A program made the position numbers and the translations under genes. Below, one piece after another: positions 1-64,000 of a stretch of 64,000 nt of DNA (position 1 is its first letter; the number at the start of each line of letters is the position of its first letter). The DNA comes from Tortispora ganteri. Taxonomy: Eukaryota. Under the pieces are notes generated by a model. It did no database searches. It had not been told where the DNA came from and saw only the letters and a program-made list of their open reading frames with translations. Where the stretch lies: assembly GCA_003707115.1 (NCBI GenBank), contig PPNB01000003.1:186001-250000 (forward strand), in the 5' to 3' direction.

Positions 1-387
1 CTGCTACGTTACCAGTATTTATACGAGTTTGATGCGCGTATGCAGCATTTGGAGGAAAAGTATAGATGGCTATCATCTCCTCAGGCTTTTATATCGCTGA
101 AGCACGAAGGTGACAAGGTCCTTGTGTTTGAACGCGCTGGACTTCTGTTCGTTTTCAACTTCCATCCCAGCAATTCATACACGGACTACCGCGTCGGCGT
201 GGAGGTTCCCGGTGTCTACAAAGTTGTTCTAGATACTGATAGCAAGGATCTTGATGGCCATGGACGAATTGATAGCACCGTTAGGCACTTCACTGATCCC
301 ATGGGCTGGAACGATCGCGCCAATCATTTACAGCTTTATATCCCCAATCGCACTGCCCTTGTACTGGCACTCGAAAGCACATTATAA
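1..387 (+). CDS. GLC3: 1,4-alpha-glucan branching enzyme, 3' end (5'-truncated by window edge)
   Basis: Frame open from base 1 ([21 protein letters not shown]...[32 protein letters not shown]...[11 protein letters not shown]), typical GH13 branching enzyme C-terminal domain. Confidence 0.93.
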
Positions 388-618
388 CCCCCGAATCTAG
401 TCTCGTGTGCACATACGCTACAAATAATTTCTTTGCGGCTGTTCTGAATTATATAAATGAATATGCTTTCTATTTGAATAACGCATCTAACAATAATATA
501 TGGCAGCGACATTCCTTAAATCCAAGTTCAGACTAGAACCCTAATACACAAGTGGTTTCTATCGGGAACCTTAAAACCCACTCGCTTTTTCTTTCGATTC
601 CACCTTAGACCAGAACTC

Positions 619-2789
<2,171 letters not shown>

Positions 2790-2948
2790 ACAAAATTAGT
2801 AGAAGCTATTTCTATTTATCCCTTTGTTCGGGAACCTAAGCCTTGAACAGTTCATATATTACCTCTCTCTCATAAATATTGACGTAGAATTATGTATACC
2901 TTAATGTTATTGTGTGTGTGTGTGCATGCATGGCAGATATTGGGGGAC

Positions 2949-4424
2949 TTATGCAGAAGCCGAAGCTGAGGCCTGTGCTTGCTCATCATTATTAGGTTTC
3001 CTGGATTTGTGTTTCGTAGGTTTGGATGATTGTTCAGGAATCGGCTGAGTAGCATCCTGTGGCTTTCCGTCACTTTCAAGTCTTTGGATCATCTCAGAGT
3101 ATTGGTTAGCTACGAAGTAGAGCGGGTCGACGCGATCTTCAGGAGGTAGCGATAAAGAATCGACAGCTCGTTTGGTGACAAGAACATAGCGAAATGGAGA
3201 TCCTGGTATTTCATAGTTCGCGTTTAGAAGAACACGTTCCATTATGCTTCTAAGACCACGCGCGCCAGTGCCCTGAGAGTATGCAATTTCGCCAATGGCA
3301 TATAGTGCAGCTTCACTAAACCTAAGATCAACTTCAAACGTGGAGAATTTAGCCTGGTACTGTTTGACTAAAGAGTTCTCAGGTTCTGTCAGAATTGCTA
3401 CTAATTCTGCTTTAGATAGATGATTGAGCTTAGAGATGACGGGGATGCGACCGATTAGTTCTGGTATAAAACCATAGGTAATCAGGTCTTCCGATATGTC
3501 ATCATAGGTGCAGATGGTATCAGTTGAACTTGCAGAATTTGAGTCTCTGGTGAACCCAATCTTTCCAGCATTGAGTCGGCGCGATATGATCTTTTCAAGC
3601 CCCGTGAACGCCCCAGTGAATATGAACAATATATTAGCAGTATTGATCGGTGTTTTCTCGCCCTTAGCAGGAGTAGTAAAATCACTACCAGCAGGCGACG
3701 CTTCAGCAGAATAAGAGTTGTGAGGAGCTGTGGACGATGGGGAAGTTGGAATTGTGGTTCTAGGTCTCAGTACTTTAGCAGGGACATAAGTAGTTGTTCC
3801 TTCGATCATTTTGAGCAGCGCCTGCTGGACGCCTTCACCAGAAACATCACGTGTGCCATTAACAGTAGGGCGTCTAGCAATTTTATCGAATTCGTCGAGT
3901 ACGATGATACCGCGTTCGGTTCTGTCTATGTCCATACCGGAGTTCTCAAGGAGCATCTGGATGCAACGTTCTGGGTCGTCGCCCACGTAGCCGGCCTGCG
4001 TGAATGTTGTGCAATCAGCAATAGCAAATGGTACATCAAGATGTTTTGCGAGGGTTTCTGCGAGCAGCGTCTTGCCTGTGCCGGTGGGCCCCCAGAGCAG
4101 TATGTTTGATTTAGAGATAGGGATCTTCTTGAATGACGAAGAGAGTGGGGAAGGCTGAGGCGTAGTAGAAATAGAATCTGTCTCGGCAGAATCTAACGCG
4201 TCAGATGGTTCAGATGATTCAGACGGTTCGAGCGATGCAATTGGCGGAAGGTAATCGTCAAGTATACGCAGTTTGTGATTGAAACCATGCACAGCAAGGA
4301 CACGTTTCGGGATTGGCTGGCCAACTACATGTTTATTAAATGTTTCGACAAGTTGCTTCGGAGTTGTAGGAAGAAAGCTAGAGTAATATCGAATTTGGAA
4401 TCTTATCAAGTGGCGATGAATCAT
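2949..4424 (-). CDS. MCX1: Mitochondrial ClpX AAA+ chaperone
   Basis: KSNILLWGPTGTGKT, TQAGYVGDD, LDEFDKI, RDVSGEGVQQALLKMIEG, GARGLRSIME ClpX motifs; ATG 4424 gives a presequence-like N-terminus (an in-frame ATG at 4484 is also possible). Confidence 0.92.
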   Translation of the reverse strand: MIHRHLIRFQIRYYSSFLPTTPKQLVETFNKHVVGQPIPKRVLAVHGFNHKLRILDDYLPPIASLEPSESSEPSDALDSAETDSISTTPQPSPLSSSFKKIPISKSNILLWGPTGTGKTLLAETLAKHLDVPFAIADCTTFTQAGYVGDDPERCIQMLLENSGMDIDRTERGIIVLDEFDKIARRPTVNGTRDVSGEGVQQALLKMIEGTTTYVPAKVLRPRTTIPTSPSSTAPHNSYSAEASPAGSDFTTPAKGEKTPINTANILFIFTGAFTGLEKIISRRLNAGKIGFTRDSNSASSTDTICTYDDISEDLITYGFIPELIGRIPVISKLNHLSKAELVAILTEPENSLVKQYQAKFSTFEVDLRFSEAALYAIGEIAYSQGTGARGLRSIMERVLLNANYEIPGSPFRYVLVTKRAVDSLSLPPEDRVDPLYFVANQYSEMIQRLESDGKPQDATQPIPEQSSKPTKHKSRKPNNDEQAQASASASA

Positions 4425-4578
4425 TGTAGAACAGTGATATAAAATGTAGGCGAATGGGCGATAAGCGGCTAGTGGCAGGCACATGGGGGCGGGATTGTGC
4501 CTGTCCTATAAAGTCCCATCTAGTCAACTATGTAAAGTCTGGTCGGGTACTGGTGCTGGGTACTGCTGCGAATCTCAG

Positions 4579-5247
4579 TCAAAAGCCATTATGGAGCTCT
4601 TTTTCCCATTCAAAGAAATGAGTCCAGTGTAGGTTTGTGTGGTCGCCGATGGATCGAGTGGAGGACTGTATAAAATGCCGTATGGCAGTGAACATCTGAA
4701 ACGCGCAAATGTCGGGGTCGACACCGCCCACGCCGGTTCCCAAACCACTAAGGATTAGGGTTTTTATCGAGTCATTGCTTGAGACGGCGTTGAGAAGGCT
4801 CCAGGTGCATTCATAGACGCGGTGTGGATCTTGTATGCGCGAAGGAACACGCATTGTTGGAGTGAGCGCAAGGTAGCGGCAATTGAGCGCGTTCGGGAGA
4901 TGGTTGAGGTCGATAATGGTGGTGGTGCCAACAGGGAGATGACCGTGGTAGTGAGTGAATAGATGCGAGCGTATATGTTTGCCAAACGATACGATATCAG
5001 TGTTTTTACTTGCGAACAAGTTTGATATTGCGAGATCAAATCCTCCTTCCATTATACCGTAGGAGTTAGCCGGGCTGACTATGCAGTCTACATCCATATT
5101 TACGTCCTCCAGAGTGCCTTCGACTATTTGTACTTCCCAATGAGAACTTGGAAACAGCGACACCGCTTTCAAATTTTTGCGCCAAGCACTGACTAAAGCA
5201 GGATTTCTATCTAAAAGGATTATTTTGAGTTTTTTAAGACTTGACAT
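4579..5247 (-). CDS. Macro-domain (ADP-ribose binding / Appr-1''-p processing) protein
   Basis: DCIVSPANSYGIMEGGFDLAI, PTMRVP and GLGTGVGGV macro-domain motifs; N-terminal IILLDRNPALVSAW strand-helix typical of the fungal family. Confidence 0.85.
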   Translation of the reverse strand: MSSLKKLKIILLDRNPALVSAWRKNLKAVSLFPSSHWEVQIVEGTLEDVNMDVDCIVSPANSYGIMEGGFDLAISNLFASKNTDIVSFGKHIRSHLFTHYHGHLPVGTTTIIDLNHLPNALNCRYLALTPTMRVPSRIQDPHRVYECTWSLLNAVSSNDSIKTLILSGLGTGVGGVDPDICAFQMFTAIRHFIQSSTRSIGDHTNLHWTHFFEWEKELHNGF

Positions 5248-6316
5248 GGATGAATATTCAGTGGTAAACGATATTTCGCAAAGACGTTATAATCCGTTGA
5301 CGGATTCTTGGGTGTTGGTGTCTCCACACCGAGCAAAACGGCCTTGGCAGGGTCAGCAGGAGGTCCCTGATAAATCGAAGCGTCCTCCTTATGATGATAA
5401 ATGTTATTTGTGTCCAAGAAATACGCGTGCTGAAGGTACTAAAAATGATGATTATAAGTCTACTTATGTATTTATGAACGATTTCGCTGCGCTGAAGGAA
5501 ACACAGCCAGAGTATACGCCGCCAACCAACAGATCGTCTCAAGAGTCGCATTTATTCCAGCTAGAACCAGTTACTGGTAAGTGTTATGTTATATGTTTCT
5601 CACCGCGTCACGATTTGACTCTCGCGCAGATGCCTCCTAAAGATATTGAGCCGGTGATCCGCACGTGGCAGATGATCTACAAGGAGGCCATCTCCTTGGC
5701 AAACATTGCACATTGTCAGATCTTCGAGAACAAGGGCGCAATGATGGGTTGCTCCAACCCTCACCCGCATGGACAGGTATGGATGTCTTCCATTGTGCCA
5801 GAAGAGCCTGCAAAGGAACGCGCTGCACTATACAAATATTACAACGAGCATGGAACCCATATGCTAGAAGACTACGCCGCTATTGAGTCCAAGACAAAAC
5901 AGAGAGTCGTGTTTGAAAACGATATGTTTATCGCGCTTGTTCCCTTCTGGGCCGTATGGCCTTACGAAATTTTGGTGCTGCCACGACGGCGCGTAGCGCG
6001 CATATCTGATCTTACACCCGAAGAAGTGTCAGCGTTTGCACAGATAATCTCTCAAGTAACTGTGCGTTACGACAATCTGTTCTCCTGCTCGTTCCCATAC
6101 TCTATGGGTATTCACCAGGCATGCACGGACGCATCAATTGACGACAATTGTGATCATCTCCATATGCATTTCTATCCGCCATTACTGCGATCTGCCACTG
6201 TGCGTAAATTCCTCGTTGGATTCGAGCTCATGGCGATGCCGCAACGTGACATCACTGCTGAAATGGCAGCTGGAACGCTCAGATCGTTATCAGCAGTGCA
6301 CTACTTGCATGATTGA
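5246..6316 (+). CDS. GAL7: Galactose-1-phosphate uridylyltransferase
   Basis: RRYNPLTDSWVLVSPHRAKRPWQGQ, CYLCP, FENKGAMMGCSNPHPHGQ active site, RSATVRKFLVGFE; first in-frame ATG is 5246. Confidence 0.96.
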   Translation: MDEYSVVNDISQRRYNPLTDSWVLVSPHRAKRPWQGQQEVPDKSKRPPYDDKCYLCPRNTRAEGTKNDDYKSTYVFMNDFAALKETQPEYTPPTNRSSQESHLFQLEPVTGKCYVICFSPRHDLTLAQMPPKDIEPVIRTWQMIYKEAISLANIAHCQIFENKGAMMGCSNPHPHGQVWMSSIVPEEPAKERAALYKYYNEHGTHMLEDYAAIESKTKQRVVFENDMFIALVPFWAVWPYEILVLPRRRVARISDLTPEEVSAFAQIISQVTVRYDNLFSCSFPYSMGIHQACTDASIDDNCDHLHMHFYPPLLRSATVRKFLVGFELMAMPQRDITAEMAAGTLRSLSAVHYLHD

Positions 6317-6725
6317 ACGATATCTTTTACCTGATTGGTGGTTCTATATGTGTGATAAGAATTATCCCCGATATTTCCTTATACTTTTAAGTTCGATTGC
6401 TCATAGAGTTCGGCTGATGTACACTTTTCCCTTCTGACGGCTGCCACAAGAAACATTGGTACGCCGCTTAAATCACTGGTCGAACAAAATTTAAAAAGCA
6501 TCAAGGAATATCAATTATTTTTATATTGATGCCATTTTGCTGTCAATTTTAATCTATCGACGCACACATGCAGCTTCATGCAAGAATATGCTATACCCCT
6601 ATAATCTAAATTATTAGATAAAGTTTAGCGTTCTGGCTTTTTTTCCGCCTAAGGGGACGTACTTACTTAAATAGGACTGCATCGTATTTCTCCTGCAAAT
6701 TTTTGTATAGACCTAACAAAAACAC

Positions 6726-8141
6726 ATGAGATTGACAGACTTGACAATTATTCTTGGTGCGCCTATCGCTAGTGCGAAGATCATTGGCGCCGTCGTTTAT
6801 GGAAGACATGGTGACAGAACACCTAAAGCGATGGGCTCTGCTGAGTTGACCATTCTCGGAAGAAATCAGATGTTTTCGGCTGGTGATTACCACCATGATC
6901 GATACATATCCAATAGTTCAAATTACTACCTCGATGGCATTGATGCAATCGAGAATTTGACACAGTATATGTCTGCGACCAATATTGGCGGCTCTGCGGT
7001 GTTGTTTGATTCAGCGACTACCTTCAATCAGGCGCTATTCCCCAAAATTGCTGACGAGTCTATCACGCTCGTTAACGGATCAGAATATTCTGATCCTATG
7101 GATGGTATTCAGTATGTTTCTTTGTTTGCTGCTGCCCCAGGCAGCTCGGAATTTGTTTACCTAGACGGAAACAATGATTGTCCTGCATGGGTTACGGCTT
7201 CGAACTCGTACATGCAATCTGAGAGCTTCAAGGCTACCAATGCAAGCACTGCCGAGTTTTACGCCGGGTTCAAGGATGTGATCCAATCGCTGAACCCCAA
7301 AACCAGTGTTAAGTACAACTATGGCGGAGCCTACACCGTATTTGACATCATCAACTACGGCATTAACCACGTCGCCAGCGTCGCCGACCAGGTCAGCGAC
7401 GAGCAATATTTCCAGCTTAGAACTCTTGCTGATACGTACTCCTGGAATTTAATTTATAACGAGAGTCAGCCTTTAAGATCAATTGCAGGTCGCACTATGC
7501 TTGCACAGATTCAGGACCAAATTTCTGCTATTGCTGCCAATCGTGGTTCCGACCGCAAACTCGCCTATATTGCCGGCTCGTATGACACAATTCAATCTGG
7601 CTGGTTCTTGATGAATCTTCCCCAGAGAAACCCAGGATTCTACGCAATTCCCGACTATGCTGCCACAATGGTATTTGAAGTGCATGAATCAGACTCTGGT
7701 GACTTAACTGTGCAATTCGGTTTCCGCAACACTACGCTCGGAGAAGGCGCTGAGTACGAGATGATTCCTGTTTTCGACTTTGATAGCGTTGACATGGATT
7801 ACACCACTTTTATGAACAAGATGGATGATGTGACTCTGAATGATATAAGCGAATGGTGTACTCAGTGCAATGCATGGAGCCTCGATATTTGTGCATCCAC
7901 CAAGAGTTTGCAGGAAACCCAGGCGCAATTGAGTGCGTTGCAGAGCTCAAACGATGACGAGCTTTCTGCTGCTGCCGGTGGTGGTATTGGCGCTGGTGTG
8001 ACTATTGGTGTTTTTGCTATTGCAGGTGCTCTTTTCTATCTTTTCCGTCGCAACAAGAAATCCGCTGTGTCGCCCAAGGCAACTCTTCCTGTTGTTGAAA
8101 GAGCTGCTAGTGAATCTTCCAAGGGCAGCACTTTGGGTTAA
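6726..8141 (+). CDS. Histidine acid phosphatase family, signal peptide plus C-terminal TM helix
   Basis: RHGDRT motif, hydrophobic N-terminus, GIGAGVTIGVFAIAGALFYLF TM followed by basic RRNKK. Confidence 0.85.
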   Translation: MRLTDLTIILGAPIASAKIIGAVVYGRHGDRTPKAMGSAELTILGRNQMFSAGDYHHDRYISNSSNYYLDGIDAIENLTQYMSATNIGGSAVLFDSATTFNQALFPKIADESITLVNGSEYSDPMDGIQYVSLFAAAPGSSEFVYLDGNNDCPAWVTASNSYMQSESFKATNASTAEFYAGFKDVIQSLNPKTSVKYNYGGAYTVFDIINYGINHVASVADQVSDEQYFQLRTLADTYSWNLIYNESQPLRSIAGRTMLAQIQDQISAIAANRGSDRKLAYIAGSYDTIQSGWFLMNLPQRNPGFYAIPDYAATMVFEVHESDSGDLTVQFGFRNTTLGEGAEYEMIPVFDFDSVDMDYTTFMNKMDDVTLNDISEWCTQCNAWSLDICASTKSLQETQAQLSALQSSNDDELSAAAGGGIGAGVTIGVFAIAGALFYLFRRNKKSAVSPKATLPVVERAASESSKGSTLG

Positions 8142-8179
8142 ATGTGTCAAACCAGGACGACTTCTTGTTCTACTTGTAC

Positions 8180-8186
8180 CACACGC

Positions 8187-8225
<39 letters not shown>
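8180..8225. repeat. (CA)n microsatellite
   Basis: About 22 CA units with two CG interruptions, just 3' of the phosphatase stop. Confidence 0.95.
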
Positions 8226-8228
<3 letters not shown>

Positions 8229-8564
8229 CGTCAGTTGATTTGTTTATATTCTTGCCAATATGTTTAAGTACACCTATAAAGAATTGCTGCAATTAAAAGG
8301 CCATGACAATAGTATTCCCATATTTCACATAAATGCGTATTCTCGTTGCATATTGAAGAGAAACGCAAACCAAGAACAACGAAAACAAGTTGTGTATAGA
8401 GCACACAATAGAGACAATTCGTATATTGATATTCAACTATACATTTAGACTTGAATTCAAACGATCATTTACGCGGCTTTTCAAATATTGGGGAATCATG
8501 CGGACCACAAATTGATATTCACCTTGTGGAAACCAACCATCCCTCTATAATTATATACATCAAA

Positions 8565-8828
8565 TCAAATACTTTGAATAACACGCTCTAATTTCCTTAT
8601 TCTTTCTTCTAATTGTTCCATCCAATTCTGTGCGTCTCCAACGGCACGCAAGTCGTCAAACCCTCTTTTGTTTATGCTGGCAATATCATCAATATTCTTC
8701 TCAAGCTTATGCATTCCAGCTACTAGCTGCTCACCTTGTCGTTCAATACTACTTTGTCCTTCATTTAAATCATTCTTTTTATGACTAATTTCCTCGTCAA
8801 TAGCAGTAATAACGCCCTTGAAATCCAT
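8565..8828 (-). CDS. BLOC-1 subunit 1 (BLOC1S1/GCN5L1 family)
   Basis: Short coiled-coil protein ending LRAVGDAQNWMEQLEERIRKLE, matching the GCN5L1 LKEIGDVQNW-type motif; first ATG 8828. Confidence 0.72.
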   Translation of the reverse strand: MDFKGVITAIDEEISHKKNDLNEGQSSIERQGEQLVAGMHKLEKNIDDIASINKRGFDDLRAVGDAQNWMEQLEERIRKLERVIQSI

Positions 8829-8916
8829 ACTTCTACACACGCTAATGTAAGTTGACGCTAAAGCTAATGTCCCAGGCACTACTACACTTACTCACTTCCT
8901 CTTTCATGCCTCAATC

Positions 8917-11667
8917 ATGGAAATATTGTCACCCACTCAGATTGTTTCCCTATCAGGACCACTTAAAATTGAATCTACAGCTGTTTCAGGTTCTCGCATA
9001 TTTGTCGGCGCAAATACAGGAGCTCTGCTTGTCTTTCGTGAAATAGACGGAACATACACACAAACCTCGTCTCTTTCACTCTCCAAGAAACCACTGAAAC
9101 AGATCTCGGTCGTCCGCGAGCTCGGCTTTCTTTTCATACTTCTAGACAACCAAATATCCGTTTACGATCTTGAATCACTCACTTTCCTGCATAATTTGCC
9201 GCGTTCGGCAAATTGTAGCTTCTTCATCACTGCAACTTCTATCGCTCCTGATGCTACTGTCTCAGCGCGGCTTGTCGCCGTCACTCAAAAGGGTAAGACC
9301 CTAGTCTCTTACCACTGGTCCAATGGCGATCTCACACCACCATCTGAGATAATACTTCCTGATCGCGCTAGAAATCTGGCATTTTTCACTGCTAACGACT
9401 CGTCCTCGTTTGATCTCGCATCACCTCGGCTCCTCATTCTTACTGGTTCGAAGTTCCTACTTGCTGATCTCGCTCAGAACGCGCTTCTCCCCGAATCTAC
9501 ATCTGGAACCATCTCACATGTCCTATCTTCCTCATCATCGTTCTTGTACGCGCCGAAATCACACGCTGTTTCTCTGCCGAATGGCATAGCGCTCATTGTC
9601 AAAGACACAGCTTCTACATATGTTACAAGAGAAGGGACTCCACTCATAGATCGCCCGCAAATACCTTGGTCTTATGCACCTGATATTGTGGCTTACTTTT
9701 TCCCCTATATTTTATCAGCTACTTCATCCTCGTTGCAGGTGCGAAATCCCGTCACGCAGTCTTTGCTGCAAGACTTAAAAATATCCGGTATTACGACACT
9801 TGTATCTTTCGGAAAAACCCTCCTCGGCGCAACTACAAACACTCTATATCATTTTCAGGTTTCTGATTATGATTCACAGATTAGTCATCTCATAGATATC
9901 AATCTTCTTGAAGAAGCTATTACACTGTTGCGGCAATTCAATCCAGCTGCTTTTCTTAACAGAAATCACCGTCTCAGACAGATCGAAATTCTGCGAGCCA
10001 CTCAATTGTTCCAGCAGGGTTCTTACAGAAAGGCTCTTGAGATATTTTCCGATGTCTCTGCAAACCCACAAACTGTTATCGATTTGTATCCTGCCGTTAT
10101 ATCCGGTCATCCAGCTAATGGAGTTGTCCGCGGAAGATCGCCTACTGTCACCTCTGAAGTGTCTATCCAATCAGCTGCTTCTCACAGATTAAAGACGAAA
10201 AACAGTCAGTCTAGTCTTGATATTGCAAAAGACCCGATAGAGGCCCGCAGACAAATCCTGGACACCGACAAGGCCCAGTTTAGTGCCGCCGTTCGTGCAC
10301 TACTTGGGTTTCTTGGCGACGCACGTCGGAAGATGAAGCAATTGAAGCTTGTGGAAGTTCAAGAGATCAAAGATCCATATATTTCTCTTGAAGAATATGG
10401 TGATTTGGACGAAGCTGCGCAACTTGTTGATACTGTTCTGTTCAAATGTTACATTTTGACTGACAGTGCTCTGTTGGAGTCTCTAGTGAGGGTAGAGAAC
10501 GCCTGCGACCCAAGCGTTGTACGTGACTGGCTCACAACCAAAAAGAAATATAAAGCATTAGTTGAGTTTTATTTTGGCAAAGGAATGCACAAAAATGCAT
10601 TAGAACTACTACAAAAATTTGGAAAAGAAGGAATGCAACAAAATGGGACTGACTCCCATGAAATTCACAATGACATAGAAGATGGAAAAATTGAAGACGA
10701 TATGAGAGGACCTCAAGCGACTATTCAGTATCTACAAAGACTTTCTGCAGAAGATATTGATATCATATTTGAGTATGCCAAATGGCCTCTATCAATTAAT
10801 TTTAGTTATGCAAAGCAGATATTTATGTCGGAAACAAGTGACTCTGAGGTCCTTCCGAGACGACAAGTTTGCGCCTTTTTGTCTCAGTATTCTACAGAAT
10901 TAGTTGTGGAATATTTAGAATACATTATCAATGTGTTTGGGGATATGGATCCCGAGATGCACACTCGTCTGGTGGTTCTGTACATACAGCTTCTCATTGA
11001 GGAGAAAGATAACAAGGATGTACATAAGAAACTGCTTGATTTTATTTTGAACCCCGATAGTACGCAATTCGATATTATGGAAGCACTCGAACTTGTTCCA
11101 GCGCATGACGCGAACTTTTATGATGTCAAGATTGCTTTGCTGTTCAGGGCTGGTCGGCACCGAGATGCACTGAAGATTATAGTATATTCTATGCACGACG
11201 TGGATGAAGCACTTGAATACTGCATGAAAGTGATAAAATCTAACGGGCCAAGCGATATAGTTGACAATTTGCTGAAAATGTACTTGGACCCTACAGAGAC
11301 CACAAGACATAAAGCTGAAGTGAATGTGAATGCTGGCTTGAAAGTGTTGTCGGCGTACCAGCACACTGTAGACTCGAAACTAGCACTTGAGCTGTTACCG
11401 GACAATGTGAGAATGTCGGATATAGAAGAGTTTTTGACGCGCAGTATCCGGACGTTGGTGTCAAAGGAAGCAGAGTCTAAGATTCTAGTGTCGCTTGACA
11501 AGAGTAACGTGCTAGAGAACGAGTACAGGCTACTAATGGCACGGGACCCAAGCGTTGTGGTAACATCTGCGCGATTATGCAAAGTTTGTTTCAAGCGACT
11601 TGGTAAAAGTGTCTTCTACTTGCTTCCTAACGGGCAAACAGTGCATTATGGCTGCGCTGAGGTGTAA
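8917..11667 (+). CDS. VPS39: HOPS subunit Vps39/Vam6
   Basis: CNH-like N-terminus, VDTVLFKCY..SLVRVENAC, LVEFYFGKGMHKNALELL, C-terminal CKVCFKRLG..VHYGC zinc finger. Confidence 0.9.
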   Translation: MEILSPTQIVSLSGPLKIESTAVSGSRIFVGANTGALLVFREIDGTYTQTSSLSLSKKPLKQISVVRELGFLFILLDNQISVYDLESLTFLHNLPRSANCSFFITATSIAPDATVSARLVAVTQKGKTLVSYHWSNGDLTPPSEIILPDRARNLAFFTANDSSSFDLASPRLLILTGSKFLLADLAQNALLPESTSGTISHVLSSSSSFLYAPKSHAVSLPNGIALIVKDTASTYVTREGTPLIDRPQIPWSYAPDIVAYFFPYILSATSSSLQVRNPVTQSLLQDLKISGITTLVSFGKTLLGATTNTLYHFQVSDYDSQISHLIDINLLEEAITLLRQFNPAAFLNRNHRLRQIEILRATQLFQQGSYRKALEIFSDVSANPQTVIDLYPAVISGHPANGVVRGRSPTVTSEVSIQSAASHRLKTKNSQSSLDIAKDPIEARRQILDTDKAQFSAAVRALLGFLGDARRKMKQLKLVEVQEIKDPYISLEEYGDLDEAAQLVDTVLFKCYILTDSALLESLVRVENACDPSVVRDWLTTKKKYKALVEFYFGKGMHKNALELLQKFGKEGMQQNGTDSHEIHNDIEDGKIEDDMRGPQATIQYLQRLSAEDIDIIFEYAKWPLSINFSYAKQIFMSETSDSEVLPRRQVCAFLSQYSTELVVEYLEYIINVFGDMDPEMHTRLVVLYIQLLIEEKDNKDVHKKLLDFILNPDSTQFDIMEALELVPAHDANFYDVKIALLFRAGRHRDALKIIVYSMHDVDEALEYCMKVIKSNGPSDIVDNLLKMYLDPTETTRHKAEVNVNAGLKVLSAYQHTVDSKLALELLPDNVRMSDIEEFLTRSIRTLVSKEAESKILVSLDKSNVLENEYRLLMARDPSVVVTSARLCKVCFKRLGKSVFYLLPNGQTVHYGCAEV

Positions 11668-11828
11668 CGGTAATTGTTATTATTCGTTATACCTGTTTCG
11701 GGCAGGTCTCCCAAAGCACATTTAGTGTGTACGCAGGAATCAACTAAAACCTTCACACCCCATCACCAAAAAAATCAAAAATTTGGAAATACAAAAGAAT
11801 ACGTAATTGGAGCTTCGCACGAAGATTT

Positions 11829-13334
11829 ATGAGTTCAGGTAATGATTATCAAAAGGTAAAAGAGGGATTAGCTACAATTTTGTACCCTGGTGACGAGAGC
11901 AAAGAGGTCTTCTATAATCACATACAACAGTTCAATAGGGATCTGAGTGTTGTTGCTATTCGGACATGGGCAGCTAAACAAACGGAAAAGCGGTCGAAAA
12001 AGCGGAAGATAGATACCGACGGTGCTATTAGTGAGCAGCCATATATAAAAATATTCGAAGGGCTCGCTGCGAGTGGGCTTAGATCGATACGTTACGCAAA
12101 GGAGATCCCGTTAGTGAAGTCAGTGGTTGCGAACGATTTTTCTCCATCAGCGGTCGAGTCCATAGACCGCAATATAAAGTATAATGATGTTTCAAATATA
12201 GTGACATCTTCTGTAGGTGACGCAAATGTGCAAATGGTGTTACAGCGGTCCGCGCATCAGACAAAAGGAGGATCGCCAATTGCCGGACAGCAATCTTTCC
12301 ATTGTATTGACATTGATCCCTATGGTACTGCGGCACCATTTATTGACCAAGCGGTTCAGACAGTATCGAACGATGGATTATTATTGATCACATGTACAGA
12401 CTTGGCTGTTTTGGCCGGTGCGAGCTACCCGGAGAAATGCTATGCTAATTACGGCGGACTGACGAACCGTGGCTGCGAGTTCAGTCACGAATCAGCTCTT
12501 CGTCTAGTACTTGGACTAATTGGCACGACAGCAGCCCGGTATGGTCGGTCAATTGAACCCCTTCTCAGTCTGTCGATTGATTACTACTTGCGCGTATTTG
12601 TACGGGTGCGCACATCGCCGATTGAAGTAAAGTTTTTGCCGTCGAAAATGATGACCACTTACGTTTGCTCAGGCTGTTCGGCAGTTTCGACACAGCCGTT
12701 GACGCGTGCAACACCCACTGACGGTAAGATCACATCGTACAAGCACTCGCCGGCGCAGGGTCCACCAGTTGACCAACATTGCGAGCACTGTGGTTTTGTG
12801 CATCATATTGGAGGCCCCATGTGGGGTTCATTACTTCATGACCGCGAGTTTGTAAAGTCAATGCTTGATCTAATTGACACGCTCGATCCAGAAATCTACG
12901 GTACTACAAAGCGCATGAATGCGATGCTTACGCTGGCGCTAGAGGAAATTGACTATCCATTCTATTTCACGCCGTCTCACCTGGCCAAAGTCTTACACTG
13001 TGTGGCCCCGAATATCGCCGTCATGATGTCTGCGCTTATCAATAGCGGATACAAGGTCTCTGGGTCGCATTGTGTTCCGGGATCGATCAAGACAGATGCA
13101 CCGTTCTCTTTCATATGGGACATCTACCGAGAGTGGATCAAGAAATACCCAGTATCTGCTGCTAAACTGAAAGATTTTACTGCTGCTAAGGCGATTCTTG
13201 AAAAAAGTATGACGCATGATGTCGATCTAACGCTCGCGGATACTGTCAAGGAGTTGAAATCGAGACCCAAAGTTGCACGATACCCGCAGAACCCGGCCAA
13301 TTGGGGCCCAAAATCCCGTGCAAAAGCACAATAG
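11829..13334 (+). CDS. TRM1: tRNA (guanine26-N2,N2)-dimethyltransferase
   Basis: VFYNHIQQFNRDLS, EGLAASGLRSIRYAKE, IDIDPYGTAAPF, C-terminal NWGPKSRA. Confidence 0.95.
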   Translation: MSSGNDYQKVKEGLATILYPGDESKEVFYNHIQQFNRDLSVVAIRTWAAKQTEKRSKKRKIDTDGAISEQPYIKIFEGLAASGLRSIRYAKEIPLVKSVVANDFSPSAVESIDRNIKYNDVSNIVTSSVGDANVQMVLQRSAHQTKGGSPIAGQQSFHCIDIDPYGTAAPFIDQAVQTVSNDGLLLITCTDLAVLAGASYPEKCYANYGGLTNRGCEFSHESALRLVLGLIGTTAARYGRSIEPLLSLSIDYYLRVFVRVRTSPIEVKFLPSKMMTTYVCSGCSAVSTQPLTRATPTDGKITSYKHSPAQGPPVDQHCEHCGFVHHIGGPMWGSLLHDREFVKSMLDLIDTLDPEIYGTTKRMNAMLTLALEEIDYPFYFTPSHLAKVLHCVAPNIAVMMSALINSGYKVSGSHCVPGSIKTDAPFSFIWDIYREWIKKYPVSAAKLKDFTAAKAILEKSMTHDVDLTLADTVKELKSRPKVARYPQNPANWGPKSRAKAQ

Positions 13335-13359
13335 ACAATATTGCACTCTGGCTGCGTGA

Positions 13360-13417
13360 TCTATGGATTTTACCTAGATTGAGTCGCGGAAAATCCATAG
13401 AGGGGATCGTGATCCCC
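13360..13417. repeat. Two abutting inverted repeats
   Basis: TCTATGGATTTT (13360-13371) / AAAATCCATAGA (13390-13401), then GGGGATC-GT-GATCCCC (13402-13417). Confidence 0.85.
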
Positions 13418-13557
13418 GCATTTTAGACTCTATTAAACAGAACCAATAACAGTAATTGTAATAATAAATTTACTCAATAGAGTAACTGCGGCTCGAGTTT
13501 TTATATCATGTGCGCCTGCGCAATGTCTCCCCACACCTACACACACAAACCTAAAAG

Positions 13558-13563
13558 CCGAGG
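13558..13563 (+). promoter_or_regulatory. CCGAGG FarA/Ctf1/Por1-type fatty-acid response core
   Basis: CCGAGG about 70 bp upstream of the acyl-CoA dehydrogenase ATG, just before TATATATA. Confidence 0.5.
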
Positions 13564-13631
13564 CTCACTGAATATATATATCGGCTACACTTTCGGGACA
13601 TTTATTGTTATTTTTGCTCCGTCGATCCACA

Positions 13632-15254
13632 ATGTCAAAGAGTTTTACAACTGACGAGCTCGCAAAGCACAACTCCGAAAAGGATCTCTGGATCGCTATT
13701 GATGGTGATGTTTTCGATCTCACTAAGTTTCAGGAAATCCACCCTGGCGGTAAACGTATTTTGAAGCGTGTGGCTGGAAAAGACGCTACCAAATTTTTCT
13801 GGAAGTACCATAATGATAAAATCTTGAAGAAGTATAAGCCCAAACTTCAAATTGGGTCCCTTGATAAGGCCGCTGTAGCCTCTAAACTATCCGCCGAAGA
13901 GCCCGCCGAAATCGCTCTTTCTGCTAATCCGACGTCCGGTGGCTACAAATTGGTGAAGGGACTACCGCCATTTGGAGAACAAGTACCATATGGTGATCCT
14001 TTCTGGTACACTGGTGCCCGTTCTCCTTATTACAACGAGACCCACGCCGCTCTCCGCAAGGAGATCCGCGATTATGTCGAAGAGTGCCTTGAGCCTTACG
14101 TCGACGAGTGGGACGAAGCTCGTGATATGCCTAACTCGGTCTACGAGGAATTTGCCAAGCGTGGTTTCCTTGCTGGTTATTTGGGAGCTGCTCTACCAGA
14201 AAACTGCAAAAATCTCTGGAAGATCAAGAGTGCCTCTTTCGACCAATGGGATGGCTTCCATTCTCTCATCATTACCGATGAAATCATGCGTCTTGGCTCT
14301 ACTGGTCTCATGTGGAACTTGACTGGTGGATACGGTATTGGTCTTCCTCCTCTTATTCGCTGGGGCAAGAAAGAAGTCGTAGACCGTGTCGCTCCCGAAG
14401 TGGTTTCTGGCAAGAAACGCATCTGCCTCTGTATCACCGAACCAGATGCTGGTTCCGATGTAGCTAACCTCACCACCACTGCTGTTCTTTCTGACGACAA
14501 GAAATACTTTATTGTCAATGGCGAAAAGAAATGGATCACCAACGGTATATATGCTGACTACTTCACTGTTGCTGTACGCACCGGAGGACCTGGAATGGGA
14601 GGTATCTCTATGCTCCTGATCGAGCGTTCTTTTGGAGGTGTGGAGACGCGCAAACTTGACTGCATGGGTGTCTGGGCCTCAGGTACTACCTACATTTCTT
14701 TTGAAGATGTCAAGGTCCCTGTAGAAAACCTCATTGGTGAGCTCAATCAGGGATTCAAGGTAATCGTCACCAATTTTAACCACGAACGCATGGCTATTTG
14801 CGTACAAGCCGCCAGATGCGCTCGTGTATGTGTTGAAGAATCTATTAAGTATGCTCATCGTCGTGAGACTTTTGGTAAGCGTCTCATCGACCACGATGTT
14901 ATTCGCAACAAGATTGCGCAGATGGCGTGCAAGGTTGAAGCCACTCAGTGCGGTGTCGAGAATGCTGTTTACCAGATCCAATCTATGCCCGACGAGGAAT
15001 CTATGATTCGCATGGGTGGTTATATTGCGGGATTGAAGGCGCAATGTACTCAAACTTACGAGTTCTGTGTCCGTGAAGCCAGTCAGGTTTTCGGTGGCTT
15101 GTCCTACACCCGTGGTGGCGTTGGAGGGAAGATCGAGCGTCTCTTCCGTGAAACTAAGGCTTACACAATCCCTGGAGGTTCAGAGGAGATTATGCTTGAT
15201 CTCTCCATTCGTCAAGCTTTGCGTGTGCATAAACGATTCGGCGCCAAATTGTAA
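13632..15254 (+). CDS. Cytochrome b5-fused acyl-CoA dehydrogenase, peroxisomal (PTS1 -AKL)
   Basis: N-terminal b5 domain (DLWIAIDG.VFDLT..HPGG), ACAD motifs ITEPDAGSDV, NGEKKWITNG, QVFGG, IPGGSEEIM; C-terminal AKL. Confidence 0.92.
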   Translation: MSKSFTTDELAKHNSEKDLWIAIDGDVFDLTKFQEIHPGGKRILKRVAGKDATKFFWKYHNDKILKKYKPKLQIGSLDKAAVASKLSAEEPAEIALSANPTSGGYKLVKGLPPFGEQVPYGDPFWYTGARSPYYNETHAALRKEIRDYVEECLEPYVDEWDEARDMPNSVYEEFAKRGFLAGYLGAALPENCKNLWKIKSASFDQWDGFHSLIITDEIMRLGSTGLMWNLTGGYGIGLPPLIRWGKKEVVDRVAPEVVSGKKRICLCITEPDAGSDVANLTTTAVLSDDKKYFIVNGEKKWITNGIYADYFTVAVRTGGPGMGGISMLLIERSFGGVETRKLDCMGVWASGTTYISFEDVKVPVENLIGELNQGFKVIVTNFNHERMAICVQAARCARVCVEESIKYAHRRETFGKRLIDHDVIRNKIAQMACKVEATQCGVENAVYQIQSMPDEESMIRMGGYIAGLKAQCTQTYEFCVREASQVFGGLSYTRGGVGGKIERLFRETKAYTIPGGSEEIMLDLSIRQALRVHKRFGAKL

Positions 15255-15328
15255 TTACACTATAGCAACTGATCTCTTATGTGAATGCTCGTAAATTTAG
15301 TAATAGTAATTACAATATTTTTTTTTTC

Positions 15329-17629
15329 TCAACCCTTCGTACCATTACTTTGCTTGTTTTCCTTTTGTTCTTCTGATCCAGAGACAAATGGAACAGTAAT
15401 TAATACAAAACACACATGAAGAACTTTCTTCGCAGCCAAAAGTGCCATAAATCCAGCCCATACTGTCCACATAAGCCCAGTAACGGCCCAGTCAAGCATA
15501 ATGTATCCCATATTTTTCGCACTAATACCCCAGTGAAGTGCCCAAGAATGGTGTTTAGCGCGCATTTCAAGTGCAGAAAGTTGCTCACTGACAAGCAAAA
15601 CGTCTACACTCCAATTGGTGGTTATCTGTGCGCCTAATCGATCAGCCGTTATTCGCATTTGGTCGAGACAATTAGTAGTATCGTTTATCGTATTTCTGCT
15701 CTTGCCCAAGAAGCGAGACAACATCGGCAACGGCGTGTCTAGTGCCAAACCAGCTTCATCACAGGTTCCATCTCCACAATGCTCCAAGCATTGCAAATTC
15801 TGAATTGATGCATAATATTTTTCATTCATTCTGTTAAAATCTTCATTAGCTGCCTGTATAGAGGCAAGACTTTGAGGGAGCTGGTTATGGAGTAGAGAGA
15901 TATGGTCTTGACAGAAGTCAACAGTGCTCACAGCACTTCGGCTCAATATATCACATTTGGCATTCAATAGTGACAGTTTACGCAACATCTCAGAGAACTT
16001 TTCCGCAACCTCATTAGATACTTTGCGTTTTTGTTCTTGTAAAGCTATATTTGTAGAATCGCTGACAACGTCATGAGGAGTAAATCCCTCATCGTAGCAA
16101 GAGTCCGAGTCCGAGCCCGAATCAGAGTCAGAGTCCGAGTCAGAGATTTCGTGATGTGAATTATTCTGCCAATCAAAATGATTGGCCCATGGACCAGAGC
16201 TGGCATTATCATGAGTAATTTCTGTTTTATAATCGAACTTTTCATCGTGTTCTTCAGTTTTTGGCAGCACATTTCTCACTGAATTAATGCTTGGTAGTTC
16301 CAAACGTTCAGAGGTCTGCGACGAGGTGGGGCGAGACTGATGCTGGCTGTTGCTGCTTTCACGTCTTCCTATTGTAGATATAGCATTTAAATGCGCAGAT
16401 ATACTCTCGCCATCAATATCATCATCTTCTGCACAAGAGAAAGTCTCTTTTTCCAACAATTTATCTGATAACTTAGTGACAGCTTCCGCCATTTTTGTGA
16501 GGCGCACGGTATCAGCGTCAAGGAGGTCAGCAGGGACAGCTGGCGATATATCATTATATGCATCGCTGGTATTAGTGGGCCGTCGTATTAGAGGGCTGAA
16601 CTGTATATTGGACACAGTTTCAGTAGCGTTTTCTGTTTGATTAGTAAGAGCTGATTCCGCATGATCATCAGTTTGAGAACGCGAATAAAAAGATGAATTA
16701 TCACCCTGGTCGTTTGTGACTTTGCTATACTTTTGTGATGTATTTCTTTTCTCGCGAGTATCTGATGATGTATGTTCACCTGCGCCTGTTGAAGAAGTTG
16801 TAGCTGCAGTGGTATTACCAGAGAATACATCCACGAGTCGTTGTTGATGTGAGTTAAGTAAGTTGTACCTATTAGTTATTCGCCACTGAAGATCGGCATA
16901 CTCTTCGTCAGGACTAACTTCCCATAGTAGTTTAGGTTTTCCCTGAGATTGTCTGGCCATACTCGTCTGAAGAGGCGGAACTTCAAAGTCAAGATGGCCA
17001 CTGAACCCGGCACGATTGCGGGCCGATCTGTCACGAATGGTCTGTAATGGGTTATAACAGCCGTCAATGTTCGGTAGAACAATTGAATCTCCTGCCGGTA
17101 CACCCTTGGTTTTAAGAGCTAGCTGTACGAACGAGTATTTCAAGATGAGTGCGATTTTGCACCGCAACGCACGGTGTAAACTTGTGGTGGACATGTGCGT
17201 CAGTTTTGAGTCTGGAGACACAGGAGAGTTCGGAATATCTGAAGAGCGCAAAAGAGCAGCTTGCGCTGACGAATTGATGATCGGTGAAGACATGAAAGCT
17301 TCATGTTCTTGTGCTTCGACGACATGTGAAAGAAAGTTAGCAGCGACTGCAGCATCCACAGGGGTTATTTCATGCGGGCTGGTTATTGATAACGATTTCT
17401 TATGTAAAGATTCAGGGGTATTTATACTGCTTACAATGCTGGGGGATTTCTCTGGCGATCCAATGTTTGAAGTGGTGTAATGACTATTCGAAGAGCCAGA
17501 AGAAGGCGATCTTAATGAGCTTGGGCGGGATATGGCTGGTGATCCCGACAGAAGAAAGCCATGAGAAGAGCCTAAATGTCCTTTGTTATGGCCTTTTCTA
17601 GCTCGGGGATGATTTGCTACGCGAGCCAT
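15329..17629 (-). CDS. MTC4: Mtc4-like protein
   Basis: YNPLQTIRDR and WEVSPDEEYADLQWR blocks plus C-terminal hydrophobic segment (GYIMLDWAVTGLMWTVW) recalled for the Mtc4 family; otherwise low complexity. Confidence 0.6.
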   Translation of the reverse strand: MARVANHPRARKGHNKGHLGSSHGFLLSGSPAISRPSSLRSPSSGSSNSHYTTSNIGSPEKSPSIVSSINTPESLHKKSLSITSPHEITPVDAAVAANFLSHVVEAQEHEAFMSSPIINSSAQAALLRSSDIPNSPVSPDSKLTHMSTTSLHRALRCKIALILKYSFVQLALKTKGVPAGDSIVLPNIDGCYNPLQTIRDRSARNRAGFSGHLDFEVPPLQTSMARQSQGKPKLLWEVSPDEEYADLQWRITNRYNLLNSHQQRLVDVFSGNTTAATTSSTGAGEHTSSDTREKRNTSQKYSKVTNDQGDNSSFYSRSQTDDHAESALTNQTENATETVSNIQFSPLIRRPTNTSDAYNDISPAVPADLLDADTVRLTKMAEAVTKLSDKLLEKETFSCAEDDDIDGESISAHLNAISTIGRRESSNSQHQSRPTSSQTSERLELPSINSVRNVLPKTEEHDEKFDYKTEITHDNASSGPWANHFDWQNNSHHEISDSDSDSDSGSDSDSCYDEGFTPHDVVSDSTNIALQEQKRKVSNEVAEKFSEMLRKLSLLNAKCDILSRSAVSTVDFCQDHISLLHNQLPQSLASIQAANEDFNRMNEKYYASIQNLQCLEHCGDGTCDEAGLALDTPLPMLSRFLGKSRNTINDTTNCLDQMRITADRLGAQITTNWSVDVLLVSEQLSALEMRAKHHSWALHWGISAKNMGYIMLDWAVTGLMWTVWAGFMALLAAKKVLHVCFVLITVPFVSGSEEQKENKQSNGTKG

Positions 17630-19140
17630 TGTGATATATCACTCCCTTGTTGGTGCGGGATGTGTGCTAGCGGTAGGCAGTCTTTAATGGTAATGGAGAG
17701 CAAGTGGCTTACCCAACAGACAAAGGGCGACTAAAGTTAACATGCCGCTCAGGTTAGGGGAAAAGGCAACTGCAGCGGTTATGGCAGCGATGTAAGACGC
17801 GAACAGGAAGGAGGAGATTATTTTTTTGGAAAGGTTTAGATGAAGATTAGCACAAAGTTGTAAATGAGCAAGTATATGGATTTAAGTGAAAGTTCGCGAA
17901 GTTTAGTAGTTAGAATAGTTGAAAAAGAGTTGGATATCAGGAGAGATATGGTTTGCCGAAATAGAGTTGGCCGTTTGTCGATAGTTTTCAGTTCCAAAAC
18001 GGATAGCAATTCTTGTATTGGTTAAGAAAAGAGGATGATAGACAAAAAAGAAGTTGTTGAGGGAGATTGACCGCGTATTGACGGGAAGTAGATGAACCGA
18101 GATGAAACCACGTGGTATGTTAAAAAGGCTTGAACATATAGTCCGTCGAATACTGCAATATAAATGTGTAAAGATCGATGCGCGCCGTTTATTGAAATTA
18201 AAGAACGTTAAATAAGGACAAATTTTTGAAGAAGGTTATATGATATGTTTGTATACCTTTCCAGTATACTTAGCGCACTCTTATAATATAAGATACAATA
18301 TGAAAACAGTACTAAATAATGAAACGTTGATAACTTGATGCTGTTAGATACATTGTAACCATGACATATGAAGGTGAAATTTAAAGTATATAGTATTATT
18401 GGCCAGTGAGTGGCATTGGCAGTTGTATAGAATGGAAAATAGGTTCGGTGAGTGGCGCGGTTCAAGGAACTATTAGAAAATAAAGTTTTAAAGTTGAAAA
18501 ATAGTTGTAAAGCATTACTGTAAACGAGATGAAAATGAGTGATTATGGTGGACGAAGGTCTTCTTAATGAGTTGAGTTTTAGTTAGTAGCGCCAGTGGAA
18601 AATGTTTTCCGATTAAGCCCGAATCTAATGAATATTGGGGGCACTTGATGAATGTGAAACAGCGTAATATTTGACCTAAAAGCGGGCAAACATGTAGATT
18701 AGAGCTAAATTAGACAACGAACATCACGATATAAATCTCGGTTCTGGCATCCGTAGCAATATGTTTTTTTTTTTATGTTTAATTTTTAGCTCAAAGTTTG
18801 ATCATTATGAACGTATCTTTTGGATAAGCATCGTACAATCGCATAACCGAATTTGAATCAATTGAATCTCGTTTTGACAAGAAGTTGATCATTGTCGTTC
18901 GTTTTTTATGATGTTTCAGTATACTACTAAAGATTATGCCTTTTTTGACGTAATAATGGGAATAAAACTAACTATAGGAACTAATTACAACTCAATTAAG
19001 GCATTTTAGCGCGATAGAAGAGTAGGTTATCGAAACACTATAGACATGTGCTAAATTAAGGTTTTTTAAAAGACATAGGAGTTTGAGTTTCGCAACAATT
19101 ACACTTTAAGATTAAGATAGAGTTAATTAAATACACTCAC

Positions 19141-20322
19141 TTATTGAATACGGTTATGTGCTTTCCTTTCGTGGCGGACACGAGAGTCAGTTCGCATAAA
19201 CTCACGATTGCAGTTCGGTTCCCGACATATATAGCCACGAACTTGGTGCTGGAATCTGATATGTCGTTTGTAGTCACAATGTTTTACAAATCCAATAATC
19301 TCCCACGGACAGTCCGATCCTGCAGTGCACTTATAGGGTCTCTCAATGTTCTCTTCTTTTAAATGATAGTAATAGTCTAATCCGGTGCTAAAAGTTTTTG
19401 AACAGTGACTGCAGCGGAAAGAACCTTTTTTCTTACTTTTAGCTAAAAGTTCAATCTGCCTTTGAGTTAAAGTAGGTACCATCGGAGCCGAGTAAGCAGC
19501 TGATCTCACAGTCGAAGTCGAGCTCAATGATTCCGGAGCGGATTTCGTCTCTGGGCTTGAAACCGGGCTCAATTCAGATGTACGGTTCGGAGAATCATCG
19601 TAGTAGCTACTTGATATAGATTGGTGAATCCGCAAAATTGGTTGCTGCTGTTCAAGCGCGAACTGATGGTAAGGTCCATGGTTCGAGTTAACCGGCATTG
19701 TGTTTGTCGTTGTTTCTGCTGAGTTTAGGAGGAATCTCATATTGGCGTTCTCATGTGGATCAGAAGCCAGATAGTATTGTGATCTATAGTTTTCACTGTT
19801 TACAGCAGAATCAGGGAACCCATTAGCCGGGGAAAGATCCCAGTCTGCAATCTCATCTGAAAATCGCTGCAGCATCTCATCGCTGACAATACGACTCAAT
19901 GCAGAATGACTATATAGGCAATCACCGGTCGAAAACTCAGGAGCACTGCTAACAAAATGTCTCTGTTCAGCAGGTTCATTTATGTAATTTTCTGTCGGTA
20001 TATTGCAAACATAATTCCGAGTAAAGGAATTGGAAGAAGAGGTAATTGGAATGCGGCTAGATATAGCGTTGGTCGAAGCACGACGTATAGGATATACCGA
20101 GTATCGTACGTTATTGTTATTATGATTATCTGTATTGTAGGTGCTATATGCGCGCGGAATATGCAGAAGCGAAGTATTTGGTTTTGTATTTCTATCCTCT
20201 TCGCTTTGAAGAACTCCGCGATTGTTGCGGTGGACTTCGACGGGCATAGAAGCGTTATCGGTGATCGTTACCTTGCAGGGTTCTATAGAGTATTGCTCCT
20301 TGTAATTCATCTTAGTTATCAT
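19141..20322 (-). CDS. RME1: Three-C2H2 zinc finger transcription factor, Rme1-like
   Basis: C-terminal fingers with CPWEIIGF...KRH and C..PNC.REF.R.DS..RH, resembling Rme1 CPWKILGF; disordered N-terminus. Confidence 0.7.
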   Translation of the reverse strand: MITKMNYKEQYSIEPCKVTITDNASMPVEVHRNNRGVLQSEEDRNTKPNTSLLHIPRAYSTYNTDNHNNNNVRYSVYPIRRASTNAISSRIPITSSSNSFTRNYVCNIPTENYINEPAEQRHFVSSAPEFSTGDCLYSHSALSRIVSDEMLQRFSDEIADWDLSPANGFPDSAVNSENYRSQYYLASDPHENANMRFLLNSAETTTNTMPVNSNHGPYHQFALEQQQPILRIHQSISSSYYDDSPNRTSELSPVSSPETKSAPESLSSTSTVRSAAYSAPMVPTLTQRQIELLAKSKKKGSFRCSHCSKTFSTGLDYYYHLKEENIERPYKCTAGSDCPWEIIGFVKHCDYKRHIRFQHQVRGYICREPNCNREFMRTDSRVRHERKAHNRIQ

Positions 20323-21603
20323 AGGAGTAATGCAAAGTAGAGTAGCGAATCCTGACTAGTCAATACGTCTCATATCTTTGAGAAATGACTTAACGTAATA
20401 TATGTTATATATATATATTATGTAAAACATTCATCAAAGATAGCTTCAACGTTACAATACACAATTTATTTCCCTCGTGGGAACAGAAGGAAATTAAGTA
20501 TATAACCTTATTAATAAACTTTGCAAATAACCAATAATGGCATTTGTCAACTCTAACGCTCTTTACGGCTAAATTTTGCTTTTATCTCGAACCCTATCAA
20601 TACTAATGAAGATCGCATTATGCAATAGTCACTACTATATTTTCTGTAGCTGAGCCGTTCGGTCTAGTAATATGTTTCTCTAGTGGGGTGGGGGGTAATA
20701 CCAATTGAAAAGTAAAGTGAAAAAAATGTTGCATACCTTACAGTGTAGCATATATTTTAACTATCGCGAAAAAAATGAAGAAGCAAAGCATTATCACAGA
20801 AATGTATAGTAATCGATTTGCGGGCAACTAAAAGTTTAGTTCTCTCATAAACAAAAATTATATAAAAAGAAAAAGAAACGAGGGACTAGAATAGTACTAT
20901 TGTCGTTGACGCCAAGGTGAAATTATTTACGCTTAACTTTTGGCAGCATGATTTATTCTGTCTCCAATTTTATGTTAGCCAATGAATGATGGGACAAGGC
21001 CAACCTATGAATAAATCAGGGGTAAAAATCGGTATAATATAACGCCGCTTATTCTTATCTGTAGCTTAAATAGGAATATGTCATAATCAAACGGAACTTT
21101 TCTACTTGCCAATTTGATTCTATATATTATTATCATTTAGGCAGTACTATATAACAATGGCGAAATAAATGAATTCAGTTTCGATAAGGGATTACCTTAA
21201 AATTTGGTTCAATTAATAGCCCTTTGGCCATCTTCGGTAATACGTGGGGGAGGGGGTGAGCATCACCGGAAAGTTAAGACCACTTTGCCTTCTTGCAGAA
21301 AATTCAACTTTCCTGCGTAGGTTTCGAGTTTCTCATTCTCTGTTCAACCTTGAGGCCGTGAGAATTCCAATTATAAACAAGTGCTAGCGGGTATCTGATA
21401 CAATCTGAACATGACGATAGATATATAGACAGCCGTTCATGCAGAAAAAAAAATCATAATATGCCAAAAAAGTAACTGGCAAGCAAATATAACAGCGGCG
21501 TAAGATTCAATAAGAAGGGACAAAAACGTAACAATAAAAGTAAGTCCCCGGGGGATCCAAGAAAGCTTGCAGACTTCCTTAAGCAGAGACTACGATGCCA
21601 AAT

Positions 21604-22353
21604 TCAAAGTCGCGATCTAGCTTTGTGCTTCTCCCATACGCCTAGCATTATCGACCGGTCATTCTTCTTGACAGCTTCTTCTACTGCATCACTGTCGGCA
21701 CCCCATACTGCGAAAGTATACTCCGCAGCATGATTCAACAGATATTCAACAGGATCAGTACAGTTAGCGAGCTGTTCTATGAGTTGGTGCGGTAAATGCA
21801 CCTGAGGGTCATAGGAGCTAGGCGGGTGTCTAGGACCTGTCTGAAATTCGATATCGTCGGTTCCATTCATCAGCAGATCAATTACATCCTTACCGTCTTC
21901 AATACCCACGTCTGAAGAAATTGAAGGTGAAAAATGTATGTTCTGATGAATGGTCGATGACGGTTCGCTAGCCGCAGAATCGAGCACGGCTGAGGGTGTC
22001 AGGTTAGCAGTCTGATTATGCCATTGGCGGAGTGATTGAGCTTCTTTTTGAGAAGAAGTACTTCGAATAGATGTTTGTGGCGTGAACCGCGCCGAATTGT
22101 GCTGTGCAGATTGTATTTCTTGAATACTGCTATCCACTTCCTCGGTACGAATACTCCGGGAAGATTGTCCTTTAGAGGTAGAGCCTGAGAAAACGTAACC
22201 AGGGTCCTTGAACGAGCTAGACAATTGCGAAGCTGAGTTAACTATCCTTTGTGCAACTGATTTGGAAGATTGATCATTTTTTGAAGCCTCCGATTCATTG
22301 TACTGCTGTTTCGTAAGATCATTCGAGTCTGACTCTTTTCCCTTGCTGGACAT
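21604..22353 (-). CDS. Hypothetical protein (249 aa), C-terminal SRL
   Basis: 750 bp ORF from ATG 22353 filling a gap between genes; no domain recognised. Confidence 0.7.
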   Translation of the reverse strand: MSSKGKESDSNDLTKQQYNESEASKNDQSSKSVAQRIVNSASQLSSSFKDPGYVFSGSTSKGQSSRSIRTEEVDSSIQEIQSAQHNSARFTPQTSIRSTSSQKEAQSLRQWHNQTANLTPSAVLDSAASEPSSTIHQNIHFSPSISSDVGIEDGKDVIDLLMNGTDDIEFQTGPRHPPSSYDPQVHLPHQLIEQLANCTDPVEYLLNHAAEYTFAVWGADSDAVEEAVKKNDRSIMLGVWEKHKARSRL

Positions 22354-22837
22354 CAATATTTATAAGACACTACCAAATGTAAACAAATTCTGACACCTCT
22401 ATTTAGCTAGTTTGTTCCTTAGTAAAACCAATACTTCAACTCTTCTTGGATTGTGGTAATTTAATGTCTGTATTTAAGGATATATTTACTGGTCATATTA
22501 CGCCATGTAAGTATTACTTAAAACCTAACCCAACCTCACAAACTAAGCTATTGTGTCCATAGTAACCAGCTAATACTCAACACCCTTTTCCCTTTTCTTC
22601 ATACACCTACAGAACGGCAAGAATCCTTCTTCTTTCCTAAAGTACTTAATCCGGAAAGCGGTTGCCTTCAAACATAGCATAGAATTCTATAAATTTTGCA
22701 TTGCACCATTGATTCAATAGCAATTGCAGCTTTTGTTGTTACTGAATAACCGAAACTGACCTGTACGCTTGCATTACTCCACCATTGCTCATTTTTTTCC
22801 CGCGCTCCCTGGGCTCTATATTACGTAAAAGACAAAT

Positions 22838-24241
22838 ATGGCGAACTCTCAGGCTACATGGAAATTTGCCCAGTGCTTTGGTGACAAAGGCGACTCAGAA
22901 GATATAACCGAGGCTGATATCATATCTGCTGTCGAGTTTGATCACACTGGCAATTACCTGGCTACAGGAGATAAAGGAGGCAGAGTCGTTTTGTTCGAAA
23001 GGAGTTTCAATAAACGTGGTTGCGAGTACAAATTTTTTACAGAGTTTCAATCGCATGACCCCGAGTTTGATTATCTAAAATCCCTGGAAATCGAAGAGAA
23101 AATTAATAAGATAAAATGGTGTCGACGACAAAACATGGCCCATTTTCTCCTGTCTACGAACGACAAGACTATCAAACTCTGGAAGGTATTTCAGAAAAAT
23201 ATCAAAGTTGTCGCCGAAAATAATCTTTCAAACTCGAATTCTACCTCTACTGCGCCCGGACAATGGTCGCCTTCAGATATATCTAAACTACGCCTCCCAC
23301 GAATGACCCTCCACGAATCCATAACTACTGCTACTCCGCGAAGAATTTACTCTAATGCTCATGCTTACCATATCAACTCTATTTCTGTTAATTCTGATGA
23401 TGAGACCTTTTTAAGCGCCGACGATCTGCGCATTAACTTATGGAATCTAGAAATTCCGAATCAGAGCTTTAATATCGTTGATATGAAACCCGCGAACATG
23501 GAAGAACTTTCAGAAGTAATTACAGTCGCTGACTTTCACCCTACTTCTTGCAACATATTTGCGTACTCATCATCCAAGGGCACAATCAGACTTGCTGATA
23601 TGCGTGAGTCTGCGCTTTGCGATGTTCACGCGAAAATGTTTGAAGAGCAGCCTGACCCGGATTCAAGATCATTTTTTGCGGAAATCATCTCATCGATATC
23701 AGACTTTAAATTTTCTCAGGATGGTCGCTATATTGTTTCGCGTGACTATTTAACGGTTAAAATCTGGGACGTGGCAATGGAACGAGAACCTATTAAAACC
23801 ATCAACACTCACGAGCATCTTCAAAAACGTTTGTGTGATGCATATGATAACGACTCTATCTTTGACAAATTTGAAGTTGAATTAAGAGGCGATGGTTCTA
23901 GTGTAATGACTGGCTCTTACAACAATAACTTCATGATATATCCTGATGCAGCTGACCCTGATGCCGAAGACACCGAGATCGTTTTGCAAGCTGATAAATC
24001 CGCATTCAGAGCTAAAAAGGTTGGTGTACCTACACCAATGGGCTCTGGATTAAACTCCGGTGTTGGTATTGGCTCTAGATTTGGCAGTTCTTCGCCTTCG
24101 CGTAATAATGCCATTAGGAGAGATCTAGATGCAGAGTCTATTGACTTCAACAAGAAGATTTTACACATGAGCTGGCATCCTAATGAAGATTCAATTGCGA
24201 TAGCTGCTACAAACAATTTGTTTGTTTTCTCTACATTATGA
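22838..24241 (+). CDS. CDC55: PP2A regulatory B (B55) subunit
   Basis: [61 protein letters not shown]. Confidence 0.97.
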
Positions 24242-24537
24242 TGTAACCATTCATGGATGCTGCTAGAACCTCCGAAGTTTACAGTTATAGCTGTCAGCTC
24301 TCGTGCTGAACCCAATTATCCCTTTTAAAACTGCGTCCTATATTCAGATCTGCAATATGTTTTGCTCTACAGACTAGTGACCCCCCCTCTTCTTGCTGGT
24401 TTTATTCAACCGTCTTCACATACTACTTTTTCCTTTGTTATCTATATAATATTTATAATACGTTCGCGTTCATTACTGTATGTAATGCCAATTCATAAAA
24501 GATCCAAATAATAGGGTCCTTTCTCTTTGAAACCAAG

Positions 24538-24545
24538 TTACCCGG
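24538..24545 (+). promoter_or_regulatory. Reb1-type site TTACCCGG
   Basis: Exact TTACCCGG about 150 bp upstream of DAP2 ATG. Confidence 0.45.
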
Positions 24546-24694
24546 CTGTGCGGCTTGATCATACACCTTTTATTGGTTCATGCAATGTCATCCTCCTCTT
24601 CTGGAAAACGACTCATCATTGTGCTTTTGACGTGCATCTAGCCGGTTATTTGTTCTGAAACTACCTGTTCCCTGTGTATGGATCAAAAACGATC

Positions 24695-27280
24695 ATGAAG
24701 AGTGTGGACGAAATTGGTGAGACCGATTTGCAGCTAATAAGCCCCCGTAGCGGGCGCAGCAGCACTAGTTCAGTGTTCGATCATCTCAATAGTCTTGAAG
24801 ACGGCAATGGCAAAGAGTTCACTGCATCAGAATGGGAAAACCCGTCTAATGATTATGTTGGCCATATGAGAAGGATACTTAGCAAGAAATGGGGAATTGC
24901 CATCATATCGACACTGTCATTCATGGGTCTTATTTGGATAGGCGTGGTCGGTTATGCGTTAGTTAGCGCCATCGTGGCATCTCCTGCCACTAAAGTGATG
25001 CGCAACAGCACACAAACACTCCAGACAACATCTTTTATTGTAGATACAACTCAGGTAGAGCCATTGGATACAGTTGGTAGCTCGTTACCTACTGCACACT
25101 TACACGATATCGTACAAGGCCTATATTTTGCACAAACTGAACGGATCAGCTGGATTACTTCGAACGAGAACGATGGTTATTATCTTGATTCATCAGCTAA
25201 AGGGTTTGAATTAAAACACATTGGAAATGAATCATTCTCACAAACACTCCTAGGGTCGAAAATTATCGAGTTTAATGGCAAAAGATTTCAAATAACATCT
25301 ATGAAAGTTGCCCCCTCTATGGATCGAGCGCTACTGGTCACCAACTATGAAAAGCAATGGCGACACTCATACTCAGCGTCGTATTTTGTTTTAGACCTGC
25401 TGCAACAATCTGTTTATCCGTTGGCTAGTCTGAATCCCCTTATGGTTGCTGATTTCGATCCTACCGGTAAACACGTGGCTTACGTGAGAAAAGAAGACAA
25501 GAATTTGTACCTACACACCATGAACTCCGGAGCAAAAGATATACAAATAACAACTGCTGGTGGAACAAACATCTTTTACGGTATACCTGACTGGGTATAT
25601 GAAGAAGAGGTGTTTGCAGGAGGCAGTGCTCTGTGGTGGTCAACCGACGGAACTGCTCTTGCATACTTGCGAACAGATGATACGGATGTGCAAGAATATA
25701 CCTTGGAGTATTTCGCTCAGAAATCTGCTAAAGAAGATGCATATCCAGATTTGGTCGATATAAAGTACCCGAAACCGGGCAGTCCTAACCCTCTAGTATC
25801 TCTTTACGTGTATAATGTTGCAAATGGAGATACGTTTGAAGTCACTAGTCCCGATAGTGCCGTTGATGATATCATAACTGAAGTTGTTTGGCTTGGTCCA
25901 AAAAATGTCATGTTGAAACAAACCAATAGGGCCAGTGATATTTTGAAAGTGATTATCTCAAATGTTGATAGTAGATCCTCTACCACTACCAGAGTCGAAG
26001 ACGTTTCGAAGGACGGAGGCTGGTTTGAGATCTCGCAGTTCACTAGGTACGTTCCCGCTTCTCCGAAGACTGGGCGTGCTGACGACGGATATATTGACAC
26101 TGTCAATAAGGACGGATATCTTCATTTAGCATTATTTTCTCCTGTGCATGCTTCAGAACCTGCTGTATATCTAACTTCTGGCAACTGGGAAGTTGTGAAT
26201 GCACCATCTGGACTAGATTTGGACGCACAAAAAGTGTATTTTATATCTACAGAGGTGTCTCCGGTTGAAAGACATCTATACTCTGTTTTTCTGAACGGAA
26301 CAGGTCGCACAGAAATAACCGACAACCCCGGAAAACCAGCTTTTATGGATGCGTCTTTCTCGCCTTCCAGCAAATACGCTTTAGTACGCAACAAAGGCCC
26401 CAGCGTTCCGAAAGATAGCCTAGTTAGCCTGATCAGTGGAGAGTGGAGGGTGGTACAGTCCAATGAAGACTTACGAGAGAAACTTCGTGAAATTCAACAG
26501 CCCCAAAAAATATACTCCACAATAGAGGTTGGTGACGGATACAAGGCCAATGTGGTTGAGATGCGGCCGCCTAACTTTGATGCATCCGGAAAGACCAAGT
26601 ACCCGCTGCTATTTAAAGTATATGGAGGTCCTGGCAGTCAGACTGTATCCAAGGAGTATTCGTTTCACTTTGAAGAGTACATGTGCACTGCTCTGAACAT
26701 GATTGTCGTTAGTGTCGATGGGCGTGGTACGGGCTACATGGGCCGCGAGTTCCGTACGGCGGTGCGCGACCAGCTAGGCAAATTTGAATCGCAAGATCAG
26801 ATAGCAGCCGGAAAGAATTACGCAGAACGAAATTACATTGACTCTAATAAGACTGCTATATGGGGTTGGAGCTACGGCGGATATATGACGTTAAAGACAC
26901 TGGAAACAGACGGCGGAAACGTATTCAAATATGGCATGGCTGTTGCACCAGTAACGGACTGGCGGTTGTATGATTCAATCTATACAGAACGATACATGCA
27001 TGAACCTAAGGACAATCAAGATGGGTACGATGCCTCGGCGATTAAAGACATTGAAAGCCTGAAGCAAGTTCAGAGGTTCCTTATGATGCATGGTACGGGA
27101 GATGACAATGTACACTTTCAAAATTCGATGCAATTAGTTGATAAGTTTGACTTGCACAGCGAAATCAATTACGATATGTACGTTTTTCCTGACTCCGATC
27201 ATTCAATTCGATTTCACAATGCGAATTCTATGGTCTTTCATCGTCTAGCAGACTGGTTTAAGGAGAATGTTATTGGCTAG
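24695..27280 (+). CDS. DAP2: Dipeptidyl aminopeptidase (S9B, type II membrane protein; Dap2/Ste13 family)
   Basis: N-terminal TM, PDWVYEEE, GWSYGG, HGTGDDNVHFQN, PDSDH catalytic motifs; DAP2 vs STE13 orthology not resolvable by eye. Confidence 0.88.
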   Translation: MKSVDEIGETDLQLISPRSGRSSTSSVFDHLNSLEDGNGKEFTASEWENPSNDYVGHMRRILSKKWGIAIISTLSFMGLIWIGVVGYALVSAIVASPATKVMRNSTQTLQTTSFIVDTTQVEPLDTVGSSLPTAHLHDIVQGLYFAQTERISWITSNENDGYYLDSSAKGFELKHIGNESFSQTLLGSKIIEFNGKRFQITSMKVAPSMDRALLVTNYEKQWRHSYSASYFVLDLLQQSVYPLASLNPLMVADFDPTGKHVAYVRKEDKNLYLHTMNSGAKDIQITTAGGTNIFYGIPDWVYEEEVFAGGSALWWSTDGTALAYLRTDDTDVQEYTLEYFAQKSAKEDAYPDLVDIKYPKPGSPNPLVSLYVYNVANGDTFEVTSPDSAVDDIITEVVWLGPKNVMLKQTNRASDILKVIISNVDSRSSTTTRVEDVSKDGGWFEISQFTRYVPASPKTGRADDGYIDTVNKDGYLHLALFSPVHASEPAVYLTSGNWEVVNAPSGLDLDAQKVYFISTEVSPVERHLYSVFLNGTGRTEITDNPGKPAFMDASFSPSSKYALVRNKGPSVPKDSLVSLISGEWRVVQSNEDLREKLREIQQPQKIYSTIEVGDGYKANVVEMRPPNFDASGKTKYPLLFKVYGGPGSQTVSKEYSFHFEEYMCTALNMIVVSVDGRGTGYMGREFRTAVRDQLGKFESQDQIAAGKNYAERNYIDSNKTAIWGWSYGGYMTLKTLETDGGNVFKYGMAVAPVTDWRLYDSIYTERYMHEPKDNQDGYDASAIKDIESLKQVQRFLMMHGTGDDNVHFQNSMQLVDKFDLHSEINYDMYVFPDSDHSIRFHNANSMVFHRLADWFKENVIG

Positions 27281-27354
27281 GAACTAGAGATAATGTACGA
27301 AAGGTTCATTAAGTTGTAGAATAATTATAGCGTCATATAGTGTTTAGATAATAT

Positions 27355-27747
27355 TTATTCTCGACGGTGAGAGTTAACCTTGGGGTTCCAGAAAGCAGTC
27401 TCGTCTCCGTTACCCCACCAGAAATCGCGGACACGAATATTTTGGTATTCGTACTCTGGGGGCTTTTCCTCATCAGGAATCTGGGGCATATGGGCAAGAT
27501 GCTCTTCGTGCTCTTTCTCATGGAGATAGGCGGAATAAGTGGCGGCAATGATAGCAGGAGTGGCAATGAAATATGATATTTTGCGCCATAGCTCAGCAGT
27601 ATGGCCTGCATGCTCCTTAACAGCCTCTATTTCAGCCTTGTAGGCAGCAGCAGCAGCAGGATTAGATTTTAAAAGCACCTCTTCAGAAGTGGTGGCAAAC
27701 TGGCGTACATTGCGAACAGCAAAACGGCTTAAAGTGGATCGAAGCAT
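27355..27747 (-). CDS. COX13: Cytochrome c oxidase subunit VIa
   Basis: Presequence MLRSTLSRF, HAGHTAELWRKIS, EYEYQNIR..FWWGNGDETAFWNPKVN. Confidence 0.94.
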   Translation of the reverse strand: MLRSTLSRFAVRNVRQFATTSEEVLLKSNPAAAAAYKAEIEAVKEHAGHTAELWRKISYFIATPAIIAATYSAYLHEKEHEEHLAHMPQIPDEEKPPEYEYQNIRVRDFWWGNGDETAFWNPKVNSHRRE

Positions 27748-27961
27748 AGCGATAAATGTGCAGTAGAAAGGTTGTGTGTTAGTAGGAAGAAAAAGTGGTG
27801 CGGTATGATAGTGCTTGTAAGCGTTGTGATTCGCCAATTTTACTTACCGTAAACGGAAGTATGTATCGTCATGGCAACCCGGCCCTCTCCGGGTGTCTAT
27901 CCGCACTCACAACCTTTTCCTCCTCCAGTTCCTTTTTTCTTTTTGATTATATACAGAAACT
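27748..27961. promoter_or_regulatory. Bidirectional COX13/ATP1 promoter with CCAAT box
   Basis: 214 bp between divergent ATGs; CCAAT at 27834-27838, CCGG elements near 27879 and 27889, pyrimidine tract before ATP1. Confidence 0.6.
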
Positions 27962-30403
27962 ATGATGTTCCGTGCTGCTATTCGCCAGGCAGCTGTTCGA
28001 GCTCTTCGCGCTTCTGCCGTATCGGTATGTATAATTTGATTGACTAGTACTGTTGTATTTTTCTCCGAGCTTTCTTCCTGCTGCGCTTACCGGTGCTGCC
28101 GGCCTTCTTCCCGGCTACTTCGACACTTTGTTGTGTGTGCTTCAAAGGCACTACACTCTTGTAGTTCTCATGCTAATTTCATCGGATTATGTTCCAAACA
28201 CTCTAGTGTTTCTTTTTGCCGCGAATTGTTCTCATATCCGACGAATTGCTCATAGCTAATTGAACTACTGCCTCCTGGCTTCTCGACACCGGGGCTCTTT
28301 CTTCGTAACCGCTGCACTGCCTCAGTATTGACCGGAACGTGCCAGTGCTTTATTTTCTTGCTAAAATACTTTCGAAATGCATCTACCTATGGAATTGAGG
28401 ACTTAAGTCAGGGAAATAATGCACATGCTGCTACAATACATATCTTTCTACGGCAACTTATACTAACATTATTAGACCCGTACTGTTGCTCGTCGTGGCC
28501 TTGCCGACGCTAAACCCGCCCCCACAGAAGTTTCCTCTATCCTTGAGGAACGTATCCGCGGTGTGTCTGCTGACGCTGCTCTCTCTGAAACAGGACGTGT
28601 ATTGTCTGTTGGGTAAGTATTCTATTGATTTTTCTTTTCAACCACTCTTCTTTGCACTGCGGCCTTCACCCCTGGCGGATTCTGCCTGCAACGCGCGTTC
28701 CGCAGGTTTTAGTTTTCTACCGCTAATAAAACATCTGTCAAGGGTGTTTCATTTATTTAGAATATTTCCTTGCGTTTCTCTGGTTCAGCTGCTCCCTTGC
28801 TCGCTATTTTCGCCTTTTTTACGCCTTGGTGTTATTTCCTCCCGAACCCGGCTTACCGAGACCTCTATAACTTTATTTACTCGCAGGATAAAGTTATGGC
28901 TGAACTCTCGAGCATGCATTCTTCGAGTTGAAGTCTAGAAATATTCACCGAATGGACAACTAACAAATTTATAGTGACGGTATTGCTCGTGTTCATGGCC
29001 TGAGCAATGTTCAGGCTGAAGAATTGGTCGAGTTCGCTTCTGGTGTTAAGGGTATGGCCCTTAACTTGGAAGCCGACCAAGTCGGTATTGTATTGTTCGG
29101 CTCTGACAGAGAGATTAAGGAAGGTGAAACCGTTAAGCGTACTGGTGAGATTGTTTCCATTCCCGTTGGTCCCGAACTTCTCGGACGTGTCGTAGATGCT
29201 CTCGGTAACCCCATTGACGGCAAGGGCCCTCTCAACGCCAAAGAGCATCGCCGTGCCCAGATGAAAGCTCCTGGTATCTTGCCTCGACGCTCTGTATTTG
29301 AGCCTATGCAGACTGGCTTGAAGTCTGTTGATGCCTTGGTACCTGTCGGACGTGGTCAGCGTGAACTTATCATTGGTGACCGTCAGACTGGTAAGACCGC
29401 CGTCGCTCTTGACACTATACTTAACCAAAAGCGATGGAACAACGGCAGTGACGAGAGCAAGAAGCTTTACTGCGTCTACGTTGCAGTTGGTCAAAAACGA
29501 TCCACTGTCGCCCAACTTGTAAAGACCCTTGAGGACAATGATGCCCTTAAGTACTCCATCATTGTTGCTGCCACTGCATCTGAGGCAGCTCCTCTTCAAT
29601 ACCTTGCTCCTTTCTCTGGTGCTGCTATTGGTGAATGGTTCCGTGACAATGGCCGCCACGGTTTGATTGTTTTTGATGATTTGTCCAAGCAAGCTGTTGC
29701 CTACCGCCAGCTTTCTCTTTTGCTTCGCCGTCCCCCTGGACGTGAGGCTTACCCTGGTGATGTCTTTTACCTCCACTCTCGTCTTTTGGAGCGCGCTGCT
29801 AAGATGTCCGATAAGTTTGGTGGTGGATCTCTGACTGCCTTGCCTGTTATTGAGACTCAAGGTGGTGATGTCTCTGCTTACATTCCCACTAATGTCATTT
29901 CCATTACCGATGGACAGATTTTCTTGGAAGCTGAACTTTTCTACAAGGGTATCCGTCCTGCCATTAATGTCGGTCTTTCCGTCTCCCGTGTCGGATCTGC
30001 TGCTCAAGTCAAAGCCATGAAGCAGGTTGCTGGTTCTATGAAGCTTTTCCTTGCCCAGTATCGTGAAGTTGCTGCTTTCGCTCAGTTCGGTTCTGATCTT
30101 GATGCCTCTACTAAGCAGACCTTGGTCCGTGGTGAACGTCTTACTCAGTTACTTAAGCAGAAGCAGGCATCTCCTCTTGCTTTCGAAGAGCAAGTTCCCG
30201 TTATCTATGCCGGTGTCAATGGTTTCATCGACAACATCCCTGTCGACAAGGTTTCTCAATTTGAAGCTGATTTCCTTGCCCATTTGAAGTCCTCTGAGAG
30301 TGATTTCATTGCTACTCTTGCCGAACAAGGTGAGTTGTCTCCCGAGAACATGGAGAAGCTCAAGAAGATCACTTCTGACTTCACTGCATCCTACTCCGCT
30401 TAG
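27962..30403 (+). CDS. ATP1: Mitochondrial F1-ATP synthase alpha subunit; join(27962..28024,28476..28612,28975..30403)
   Basis: Presequence [18 protein letters not shown]; splicing restores [38 protein letters not shown] and [21 protein letters not shown]. Confidence 0.97.
28025..28475 (+). other. ATP1: ATP1 intron 1 (451 nt)
   Basis: GTATGT 28025, TACTAAC 28461-28467, TAG 28473-28475. Confidence 0.9.
28613..28974 (+). other. ATP1: ATP1 intron 2 (362 nt)
   Basis: GTAAGT 28613, AACTAAC 28958-28964, TAG 28972-28974; joins SVG|DG. Confidence 0.92.
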
Positions 30404-30557
30404 GCGATCTTTGAATTTTCTAGATTATAGTGTTAGGAATGTAGTTAAAACTACTATTACCATTACTTGTAACTAATTGTACTATTGTCGTTAAGCTTTT
30501 TAGTGAATGAGTCGTTCATTACGCACTTCTGAGACTAAGAGGCGTCATGCTTGAGGT

Positions 30558-31223
30558 CTACTCTTTTCTGCGTTTTGGATGTTCCTTGCGGAACTGTAGG
30601 ATGTTTTTGCCGACTCTGTTCATAACACGTTTGTGGAGGTCGCGGCGGTATCCGAGGCTGAACAGGATTTCGTAGACAACAAAGAACGGCGCAAGCGTGA
30701 GACTCTGAAGAAGACTATCGAAAAGCGCAGGTGACCTGCCTTCAAACACGCCGTGACCGATAAACTGGGCGATCCAGCATGCGATATGAACTATTAGAGC
30801 ATATTTGGTGGCTGTCTGGCTATCTCGGGCTAAAAACTCTACGCTTTTCACAGATGCCTGGATTAGCGCCAGAGATGACGATATTCCTACCATAAAATCG
30901 AGCGTGCAATAGAAAGTGGAGTATATGATAGCCACCAAGAACCCGGCGTTAGCGAAAGGGCTGCTCAGGAAGGTAAGAAGCGCCTGCGCAGTGTTAACAA
31001 TAATGGATCGGTCAACAAATCCGGGTATCCGTTCGCCGACAATTGCTATGAAAGCTCCAATGGACGATTCAGGCACAAAGTCAGTCAAAACAAAATTAGA
31101 GAGCATCAAGATGGACGATGCAAGGATCATAGGTACACAAATGATGTGAATAAGCACATTGACCTTGTTATTGTGGTATGAACCATAAAATGTTAATTGG
31201 TCTTCAATATTGAAAGCACCCAT
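30558..31223 (-). CDS. MPO1: DUF962 / Mpo1 2-hydroxy fatty acid dioxygenase
   Basis: QLTFYGSYHNNKVNVLIHIICVP and WIAQFIGHGVFEGRSPALFD motifs; ATG 31223. Confidence 0.9.
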   Translation of the reverse strand: MGAFNIEDQLTFYGSYHNNKVNVLIHIICVPMILASSILMLSNFVLTDFVPESSIGAFIAIVGERIPGFVDRSIIVNTAQALLTFLSSPFANAGFLVAIIYSTFYCTLDFMVGISSSLALIQASVKSVEFLARDSQTATKYALIVHIACWIAQFIGHGVFEGRSPALFDSLLQSLTLAPFFVVYEILFSLGYRRDLHKRVMNRVGKNILQFRKEHPKRRKE

Positions 31224-31448
31224 AGCTGCAATTATATAAATAAAGAAAAAGTCAAATTGGAGATAATAACAAGATTGTTTAGTTACACAGATTGATGGCA
31301 AAAAGCGGGGGAAGTGAGAGGTTCACCACTATATAAGTCCCGTTAATCAGAGTTAACCAATTGGGCAAGTGCGGCTTTGGCTACCAGTTTGGCAAACTAC
31401 AAGTTCACATGTCCATGCAAATTATATATAAAACAACACAACTTCGAA

Positions 31449-34400
31449 TTAAAAGCCAAAAGGGTTTTCAGCGCTTGCCGCTGCCAGATTGGCACGCTGT
31501 CCAGTGTTCTGCGGTTTCAGTTGCGGCGGTTTCGTTCCAAACGATACGTTAGGCATAGGACCAGTCTTCTGCGGCTGCAGTGGCCGCGCAGCTCCGCTGA
31601 GCACTGGCGCTCCTGTAGTCTGCGGTACCATAGCGGGAGGCAAGGAGTAGTTGACAGGCTGGGTCATACCGTTCGTATAACCGGTCATGTTCGGAACCAT
31701 GCCCGTTATTGTAGACTGCATGCCGTATGAGACAGGTGGTGCGCCTATCATGCCTGTTTGTTGCACAGGCATACCCATTGTCATGTTCGGTGACAAAACT
31801 GGCGGTGAAATCATCGGAATAGAGTTCATCCTATTGCCATTGTACAATCCTCCACCTGTAACTGACGGCACAGACATTCCGCGACCCGGTTGTATGCCTG
31901 TGTATTGCATGTTCATGGTGCCTTGTGGGATATAACCAGTTGGCTGCGGCTGTTGCAGGCCACCAACCATGGTACCCTGTGTGTTTTGGGGAATGATACC
32001 GTTATAACCTGTGAGCAGGCTCTGAAGCGGTTGCGTAGGAACAGGCTGCTGCAGCGGCAGAGACATCGCATTTGGCGGAATAGAGGAGGTGTACTGACTA
32101 GCCAGCGGTTTTGTGTTTTGCATTGTCATCGGGCTTGATGCAGTCTTGGTCGGTATCAATGGCGGCGGCAAAGAGGGCGTTGGCTGAGCAGTAGGCACAG
32201 CAGATATCCCTGAAGGAGGCTGCAAACCGGCTAGATCGCGCATAGAACCTGTCAATTGTGGAACAGTTTTCGGAGAAGGTGTAGGAGCTACAGAATCATC
32301 CAGTAGGTTCAGCTTCTTCATTGTGTCAAGAGCAATTGCATCCGCAGCTGTCGACTTTTTGGGCGATGGTGGAGCGTTGATACCACCTGTAACATTTTCT
32401 GTACTCGGGGGCGAAGTTGATTCTGATTTGGTTCTCTCCTTTCCAGTGTTATTCTTGAGTTGCCCATTGGGACCTGAGAACAGTGACTCTTTGGTTTCTT
32501 TTTCGTCTTGTTTCGATCTGTTGAATCTTTTATCCAGTACTTTCATAACTCTTATTATATCGCCTTCTTTCAGGCCAAGAGTCCGCAACACGCTATTATC
32601 TATATCGGGTAGAATTGCTTCGTCCATGCGGTCCCGTTCAAAACTGAGAGCGTATCTCTGGCAGTTGCTAACGTCCACACCACAACCGAGAAAAAAGTCA
32701 AACCAGTCGTATCCATCGGCTGGAGGACGAGTAGTTTTCGGAGGTGGGTCTACCTTGACAGGTGATACACCAGAATTGGATCCAGAGGCAGTGAACTGAG
32801 TTTTGATTGGACTGTTTCTTGTTGAGATGACAGATTCGCCTGTAATTCTCTCCACGTATTCAATATCCGGAGTAGACAATTTTTCTTTTGGCACAGCGAT
32901 TTTAACGCCGTTTTTCTTGTGGAGATGGAAAAGGCCGTCCTGGTATCCTAGAAACGCGGCATCTACTCTAAAGGTTCCAGTTCTGTCAGTCCATTCTCGC
33001 AAAGTATTGGGATCAGGGTATCCGTCCACCTTGGAGTTTCTATTACTAGAGCGCGATTCACTGGTGGAGTCATGGCGATCACGTGTAGAGTGCGGTTTTG
33101 ACAGCTTTGGTGGGGAATGCCGTTCAGATGACCGTTTCTTTTGATGGGACTTGCGTCGGGAGGCACGAGATGTAGAATGGTCAAGGTCTCTTTCCAACTC
33201 ATCAGCATAGGGCACTGTAGTAGAAGGTTTCTTCTCTGGTTTTGGAGTCTTGATGATAGAAACGTAGCTAGCTGGTACAACGCCTTGTTTGCCTGTGAGT
33301 GAGTTTTTCACCATCCACCATTCGTCACTCTTGTTGCTATCTATGATGAATACCTTATCGCCTTCACGTGCCGATAATTCATCAGACGCTTGAGCATCAA
33401 AATCGTACAGGATTTCACCTACTCTGTATCTTCCTGAGTTGGCTGCATTAAGAACTTCGTCGAGAGCTTTTGGTTTGGTCTCAGAAACAAGTGTACGAAT
33501 AGTTGTTATTATTTCTTCAGCTGCGTCCTTGGTTCCAGCATGAAGCTCTAGGGAAGCAGTTGGATGTTTTAAATCAATAAAAACGTGTTTCTTTTCGGCA
33601 TTGTAGTAAACAATGTTAGAAATACTCCATTGTTGAGGAGCTTTGTTCTTGGATTCTGGTGAGAATATGACGGAGTTGTTACCAAAACCAAACTTGGCCT
33701 TTGTTTTACGACCTTTTGAATCTATTTCTTGCACTTCCCAGGAATAGAAGTCGTCAGATGGTTCGTGATCAGTGTCTGTAGGGCGAGAAGGTTTTGGAGG
33801 AGGTAAGTCAGCGTCTCGGTCGTCATCAGAGAAGTCATCGTGGGTGCGAGAAGCTGACACAGCAGTAGAGGGGTCCCGTGGAGGAAGGTATGGTGGTTCT
33901 TCATCGTCTTCAGCATTTTCATAGTCATCTTCTTCCTCGTAAGATGCGCGCGATTGACGAGCATGCGCTGAAGAGGCGACAGCAGACGAGATGGCTGCCA
34001 ACGCAGATGATGGTGTGTCAGCGGGAGCCGGCGCGGCGGCTGAGACGGGAGCGGCAGGTGCAGTGGCTATTGAAGTTCCATTTGATTCTGGAGCCGGCAC
34101 TGTATCTGAAATTTCTAGGTAATTGGCTGGAGCGAAACCATATTCGTTATCGGAGCTTCCCACTAGCACCCAGTCCGGGTCGGATGTGTCGTAAACGTTG
34201 AGCTGTTGGTTTTCCAAAATAGAAAGTTCCTCTTCCGTTTGCGGGGTATAGTCGTAAAGAACTGTCGCAGTGGCAATTACGGGCGCAGGCTGGATGTAGT
34301 TCGAAGGCACAAGACCTTGTGGTTCGTCTTGGCCTGCGGGCGCATGTTTCTTAGCGGTCCACCATTCGTCTTCCTCAGAAATTTCAAGTACATAGAGCAA

Positions 34401-34487
34401 ATCACCTGCCGACAACGGGAGTTCCTGATCAGTATTCGGCTGGTAATCGTAAAGGACGGTATATACGCCAAGAAAGGGAGTAGGCAT
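31449..34487 (-). CDS. SLA1: Endocytic adaptor Sla1
   Basis: Three SH3 domains, SHD1 (REWTDRTGTFRVDA..HLHKKNGVKIAVP), SHD2 (YDWFDFFL), QxTG repeats, terminal NPFGF. Confidence 0.96.
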   Translation of the reverse strand: MPTPFLGVYTVLYDYQPNTDQELPLSAGDLLYVLEISEEDEWWTAKKHAPAGQDEPQGLVPSNYIQPAPVIATATVLYDYTPQTEEELSILENQQLNVYDTSDPDWVLVGSSDNEYGFAPANYLEISDTVPAPESNGTSIATAPAAPVSAAAPAPADTPSSALAAISSAVASSAHARQSRASYEEEDDYENAEDDEEPPYLPPRDPSTAVSASRTHDDFSDDDRDADLPPPKPSRPTDTDHEPSDDFYSWEVQEIDSKGRKTKAKFGFGNNSVIFSPESKNKAPQQWSISNIVYYNAEKKHVFIDLKHPTASLELHAGTKDAAEEIITTIRTLVSETKPKALDEVLNAANSGRYRVGEILYDFDAQASDELSAREGDKVFIIDSNKSDEWWMVKNSLTGKQGVVPASYVSIIKTPKPEKKPSTTVPYADELERDLDHSTSRASRRKSHQKKRSSERHSPPKLSKPHSTRDRHDSTSESRSSNRNSKVDGYPDPNTLREWTDRTGTFRVDAAFLGYQDGLFHLHKKNGVKIAVPKEKLSTPDIEYVERITGESVISTRNSPIKTQFTASGSNSGVSPVKVDPPPKTTRPPADGYDWFDFFLGCGVDVSNCQRYALSFERDRMDEAILPDIDNSVLRTLGLKEGDIIRVMKVLDKRFNRSKQDEKETKESLFSGPNGQLKNNTGKERTKSESTSPPSTENVTGGINAPPSPKKSTAADAIALDTMKKLNLLDDSVAPTPSPKTVPQLTGSMRDLAGLQPPSGISAVPTAQPTPSLPPPLIPTKTASSPMTMQNTKPLASQYTSSIPPNAMSLPLQQPVPTQPLQSLLTGYNGIIPQNTQGTMVGGLQQPQPTGYIPQGTMNMQYTGIQPGRGMSVPSVTGGGLYNGNRMNSIPMISPPVLSPNMTMGMPVQQTGMIGAPPVSYGMQSTITGMVPNMTGYTNGMTQPVNYSLPPAMVPQTTGAPVLSGAARPLQPQKTGPMPNVSFGTKPPQLKPQNTGQRANLAAASAENPFGF

Positions 34488-35031
34488 AGTCGATATACAG
34501 GGAAGTAGTGGAAAGGGTCGGGCAGAGGTAATACTCAGGCCGGAAGGCGGAAAGGTCCGTATAGAATCGTAATAGTAGAGGCTAAGAAGGAGCTAAGAAG
34601 GTACGAACTAGCAGAAATCAGCAGTTCGATGGCGTAGTTAGCGGGATTATTTGAGCACAAAAAGAGATTTAGCACTGCAATAAATACGAAGAAATAGGCT
34701 GGAAAGCTTGTGGGGGTGCAGGTTCAAGTTGCAGGAAGGTGGGTTTCCGAAATAAGGTTTATTTTTGGAGAGACCTGGGCTCATGAGAGCAATGCCATAA
34801 AAAACGCAGGAGGGGTGGTATATTTGTTAAATAAATAGCTTAATGAATGTATAAAAACGAGTATATTGTATTTTAATTATTAGTTGTTGAGTTATGTTGT
34901 ATGGATAATGCTTTGTGAGCTTCGTTTTAGATCGAGACTGTCCAATCAGAGCGGTGCAGGGTAAAGTTTCAAAATTTGAGTCCCCACTTGACCACCATGC
35001 AAGAACAAGACCTCAATTCTATCGACTGGTA

Positions 35032-35499
35032 ATGCTTCGATTGTCATTTTTACATACCTGGAAGCTGTCCAATGCTAGGAGGTTGTTAGGGACGTTGGCA
35101 AGTGTACCGCGGCTGAATTCGGACTCTTTAACTAAGACGATAGACGTAGAACTATTGAAGAAGGCGCCGTCACTGTACGCAACCGTGCACATTTACAAGC
35201 AACGGTTTCTTGTTACACCAGGTGATCAGTTGACGCTACCGTTCCGACTGAGACAGGTTAAAATAGGTGATAGACTAAAGCTCAATAGATTGACGCAAGT
35301 TGGATCGCAGGATTATGTCTTACAGGGCGACCCTTACATTGATCCCTCAAAGGCATGGCTTGAAGCAACAGTTATCGAGGAAACAAAAGAACCATTTCGT
35401 GTGACCACCAAGAAGAAACAGCGAAACAGGAAAGTATCGCACACTGCGAGCAAACATGTTTATACAGTGCTCCGAATAGGCGACTTATATCTGAACTGA
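35032..35499 (+). CDS. MRPL49: Mitochondrial ribosomal protein bL21m
   Basis: LYATVHIY..FLVTPGD..LPFRL, VGSQDYVLQG.P, KKKQRNR, YTVLRI; presequence from ATG 35032. Confidence 0.88.
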   Translation: MLRLSFLHTWKLSNARRLLGTLASVPRLNSDSLTKTIDVELLKKAPSLYATVHIYKQRFLVTPGDQLTLPFRLRQVKIGDRLKLNRLTQVGSQDYVLQGDPYIDPSKAWLEATVIEETKEPFRVTTKKKQRNRKVSHTASKHVYTVLRIGDLYLN

Positions 35500-35517
35500 C
35501 TACAATAATTACGAGAA

Positions 35518-35527
35518 CCTGTAAATA
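35518..35527 (+). promoter_or_regulatory. Puf3-type 3'UTR element CCTGTAAATA
   Basis: Exact CCUGUAAAUA 18 nt after the MRPL49 stop. Confidence 0.65.
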
Positions 35528-35581
35528 TACGCAGAAATAAAAACAGAAATGAAAGAGACATGTACGTCATAGCTTCGTAGC

Positions 35582-36097
35582 TTATAATACACCGAGATAA
35601 TCTTCTTTGATGCTTCCAATAGCAAACATTTCACCCACATCGGCCCTAGTACCCACAATTTTGAGCCTGACTCGCGCCCCGCGTTCTACTCTTTGGTCCT
35701 CTCCGCTGTATGCTGGTGGGTTCGCCGTAGGATCGAATTTGAGGTCTGACGGGATCAGATGCGAAGACACAAACACATTAACTGGTCCGACATCCACAAA
35801 GAACCCCATTTTGTTTACACTTGTCACTACGCCATCAACGACCTCGCCTTTGAACGGCCGCCAAATGATAGCTCGGTATTTCACCTCAAACTCAGCCGCT
35901 CCAGATCCTGGTACAACACGGCCCTTGCCCACATCAATACCCATACGATCCATTACGCAGACAATGTATCCAAACTGTCCCGTGCATGTACCTTCTACGT
36001 CTTCCAGCAACCTATGCTGCAGATACTCCTCCATAGAGGGCCCGAAATACGATGGGTGCAATGTCAGGTTCAGAGACAAATCTTTCAGAAAGAACAT
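35582..36097 (-). CDS. RPB7: RNA polymerase II subunit 7
   Basis: [41 protein letters not shown]; 171 aa. Confidence 0.97.
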
Positions 36098-36383
36098 TTC
36101 CGTCAAAGCACAGTCTATCTAACCAGTCGATCAATATCACTTGAACAGTCCTTCAGCCACTGTATTTCTAAACGAAAATGAATCCCCAAAGAAAGCAGCT
36201 AGCTCTCTGTCCTTTGCACCGTGCGTGGTAAAAGACGAGCACACTAAACGGTGTTTCTCTTCTACAAACTGTGCACATTATTACCCTAACCCTATATACA
36301 CTCTTAGTTTGCGGTCCCGTTACGTGTGCCGTAGCACATTCACTTCTGCAGTTGTGGCTTAAGATATATTATATTTTTACAGA

Positions 36384-38273
36384 TTACAGCAGCAAATCGT
36401 AGACTAGCGCTGATGGATCAACGGGTGAGCTATCGTACTCGCCCGTCCAGCAAAACTCGTCTAGACACGCCTTGCATACCGTAGAGGGACTCTCCCCAGC
36501 GCGCTGGATCTGCTTGTGCACCACGGCGCACGAAAGACAGGTCTGCCAATCAACAGTCTGCGTCTCGTTGAACTTGTAATTGGATACATTGATGGTGTAT
36601 GATCCATTGCCCATAGATGCAACATTATAGCCGTTCTGTATATAGCTGCTGATTTGCTCAGCGGTAAACGTCGAGGTGCTCGTAGTAACATTGTTAAATG
36701 CTGACCATGGATAGTTCGCCATGTAAACTACGAGCGGTTTGCTAACCTCTGCGACAGAACAACCAAAGAATGTCGGCTTCTTAAGCAAGCCCAAGTTCAT
36801 AAATGTGTTCGGGTCAGGAATAGTCGGCAGTGACATGCCATCTGCGGCATCTAATCCGAGCCATTTGTACGTTTGGTCTAATGATGAGCCGTTCGGGAAG
36901 TTGTAAATCGTGTCTGCGGATGTATCCACAGCAATAATAACGTCGATTGCACGGTCTTCTTTCAGGAACGGATACATTGGCACGACTTGGTTTGTTCCAC
37001 CTCCGTCTACTAGACCAATGATTTCTTGGTTGAGGAAATCACTGTCTGATCCAAATGACGTACCGGCAAGAGGATTTGGATAGAGCTGAGATACAATGCT
37101 CAAGTCGCTTCCAATCGCCTTTTGTACAACGTCTGCAAATATGTCCTGAACCGCCTGCGGAAGAGTGGACATGAACGAATAAAAGCTATCAAATAGCTGG
37201 TAGTAGATGTCAGAACTCGTGCCTATTACCCAGGAGGTACTGTCGAAATGGTTAATACATTGACCGGTAGGAGACCCGTTCGACAGTTCAGTACCAAGAT
37301 CTTTGAGAGTCACAAAGGTATTGACTGCGTGATCCCATGAGCCGATTTCAGAAGGGCTAATCTCAAACAGAGGAGAATCAGCAACAGTTTGCATGCTGTT
37401 GACCTCACATGCAACCGACATTAGGAAAGGATATGGCACACTACGGGATTGGTAAAATTCCATGTCTGCTATATCCGACCAGCTTGCCTCAACGTTAGCT
37501 GCCGGCCCATCAAAGAGCTGGTAAGCGAACCCGCGTCCTATAAGGTCTGCAACACCAACCTTGAAACCTGCCTCCTTTTTAGCTGAAAGAGATTGCAGTA
37601 CATCAAGTATGTAGGTGTAAAGGTTGAGTCCACGATTTGGCGGCACAGAGAATGGGTTAGACTCAAAGCGCCAGAGAATATCTGAATCCATGAGCGCCTG
37701 AACAGTCGTCAGATTGTTTATCATAATGGAGGCGAGCAACCAGCTGCTACCCGACACACCAGCCCAGTACGTTGCGCCTTGGAACAGACCACCGACATGT
37801 CCAGCACTAGTCGAGCCTGAGGTTCGAGAGTCAAAGGCAGCGAAGACACCAGCACTGTTCAAGGCTGCTCTATATCCGCCGCCCGAGTATGCAATAGCGA
37901 TGCGAGGAGTATGGTCGGCTAATACTGTGTCAACGTCTATATCGATAGCTGAGCGGTCAAGGAATGCCTTGATATAGGGCTTTGCTACAACAAGACGTTC
38001 TTGAATATAGGCAGACTCTTCCGCCGAAAGACCTTCTGCTTTGCGAACAATGCTACCGGTCGGACAGTCCACGTGGTATGGCGCATAGTTTTTGACATTA
38101 GAGTCTCCGCCAATACCCAAGATATCTAAGAGCCAGTTCCTCTTTTCGAGTGAGTTCGTGTTTGTGTCCAAGAGGTACCGGAGATTGTCTTTAATTGCTT
38201 CCTTCTCAAAGAAGTCAGAGCTGAAGCTGTAGCTTAAGACGGTGGAAGCGACCAAAAGTGCTGATAATTTCAT
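36384..38273 (-). CDS. Secreted lysophospholipase / phospholipase B
   Basis: Signal peptide, YAPYHVDCP, SGGGYRA, GVSGSSW, LVDGG, DVIIAVDTSAD, NFPNG, PTFFGC; no Ser-rich/GPI tail evident. Confidence 0.92.
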   Translation of the reverse strand: MKLSALLVASTVLSYSFSSDFFEKEAIKDNLRYLLDTNTNSLEKRNWLLDILGIGGDSNVKNYAPYHVDCPTGSIVRKAEGLSAEESAYIQERLVVAKPYIKAFLDRSAIDIDVDTVLADHTPRIAIAYSGGGYRAALNSAGVFAAFDSRTSGSTSAGHVGGLFQGATYWAGVSGSSWLLASIMINNLTTVQALMDSDILWRFESNPFSVPPNRGLNLYTYILDVLQSLSAKKEAGFKVGVADLIGRGFAYQLFDGPAANVEASWSDIADMEFYQSRSVPYPFLMSVACEVNSMQTVADSPLFEISPSEIGSWDHAVNTFVTLKDLGTELSNGSPTGQCINHFDSTSWVIGTSSDIYYQLFDSFYSFMSTLPQAVQDIFADVVQKAIGSDLSIVSQLYPNPLAGTSFGSDSDFLNQEIIGLVDGGGTNQVVPMYPFLKEDRAIDVIIAVDTSADTIYNFPNGSSLDQTYKWLGLDAADGMSLPTIPDPNTFMNLGLLKKPTFFGCSVAEVSKPLVVYMANYPWSAFNNVTTSTSTFTAEQISSYIQNGYNVASMGNGSYTINVSNYKFNETQTVDWQTCLSCAVVHKQIQRAGESPSTVCKACLDEFCWTGEYDSSPVDPSALVYDLLL

Positions 38274-38875
38274 TGTGGGTAGACAATTCTAAGACTCAAC
38301 ACTTGCATCGTTGTATGAAGAGGAATACCACCTATTTATGTATTGCACATTTCCACATTTCACTGTCATTTATTTAGCTTTATGAACTTTAATGAATAGA
38401 GTTCGTTTTGAATGTTAGAGAGACTAACAGCTGGCGCATGTGAAGACAGAGCAATTGCAAGTCGGAGACTGTGACTGGATCAGAAATAAATACCAAGACG
38501 TTGAAATGTACAGTAGGTAACTTTCAGCATTTCAAAAATGATTCCGATTCATTATGGGTGTGATTTCCGAAGAGAAAGGCAAGATTTTATGACTTTTTGT
38601 ATGTTTCCAGCGATATCGGTAAAACTTACTGAGGAGAGCGTTAGCAGGATTGGTGCTATATAACTCTAATAAGAGTTGAATATTTGATACATTGTTGGTA
38701 TGCACGCTACCGCGAGCCCAGGAGTTTAGGTCAAAAAAGATTGAGAGGAGTTGCCGTGGTATTAATAAGTTGAATGTATATGCTAACACCCTACGCACCA
38801 GAAGACATCAGCTGATGTGTGAGTACATAAGAGCCATTCATTGCAGTGAAGATTTAAAATTGATCATCAGGACGT

Positions 38876-38912
38876 TGAGAACGGTGAGAACGGTGAGAAC
38901 GGTAAGACACGG
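38876..38912. repeat. 9-bp tandem repeat (TGAGAACGG)x3 plus a degenerate copy
   Basis: Directly visible in the PLB/DSD1 intergenic region. Confidence 0.85.
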
Positions 38913-39738
38913 TTCATATTAGCGCGACTTTAAAGTTCAGATAGCTTAGACCGATTTTGGAAAAACTCTATTCTCCTGATAATGGAGTTGTAGATATGAA
39001 GAGAAGGCAGTATACTCATGTATGTGGAGGCAAAATCGGTGAAGAATCAAAATTCACGTGTTTATAATATTAAAGACAATCGTGGATTTAGAAGAAGTGC
39101 AATAAAGAACTGAAATGCGTCACACCACAAAACCGGCAAATTATTACGGTAATTAGTATGTATCGACACTTATGTTTAGGTTTTGAAGGGGGGCCACTAA
39201 ACGATGTAGTCTAGTGTATTTCGGCAGAATAGGATAATGGAATGTGAAAGTTTCGGTAATTATAGTGCGCCATTCATTGATTAATTTCTTATTGATATGT
39301 ATCGAGATCTGGATTGAATGCCGATCTTGATGTTGTGGCGAGTCAATCAGATGAATTGATTTAACTATTGGTCAAAATCACCTGAGTTGACCAGGTCGAT
39401 GTCATATAACTCATATACAGAGCACTTCAAGAAAATATATGTAACATATACGTTCGTAGCCAAAAACCGTTTAGGATATATTTTGTTGCAAGTTAATTCG
39501 TTTAGATCTGACTATAAGAGTGATATCGATGTAAAAAGTTGATCATACGACTGAATTTTTTTAAGGGTCATTAAAATATAAGTTCTAACATGTTAAAACC
39601 ATAAGTAAATTAAATAATTAAATTAGAATAATTTAAAAAGAATAGAACTGACCAAATTATTAATTTGTGGTGATTTTACATAAGCAGCTGTGAACGGTTT
39701 TCTTCGATTAGATATCAGATCGGGAATTGGCTTTTACC

Positions 39739-40917
39739 ATGGCGGAACAATACTTACATAAACACATCGACAAATTACCTACACCTGCCTTTCTAATTAA
39801 TGAGTGCACATTTGAGAGAAATAGCTGTGCTATGCTTGACCGTGCCAAAGCGCTCGGAGCATCATTCCGGGCTCATGTAAAAACACATAAGACGGTTGAA
39901 GGTACTCGATTGCAGCTGCAGAGCCAAACCAGCAGAATCGTCGTTTCAACATTCAGAGAGATAGAAGGTTTGTCTGAATTGATTGCAGAAGGTAAAATTA
40001 CTGATATTCTTTATGGATTGCCAATTTCGAAGTCATGGGTGCCGGTTGCTGACCAGTGGAGCCGCAAGGTGACGTTGAGACTCATGATTGATGATATCGA
40101 ACAGGTCAAGTACCTTAAAGACTACTCAAAGTCAGTGGTAAAACCGCAGAAATGGTCCATATTTCTGAAAATAGATATGGGTACTCATCGTGCGGGAAAG
40201 GAACTATCTGACCATTCATTCAAAGAATTGATTGACTACTGTATGCAGCAAAGCCAGTACATCGAAATCCATGGTACATACTGTCATGCGGGCCATTCCT
40301 ACAACTCTGAGGGACAATTAGATGCGGAAAAGTATCTGCAAACTGAAATTACAGCTGCTAACGAAGCTGCCAAAATAATTCGATCATTTGACTCTTCCTT
40401 GTCTCTTTGCCTGTCAATTGGCGCTACGCCTACCGCTCACGTCGCCGATCATAACGTCGATTTATCCGGAATAAATGCTAGTGATGACCTCGAACTGCAT
40501 GCTGGTAATTATCCTATGTGCGATTTGCAACAGCTATCTACAGGCTGTATTACTGAAAAGGACGTATCCTGTTCTGTGTTGGCAGAAGTGGTTTCGTCGT
40601 ACCCTGGTAGAGGTTCTACTCCTGGCGAAGTGCTCATTAATGCCGGCGTGATTGCGCTAGCAAGAGAACCGGGAAGATTGCCAGGATGGGGTCATGTGAT
40701 CACTGAACCATACAGTAACTGGTTCGTGGCCAGACTCAGTCAGGAACATGGAATCCTGGCTGCTTCTGAACCAACTGCATCGTTTCCCGCTTACGGGACC
40801 AAACTCAAAATTATACCACAGCACGCATGTATCAGTGCAGCTGCGTTTCCGATTTACTATATTGTTGACGATTCTGACATTGTTACTGCCGTATGGACAC
40901 CATTCCATGGATGGTAG
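39739..40917 (+). CDS. DSD1: D-serine dehydratase (fold-type III PLP, Zn-dependent)
   Basis: LPTPA, FRAHVKTHKT, YCHAGHSY, SIGATPTAH, ELHAGNY, LSQEHG, IIPQHACI. Confidence 0.92.
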   Translation: MAEQYLHKHIDKLPTPAFLINECTFERNSCAMLDRAKALGASFRAHVKTHKTVEGTRLQLQSQTSRIVVSTFREIEGLSELIAEGKITDILYGLPISKSWVPVADQWSRKVTLRLMIDDIEQVKYLKDYSKSVVKPQKWSIFLKIDMGTHRAGKELSDHSFKELIDYCMQQSQYIEIHGTYCHAGHSYNSEGQLDAEKYLQTEITAANEAAKIIRSFDSSLSLCLSIGATPTAHVADHNVDLSGINASDDLELHAGNYPMCDLQQLSTGCITEKDVSCSVLAEVVSSYPGRGSTPGEVLINAGVIALAREPGRLPGWGHVITEPYSNWFVARLSQEHGILAASEPTASFPAYGTKLKIIPQHACISAAAFPIYYIVDDSDIVTAVWTPFHGW

Positions 40918-41006
40918 AATATCGTGTGTAGCCTTATCTGTTACATTTATTTATATCACCTGATTAAAACTCCTAGCGCATATATTTCCTACATATACCA
41001 ATAGAA

Positions 41007-43454
41007 TTAGATAGTGACAATTACTTCACTTTTTAAGCTTGCTGTCACAGTGATTTCAGCCAAGTTAAGAAGGTCTTGATGGTCTATAAACACTTTAGCG
41101 CTGTGTGAAAAATCCATAACACTAACTTGAAAGAGAAACACTGCTCTGATTGGGATTATATAATCAAGGTATGGCTCACATTGCATTGTAAAACTCGGAG
41201 AAACATTATTCAGCTCAAACATAATATCCTGATCGGCAGGGTTAGGAATATCATATATGTTATCGCAGCTCATTGCAGCCAGAGACTGCGTTATAAAAAC
41301 GTTAAAGCTGTTTTCCATTTCTCCTTTCATTTTTCCTTTAATTTCTTGGAATCCATCAAGGAAATCCTCTAATAGGTAGTCTTCTATGCCTTCAAATCTT
41401 GGTACTAAGTCAATTTCAGGTGGTTTACTCAAAAATGAAATTGTGTAGGAGGTAGCGGGTCCTGCAGGTATTTGCACATAGTACAGAAGTTCTATAGCTG
41501 AAGAGAAACTGGACGGAGAGAGACTGATAGTAATTGGCGGCATGTTATATGTAATAGCGTTTTGTTCATATTCAGGAAACTCAAACGATTGAGCTCTAGC
41601 ATTTCTATATTTTGCCGATTGAATTTCCTCAGGAATGACTAATTGAATGTCCATCAATGGCTCATATATATTAGCAAATATTTTTGATGAATAATCATCT
41701 GGTATAGTAGAACATCCACCCACAGGAATTTCTCTCGCAGATGAGCTAGAGATGACTTCGGAACTCGAAATGACTGCAGAGCTGGAAATGACTTCTGAAC
41801 TAGAAATGACTGTAGAGCTAGAGGTGACTGCAGAACTAGAAAAAATAGAAGAGCTGGAAGTGACTTCTGAACTTGAAATGACTGCAGAGCTAGAGGTGAC
41901 TTCTGAGCTAGAAAAAAGAGAAGGGCTGGAAGTGAATTCTGATCTAGAAAAGAGAGAAGAGCTGGAAGTGACTTCTGAATTTGAAATGACTGCAGAGCTA
42001 GAGGTGACTTCTGAGCTAGAAAAGAGAGAAGGGCTAGAGGTGACTTCTGAGCTAGAAAAGAGAGAAGGGCTGGAAGTGAATTCTGATCTAGAAAAGGGAG
42101 AAGAGCTGGAAGTGACTTCTAAGCTAGAAGAAAGAGAAGGGCTGGAAGTGACTTCTGAACTTGAAATGACTGCAGAGCTAGAGGTGACTTCTGAGCTAGA
42201 AAAAAGAGAAGGGCTGGAGGTGACTTCTGAACTTGAAATGACTGCAGGGCTAGAGGTGACTTCTGAGCTAGAAAAAAGAGAAGAGCTGGAAGTGACTTCT
42301 GATCTAGAAAAGAGAGAAGAGCTGGAAGTGACTTCTGAACTTGAAATGACTGCAGAGCTAGAATTGACCTCTGAACTAGAAACTGCCGGCAAACTGGAAA
42401 CTACCGGAGACAAAGCACTATAGCCAGTTGTTACGCTAGGAAGAGTAAAAATACTTGAAACATCAGCAACAGTAAGCGATATGGCAGCATTAGAGATAGA
42501 AGCAGCTGAAGTATATTCAGGTACTTGACTAGATGAGGATGGTAATGCAGTTGCAGACTGACCAATGATTGTATAGTTACCCATAATGGCAACATTAAGC
42601 AAATCCAGTTGCCGTTTCTTGTTTTCTGTAGACATTTTCACCATAACTATTCGGACAGGATACCAAAACCCGTCGACTGTAATGTCAATATTCCATCTAC
42701 TAGCAAACTGCGCATCATACTCTGAGCCGCCGGAACCTATGTCGAGAATATCTGCACAGGACATAGCATTTTGTCCAATGAACAAATAACCATTTGCTTC
42801 GCTATTAAATAAAATTTCAGAAATAGTAGCAGTACCATTTATATAGAACATGACTTCAATGACTGTTAAATCACTTTCAATATTGACGGTTATTCCAGTA
42901 CCAGTGACTTCTGCCTCAAGCACCTGCATAGAAGTATCTCTGTATGCGCCACTAGCAATATATTCCGGGTCATTCTTTATGGCCTGATAAGCTGCAGCAT
43001 ATACAACTTCAGGGGTGTACGGAGGCATTGCACTGCAATCAACGTTATTAAAAGACTCACTAGATACTGCAAGAGAACTTTCATGGACTAAAGGCGCACT
43101 TGTTGCTGTGACATGCGCATTGGTATCTGTATTAGAGGTATATTCAGAAACCACTGTAACTACTACGGGTACTTCTACTTTCATATCGACGTCTACCTTC
43201 ATCACGGAAAGGCTGATGTACTCGTAGAAACCCCAGATATAAGGGCTGTTGTCTTCTGGATGGGGCACGTAGCTAATAACAGTAGGAGAACATTGGCAAC
43301 AGTACCATCCGTCAACAGATTTGATTTGTTTTTCGCAGGTCTCATCATAAGCTGTTACGATGCCTGAACCGCTCGAATAAACATAGCCGTGAACCGTAGT
43401 AGTAGTTACAGGAGGTTCGCACAAGAATGTCTTTGTTTCCGTGATTGTGTACAT
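41007..43454 (-). CDS. Ser-rich tandem-repeat, adhesin/flocculin-like protein with two related putative PA14/GLEYA-like domains
   Basis: 815-aa ORF from first ATG; central 12-aa Ser-rich repeats; WYPVRIV / YIIPIRAV motifs reminiscent of yeast adhesin lectin domains; no signal peptide or GPI signal seen. Confidence 0.6.
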   Translation of the reverse strand: MYTITETKTFLCEPPVTTTTVHGYVYSSGSGIVTAYDETCEKQIKSVDGWYCCQCSPTVISYVPHPEDNSPYIWGFYEYISLSVMKVDVDMKVEVPVVVTVVSEYTSNTDTNAHVTATSAPLVHESSLAVSSESFNNVDCSAMPPYTPEVVYAAAYQAIKNDPEYIASGAYRDTSMQVLEAEVTGTGITVNIESDLTVIEVMFYINGTATISEILFNSEANGYLFIGQNAMSCADILDIGSGGSEYDAQFASRWNIDITVDGFWYPVRIVMVKMSTENKKRQLDLLNVAIMGNYTIIGQSATALPSSSSQVPEYTSAASISNAAISLTVADVSSIFTLPSVTTGYSALSPVVSSLPAVSSSEVNSSSAVISSSEVTSSSSLFSRSEVTSSSSLFSSSEVTSSPAVISSSEVTSSPSLFSSSEVTSSSAVISSSEVTSSPSLSSSLEVTSSSSPFSRSEFTSSPSLFSSSEVTSSPSLFSSSEVTSSSAVISNSEVTSSSSLFSRSEFTSSPSLFSSSEVTSSSAVISSSEVTSSSSIFSSSAVTSSSTVISSSEVISSSAVISSSEVISSSSAREIPVGGCSTIPDDYSSKIFANIYEPLMDIQLVIPEEIQSAKYRNARAQSFEFPEYEQNAITYNMPPITISLSPSSFSSAIELLYYVQIPAGPATSYTISFLSKPPEIDLVPRFEGIEDYLLEDFLDGFQEIKGKMKGEMENSFNVFITQSLAAMSCDNIYDIPNPADQDIMFELNNVSPSFTMQCEPYLDYIIPIRAVFLFQVSVMDFSHSAKVFIDHQDLLNLAEITVTASLKSEVIVTI
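41735..42382. repeat. Intragenic minisatellite, about 18 x 36 bp
   Basis: Units such as GCTAGAGGTGACTTCTGAGCTAGAAAAAAGAGAAGG encoding SSSEVTSS(PSLF/SAVI) on the minus strand. Confidence 0.95.
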
Positions 43455-43954
43455 TTTCGGTATCAAGAGGAAACTTCGTAAATGAAGCCACTTTTTATAC
43501 CGTGGTTAATTAAACAAAGTTCAGTGAGTTTTTATAAATTAAGTAGAAATAAGCAAAAAGAATGGCGGGGCAGTGATTGTTTCGCCATGAGCCCATTCGT
43601 ACTTCGTCTTGCTATGCGATTACAATAGCCGTGTAAACTCAGATAAGTATGTACAAGATTTTTGAAGCGTATTAGGCATTGCATAATGTGAATAGTAGCA
43701 TGCGGTCGATCTAGAGTGGAGACAGAATGAACAGGGATGTTCAATAAAATGTACGTCGTAGGTGAGATAAGGTTATGTTATTGAAAGTTTCGATGTTGTT
43801 GTAATATTAAGCTTCACTAATGTCAATATTGAGCTTTTCCTTAAACGTTTTTAAGAAATTAGTTCTTAGCATACTAAATATTATAGTGTCAAAGTGATCA
43901 GTTTTATTAAGACAATGTATTATGATATAAGTAAAGAGAAGACCAGTAGTAAGA

Positions 43955-43984
43955 GCAAAAGCAAAAGCAAAAGCAAAAGCAAAA
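43955..43984. repeat. (GCAAAA)5 microsatellite
   Basis: Five perfect copies. Confidence 0.9.
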
Positions 43985-45145
43985 TATAATCATCCAGCTG
44001 TTAATGACGAAGTTGTGCGTATGCAAAGTTAAACAGCATTACTGTTATCAAAATTAAGATAACTCTAAATAAAAAAAATGGTCACTATGATAATATTATG
44101 ATTATTTATGTCTATTAATAGATCTATCGTGTAATTAATTATAAAACAAGGTTATTAGTTTTTTTTCTAATTGTGGCTTATTTAAGCTATTGTGTCTAAG
44201 AAATTTGCTATTAAAGGAATATGTCTCAAAATGAGTAAGGACCAAATCGGTCATTGTTTGTGCACATGTGTTGTTTAATTGAGAACATTGTTTATGATTA
44301 AGTATGAATAAATCAATAAATATTGAATCAAAAATGTTATGATATTTGTACAAATTCCTGAATATTTTAAGATTAGTACTTAAAGAAACTTGAATTATTC
44401 ATGCATTGCTAAAAATACCTGATAACATTCGAATTACTAGACTTAAGCCTAATAAATTCTCCATATTCTAGATCGATGATATAATTAGCAAGAAACATCT
44501 TATAATTCCAAAAATAGATCAGAAATCCATTTTGGGCTGGTACTGGATAGATCCAGAAGTAAATTATATGGCAATCTGTCAACAATCGATCTATCAAATA
44601 TTGCCAAGAACGTGTCAGTGAGATTTCCGAAAATGGATATACTGCCAATATTCAGATTTAAAATCATAAATTTATTCACTTGCAAATACTATTAACGGAT
44701 TGACTGATTCACTAGCATTCTTTCGATTAGTTGGATTCACTCCATAAACGTCACTGTGAATTCATATCGATATACAGTCTTTTCAATGATATAATAATTG
44801 TGATAACATTTAATCAATGCATGTCATAATACTACTTGCTTATTAACTATTCAGCAAATATATCATTTCTAGGAAATAAAATAAGTGATAATGAAATGAG
44901 GAGTTCGTCAATTATATTGAATATCAACGCATGCATGCATGAGTTACATTAGCAGCATACGATATATCGCCGATATTTGCGACTCATAGAATAATTTTAC
45001 AAGCAATTGCACTAATATATTAACCAGTGACATATTTATAAACAAAAAAGTGTGGCTTATTTACATATTACAAGTAATCAACTTCTATAGGTGCATGGTG
45101 TGCGATCCTTACAATCTCCAAGATTATAGAGCAATTAAAGTTTCA

Positions 45146-45165
45146 GTTCCGCCTATAGGCGGAAC
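45146..45165. promoter_or_regulatory. Perfect 20-bp palindrome GTTCCGCCTATAGGCGGAAC (CCG-N8-CGG)
   Basis: Self-complementary over all 20 bp, about 20 bp upstream of TATATATATA and 70 bp upstream of ATG 45236; function inferred. Confidence 0.6.
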
Positions 45166-45235
45166 GTCGCCTACCGCATATATCTATATATATATCACTG
45201 CATGCTCACATCTTGCTCACCATCAACATAATCCA

Positions 45236-46090
45236 ATGAGTAATAGCATTGAAAAGCTCATTCAAAGAAACCCGCATAAGGATTTCAAGAAAGTAGAAGA
45301 AGGCAGACCTGAATTCGAGTCAAATGTCACATTCCACTATACCAAAACCCCCCATCCTGACTGGACACCAGGTTCTGGAGCAAGTACTGACGAATGGAAA
45401 GCGTACAAAAAGCTCGAAATTGATCCCTATAGTGAAGGCAGAAATCCAATTTTGAACTATAAATTGCTAATTTCGGGAATTGTGCCTCGCCCAATTGGAT
45501 TGATCTCTACGATCTCCGCTGCCGGCGTAAAAAATTTGTCCCCGTTTTCATACACTACAGTTGTCAACCATGACCCGCCAATTTTCTGCATCGGTCTCAG
45601 CTGTGGATCCGGCAACTTCAAGGACACCTGCAAGAATATTCTCGAAACCAAGGAGCTCACTATTAACGTAATATCCGAGTTTTTCATTGAGGCTGCGAAC
45701 TACACATCTACCAATGCACCAGAGGATGTATCTGAGTGGGTCTTATCGGGACTCACCGAGGCACCCTCCACCAAGGTCAAACCTAGCCATGTCGCAGAAT
45801 CCATCTTTTCCGTAGAGGCGAAATTACTTCACACACACGAATGGTTCTCTAAATCTACCGGCAAGCAAACGGGCACGTTATGTATTTGTGAGGGCGTTAA
45901 TTTCCACGTTCGTGAGGATGCCATAAATGCCGATCACAGTATCATCGATTGTGCAGTGCTCCAACCAGTAGCGCGCCAGGGTGGTATCACTTATACCCGC
46001 GCCACTCAGGGATTTGAGCTTTTGCGACCCGATTACGACACAGAGAAAGAGAAACCTGAAATCCAGGCTGCGCTCAAACGCAGTACTTAA
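45236..46090 (+). CDS. Flavin reductase-like FMN-binding split-barrel protein
   Basis: YKLLISGIVPRPIGLIST, NLSPFSY, KDTCKNILETKELTINVISE, PVARQGGITY. Confidence 0.85.
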   Translation: MSNSIEKLIQRNPHKDFKKVEEGRPEFESNVTFHYTKTPHPDWTPGSGASTDEWKAYKKLEIDPYSEGRNPILNYKLLISGIVPRPIGLISTISAAGVKNLSPFSYTTVVNHDPPIFCIGLSCGSGNFKDTCKNILETKELTINVISEFFIEAANYTSTNAPEDVSEWVLSGLTEAPSTKVKPSHVAESIFSVEAKLLHTHEWFSKSTGKQTGTLCICEGVNFHVREDAINADHSIIDCAVLQPVARQGGITYTRATQGFELLRPDYDTEKEKPEIQAALKRST

Positions 46091-46278
46091 TACTTAAATT
46101 GTGAAAACTATATCACTTCCCCCGCGAACGTCTTTCTCCCTCTCCCCACATAATCTTCGATTAAGGTTCACATACATCCAATAAACGGTCAGCCCTGACA
46201 TTTACCCCCACACCACGACTACTACTATAAATACTCTTAGTAATATTATCACAACCTGTAGTTTGACTTGCACCCACT

Positions 46279-47199
46279 ATGAAATCATTTAAACTTAATA
46301 CTGGAGCATCAATTCCTGCAATTGGTTTGGGTACCTGGCAGTCTACAGGACCCGAAGCGGCTAAACTTACTGAACAGGCCATCCGACTCGGATACCGCCA
46401 TATCGATACTGCCTATGCGTATGAGAACGAAAAGGAAGTCGGTGCAGGTATCAAGGCGGCTATTGATGCTGGTGTTGTAAAAAGAGAAGATTTATTTGTG
46501 ACTACTAAACTTTGGAGCTTGCATCATAGGAACCCTGAAAAAGCTATTGAGCTTAGCCTTAAAGCCCTTGGACTAGACTACGTCGATTTATATTTAATTC
46601 ATTGGCCTGTAGCACTGAACGACAATGGAAAGGATATGATTCCTTTGCTTCCTGACGGTAGACGTGATTCCGACCTTAATAGACATTTTGTCGATACATG
46701 GAAAGATCTGGAGAAAGTGTATGAGTCCGGTAAGGCGCGTGCAATTGGAGTATCGAACTGTTCCATTTCATACCTCGAGGAGCTGCTGGCCTCTGCTAAA
46801 ATTGTTCCTGCCGTCAATCAGATAGAACTTCATCCCTACCTTCCTCAAACTGAGCTCGTCAATTTTTGTCATTCTAAGGGGATTGTTCCTGAAGCTTACA
46901 GTCCTTTGGGTGCTGCTGGCGCACCCTTGCTTAAGGACGAGATAGTAAATGAAATCGCGAAGGCCCACAACGTGGGTCCTGGTACGGTGCTGATAAATTT
47001 CAGCGTTGCTCGTAATGTGGCTGTCATTACGAAAACAAGCAATCTTGATAGAGCTAAAAGTAACCTCGAAATTATTGAATTAACTGCTGAAGAGATGGAG
47101 AAACTACTGAGTATTCACAAGATCCATGGCCAGCGCAGATATGTAAGCCCTGACTGGGGTGTTGATTTCAAATTTGAGTTTTGGCCCAAACAATCGTAG
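46279..47199 (+). CDS. Aldo-keto reductase (Gcy1/Ypr1-like)
   Basis: IPAIGLGTWQ, GYRHIDTAYAY, LFVTTKLW, LYLIHWP, AIGVSN, NQIELHPYLPQ, AYSPLG. Confidence 0.93.
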   Translation: MKSFKLNTGASIPAIGLGTWQSTGPEAAKLTEQAIRLGYRHIDTAYAYENEKEVGAGIKAAIDAGVVKREDLFVTTKLWSLHHRNPEKAIELSLKALGLDYVDLYLIHWPVALNDNGKDMIPLLPDGRRDSDLNRHFVDTWKDLEKVYESGKARAIGVSNCSISYLEELLASAKIVPAVNQIELHPYLPQTELVNFCHSKGIVPEAYSPLGAAGAPLLKDEIVNEIAKAHNVGPGTVLINFSVARNVAVITKTSNLDRAKSNLEIIELTAEEMEKLLSIHKIHGQRRYVSPDWGVDFKFEFWPKQS

Positions 47200-47272
47200 A
47201 AATACTAGTTATATAATTTACATATGTTACATTGGTTACCGTGATATTTTAGTCATTAGTACGTAGATTCTA

Positions 47273-48964
47273 TTAGAGCGCCGTTTGCGCGCTTTGCATT
47301 TTATCAGGCATTTCGTGTTGTTGAATCGGCAATGAGCACAAAAATGCTACGCCTGACACAGCAGTATAAAATATAAAAAGTGTTGTGAACGATTGTGCAT
47401 AAAGTTCGCGTGCTAGATCAACGTTATCTCCAGCGAATGTAAGCTGGCCGTTGGCGAGCATCGAGGTGAGATCTTTGCCGTTTATAAGACCTTTTAGAGG
47501 TGCATATGTTGGAGTATTAAGAAGTCTATCCATCTGGTTGGCGAGGGCAACACCGCTGACAGAGATTGAGAATGACATGCCTATGAGTTTTGTCATAGTA
47601 TAGGAAGAATTGCATGGTCCGACGTCTTCGTCCTCGATGACGCACTGAATCGGAATAGCGGGGGTTTGAAAACAAACTCCGAGGAACAGGCCGAGAATGA
47701 CGAGTATTGTGAAGAAAAATGCAGGTTTTGAATCAACATCAAACATGATCATGAGTCCGTTGAACAGTGTAGAAGCGGCAAAAGAGACCCAGATAATTAG
47801 CTGATATGACCCGATTAAGGAAATCAACACGCAGCCAAAACCACAGGTAAAACCAATTGGCACTACGTAGGCCATGAGCGAGTATGCGGCATGCATTGTA
47901 TCCATGCCTTGAACAGCCTCAAACCACACCGGCAGGAAAAAGCAGAGACCCATATAAGTGATGCCCTGGAAAAAGTTTGTGAGGTATCCGGCGGCTTTAG
48001 TGCGTCCATTGAGCAGCCGCATAGGGAAGACAGGTCGGGACGCGTGCATCTCTATAAGCACAAATAAAGCGTAGCCGATGACAGAGAAGACGAGCGGGCA
48101 GATTACTGTGGCGGACTTCCAGGGAAACGAGATGCCTCCCCAGGAGAGGCCTAGAAGCAGCAAGATGGTAGCGCTTGTGAGTGTGGTGGTACCTAAAAAG
48201 TCGATAGAATATAGACCTTTCTTGAGCTGTATACTTTCGTGCTTTAAGTGGACAAACATATATACAAGGACTATGACAGGTGCACCAACAGGCAGGTTTA
48301 TGTAGAAGATCCACCGCCAGGTGACACGGGTAGTAAGTGCAGCACCAAGTAGTGGGCCGATCGCCGATGAGACCGCCCATGTCGAACCCAAGAGTCCCGT
48401 GTATATACCACGTTCTTTAATTGTGGATATATCAGCAGACAGCATGTAGCAGAGACAGTTGACTGCGCCGCCGCCAATGCCCTGTATGGCTCTACCTGCG
48501 ATAAGCATTCCCATAGACGTGGCAGCGCCTGAAATTGCGCTACCTATTAAGAACACAACAAAGAATGCAAGCAGGATGACTTTTCTACCGAATATCTCGG
48601 AGAGATTGGCAGCAGTCGGGATCACAGCGGCAGAGCAAATGACATATATGATTCCGACCCAAGAATATTGTGAAGATGATCCGCCAAGATGGTCTGCAAT
48701 TGCAGGCATAGATGTAGTAACAATAGTTTGTTCAATTGAGGTAACTAATAGTGCTAAACAGAGAATGAACAGAATGAAGTATCGTTTCTTAGAAGAGGCG
48801 AGTTTAGTGTCCTCATGAAAGCCAGCTGTGATCGTTCTCTCGAGGTCAGCTATTACAGAGCTCTTAGTCCTTGTGATTGGCTGATTCGTATCTAACTGCA
48901 CACTGTTGTGCGTCTGTATAGGATCTATTGCATCTGTATGTTTTTCATCTTCCGAAGCAGTCAT
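47273..48964 (-). CDS. MFS drug:H+ antiporter, DHA2 (14-TM) type
   Basis: EQTIVTTSMPAI, SEIFGRK, GRAIQGIGG, GPLLGAAL..WRWIFYINLPVG, IDFLG. Confidence 0.9.
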   Translation of the reverse strand: MTASEDEKHTDAIDPIQTHNSVQLDTNQPITRTKSSVIADLERTITAGFHEDTKLASSKKRYFILFILCLALLVTSIEQTIVTTSMPAIADHLGGSSSQYSWVGIIYVICSAAVIPTAANLSEIFGRKVILLAFFVVFLIGSAISGAATSMGMLIAGRAIQGIGGGAVNCLCYMLSADISTIKERGIYTGLLGSTWAVSSAIGPLLGAALTTRVTWRWIFYINLPVGAPVIVLVYMFVHLKHESIQLKKGLYSIDFLGTTTLTSATILLLLGLSWGGISFPWKSATVICPLVFSVIGYALFVLIEMHASRPVFPMRLLNGRTKAAGYLTNFFQGITYMGLCFFLPVWFEAVQGMDTMHAAYSLMAYVVPIGFTCGFGCVLISLIGSYQLIIWVSFAASTLFNGLMIMFDVDSKPAFFFTILVILGLFLGVCFQTPAIPIQCVIEDEDVGPCNSSYTMTKLIGMSFSISVSGVALANQMDRLLNTPTYAPLKGLINGKDLTSMLANGQLTFAGDNVDLARELYAQSFTTLFIFYTAVSGVAFLCSLPIQQHEMPDKMQSAQTAL

Positions 48965-49645
48965 TGTTTTAACGCGGAGGAAACTTGTGGAAGACTACTA
49001 GCTATATGTGTGTTATAAAAAAAAAGGAAATATGAAGAAAAGCCTAGGTGGGATGCTACCTTATGAAAACTTTAATCTAATTTAGCGTTATCGCCAATCT
49101 GTGATATCGCTCAATACTTGGTATTCACATCATTTCTTCTTCATTTTTTGATCATATCATGAACACTTTTTCATTTTTCTGATCGGTCGACTGGATGGTG
49201 TGTAAACTGTGCATGGTGAGCTGCATAGTAGATGGTTGATGGCATTTCTAAAACAGGTGGGCGGAATTAATCTAGCTGATACAAGGTTCATAAAGTGATA
49301 TATTGACGTGCTTGTATCTCGTTTCTAAGGGCATAGAAAACGGCTAAACTGTTATTTGCAGTATATCTTTGACCCTAGTTACAAGCAGTTTCAATATAAT
49401 CTAGGTTCTTGTCCCATCGGGCGAGTTAGCAGTTTTACAATACCACTGTACAACCTTATTGGTAATAACGTTTTTTTTGTCAGTATAGATGAGCAAGGCA
49501 TTAGGAATTAGAATAATAATAATATAACATTAGTTTTATTAATTTTGAGCATTTCATTTACATAAAATATCTCTTGGTGCAAGAAATATGTGGGTACTAT
49601 TGATAGAGTAACGGAGATTGGGTAGCAGTGAACCTAGATAGAGAC

Positions 49646-49921
49646 ATGACTGGGAAGGTGACAGTACGGTTCAAGTCAATTGGCAGTACGCGGGCGCTCA
49701 GTCAACAGGTGTACAAGGTGACGTACGACCAGCCGCTGAGCCGGATCATTGAATTTCTCAAGAAGAAACTAGATATGGAAATGACAGAGCCGCTGCACGT
49801 GTATATCGCGTCCTCGTTCAGCCCTAGACTGACAGATTCTATTGGGTATCTGTATGATCTCTACAAGCAAGATAACGGGCAAATTGTATTAGAATATTGT
49901 AATATGCCGGCATTTGGCTAA
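49646..49921 (+). CDS. ATG12: Ubiquitin-like autophagy protein Atg12 (91 aa)
   Basis: KVTVRFKSIG, FLKKKL, YIASSFSP, terminal YCNMPAFG. Confidence 0.88.
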   Translation: MTGKVTVRFKSIGSTRALSQQVYKVTYDQPLSRIIEFLKKKLDMEMTEPLHVYIASSFSPRLTDSIGYLYDLYKQDNGQIVLEYCNMPAFG

Positions 49922-49928
49922 TTATTGA

Positions 49929-50654
49929 TCATAGCTCGTCGTCGATTTTGGCAGCAGCCTGTTCCGATAGGTAGCTGTGGATACTGTCGCGCTTCCAGGA
50001 ATCGCCTTCGTAAATGGACGGCTGACCGTTCCTGAATATCACTAACGACTTGTCCGGAATGTCTTTGCCGAGTAGTTCTGACAAAATTTTTGGTTTGGTC
50101 GCACCGATTGGCAAAGTCTCGCGAAAATCAATAGCAATTGCCTTTAGCATTGCAGGTACGAGCGGTTTGCCTTTGTGCGCAAACACTGCCACGAGGTTCT
50201 CATCAATAAACGATTTCGCGTCATCCAGATTCGAAATATACTTAACGTGGTTCGGTATTTTGTCTATAATAGCTTTTGACATCGCAGGAACAGACCTCTC
50301 GCCATGATAGTCGTCGGCTACTGCACGCTTGCCATCCTTCGGCTTGCGGAATATCTTCAGCGTGGGGTATCCACGTACACCATGGCGAGAACACAGCTCT
50401 TGGTTCTCGGGAGCGTCGCACTGTACTGCGGCTACCGTTGCCAGTCCTTTAAGTCGTTTAGCCAATTTTACATAAGTCGGTTTCAGGTTCTGACAGTGGC
50501 CGCACCAGTCCGCATAAAACTCCACTATAGTCACGCCGTCGCTTTCTAGCACCTCGCTGGCAAAGTCCTTGGGGGTCAGCGATTTCACCCCAGATGCCGC
50601 ACTGTACAGATCAGCACATACAAGCACAATTAAGCTCAACAGCAATAATTTCAT
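49929..50654 (-). CDS. MPD1: Protein disulfide isomerase Mpd1-like
   Basis: Signal peptide, single WCGHCQNLKP site, second Cys pair, C-terminal DDEL. Confidence 0.85.
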   Translation of the reverse strand: MKLLLLSLIVLVCADLYSAASGVKSLTPKDFASEVLESDGVTIVEFYADWCGHCQNLKPTYVKLAKRLKGLATVAAVQCDAPENQELCSRHGVRGYPTLKIFRKPKDGKRAVADDYHGERSVPAMSKAIIDKIPNHVKYISNLDDAKSFIDENLVAVFAHKGKPLVPAMLKAIAIDFRETLPIGATKPKILSELLGKDIPDKSLVIFRNGQPSIYEGDSWKRDSIHSYLSEQAAAKIDDEL

Positions 50655-50884
50655 GCTTCAAAATATAAAAATTACAGCAGTACAAAGACTTTGGTAACCT
50701 GTTTCGGACTAGGTGGTTATAAAGGCCAGCAGGTAGCTGGGGCTGCCCTTTAAAAAGGCCCAAACACCCAACCTCCCGCCAAGCAGGAGGGGTACCGTGC
50801 CCTCATTGACCCCTAGTCAATGGCACTTACCTTCCACCAACCATACGGTCTACCAAATATTCGGGGTCTTCAAAGCACTCTGCA

Positions 50885-51838
50885 ATGTCATTGCCATCTA
50901 GTTTGGCCACTGTGCGGCCTTTCATAGTTCGGGCGAAAGAACTTGAGAATTCAGAACCCGTAGTTTCCTACTACTGCAAGCTCTTTGCCGTCCAGCAAAT
51001 CCTTGCGAACAAACTGCATACCATCGACACTGAAGCAATGGCCGCTACTACAGCCCTCCTAGACACTATAGAGAAGGAAAAATCGCAACTCAAGGCTAGC
51101 GATGCCTACGCATCAATTGTTAACGATGATATGGCTGCCGAAGCGTATGTCGAGATGTTCGCTAACCGCATCCTGGACTCAGCTGATCTTCAGGTAAAAA
51201 CACACAAGGCGTCTAAGCGGACCGCTATTGCTTTCCGCGCAGCCGCCTCTTTTTTTGAGGTCTTAAAGGTATTTTTACCCGAAGATCAGCTCGAAGCCTC
51301 GCTTAGTTCAGAAATCCTCCAAAAGATTAAGTACTGCAAATTCCATGCAACACGCATCTTGAAAGCCTTAAGCAAGGGAGAGGATCCTAATATATACGAT
51401 GTCGAATCGGATGTAGATGAAGCGGAAGTACAATCCGCAATTGCCAATGCATTGACACAGCCAGATGAGGAACCGCCATCACACCTGCCTTCTTTAAGCA
51501 ATATCTCATTAAACTCTCCGCCAGTCTCTGATCCTCAGCAGGTTCTACCAACACTGCCTTCAGTTTCTTCTATTGACGTTCAGCTACCTAAAACTGCAGC
51601 AAATAATCTTCCACGAAGTGTCTCTCCGCAAGGTACTTCCGATAACGTACCGCAGCCGCAGGTAACGGCACCCCCTACTAATTACCAACAAGTGGAATCA
51701 GTAATTCAGAACGAAGAGACGTTTAAACTTGCACAGAAGCATGCAAAGTTTGCGATATCGGCGCTGAACTACGATGACGCTGCTACTGCAGTCAAGGAAC
51801 TAGAAGCGGCATTAGCCATGCTTAGACCTACACTATGA
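50885..51838 (+). CDS. VTA1: Vps4 cofactor Vta1
   Basis: PVVSYYCKLFAVQQIL MIT region, KIKYCKFHA, C-terminal AQKHAKFAISALNYDD VSL domain. Confidence 0.93.
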   Translation: MSLPSSLATVRPFIVRAKELENSEPVVSYYCKLFAVQQILANKLHTIDTEAMAATTALLDTIEKEKSQLKASDAYASIVNDDMAAEAYVEMFANRILDSADLQVKTHKASKRTAIAFRAAASFFEVLKVFLPEDQLEASLSSEILQKIKYCKFHATRILKALSKGEDPNIYDVESDVDEAEVQSAIANALTQPDEEPPSHLPSLSNISLNSPPVSDPQQVLPTLPSVSSIDVQLPKTAANNLPRSVSPQGTSDNVPQPQVTAPPTNYQQVESVIQNEETFKLAQKHAKFAISALNYDDAATAVKELEAALAMLRPTL

Positions 51839-51840
51839 TA

Positions 51841-52490
51841 TTATGACCATAACCTTGAGACCAAGGATCCGCCGAAATTGCGCAATAAGCTGTTTCCAAA
51901 TAGACCATTAGCAATTCCTGTAGCTTTGCTCCATTTATCACATCTGCCAAACGCCAGAGTGTTAGTGAGACTGAGTGAGACAGCAATGACGACCAGGGTC
52001 AGCCATATGAACTCGAATTTCAGGATCGCCACTAGTCCCAAAATTATCCACAAAGTCGGACTAAGGTACAAAGTTGTCCAAAAGAATTTAGAGTCTGTAG
52101 CATTCATTTCTCGCTGTGGATCGGCGCTCTCGAATACCCATATGCTCTCACCTTCTTCCGAGGTCTCATTCCACCAGCGTAGACCAACAAGCAATCGTCC
52201 TGCTACGTTCTTTGTATACCAAAAATCTGTAGCCAGTAGAATTATTACAATAATAAATACCAAGACAAAGTTCGAGGTAAACAATAGTCCTAGGAGATAC
52301 GTCAGCAGCGACGCTATATGTATGTTAGTCAAGGTCTCTTTATTGACATCGTATATCTACTGTACCTATTCTGAATGCTAAAAATGTTATTAAAACCGAA
52401 GGTTTTGATGACAGTGAAATCCGATATTCGCTTTCAGCCTATAAAAGTCAGTCAATGGCTATTTTTTCGTTGTAAAAGTCCACTTACCAT
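51841..52490 (-). CDS. TVP23: Golgi membrane protein Tvp23; complement join(52490..52488,52438..52366,52313..51841)
   Basis: DFWYTKNVAGRLLVGLRWWNE, WVFES; two ~50-nt introns (GTAAGT..GACTGAC..TAG; GTACAG..GACTAAC..TAG) restore MAESEYRISLSSKPSVLITFLAFRIASLL. Confidence 0.85.
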
Positions 52491-52535
52491 GGTCAAGTCG
52501 ATTTGTGGGTGTTTGGGAGGCCATCAAGCCTTCCC

Positions 52536-54926
52536 TTAGTGCCGTGAATTGTTCGAGTTAGGTGATGCTGATCCATCTCTTTTGAACATTCTCTTTAAGT
52601 TCTCATTTAATTTGTTAGCTGTACCATTCGGTTGTGCCAGTTTTTCGACTTCTGCTTTAAAATTAAAATCTCTTAGGCCCTCAAACCGTGTACTGGTCGA
52701 CAAATTCAATGACGGCACTCGTGCATGTGAACTAGCATGTGTGAGTTGTTCGTTCGTTTTTGGTAGTACTATTGAGCTCATAATTGGCGAATCTTTAACA
52801 AGTTCGCTATTTCCCGCAATATGAGTCTCAAATAGTCTCAAAAATAGCTTTATATCACTCTTCGGCACTCCTTTGATCTCTAGGATCTTCTGGAAGTTGG
52901 CCGCGCTCGAGTCTCCTATGAGAAACTCATAGTTCTGAATAAGACCCTCGCGAGGGAACGCAGACGTTAATATCACTTTCAATACAGTCTCAATACGATT
53001 CAGCGCCTTTGTGACGTGCTTCTCGTAGAGCGACGACATAGTTTTTCCGGCCAATTGCGGAATATTCATTAGACACCCGCGAATAACGTATAGATCTAGC
53101 AGTAATTGCTCGGCTGCAACTTCTGTCAATGGAATACCTTTTAGCATGTTCGTCGTAAACTGTGTGACCGTTGACTCGACAATTCTGTCGCAATAAGACC
53201 GTATATATATATCCTGGTTTAAGTACATCAAGGTGTCTGTGGCACGCGAGTTCATAGCCACCACAAGCGGGCCTACATACCCGCTCTGGTCTCCTACCTG
53301 TTTCACACTAGACCAGTTGTATGCAGCTAATTCTATCCAGTACGGTTGGCAGCCAGCTTCAAAGTAATCCGACAGACTTTTCAGTGCCGAATTTGTAACG
53401 CTGTAGAATGCATCACGAACAGAATCAAAGGAGACCTTGTTAACGTATTCCTCATCAATTCGGCCTTTTATTCTTTCTTCCAGCTGGTCTGTAGTATGCA
53501 GACAGTAGTCAGCTGTCCGTATAATCTTTGACACTAATTTTAAGTCTTCTTTTGATGAACATTGTTTAGGTATAAAGCCGATCAACACAACCTCCGAGTA
53601 CTGTTTCAGTCGCTCGACGAACACTTTGTAGAGGTCTAGCAGTGCAGATCCTGTAGACATTTTCGATGCTTGGTTCAGGATCTTGCGATAGTACATGAAC
53701 AGACTTCCGGAAGACTCGATAACAGTGAGATCTTGGGGTGCCACATTGTTCTGGACAGAATCGTGTTCATCAGGAGGTGCCGGTAGAGGGTTTTCCTGTT
53801 TGTATGATAAAATCATAGAGTAGATTAGTTTGTCTTGCGAGGCAACCCATATATTCAGATACGGCTCAAATGCCTCGGAAATGATTCTGTCAAATGCAGA
53901 CTTCTCGGCGTCAGTGTCGAACGAGTTACGGGAATCGGAAAAGATAGAGTCAAGAGAATGCTCAAATTCAAGAGTTTCCTGTAAAGCCGATAGCAAAAGG
54001 TTGACGTCGACGTCTGAGCCGACGTTTCGCAGGGCTTGTTTGATGTCGTCGCGTGTTTTGATACAAAACCTGAGACAAAGTTCTTCGCCGACATTCCATT
54101 CTGCCAAAAAGAATCGCGAAAACTGTTCAGAGTACAAGTTCAGAATACGTCGTATGTAAGAGTACCTTCGTGAAGTGTTTTCAAGGCTACCTGCAACGTC
54201 TGAGGGGTCGAATATGCGATTGTACTCCTTCAATTGCTGATCGCAGAACCAGTTAACGAGCTGATCCTTAGAGTCATCATTAAGAATGTTTAGTACCAAA
54301 CAACTTTCGTAGAGCGTATTTGAATTAGATTTAACAAGATCTGGGGCTTTCCCTGAAAGCGCATTCTGGAAGTCCAGAAGTATCTGGTCGCTAAAGGACT
54401 TCTGCATTTGTGAGACGCGCTTGCTCAGCTCTGAGATCTGGCTCATTGCTCTGTATGGTCTAAAGAATGACACCAGTTCTACAGCAGCACCTAATAGCTG
54501 TGCAATTTCTTTGTACTTTTTTGTCTCACGCATGTTCAGGAGCATGTTGTATGCAGTATTGAGCATTTGAAGTCTCCGCAGCGCGGTAGTAGATTCTATG
54601 AGGTTGGATTTTGTGCGGTCTAGGAAAGTGATATCGACTGTTAAAGGGTTAATATTACTTTTGACAATATTTGAATGTGTTTCAAGGTTTTTTAGATCAT
54701 TTGATATGACATTGAGGGACTCTTTCATAGAGGCGCAGTCGACGGCGGAAGAGGCCAGGGCGCTGTGTGCCCACAGACCGAGCATAACCTCGCGTAGTGC
54801 AGTTTCGCGTTCATTGAGTAACGATAAAACCTGAGACAATTCATCCAGTGAGTTTTCTGTACTAAATATATCTGACAAGTCCGCTACAGGATCATATTCT
54901 GGGTCATCGAGCGACTGGCGCATCAT
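52536..54926 (-). CDS. VPS53: GARP complex subunit Vps53
   Basis: LDRTKSNLIESTTALRRLQML, AGSLENTSRRYSY, VGDQSGYV, AEQLLLD, FQKILEIKG. Confidence 0.93.
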   Translation of the reverse strand: MMRQSLDDPEYDPVADLSDIFSTENSLDELSQVLSLLNERETALREVMLGLWAHSALASSAVDCASMKESLNVISNDLKNLETHSNIVKSNINPLTVDITFLDRTKSNLIESTTALRRLQMLNTAYNMLLNMRETKKYKEIAQLLGAAVELVSFFRPYRAMSQISELSKRVSQMQKSFSDQILLDFQNALSGKAPDLVKSNSNTLYESCLVLNILNDDSKDQLVNWFCDQQLKEYNRIFDPSDVAGSLENTSRRYSYIRRILNLYSEQFSRFFLAEWNVGEELCLRFCIKTRDDIKQALRNVGSDVDVNLLLSALQETLEFEHSLDSIFSDSRNSFDTDAEKSAFDRIISEAFEPYLNIWVASQDKLIYSMILSYKQENPLPAPPDEHDSVQNNVAPQDLTVIESSGSLFMYYRKILNQASKMSTGSALLDLYKVFVERLKQYSEVVLIGFIPKQCSSKEDLKLVSKIIRTADYCLHTTDQLEERIKGRIDEEYVNKVSFDSVRDAFYSVTNSALKSLSDYFEAGCQPYWIELAAYNWSSVKQVGDQSGYVGPLVVAMNSRATDTLMYLNQDIYIRSYCDRIVESTVTQFTTNMLKGIPLTEVAAEQLLLDLYVIRGCLMNIPQLAGKTMSSLYEKHVTKALNRIETVLKVILTSAFPREGLIQNYEFLIGDSSAANFQKILEIKGVPKSDIKLFLRLFETHIAGNSELVKDSPIMSSIVLPKTNEQLTHASSHARVPSLNLSTSTRFEGLRDFNFKAEVEKLAQPNGTANKLNENLKRMFKRDGSASPNSNNSRH

Positions 54927-55083
54927 TAGACAGTAGACGTAGAATTGATGTTGCTGGTAGTGGGACAGCCGTGTAATTTACTTAATTAGGAATTAGAGTT
55001 TAGACAATTTACCCAAGTCCTCAAAAATTCGCACCTGCGCAAGTAACCTACCTGACCAACTCACTTCTAACTAACAATCAACA

Positions 55084-55353
55084 ATGGATGGTCTTAATCT
55101 CCGCGAACAACAGGCATTCCAGCAGGTAGTTGAAAAGAAACAGGTAAAGGATTTCATGCGTTTGTATTCCTCTTTGGTAGAAAGGTGTTTCACCGACTGT
55201 ATCAATGACTTCACCTCCAACACATTGAACTCCAAGGAGAATACCTGCCTTGAACGATGTGCTGACAAGTTCATGAAACACAGTGAACGCGTAGGCGCTC
55301 GATTCCAGGAACAGAATGCCGCTTTAATGCAATCACAGTCGCAAAACCGTTAA
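55084..55353 (+). CDS. TIM9: Small Tim chaperone Tim9
   Basis: Twin CX3C ([29 protein letters not shown]). Confidence 0.96.
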
Positions 55354-55413
55354 TTCTGCTAATTCGCTCCTCGTTATCCCGCTAACTGTTGCCCTACTTT
55401 GTGGTGCGAATGT

Positions 55414-55423
55414 CATGTATATA
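55414..55423 (+). promoter_or_regulatory. Puf3-type 3'UTR element CATGTATATA
   Basis: CAUGUAUAUA 60 nt after the TIM9 stop. Confidence 0.6.
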
Positions 55424-55431
55424 TTTATTTC

Positions 55432-57141
55432 TCATGAATGGCTCCATGGATCTACCCCTATTACCCCGCCGTAGCTGTTAGACGTGTCGTGTAGGCCAAA
55501 CTCCTGCCAGTTGTAGTTCCAGTCATTCAGCCAGTCTTTTACAGCCGTACCTAGCTTGTCCCTCTGGTTCTTAGAATGGTGCCCAGACCCCGTCATCACG
55601 TAAATAGGTTTACGTTCAGTATCTTTATCCTCTTCTGCCTGTGTAAGCACCTCTTCCAAATAAATGAGCGCCTCGTTTACGTGCAGCCCATGTAGATCCA
55701 CAAACTTATCCGACTGCGATGACCGCGACAGTCCCTTGTTCCTCTCATCAAATATGTTTTCAGCTGCCAGCCGGTGCGCCCTACGCATAGCCTCGTCCTC
55801 CTGTCGGCCGAGCGTACTTAGCCGTTTGACTTCCTTAGTATCACCCCGATTGTACGCCTTCGCAGCCTGTTGAAAGTACTGGTTCCGTTTCTTCCCGTGC
55901 TCAATAGCGCTCGCACGATTGCTTAAGTACACCGCGCTCGTTCCCAGTCCAGCCTCAATGTGCTTGATATCTCTGGGTGCCGCGATATTCGTTCGGTTTA
56001 TCTTACTAGACATCTTTCTTGGCTTTCCAGCTTTCGCACTCATACTCATCGGTATGCGCAGTTTGTTCACTGAGGTTCCTAGACCAGATGCAACTACTTC
56101 GGCAATCGTGGCAGGTTTTTGCGGTGGTTTGGCTGGTTTTAAGCTGTCAGACAGCGAAGGGAAATCGTTGCCAAAAGTACTGTTCAATGTAGGCATAGAA
56201 CTAAAGTCGAATGGTTTAGCCGCAGCAGATCCCAGCTGCGGGAACTCTGCCAGATTTATAGGGACATAGCCTGGGTCAGTGGTTTGTAGCAGTTGATGTG
56301 ATTTCGGGCGATTAGCGTTCATTATCAGCGCCACATCATCAATAATTGTATCAGAAATATAATGCAGGAACTCGCATTGATTCCCTAGAAAACATTGACC
56401 GGCCAGCCAGTGTCTGCAGTACACCGTAGACAGGTCGTGTGTGAAGTGGCAGTCCGGGCGCGCGCAGGAGCCACTAGACAAAAAGTAGCGGCAAATAGTC
56501 GACTTATGGTCCACGACTATCGGTCTTGATCCTACACTTGTTCGCTCCTGCGAGCTGATGTAATTCGCAGTGCTAAGTAACTCGTATTGGTTTTTTTCCA
56601 ATATCCGATCGAGCTCGGCATTGCTACTTGTCACGCCATAGAGCTTGCGTATACTATCATGAGGATCGCCCTGTGGTATCTGTTCTGTGATATCTGGTTG
56701 ATAGTACATTGACGCGTTGCTACCGTCAAGCCCGTAGGTATTCAGCTCTGCGTACGCTCCGTAGTTGTACTGATTGTCCATTGTCCCATACGGGTTCCAG
56801 TACTGCATTGATTGTTCGATGTACTGTACGTCGTTATTTGGCTCTGTAGCTGCTGATTTCACTATAGGTTTCGTAGTCTCAACTGGTGCTTTCAACTGTG
56901 TCTTCTTTACCAATTCCAGTTCTGATTCTGGCTCTGGTTCGGCCTTCTGAGACTCCTCATGATGCTTCCACAGCAGCTCGAGCACCAGTTTCTCTACCTG
57001 CTGATCCGACATCGAGTCGCCACTGCTTCGTAGATTGGCACGTATAGCGTTCTCTACCAGCTCTATATTTTCCTCTTCAACACGACTCGTATCTCTAAGA
57101 ATTTTAAGGCATTGGCTTTGCAGTGCGTCATCTAACGGCAT
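55432..57141 (-). CDS. Tandem CCCH zinc finger + DUF1771/Smr domain protein
   Basis: CRYFLSSGSCARPDCHFTH and CRHWLAGQCFLGNQCEFLH; VDLHGLHVNEA and VMTGSGHHS Smr motifs. Confidence 0.88.
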   Translation of the reverse strand: MPLDDALQSQCLKILRDTSRVEEENIELVENAIRANLRSSGDSMSDQQVEKLVLELLWKHHEESQKAEPEPESELELVKKTQLKAPVETTKPIVKSAATEPNNDVQYIEQSMQYWNPYGTMDNQYNYGAYAELNTYGLDGSNASMYYQPDITEQIPQGDPHDSIRKLYGVTSSNAELDRILEKNQYELLSTANYISSQERTSVGSRPIVVDHKSTICRYFLSSGSCARPDCHFTHDLSTVYCRHWLAGQCFLGNQCEFLHYISDTIIDDVALIMNANRPKSHQLLQTTDPGYVPINLAEFPQLGSAAAKPFDFSSMPTLNSTFGNDFPSLSDSLKPAKPPQKPATIAEVVASGLGTSVNKLRIPMSMSAKAGKPRKMSSKINRTNIAAPRDIKHIEAGLGTSAVYLSNRASAIEHGKKRNQYFQQAAKAYNRGDTKEVKRLSTLGRQEDEAMRRAHRLAAENIFDERNKGLSRSSQSDKFVDLHGLHVNEALIYLEEVLTQAEEDKDTERKPIYVMTGSGHHSKNQRDKLGTAVKDWLNDWNYNWQEFGLHDTSNSYGGVIGVDPWSHS

Positions 57142-57303
57142 GATCAGTACAGGTTCTGGTGTGGTTGATGTTCACTTACGCACAGAAAAGAGTCGCAGAT
57201 TGTTCTGTTAGTTACGCATGGTTAGGACTTCAGTTACCACGCCACTTTATCTGATTTTACTGCATGAAGCAACTCCCAATAGTGCAACTCAGCCTCTACC
57301 TAT

Positions 57304-58248
57304 ATGCCTCCCTCTGCGATCTATTTGGACGACACTGAAGACGAGCTAGATGAATTAGACGAGCTGTCTAATATCGACTTTCGGCGTCGTGGGGTTTGGG
57401 GCTCGTTGCAATATGTAGGACTTTCATTTGCGAAGACTATCAAAAAGATGTCGCTTGCCCAGCTCGCTTTTGTCACAGTTTTCGGCACATTTGGGTTCAT
57501 TCTAGCCGTGCTCTTTTTGGTCTATTATAAGACAATTCTCGGCTCTCTGGGTCCTTTGAGGTCCTGGTGGAAAGAGCAACCGTTTGGATGGGCTCTTATG
57601 ATTGCTATACTGATGGCTGTATCCTGTCCGCCTGTGCTCGGCTATGCGACATCCTGCACTCTCTGTGGGGTAGTCTACGGCGTATTTAAAGGCTGGTTTG
57701 TGGCCGCCGTAGGCTCGATTCTCGGTGCTGCTGCTACATTCTTGCTCTATCGTTTTCTATTACATGACTTTGCCGAAAGATTATTACAAAGTAACAAGAA
57801 GTTCAAGGCGTTCAACCGCACGCTCGAGTATGATGGGCTGTTCTTGCTATTCCTCATCCGCCTTTGCCCATTGCCTTTCTCGGTATCGAACGCCGCATTA
57901 TCAGCTATTTCCTCTGTTTCTTTCACTAATTTCGTTCTGGCCTCTATTATGGCCTCGCCTAAGATATTTTCGTACACTTTTAGTGGTGCACAACTGGAGG
58001 CAATTGGTGAGAACACTTCCGCCTCGTCGAAGTTTATACATGTAATGTACATCGTTCTAAATATAGTTATAACTCTGTCTGTGGCCTATTATATCTATCA
58101 GCGAACAATGAAGCGCATTGCAGAGCTCGAGATCGAGCACAACATACCGGCTGCGGGCGCTGCCGGAACCGCGCGATCGATCAACGAGGATATCGAATCG
58201 GACGCTTACGATAGATTCAACCCAGATACAGATATGGTCGATCTTTGA
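57304..58248 (+). CDS. TVP38: Tvp38 / DedA (SNARE-associated) Golgi membrane protein
   Basis: PPVLGY, YGVFKGW, LIRLCPLPFSVSN motifs; multiple TM helices. Confidence 0.88.
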   Translation: MPPSAIYLDDTEDELDELDELSNIDFRRRGVWGSLQYVGLSFAKTIKKMSLAQLAFVTVFGTFGFILAVLFLVYYKTILGSLGPLRSWWKEQPFGWALMIAILMAVSCPPVLGYATSCTLCGVVYGVFKGWFVAAVGSILGAAATFLLYRFLLHDFAERLLQSNKKFKAFNRTLEYDGLFLLFLIRLCPLPFSVSNAALSAISSVSFTNFVLASIMASPKIFSYTFSGAQLEAIGENTSASSKFIHVMYIVLNIVITLSVAYYIYQRTMKRIAELEIEHNIPAAGAAGTARSINEDIESDAYDRFNPDTDMVDL

Positions 58249-58251
58249 ACA

Positions 58252-59535
58252 CTATTCGGTCCCGATAATGTCCATCCACTTCTTGCCGTTCAGCTCGGCT
58301 ACAATCTCGTCCCTTATTTTGAGTGCCATTCCGGCTCCCCCGTATATCATTGATGTGTAAAGCTGCACAAATGTTGCACCGGCTTTGGCGTACGCAATAG
58401 CATCTTTGCCTGAACTGATACCTCCACAACCAATAATAGTGATATTGTCGCCGATATTTTTACGTAGCACACGCAGCACCGACAGCGTTTTCTCTTTTAA
58501 GGGCGCACCCGAGAGCCCGCCGGTCTCAGCTTTGAGACTGGGCTCGGATCGCAATGTAGGAGGACGATCCACAGTTGTGTTGGCGACAATAACGCCATCA
58601 ACTTTGGCGCTACGCAAAACATGCGAAATAGACTCTACTTCAGGAATAGAAAGATCTGGAGCGATCTTTACGCACAGCGGTATGCGGAACGGCAGCTGGC
58701 TGCGCGCCTCTAGGACTTGGTCTAACAGCGCCTTCAGTCGTGACTCATTTTGTAAATCGCGCAAACCTGGTGTATTTGGGCTTGAAATGTTGATAACTAC
58801 AACATCCGCATAAGGGCCGAGCGTCAGCAGGCCGCGGACATAGTCGGCAGCCTCATCCGTCGACGTCTTGTTCTTGCCAAGGTTCACGGCGAGTAGTCGG
58901 TTCGATCGCAGCGAGTTATTGCGCGGCATAATACCACTATGTGCGCGGTAGTAGCTGTATAGTCGTTGACGCAATCTGACAAGCACTTTTACGGCGCCGT
59001 CGGAATTGAAGCCGTACCTATTTATTACTGCAAGGTCCTCAGGCAAGCGAAAGACACGCGGTTTGGGATTCCCCGGTTGCGGTTCCGGCGTTATAGATCC
59101 TATTTCTACGTATGAGAATCCGAGATCGAATAGTCCGTCAATTGCCTCTCCATTCTTGTCGAACCCGGCTGCTAGACCCACAGGACTATCGAGAGTGCTA
59201 TTAAAAACCTTTACCTCTAAGTTTTGCGGCGGCGCTGTATGCTCCCATGGTGTTATTCTGTATTTCAATGCCTCTATAGCAAATCTATGTGCACTTTCTG
59301 CATCGAGTAGCAGTCGAAGGAGTGGAGCAGATACGAATCTATGGAAAGCAGCGTCTGCATAGGTGTAGTACACGCTGAAGGTGACAATACCGCCTATTGC
59401 CAACGCACCAATAACACCATTCCTGAAACGCAGAGGTACAATTGGTTGTCTATATGTAGACTTTTTCCTAGTAGAGGAGATATGGCGAAATACACCGTTA
59501 AACCTACGCAAATTTGCGCGACTCTGCCTCAACAT
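58252..59535 (-). CDS. URA9: Mitochondrial (class 2) dihydroorotate dehydrogenase
   Basis: Presequence plus TM, GLAAGFDKN, QPGNPKPRVFRL, INRYGFNS, NISSPNTPGLR, VKIAPDL, GGLSG. Confidence 0.95.
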   Translation of the reverse strand: MLRQSRANLRRFNGVFRHISSTRKKSTYRQPIVPLRFRNGVIGALAIGGIVTFSVYYTYADAAFHRFVSAPLLRLLLDAESAHRFAIEALKYRITPWEHTAPPQNLEVKVFNSTLDSPVGLAAGFDKNGEAIDGLFDLGFSYVEIGSITPEPQPGNPKPRVFRLPEDLAVINRYGFNSDGAVKVLVRLRQRLYSYYRAHSGIMPRNNSLRSNRLLAVNLGKNKTSTDEAADYVRGLLTLGPYADVVVINISSPNTPGLRDLQNESRLKALLDQVLEARSQLPFRIPLCVKIAPDLSIPEVESISHVLRSAKVDGVIVANTTVDRPPTLRSEPSLKAETGGLSGAPLKEKTLSVLRVLRKNIGDNITIIGCGGISSGKDAIAYAKAGATFVQLYTSMIYGGAGMALKIRDEIVAELNGKKWMDIIGTE

Positions 59536-59912
59536 ATTGTCGAAGTGTGAATGGTCAGGCTATTGAAAGCTCGTTTTTTTTTAAGGTTTCTCATAGTTCT
59601 CATAGGCAGTATCTGATCCACTTAAAACAAAACATCTCACTGGTTTAAATAGAAAAATATGTAAGATAATAGAAGGAGATATAAGCAAGATAGAGGAATA
59701 ATACCGTAAACCAGCCTAACTAGTCGATAAACACGTTGTAGAGCGAAATGAGTGTTGAGGTTAAAAGCAGTTGTAACTGTAAACTTTAATATGTTTGAAT
59801 ATATACTGTGGCTCTGTTGGAACGCTTATATGCCTATCCGAGTGATAGCATGTATAAGTTTTCTTTATAAGAATTATGCATATAACAACTTAATAGTCTA
59901 CTAGTTTGTGCA

Positions 59913-60767
59913 ATGATGAATCCGTACGGTTTCAGGGCATATGGACCAAGAAGCAGAAAAGGACTTCCGGTGTCGAATCTGGGGAAGTACTGCCTAACAG
60001 CAGGGTATCTTGTCAGTTTAAGGTCTAATTCAAGTGATGCAACAAGTATGCTTCTTCGAGCCTACTCAATATCAAGTTGCGCTAGCAGTGACCAGTACAG
60101 CACTGACACAGAGTATGTTGGAAAAGGGAAATCAATCTGCGACGGTGCAAGCTACATGTCTGCGGAAGATAGAGTGCCTGTTGATTCATATATGAGTGTC
60201 GAGAACACTTATCTAACGGCAAATAAAAAGAACGGGGTGCAATGCAGCGATAGTCTGTTGAATTATTATCTGGAGACTCCGTGTATTGAGCTGAATCCCC
60301 CTGAAGCGGTTGTTGCTGATACATCTGCGAGTAACAGCGTGAATAAAGCTACAAACACAATAGTATCTGTTAAGCAAAGTAAAGCTAATATCAGCAACTA
60401 TATAGCACCGACAGTTTATAGTGCAGGAGTGGATTTGACAAAAATAGCGCTATCGGGGGATATGAGGACAGCTATGTCTCAAGAGCCGCCAGGCAGAGGT
60501 AACAAAACTCTAGACAATTGCACATTTCGTAAAAGAGCGATATTTTGTTGCAATATTACATTGAGATGCTGCAGCTGGTCAAATACAAAAGAAGCAGAAG
60601 AGGAGACGGGGGCAAGTGAGCCTTTAGTAAGAGAGTCGTCAGTATCTAATGCGATTCGAACATGGAGCAGCAAGGTGAGTGGAAAGGCAATTGCTCATTA
60701 TAACTCTATTAAACATGATCCAGAAGTGAGCAGAAACATATTTGGTAAACACAGGACGTTTATGTAA
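59913..60767 (+). CDS. Hypothetical Ser-rich protein, start uncertain
   Basis: 284-codon ORF, no recognisable domain. Confidence 0.5.
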   Translation: MMNPYGFRAYGPRSRKGLPVSNLGKYCLTAGYLVSLRSNSSDATSMLLRAYSISSCASSDQYSTDTEYVGKGKSICDGASYMSAEDRVPVDSYMSVENTYLTANKKNGVQCSDSLLNYYLETPCIELNPPEAVVADTSASNSVNKATNTIVSVKQSKANISNYIAPTVYSAGVDLTKIALSGDMRTAMSQEPPGRGNKTLDNCTFRKRAIFCCNITLRCCSWSNTKEAEEETGASEPLVRESSVSNAIRTWSSKVSGKAIAHYNSIKHDPEVSRNIFGKHRTFM

Positions 60768-60808
60768 AGAGAGGCTAGACTAGCCAAAAGAACTTAGATT
60801 TCGACTGG

Positions 60809-62473
60809 ATGGACATAATTAAGCAATTTAGAAAGGTAATAAAGGGATGTATTAAAGATAAAAAACTCAATGAAAATGTTATTGACCAATTAAAATTATT
60901 ATCAAAGTCAAGTTCATTGAAACTGAAAGATCAGGAGTATATTCAATTGATGAAATTGACTAGACCTATGACGATTGATTTGCGGTTCAAATGTTATCTC
61001 ACTATAGGCAATGTTTGGTTGAAAGAAAGTGGAGATATTGATGTTTTAGCTAAATATCGAAACTATTGTTCATTATATTTATTCTTATTACAGAAAATCG
61101 ACAAAAAGCAAGCTATGAAACTATACAATGAGATTAAAATGAAAGACAACTGGTGGAGTCACATCGGTGTGCGACTAACTATAAGAAGCGCTTATAGAAA
61201 CAGTATACTAAGTTCAAAAATTGATCTAATAGCAAGATCGGTAAACTCACAGTTTAGAGGTTCAATTGCCAAAGAAATGGTGAAAAAGTACGAAATTGAA
61301 CGTAATCGGAAACTTGTTGAATGGCTGCCAGAAGGAGACAGTGATCTGTTCAGGGTGCTGCTCAAATACAAAGACCTCACAAATGCGGAGAAGTTTGCGA
61401 AATTAACAAAAAATCAGCTACAAATAGACTCAATTAAAAATATTCGGAATCTGCTGAATACATACGGGGACAAACAGAGTGTATATAGTGCGAGATTAAA
61501 CAGTATCGGGAACGGTCAGCCTGTTACAAGATCCCCCGAAGTGTTGACAGCCTGGTATAAAATAGCGAAGAAAGCTGTGAAAAAATCAGTAATATCAAGC
61601 AAATTGATCAACGCAATATATAAAAGAGAATCGTTTAACGAGTTCGATACCGCGTTTCAACAAGTGAGTTTAATAAACCTGGACTTATCTATGCAGATAC
61701 TTGAACTTCTGGAACATATAAATAAGCAATCGCGGTCACTGTTAAGAAACAAAGACACGAATTTGCTGCATTTACCACAACTCACAGACACATTTTATAT
61801 AACGGTCGTGAATACAGCATTGAAGAACAATAATTATACCCTCGCATTGTCAATACCATCGAGAATGATTCAACACGGAATTGAAATCAATCCTAAAATA
61901 TACCAAATGATCCTCTTGAAGTCAATAAAGGACTCAAAACACCAGTATATAACAACTGTCTATCAAGACATTGTTAGTAACTTTGCAACAATCGATGAAA
62001 AAACTTACAACCTCTTATGGGTATCGATATCTGACTATTACTGGAACAGCATTCAACCGTATGGCCAGTTGATTCCAGTAGATAATTTATTAAGATTGTA
62101 TAATGAGCAAAATATCAGCGGATCATATAAATTGTTCAAGGCAATGCTTGAAGGCTGTCTTATTCAGAACGATTTCATTGGCACCATATTAGTGCTTGAA
62201 CGCATGTTTATAAACACTAAGCTCCAGTTCAATACCGAAATAGCAAAGGATTTATTCTTCGTCATATGCGCCAATTCAAAGGTCGACAAAACTCACACAA
62301 CAAAGAAAAAACGTTGGATTGATGTGCATACAAGACAAAGGGCACTTGAATTGCAGAAATATCCAATCAACGAATGGCAAGATCTCGCACTTATTCTTTA
62401 CTTTGAATCTGGAATGGATTCAGAAGAATTTCAAAAAACGCTAGACCAGAGACGGGATCAGACCAATCCCTGA
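60809..62473 (+). CDS. Putative pentatricopeptide-repeat (PPR)-like protein
   Basis: 554-aa helical ORF with PPR-like units (FYITVVNTALKNNNYTLALSIPSRMIQHGIEIN; KIYQMIL; EKTYNLL; LFKAMLEGC). Confidence 0.55.
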   Translation: MDIIKQFRKVIKGCIKDKKLNENVIDQLKLLSKSSSLKLKDQEYIQLMKLTRPMTIDLRFKCYLTIGNVWLKESGDIDVLAKYRNYCSLYLFLLQKIDKKQAMKLYNEIKMKDNWWSHIGVRLTIRSAYRNSILSSKIDLIARSVNSQFRGSIAKEMVKKYEIERNRKLVEWLPEGDSDLFRVLLKYKDLTNAEKFAKLTKNQLQIDSIKNIRNLLNTYGDKQSVYSARLNSIGNGQPVTRSPEVLTAWYKIAKKAVKKSVISSKLINAIYKRESFNEFDTAFQQVSLINLDLSMQILELLEHINKQSRSLLRNKDTNLLHLPQLTDTFYITVVNTALKNNNYTLALSIPSRMIQHGIEINPKIYQMILLKSIKDSKHQYITTVYQDIVSNFATIDEKTYNLLWVSISDYYWNSIQPYGQLIPVDNLLRLYNEQNISGSYKLFKAMLEGCLIQNDFIGTILVLERMFINTKLQFNTEIAKDLFFVICANSKVDKTHTTKKKRWIDVHTRQRALELQKYPINEWQDLALILYFESGMDSEEFQKTLDQRRDQTNP

Positions 62474-62522
62474 ATTTCATAACAAGCCCAAACCTGCGAT
62501 TTTTCCGTTAGTTAATTCGTCT

Positions 62523-62885
62523 TTATGATTCCTTGGGCGCACCTATACCTGACCGACCTGTTTTCATCTCGACATAAACAGGCGAAATCAATGAACCAGG
62601 CTTCTCATTCTTACCTAGACTTTTGCCTTCAATATAACCCATGTTCTGCATAATCCTTGATCCTCTGCTCAGCTTCAATTGTTCTTCCTGGGCTTTTTGA
62701 AACTTCATTTTTGACACTCTAGCCGACCTTCCGCCTACACTGCTGCTATTAATATTCTTAACAGGAAATTCCGAAGCAGGTCCATCCGGTAATGGCATCA
62801 CCATATACTCTTCTACCACATCTGATGGCGAAGGCTCTAGATCTTCTTCGAGATCTTCAAGGTACGAATATTCATCATCTGACAT
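62523..62885 (-). CDS. Small G-patch domain protein
   Basis: SRGSRIMQNMGYIEGKSLGK...ISPV...RSGIG G-patch consensus; acidic N-terminus; 3' end may be spliced. Confidence 0.8.
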   Translation of the reverse strand: MSDDEYSYLEDLEEDLEPSPSDVVEEYMVMPLPDGPASEFPVKNINSSSVGGRSARVSKMKFQKAQEEQLKLSRGSRIMQNMGYIEGKSLGKNEKPGSLISPVYVEMKTGRSGIGAPKES

Positions 62886-63011
62886 CTGATACCTTGATCG
62901 ATTGCACAGCTACGTTACATGAAGCAAAATTACAGCGCCAATAACCACTTGAATCGTTATGCACAAGGAAAAATAGATTCACCGACTTCGCCCAATGGAG
63001 TAACTGAACAT

Positions 63012-63019
63012 CCGGGTAA
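63012..63019 (+). promoter_or_regulatory. Reb1-type site CCGGGTAA in bidirectional promoter
   Basis: Exact motif midway between divergent ATGs 62885 and 63124. Confidence 0.45.
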
Positions 63020-63123
63020 CTTAATTACTCAAAATCACCTGTACCATTAACTGTGTACACGTCTAACTACCTTCCACTTAACCTCACCCCCCTGAAAGGT
63101 TTTTGCATATAAACACTAGCTGA

Positions 63124-64000
63124 ATGCCACCGACTATTGAGTTTGTAGAGACCCCAAAGGCTGAAAAACAGCCAATTGCGTCCAATGACTGTGGCGTTTG
63201 GACTACAGATAGCCCGGCTATCAAGAATGCCCCCCTTCCGGCCGAGGGCCCTGGCAGCCGCGATTTCAACAACTATCTGTTGTTCGCTATACTGATAGGT
63301 GTTCCTACTGTACTGACCCGCTTTTTCGGTGGAGGCAAGCTTCTTTTTGGATTTTTTTTCCTGGTTAGCGTTCTGCCGCTCTTGATGGCCTACTGGCTTT
63401 TCCGCTCTTCAATGTCGCCAAGACTCAACGAGAAAGTGAAGTATCCTGGAAAACCGCTCACCGATTATATCAGTTTTAACGATAAAGAACTTGAGGAACA
63501 CTGGAAAGGATCGAAGATTCCCCTTCACACCTTCCAGGAACTGTATATTGATGGCAAGGTAGACTTCAAGGGTGACGCTTTGGATGTATTGGAATACAAG
63601 CACGATTGGGCCACATTCAGGTTCACATGGGGACTGTTCAAATATTTCCTGTTAGGAATGATCCCTGAAGTGATTATGCATTCTCGCTCACAGGATGAGG
63701 AACAGGTACGTGGTCACTATGACCGTGGTGACGATTTCTACTCTTTTTTTTTGGGTCCTCGAATGATATACACTTCGGGAATTATCGGCGACATCAATCG
63801 CGAAGAGACGCTGGAAGAACTACAGGACAATAAGCTCAATGTTGTTTGCGAGAAACTCGAATTGAAAGAAGGCGATACCCTACTTGATTTTGGATGCGGA
63901 TGGGGTACATTTGCTCGATACGCTTCTAAGCTGTATGGCGCCAAAGTCACTGGTATTACACTAGGACGTAATCAGACCAAATGGGGTAATGAACACTTGA
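63124..64000 (+). CDS. MTS1: Sphingolipid C9-methyltransferase (CFA-synthase family), 3'-truncated by window edge; absent from the ORF track
   Basis: Hand translation from ATG 63124: PAIKNAPLPAEGPG, two TM segments, HSRSQDEEQVRGHYDRGDDFY, GPRMIYTSG, LLDFGCGWG SAM motif. Confidence 0.9.
   Translation, partial: MPPTIEFVETPKAEKQPIASNDCGVWTTDSPAIKNAPLPAEGPGSRDFNNYLLFAILIGVPTVLTRFFGGGKLLFGFFFLVSVLPLLMAYWLFRSSMSPRLNEKVKYPGKPLTDYISFNDKELEEHWKGSKIPLHTFQELYIDGKVDFKGDALDVLEYKHDWATFRFTWGLFKYFLLGMIPEVIMHSRSQDEEQVRGHYDRGDDFYSFFLGPRMIYTSGIIGDINREETLEELQDNKLNVVCEKLELKEGDTLLDFGCGWGTFARYASKLYGAKVTGITLGRNQTKWGNEHL

What the first reader, a model, noticed from the sequence alone, without database searches (positions are those of the whole stretch)
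4579..6316. GAL7 and a divergent macro-domain gene start in the same CATG: no intergenic promoter at all
Seen: bases 5245-5248 are CATG; ATG 5246-5248 is the first in-frame ATG of GAL7 (+), 13 codons before the conserved RYNPL, and CAT 5245-5247 is the start of the macro-domain ORF (-), whose first strand/helix (IILLDRNPALVSAW) follows at once. The next in-frame Mets would remove conserved sequence from either protein. Established: divergent yeast genes normally share a nucleosome-depleted spacer. Inference: each gene's promoter and 5'UTR must lie inside the other's coding sequence, so the mRNAs overlap antisense at their 5' ends and the polymerases initiate toward each other, a layout that could give mutual exclusion or galactose-dependent switching between two nucleotide-sugar-handling enzymes.
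Basis: partly seen in the sequence, partly recalled or inferred. Interest (0 to 1): 0.8.

Follow-up and report, generated by a model that had tools for sequence, protein, structure and literature searches.

The report
Two yeast genes sharing start-codon bases
In a very compact yeast genome, the galactose gene GAL7 and a conserved macro-domain gene on the opposite strand begin inside the same four bases (CATG). That leaves no DNA between them for a promoter, though whether and how both are transcribed remains untested.

Summary
CATG at 5245-5248 holds the first ATG of GAL7 (5246-6316, +) and, on the other strand, the first ATG of a 222-aa Macro2-type (YMR087W-like) macrodomain ORF (4579-5247, -). 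Both genes are real and intact. GAL7 is 94% identical, without gaps and with the same Met start, to Tortispora caseinolytica GAL7. The macro ORF is 90% identical without gaps to the macro part of the next T. caseinolytica gene model, the same level as the flanking MCX1/ClpX.

Neither start can move downstream. The macro N-terminus forms strand 1 and helix 1 of the fold (AlphaFold2 pLDDT 85-98) and carries two near-invariant residues. The window's downstream Met (M51) is Ser in T. caseinolytica. An independently assembled contig crosses the junction with no indel, and no canonical intron signals offer an escape.

The other 7 divergent spacers in the window are 162-1640 bp, so this pair is an outlier. 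Embedded leaders or promoters have only weak sequence hints: a 301-nt ATG-free antisense stretch (P about 0.03) and AT-biased synonymous sites.

Expression, start-site overlap and any galactose switch are untested, because no RNA run was listed. [quoted passage not shown] Interest is moderate.

The parts
5245..5248 (.). CATG shared by the two start codons (ATG of GAL7 on +, CAT = ATG of the macro gene on -); 2-base overlap of the coding sequences
   Evidence: a contig spans it without indel
5246..6316 (+). GAL7, galactose-1-phosphate uridylyltransferase, 356 aa, single exon
   Evidence: Pfam N and C domains; 335/356 identical, 0 gaps and the same Met1 as T. caseinolytica ODV91335.1; the N-terminal length fits 12 orthologues
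4579..5247 (-). Macro2-type (YMR087W/Ymx7-like) macrodomain gene, 222 aa, single exon
   Evidence: Pfam Macro_2/Macro; best solved relative is 1njr by sequence (E 1.6e-12) and by fold (E 2.9e-11, 208 columns); AF2 mean pLDDT 93.9; 172/192 identical with 0 gaps to T. caseinolytica ODV91336.1 residues 3-194
5143..5245 (+). Candidate GAL7 leader / core-promoter zone inside the macro N-terminal codons. It is ATG-free on + for 103 nt and AT-rich (GC 0.28 at 5196-5245).
   Evidence: ATG-free length P=0.25, not significant; GC in the lowest 1.9% of 4068 coding 50-mers; GC3 0.16 against 0.43 expected for codons 2-20, P=0.012, but 2 of 26 other ORFs deviate more over codons 2-35. Inference only.
5248..5548 (-). 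Candidate macro-gene leader inside GAL7 codons 2-101: 301 nt with no ATG on the - strand
   Evidence: longest of 27 ORFs in the window (next is 216 nt); P=0.027 under synonymous resampling. Inference only.
5375..5485 (-). AT-rich trough inside GAL7 (GC 0.30-0.36; GC3 0.22 against 0.46 expected), 130-240 nt upstream of the macro ATG. Possible site of the macro core promoter.
   Evidence: P=0.002, but the segment was picked after seeing the profile, so the P value is inflated. Speculative.
4485..4578 (.). 94-nt spacer between the macro stop codon and the first ATG of the MCX1 ORF. 3 of the 9 places listed as differing between window and contigs lie here.
2949..4484 (-). MCX1/ClpX-like AAA+ gene, immediately downstream of the macro gene on the same strand. 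In T. caseinolytica it is merged with the macro gene into one 655-aa model.
   Evidence: Pfam AAA_2, ClpB_D2-small; 406/451 identical to ODV91336.1 residues 195-645

Best explanation
This is a genuine head-to-head pair of two functional single-exon genes in a very compact Tortispora-type yeast genome. Their coding sequences abut and share 2 bases of a CATG.

With no spacer, whatever directs GAL7 transcription and forms its 5' leader must lie in the first roughly 100-150 bp of the macro gene's coding sequence, which is an AT-rich, ATG-free zone. Whatever serves the macro gene must lie in the first roughly 100-300 bp of GAL7's coding sequence, which is ATG-free on that strand for 301 nt. The two mRNAs would then overlap antisense over tens to a few hundred nucleotides at their 5' ends.

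Shown:
- the layout;
- the integrity and conservation of both proteins;
- the need for both first Mets;
- the absence of canonical splice signals that could bring in a distant start site.

Inferred: that both genes are transcribed, where initiation occurs, and that the layout results from genome compaction rather than from selection for a switch.
For: - Layout.
- GAL7: Pfam match; 94% identity, 0 gaps and the same Met as the T. caseinolytica orthologue; N-terminal length typical of 12 orthologues.
- Macro family: Pfam match; closest solved relative is yeast Ymx7/1njr, aligned from query residue 2.
- Macro N-terminus: homologues begin 0-4 residues before the same first strand. D13 and W22 are present in at least 90% of 71 family members. 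The AF2 model places residues 7-13 in a strand and 16-28 in a helix, with block pLDDT of 85, 98 and 93.
- Purifying selection on the macro ORF: 172/192 identical and 185/192 similar, with 0 gaps, to T. caseinolytica. That equals MCX1 next door (406/451).
- Downstream Mets are not shared: M51 is Ser in T. caseinolytica, and the T. caseinolytica model's Met aligns with K27 of the window.
- Synteny: the T. caseinolytica model spans macro plus MCX1. Its accession (ODV91336.1) directly follows that of GAL7 (ODV91335.1), and both are listed with a longest contig of 3,113,199 bp, consistent with one scaffold.
- Assembly: a contig bridges the junction with no indel.
- No intron escape: there are 0 matches to GTA[ACT]GT on the + strand in 4300-5245. 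On the - strand the only matches lie at 6662/6666, beyond the far end of GAL7. The real introns of ATP1 and ATP2 in this window use GTAAGT/GTATGT and ACTAAC.
- Compaction: the 8 convergent spacers are 3-697 bp (6 of the 8 are under 160 bp), and the other 7 divergent spacers are 162-1640 bp (coordinates, families).
- Weak hints of embedded leaders.
Against: - There is no transcript evidence of any kind. No RNA holder was listed, and that blank says nothing either way.
- The DNA of T. caseinolytica could not be read. It is therefore unknown whether its macro ORF also runs up to a CATG shared with GAL7. Its public model starts 26 codons further in.
- The sequence hints are weak. The ATG-free 103 nt before GAL7 is not significant (P=0.25). 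The 301-nt stretch has P=0.027 for a single locus. The AT bias of macro codons 2-35 (z=-1.9) is exceeded by 2 of 26 other ORFs. The GAL7 AT trough was chosen post hoc.
- The macro start has a poor context (T at -3, read), so efficient initiation there is not assured.
Confidence: 0.6

Rival explanations
1. The macro gene is made in a shorter or different form than the full ORF: from an internal start (as in the T. caseinolytica model, or M51 here), or it is barely expressed or not expressed. The CATG overlap would then have no consequence for transcription, and GAL7 would simply use the macro gene's 5' part as its promoter.
For: The public T. caseinolytica model begins at a Met aligned with K27. 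The context of the first ATG is poor (T at -3). No RNA evidence was available (a blank only).
Against: The candidate internal starts are not shared between the two species: K27 here against Met there, and M51 here against Ser there. Residues 1-28 form strand 1 and helix 1 at pLDDT 85-98 and hold the near-invariant D13 and W22. The homologue 1njr aligns from residue 2. 90% identity without gaps argues for a working protein.
Confidence: 0.17
2. One or both genes are transcribed from a distant start site, either with a long leader or with a 5'UTR intron. For example, GAL7 could start in the 4485-4578 spacer with the macro gene nested in an intron. The promoters would then not be embedded next to the CATG.
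For: T. caseinolytica is described as comparatively intron-rich for a budding yeast (PMC5499181, passage). ATP1 and ATP2 in this window have 5' introns. A weak CTGAC...CAG lies at 5189-5201, 45 nt before the GAL7 ATG.
Against: There is no GTA[ACT]GT donor on + anywhere in 4300-5245 (0 matches). The four branch sites read in this window are all ACTAAC, not CTGAC. Unspliced long leaders would carry 14 upstream ATGs for GAL7 and 19 for the macro gene.
Confidence: 0.1
3. The macro domain is expressed as an N-terminal fusion with ClpX/MCX1 through splicing, as the 655-aa T. caseinolytica model suggests.
For: Model ODV91336.1 joins macro residues 29-220 to MCX1 residues 54-end.
Against: In the window, the bases after the codon of N220 read GGCTTT, not GT, so the same donor does not exist here. 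The fusion would also drop MCX1's first 53 residues, and the macro ORF ends in its own stop two codons later. I read the model as a merge of two closely packed genes. That reading is inference, because I could not see the data behind the model.
Confidence: 0.05
4. Assembly artefact: a short spacer was lost at 5245-5248.
For: None found.
Against: A 3805-nt contig from a separate assembler (Logan), at depth about 71, covers 4417-7000 with 0 gaps. Both reading frames are intact and orthologue-like right up to the junction. Caveat: the run may be the window's own source, and only contigs, not raw reads, were available.
Confidence: 0.02

Closest known systems
Head-to-head (divergent) overlapping protein-coding gene pairs, e.g. 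human INO80E/HIRIP3 (PMC11890862, abstract and outline) and the human genome survey (PMC6746723, passages)
   Same: Two protein-coding genes on opposite strands whose 5' ends overlap. Regulatory sequence for each necessarily lies within the other gene.
   Different: As I recall, the overlaps in those cases involve alternative 5' exons or UTRs of long, intron-bearing genes. Here the coding sequences themselves meet, the start codons share bases, both genes are single-exon, and there is no non-coding DNA at all. Overlap of the transcripts is not demonstrated here.
Overlapping transcription in compacted eukaryotic genomes such as Encephalitozoon cuniculi (PMC3629993, search listing and start of abstract only; the wider literature is recalled, not read here)
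   Same: Loss of intergenic DNA forces signals and transcript ends into neighbouring genes. In this window 6 of 8 convergent spacers are under 160 bp and one is 3 bp.
   Different: This is a free-living budding yeast of about 9-10 Mb (run size; T. caseinolytica is 9.2 Mb, PMC5499181), not an intracellular parasite. The other 7 divergent spacers here keep 162 bp or more.
S. cerevisiae YMR087W / Ymx7 (PDB 1njr), the one studied Macro2-type macrodomain, an ADP-ribose-1''-phosphate phosphatase (PDB title; PMC6397177, passage)
   Same: Same Pfam family. It is the best match by sequence (E 1.6e-12, query residues 2-194) and by fold (E 2.9e-11, 30% identity over 208 columns).
   Different: Only about 30% identical. 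The closest sequence relatives (36-42%) are from unnamed assemblies, a chytrid and basidiomycetes or filamentous ascomycetes. The activity is untested.
T. caseinolytica NRRL Y-17796 locus CANCADRAFT_3043 / CANCADRAFT_3044 (ODV91335.1 / ODV91336.1)
   Same: Orthologous GAL7 (94%), macro (90%) and MCX1 (90%), with consecutive accessions and the same listed longest-contig length.
   Different: The public annotation lacks the first 26-28 macro codons and fuses the remainder to MCX1. Whether the CATG overlap exists there could not be read.
The classical yeast divergent GAL1-GAL10 promoter (recalled, from no call)
   Same: A divergent pair that includes a GAL gene.
   Different: That pair shares a spacer of several hundred bp carrying the upstream activating sites. 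Here the spacer length is minus 2 bp. No CGG-N11-CCG site occurs in 4000-6500 (0 matches), and no GAL1 or GAL10 family was found among the 34 of 36 ORFs of at least 150 aa that were scanned.

Membership tests
Galactose-1-phosphate uridylyltransferase (GAL7/GALT, HIT superfamily) | Both Pfam GalT domains above the gathering score, full length | tested here: met
   PF01087 231.2 bits (cut-off 22.1), profile positions 7-184 of 184; PF02744 206.4 bits (cut-off 29.2)
Galactose-1-phosphate uridylyltransferase (GAL7/GALT, HIT superfamily) | Conserved His-Pro-His active-site motif and N-terminal Cys pair (their roles are recalled, not tested) | tested here: met
   H173 P174 H175 and C53, C56 are invariant columns in the 13-sequence alignment
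Galactose-1-phosphate uridylyltransferase (GAL7/GALT, HIT superfamily) | Enzyme activity / growth on galactose | not testable with these tools
   No assay was possible. No statement on galactose use by Tortispora was found in the passages shown for PMC11449361 (12 of 16 places) or in the search listing.
Macro2-type macrodomain (YMR087W/Ymx7 family) | Pfam Macro_2 above the gathering score | tested here: met
   61.2 bits against a cut-off of 27
Macro2-type macrodomain (YMR087W/Ymx7 family) | Closest solved structure is Ymx7, by both sequence and fold, including the N-terminal strand | tested here: met
   1njr is the only PDB sequence hit at E<=0.01, with query residues 2-194 aligned. It ranks first in Foldseek at E 2.9e-11; rank 2 is at 1.1e-05.
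Macro2-type macrodomain (YMR087W/Ymx7 family) | Family-invariant residues retained | tested here: met
   All 6 invariant and 12 near-invariant columns of the 71-sequence alignment are present in the window protein
Macro2-type macrodomain (YMR087W/Ymx7 family) | ADP-ribose-1''-phosphate phosphatase activity | not testable with these tools
   Needs an enzyme assay
[quoted passage not shown] | Opposite strands, divergent, 5' ends overlap | tested here: met
   The coding sequences overlap by 2 bases. Overlap of the transcripts follows only if both have leaders.
[quoted passage not shown] | Both partners are functional genes | tested here: met
   94% and 90% identity without gaps to the sister species, with intact folds and motifs. 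Function is inferred from conservation.
[quoted passage not shown] | Both transcribed, with overlapping 5' ends | not testable with these tools
   No RNA run was listed for this organism
[quoted passage not shown] | Overlap conserved in related species | tested here: inconclusive
   Gene order appears conserved in T. caseinolytica, but its DNA could not be read and its macro model is truncated at the 5' end

The most novel reading that the evidence does not exclude
The zero-spacer layout is maintained by selection across Tortispora as a transcriptional-interference toggle. Initiation for GAL7 inside the macro coding sequence and initiation for the macro gene inside GAL7 would exclude each other. 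Induction of GAL7 would then shut off the ADP-ribose-1''-phosphate phosphatase, and the reverse, without any dedicated intergenic regulatory DNA.
Probability: 0.12. Interest if true: 0.6.

Novelty: new member of a known kind. Interest (0 to 1): 0.4.

Why it matters
In budding yeasts a divergent gene pair is the textbook case of a shared nucleosome-free promoter. A pair of conserved, intact genes with no spacer at all would be a natural test of how small a Pol II promoter can be, and of whether it can work entirely inside coding sequence. It would also test what head-on initiation does to the expression of each partner.

There is a practical point too. Gene callers mis-model such loci. The public T. 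caseinolytica annotation appears to have cut off the macro N-terminus and fused the rest to ClpX/MCX1, so similar cases may be hidden in compact fungal genomes.

Without transcript data this remains a single-locus curiosity.

Tried and rejected
- RNA evidence: the look-up of sequencing runs listed no RNA holder. This is a blank, not evidence.
- Whole genome: none is held for this window. I therefore could not count zero-spacer pairs genome-wide or look for paralogues.
- Sister-species DNA: no tool here reaches eukaryotic genome records, so conservation of the CATG overlap could only be approached through proteins.
- Earlier findings of this scan: nothing at this place or for this protein. The two 'relatives' hits were unrelated bacterial galK/galT loci sharing 3-4 of 180 words.
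- Intron escape routes were rejected.
- Gal4-type CGG-N11-CCG sites: none in 4000-6500.
- A slip of mine: the first line of the resampling test ('P(0)=0.0000') is an artefact, because I appended the next codon, which is itself CAT. The valid figure is the second test (P=0.027).
- The ATG-free 103 nt before GAL7 is not significant (P=0.25).
- AT bias at the 5' end of the macro gene is not unique in the window.
- The microsporidian paper PMC5499648 (passages) gave nothing on embedded promoters.
- Literature: six full-text searches. Their listings, and the passages I read, showed no description of this locus or of start-codon overlap between divergent genes in a budding yeast. The library is partial and I read only listings and selected passages.
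- The bacterial promoter/terminator scanner was not used, because it does not apply to a yeast.
Full report
**What is there**

Bases 5245-5248 read CATG. On the + strand, ATG 5246-5248 opens a 356-aa ORF running to 6316. On the - strand, CAT 5245-5247 is the ATG of a 222-aa ORF running to 4579. The two coding sequences therefore share two bases, and no base lies between them.

The + ORF is galactose-1-phosphate uridylyltransferase (Pfam PF01087 E 1.6e-68, PF02744 E 3e-61). The - ORF carries a macrodomain (PF14519 Macro_2 E 1.3e-16, PF01661 E 1.6e-08).

**Organism**

The best GAL7 relative among 8000 scored candidates is T. caseinolytica NRRL Y-17796 (ODV91335.1). It shows 335/356 identical residues, no gap and the same length; the next hits are at 60%. 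The window therefore comes from a close relative in the same genus. I did not determine the species.

T. caseinolytica has a 9.2-Mb genome with 4657 genes and is described as relatively intron-rich for a budding yeast (PMC5499181, passages). The DNA runs that hold the window total about 9.5 million letters of contigs.

**Is the junction real?**

A 3805-nt Logan contig at depth about 71 covers 4417-7000 with 0 gaps. No difference falls in 5200-5300, and no joints or loose ends are reported. X1 and X2 have identical depths and record lengths, so I treat them as one data set, which may be the window's own source.

Nine places are listed as differing between the window and these contigs:
- three lie in the 94-nt macro-MCX1 spacer (4549, 4562, 4571);
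- one is synonymous in the macro gene (4594, L218);
- one in GAL7 is synonymous (5755, S170) and one is not (5925, M227T);
- one is synonymous in MCX1 (3885, D200);
- two lie downstream of GAL7 (6379, 6707).

**Must GAL7 start at 5246?**

- The upstream in-frame stop is at 5141, with no ATG in between.
- The next in-frame Met is M77, which comes after invariant columns R13 to F76, including C53 and C56.
- The T. caseinolytica protein starts at the same Met. Its first 12 residues match 10 of the window's 12.
- Twelve orthologues begin about 8-17 alignment columns (6-15 residues) before the RRYNPL block, as the window protein does.

**Must the macro gene start at 5247?**

- The upstream in-frame stop is 14 codons up (5287-5289), with no ATG in between. 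The next Met is M51.
- In an 18-sequence alignment, homologues begin 0-4 residues before the strand that aligns with residues 7-14 of the window protein.
- In a 71-sequence alignment, D13 and W22 are conserved in at least 90% of members.
- The only solved relative by sequence, yeast Ymx7/YMR087W (1njr), aligns from query residue 2.
- An AlphaFold2 model (mean pLDDT 93.9, pTM 0.92) puts residues 7-13 in strand 1, 16-28 in helix 1 and 37-43 in strand 2. Block pLDDT is 85, 98, 93 and 80.
- Foldseek ranks 1njr first (E 2.9e-11, 208 columns, 30% identity), well ahead of other macrodomains (1.1e-05 and weaker).

Starting at M51 would delete strand 1, helix 1 and strand 2.

**Is the macro gene alive?**

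The word-indexed search found nothing closer than 41%. The exhaustive representative search then found a 655-aa protein at 90% identity, which is T. caseinolytica CANCADRAFT_3044, ODV91336.1.

- Its residues 3-194 match macro residues 29-220: 172/192 identical, 185/192 similar, no gap.
- Its residues 195-645 match MCX1/ClpX residues 54-501 of the window's next gene: 406/451 identical.

The macro ORF is thus as conserved as its housekeeping neighbour, with no frameshift or stop. That argues for purifying selection.

The model appears to be a merge of two tightly packed genes. In the window the bases after the codon of N220 are GGCTTT, which is not a GT donor, and the macro ORF has its own stop two codons later. 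The model starts with a Met aligned to K27 of the window, while the window's M51 is Ser in T. caseinolytica. Neither internal Met can therefore be a start shared by both species.

Whether the T. caseinolytica ORF continues up to GAL7's ATG is unknown, because I could not read its DNA. Consecutive accessions, and the same longest-contig length listed for both proteins, suggest that the order MCX1-macro-GAL7 is conserved.

**Could introns rescue a normal promoter?**

The window has real 5' introns in ATP1 and ATP2. Their donors are GTAAGT or GTATGT, and ACTAAC branch sites sit about 10 nt before YAG.

- On the + strand from 4300 to 5245 there is no GTA[ACT]GT at all.
- On the - strand upstream of the macro ATG, the only such donors are at 6662/6666, beyond GAL7's stop codon. 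The only branch-like site there is a weak CTGAC at 6032.
- Unspliced long leaders would carry 14 upstream ATGs for GAL7 and 19 for the macro gene.

I therefore reject this route at about 0.1.

**How unusual is it locally?**

I used the ORFs of at least 150 aa and their families (34 of 36 scanned).

| Pair type | Spacers (bp) |
|---|---|
| Other 7 divergent pairs | 162, 230, 377, 484, 544, 1465, 1640 |
| 8 convergent pairs | 3, 73, 74, 82, 89, 154, 159, 697 |

The genome is tightly packed and 3' ends must often overlap, but this divergent pair is a clear outlier. The macro gene is squeezed at both ends, because its stop lies only 94 nt from the first ATG of the MCX1 ORF.

**Hints of embedded leaders or promoters (all weak)**

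1. On the - strand there is no ATG for 301 nt upstream of the macro start (5248-5548). That is the longest such stretch among the 27 ORFs tested (next is 216 nt), and P=0.027 when GAL7 codons are resampled synonymously with the window's codon usage.
2. On the + strand the 103 nt before GAL7's ATG are ATG-free, which is not significant (P=0.25).
3. GC falls to 0.28-0.36 across 5175-5275. The 50 nt before GAL7's ATG are in the lowest 1.9% of 4068 coding 50-mers.
4. Macro codons 2-20 have GC3 of 0.16 against 0.43 expected (P=0.012), while the rest of the gene is at 0.53. However, AT-rich 5' coding ends are common: 2 of 26 other ORFs deviate more over codons 2-35.
5. A second AT trough in GAL7 (5375-5485, GC3 0.22 against 0.46) lies 130-240 nt upstream of the macro ATG. 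I picked it after seeing the profile.

These observations fit leaders and core promoters inside the partner's coding sequence. They do not prove it.

**Mechanism**

If both genes are expressed, and their conservation says they are used, each needs a capped leader. Initiation for GAL7 must then occur inside the macro coding sequence, and initiation for the macro gene inside GAL7. The result would be antisense-overlapping 5' ends and head-on polymerases over a short stretch. This is inference.

Whether it causes interference, co-expression or nothing is open. In a human survey, divergent overlapping pairs tend to be co-expressed (PMC6746723, passages). For INO80E/HIRIP3 the overlap is reported to stabilise expression (PMC11890862, abstract). 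'Mutual exclusion' is therefore not the default expectation.

The proposed functional link is thin. The only studied Macro2-type enzyme dephosphorylates ADP-ribose-1''-phosphate, a product of tRNA splicing (PMC6397177, passage).

**Comparison and novelty**

[quoted passage not shown] This locus is a new and extreme member, with start codons sharing bases in a free-living budding yeast.

The listings of my six literature searches, and the passages I read, showed no description of it. The library is partial, and I read only listings and selected passages.

**Verdict**

- Observation: confirmed.
- Regulatory part: untested.
- Interest: 0.4.

Noticed in passing
window 2949-5247 (-), compared with protein P0241: The public T. 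caseinolytica gene model CANCADRAFT_3044 (ODV91336.1, 655 aa) looks like a chimera. It joins the macro gene without its first 26-28 codons to MCX1/ClpX without its first 53 residues. The window has a stop codon and no GT donor at the corresponding junction.
   Followed up: partly
window 57304-58248 (+) and 58252-59535 (-): A VTT-domain gene and a dihydroorotate dehydrogenase gene converge with only 3 bp between their stop codons, so their 3' ends must overlap. This is another sign of extreme compaction.
   Followed up: no
window 4424-4578: The MCX1 ORF's first ATG is 94 nt downstream of the macro stop. A second Met 20 codons further in (MIHRHLIRF...) looks like a more plausible mitochondrial presequence start. 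Either way, MCX1's promoter must overlap the 3' end of the macro gene.
   Followed up: no
window 1090-1420 and 28460-28975: ATP2 and ATP1 both have 5' introns, apparently two each, one flanking a micro-exon of about 22 nt in ATP2. Donors are GTATGT or GTAAGT, and ACTAAC branch sites sit only about 10 nt before the acceptor.
   Followed up: partly
window 4579-5247 (-): The closest relatives of the macro protein outside Tortispora (36-42% identity) come from unnamed assemblies, a chytrid, basidiomycetes and filamentous ascomycetes. S. cerevisiae YMR087W is much more distant (E 1.6e-12). The gene's history within budding yeasts may be patchy.
   Followed up: no
window 59913-60767 (+) and 60809-62473 (+): Two ORFs with no Pfam family lie on the same strand only 41 bp apart. 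They may be one gene split by an intron or a frameshift.
   Followed up: no
window 1-64000: GAL7 is not clustered with GAL1 or GAL10 here. No GHMP-kinase or epimerase family appeared among the 34 of 36 ORFs of at least 150 aa that were scanned.
   Followed up: partly
window 5925: The contigs of the DNA runs differ from the window by T>C, changing GAL7 M227 to T. T. caseinolytica has Ala at this position, so the site is variable.
   Followed up: partly
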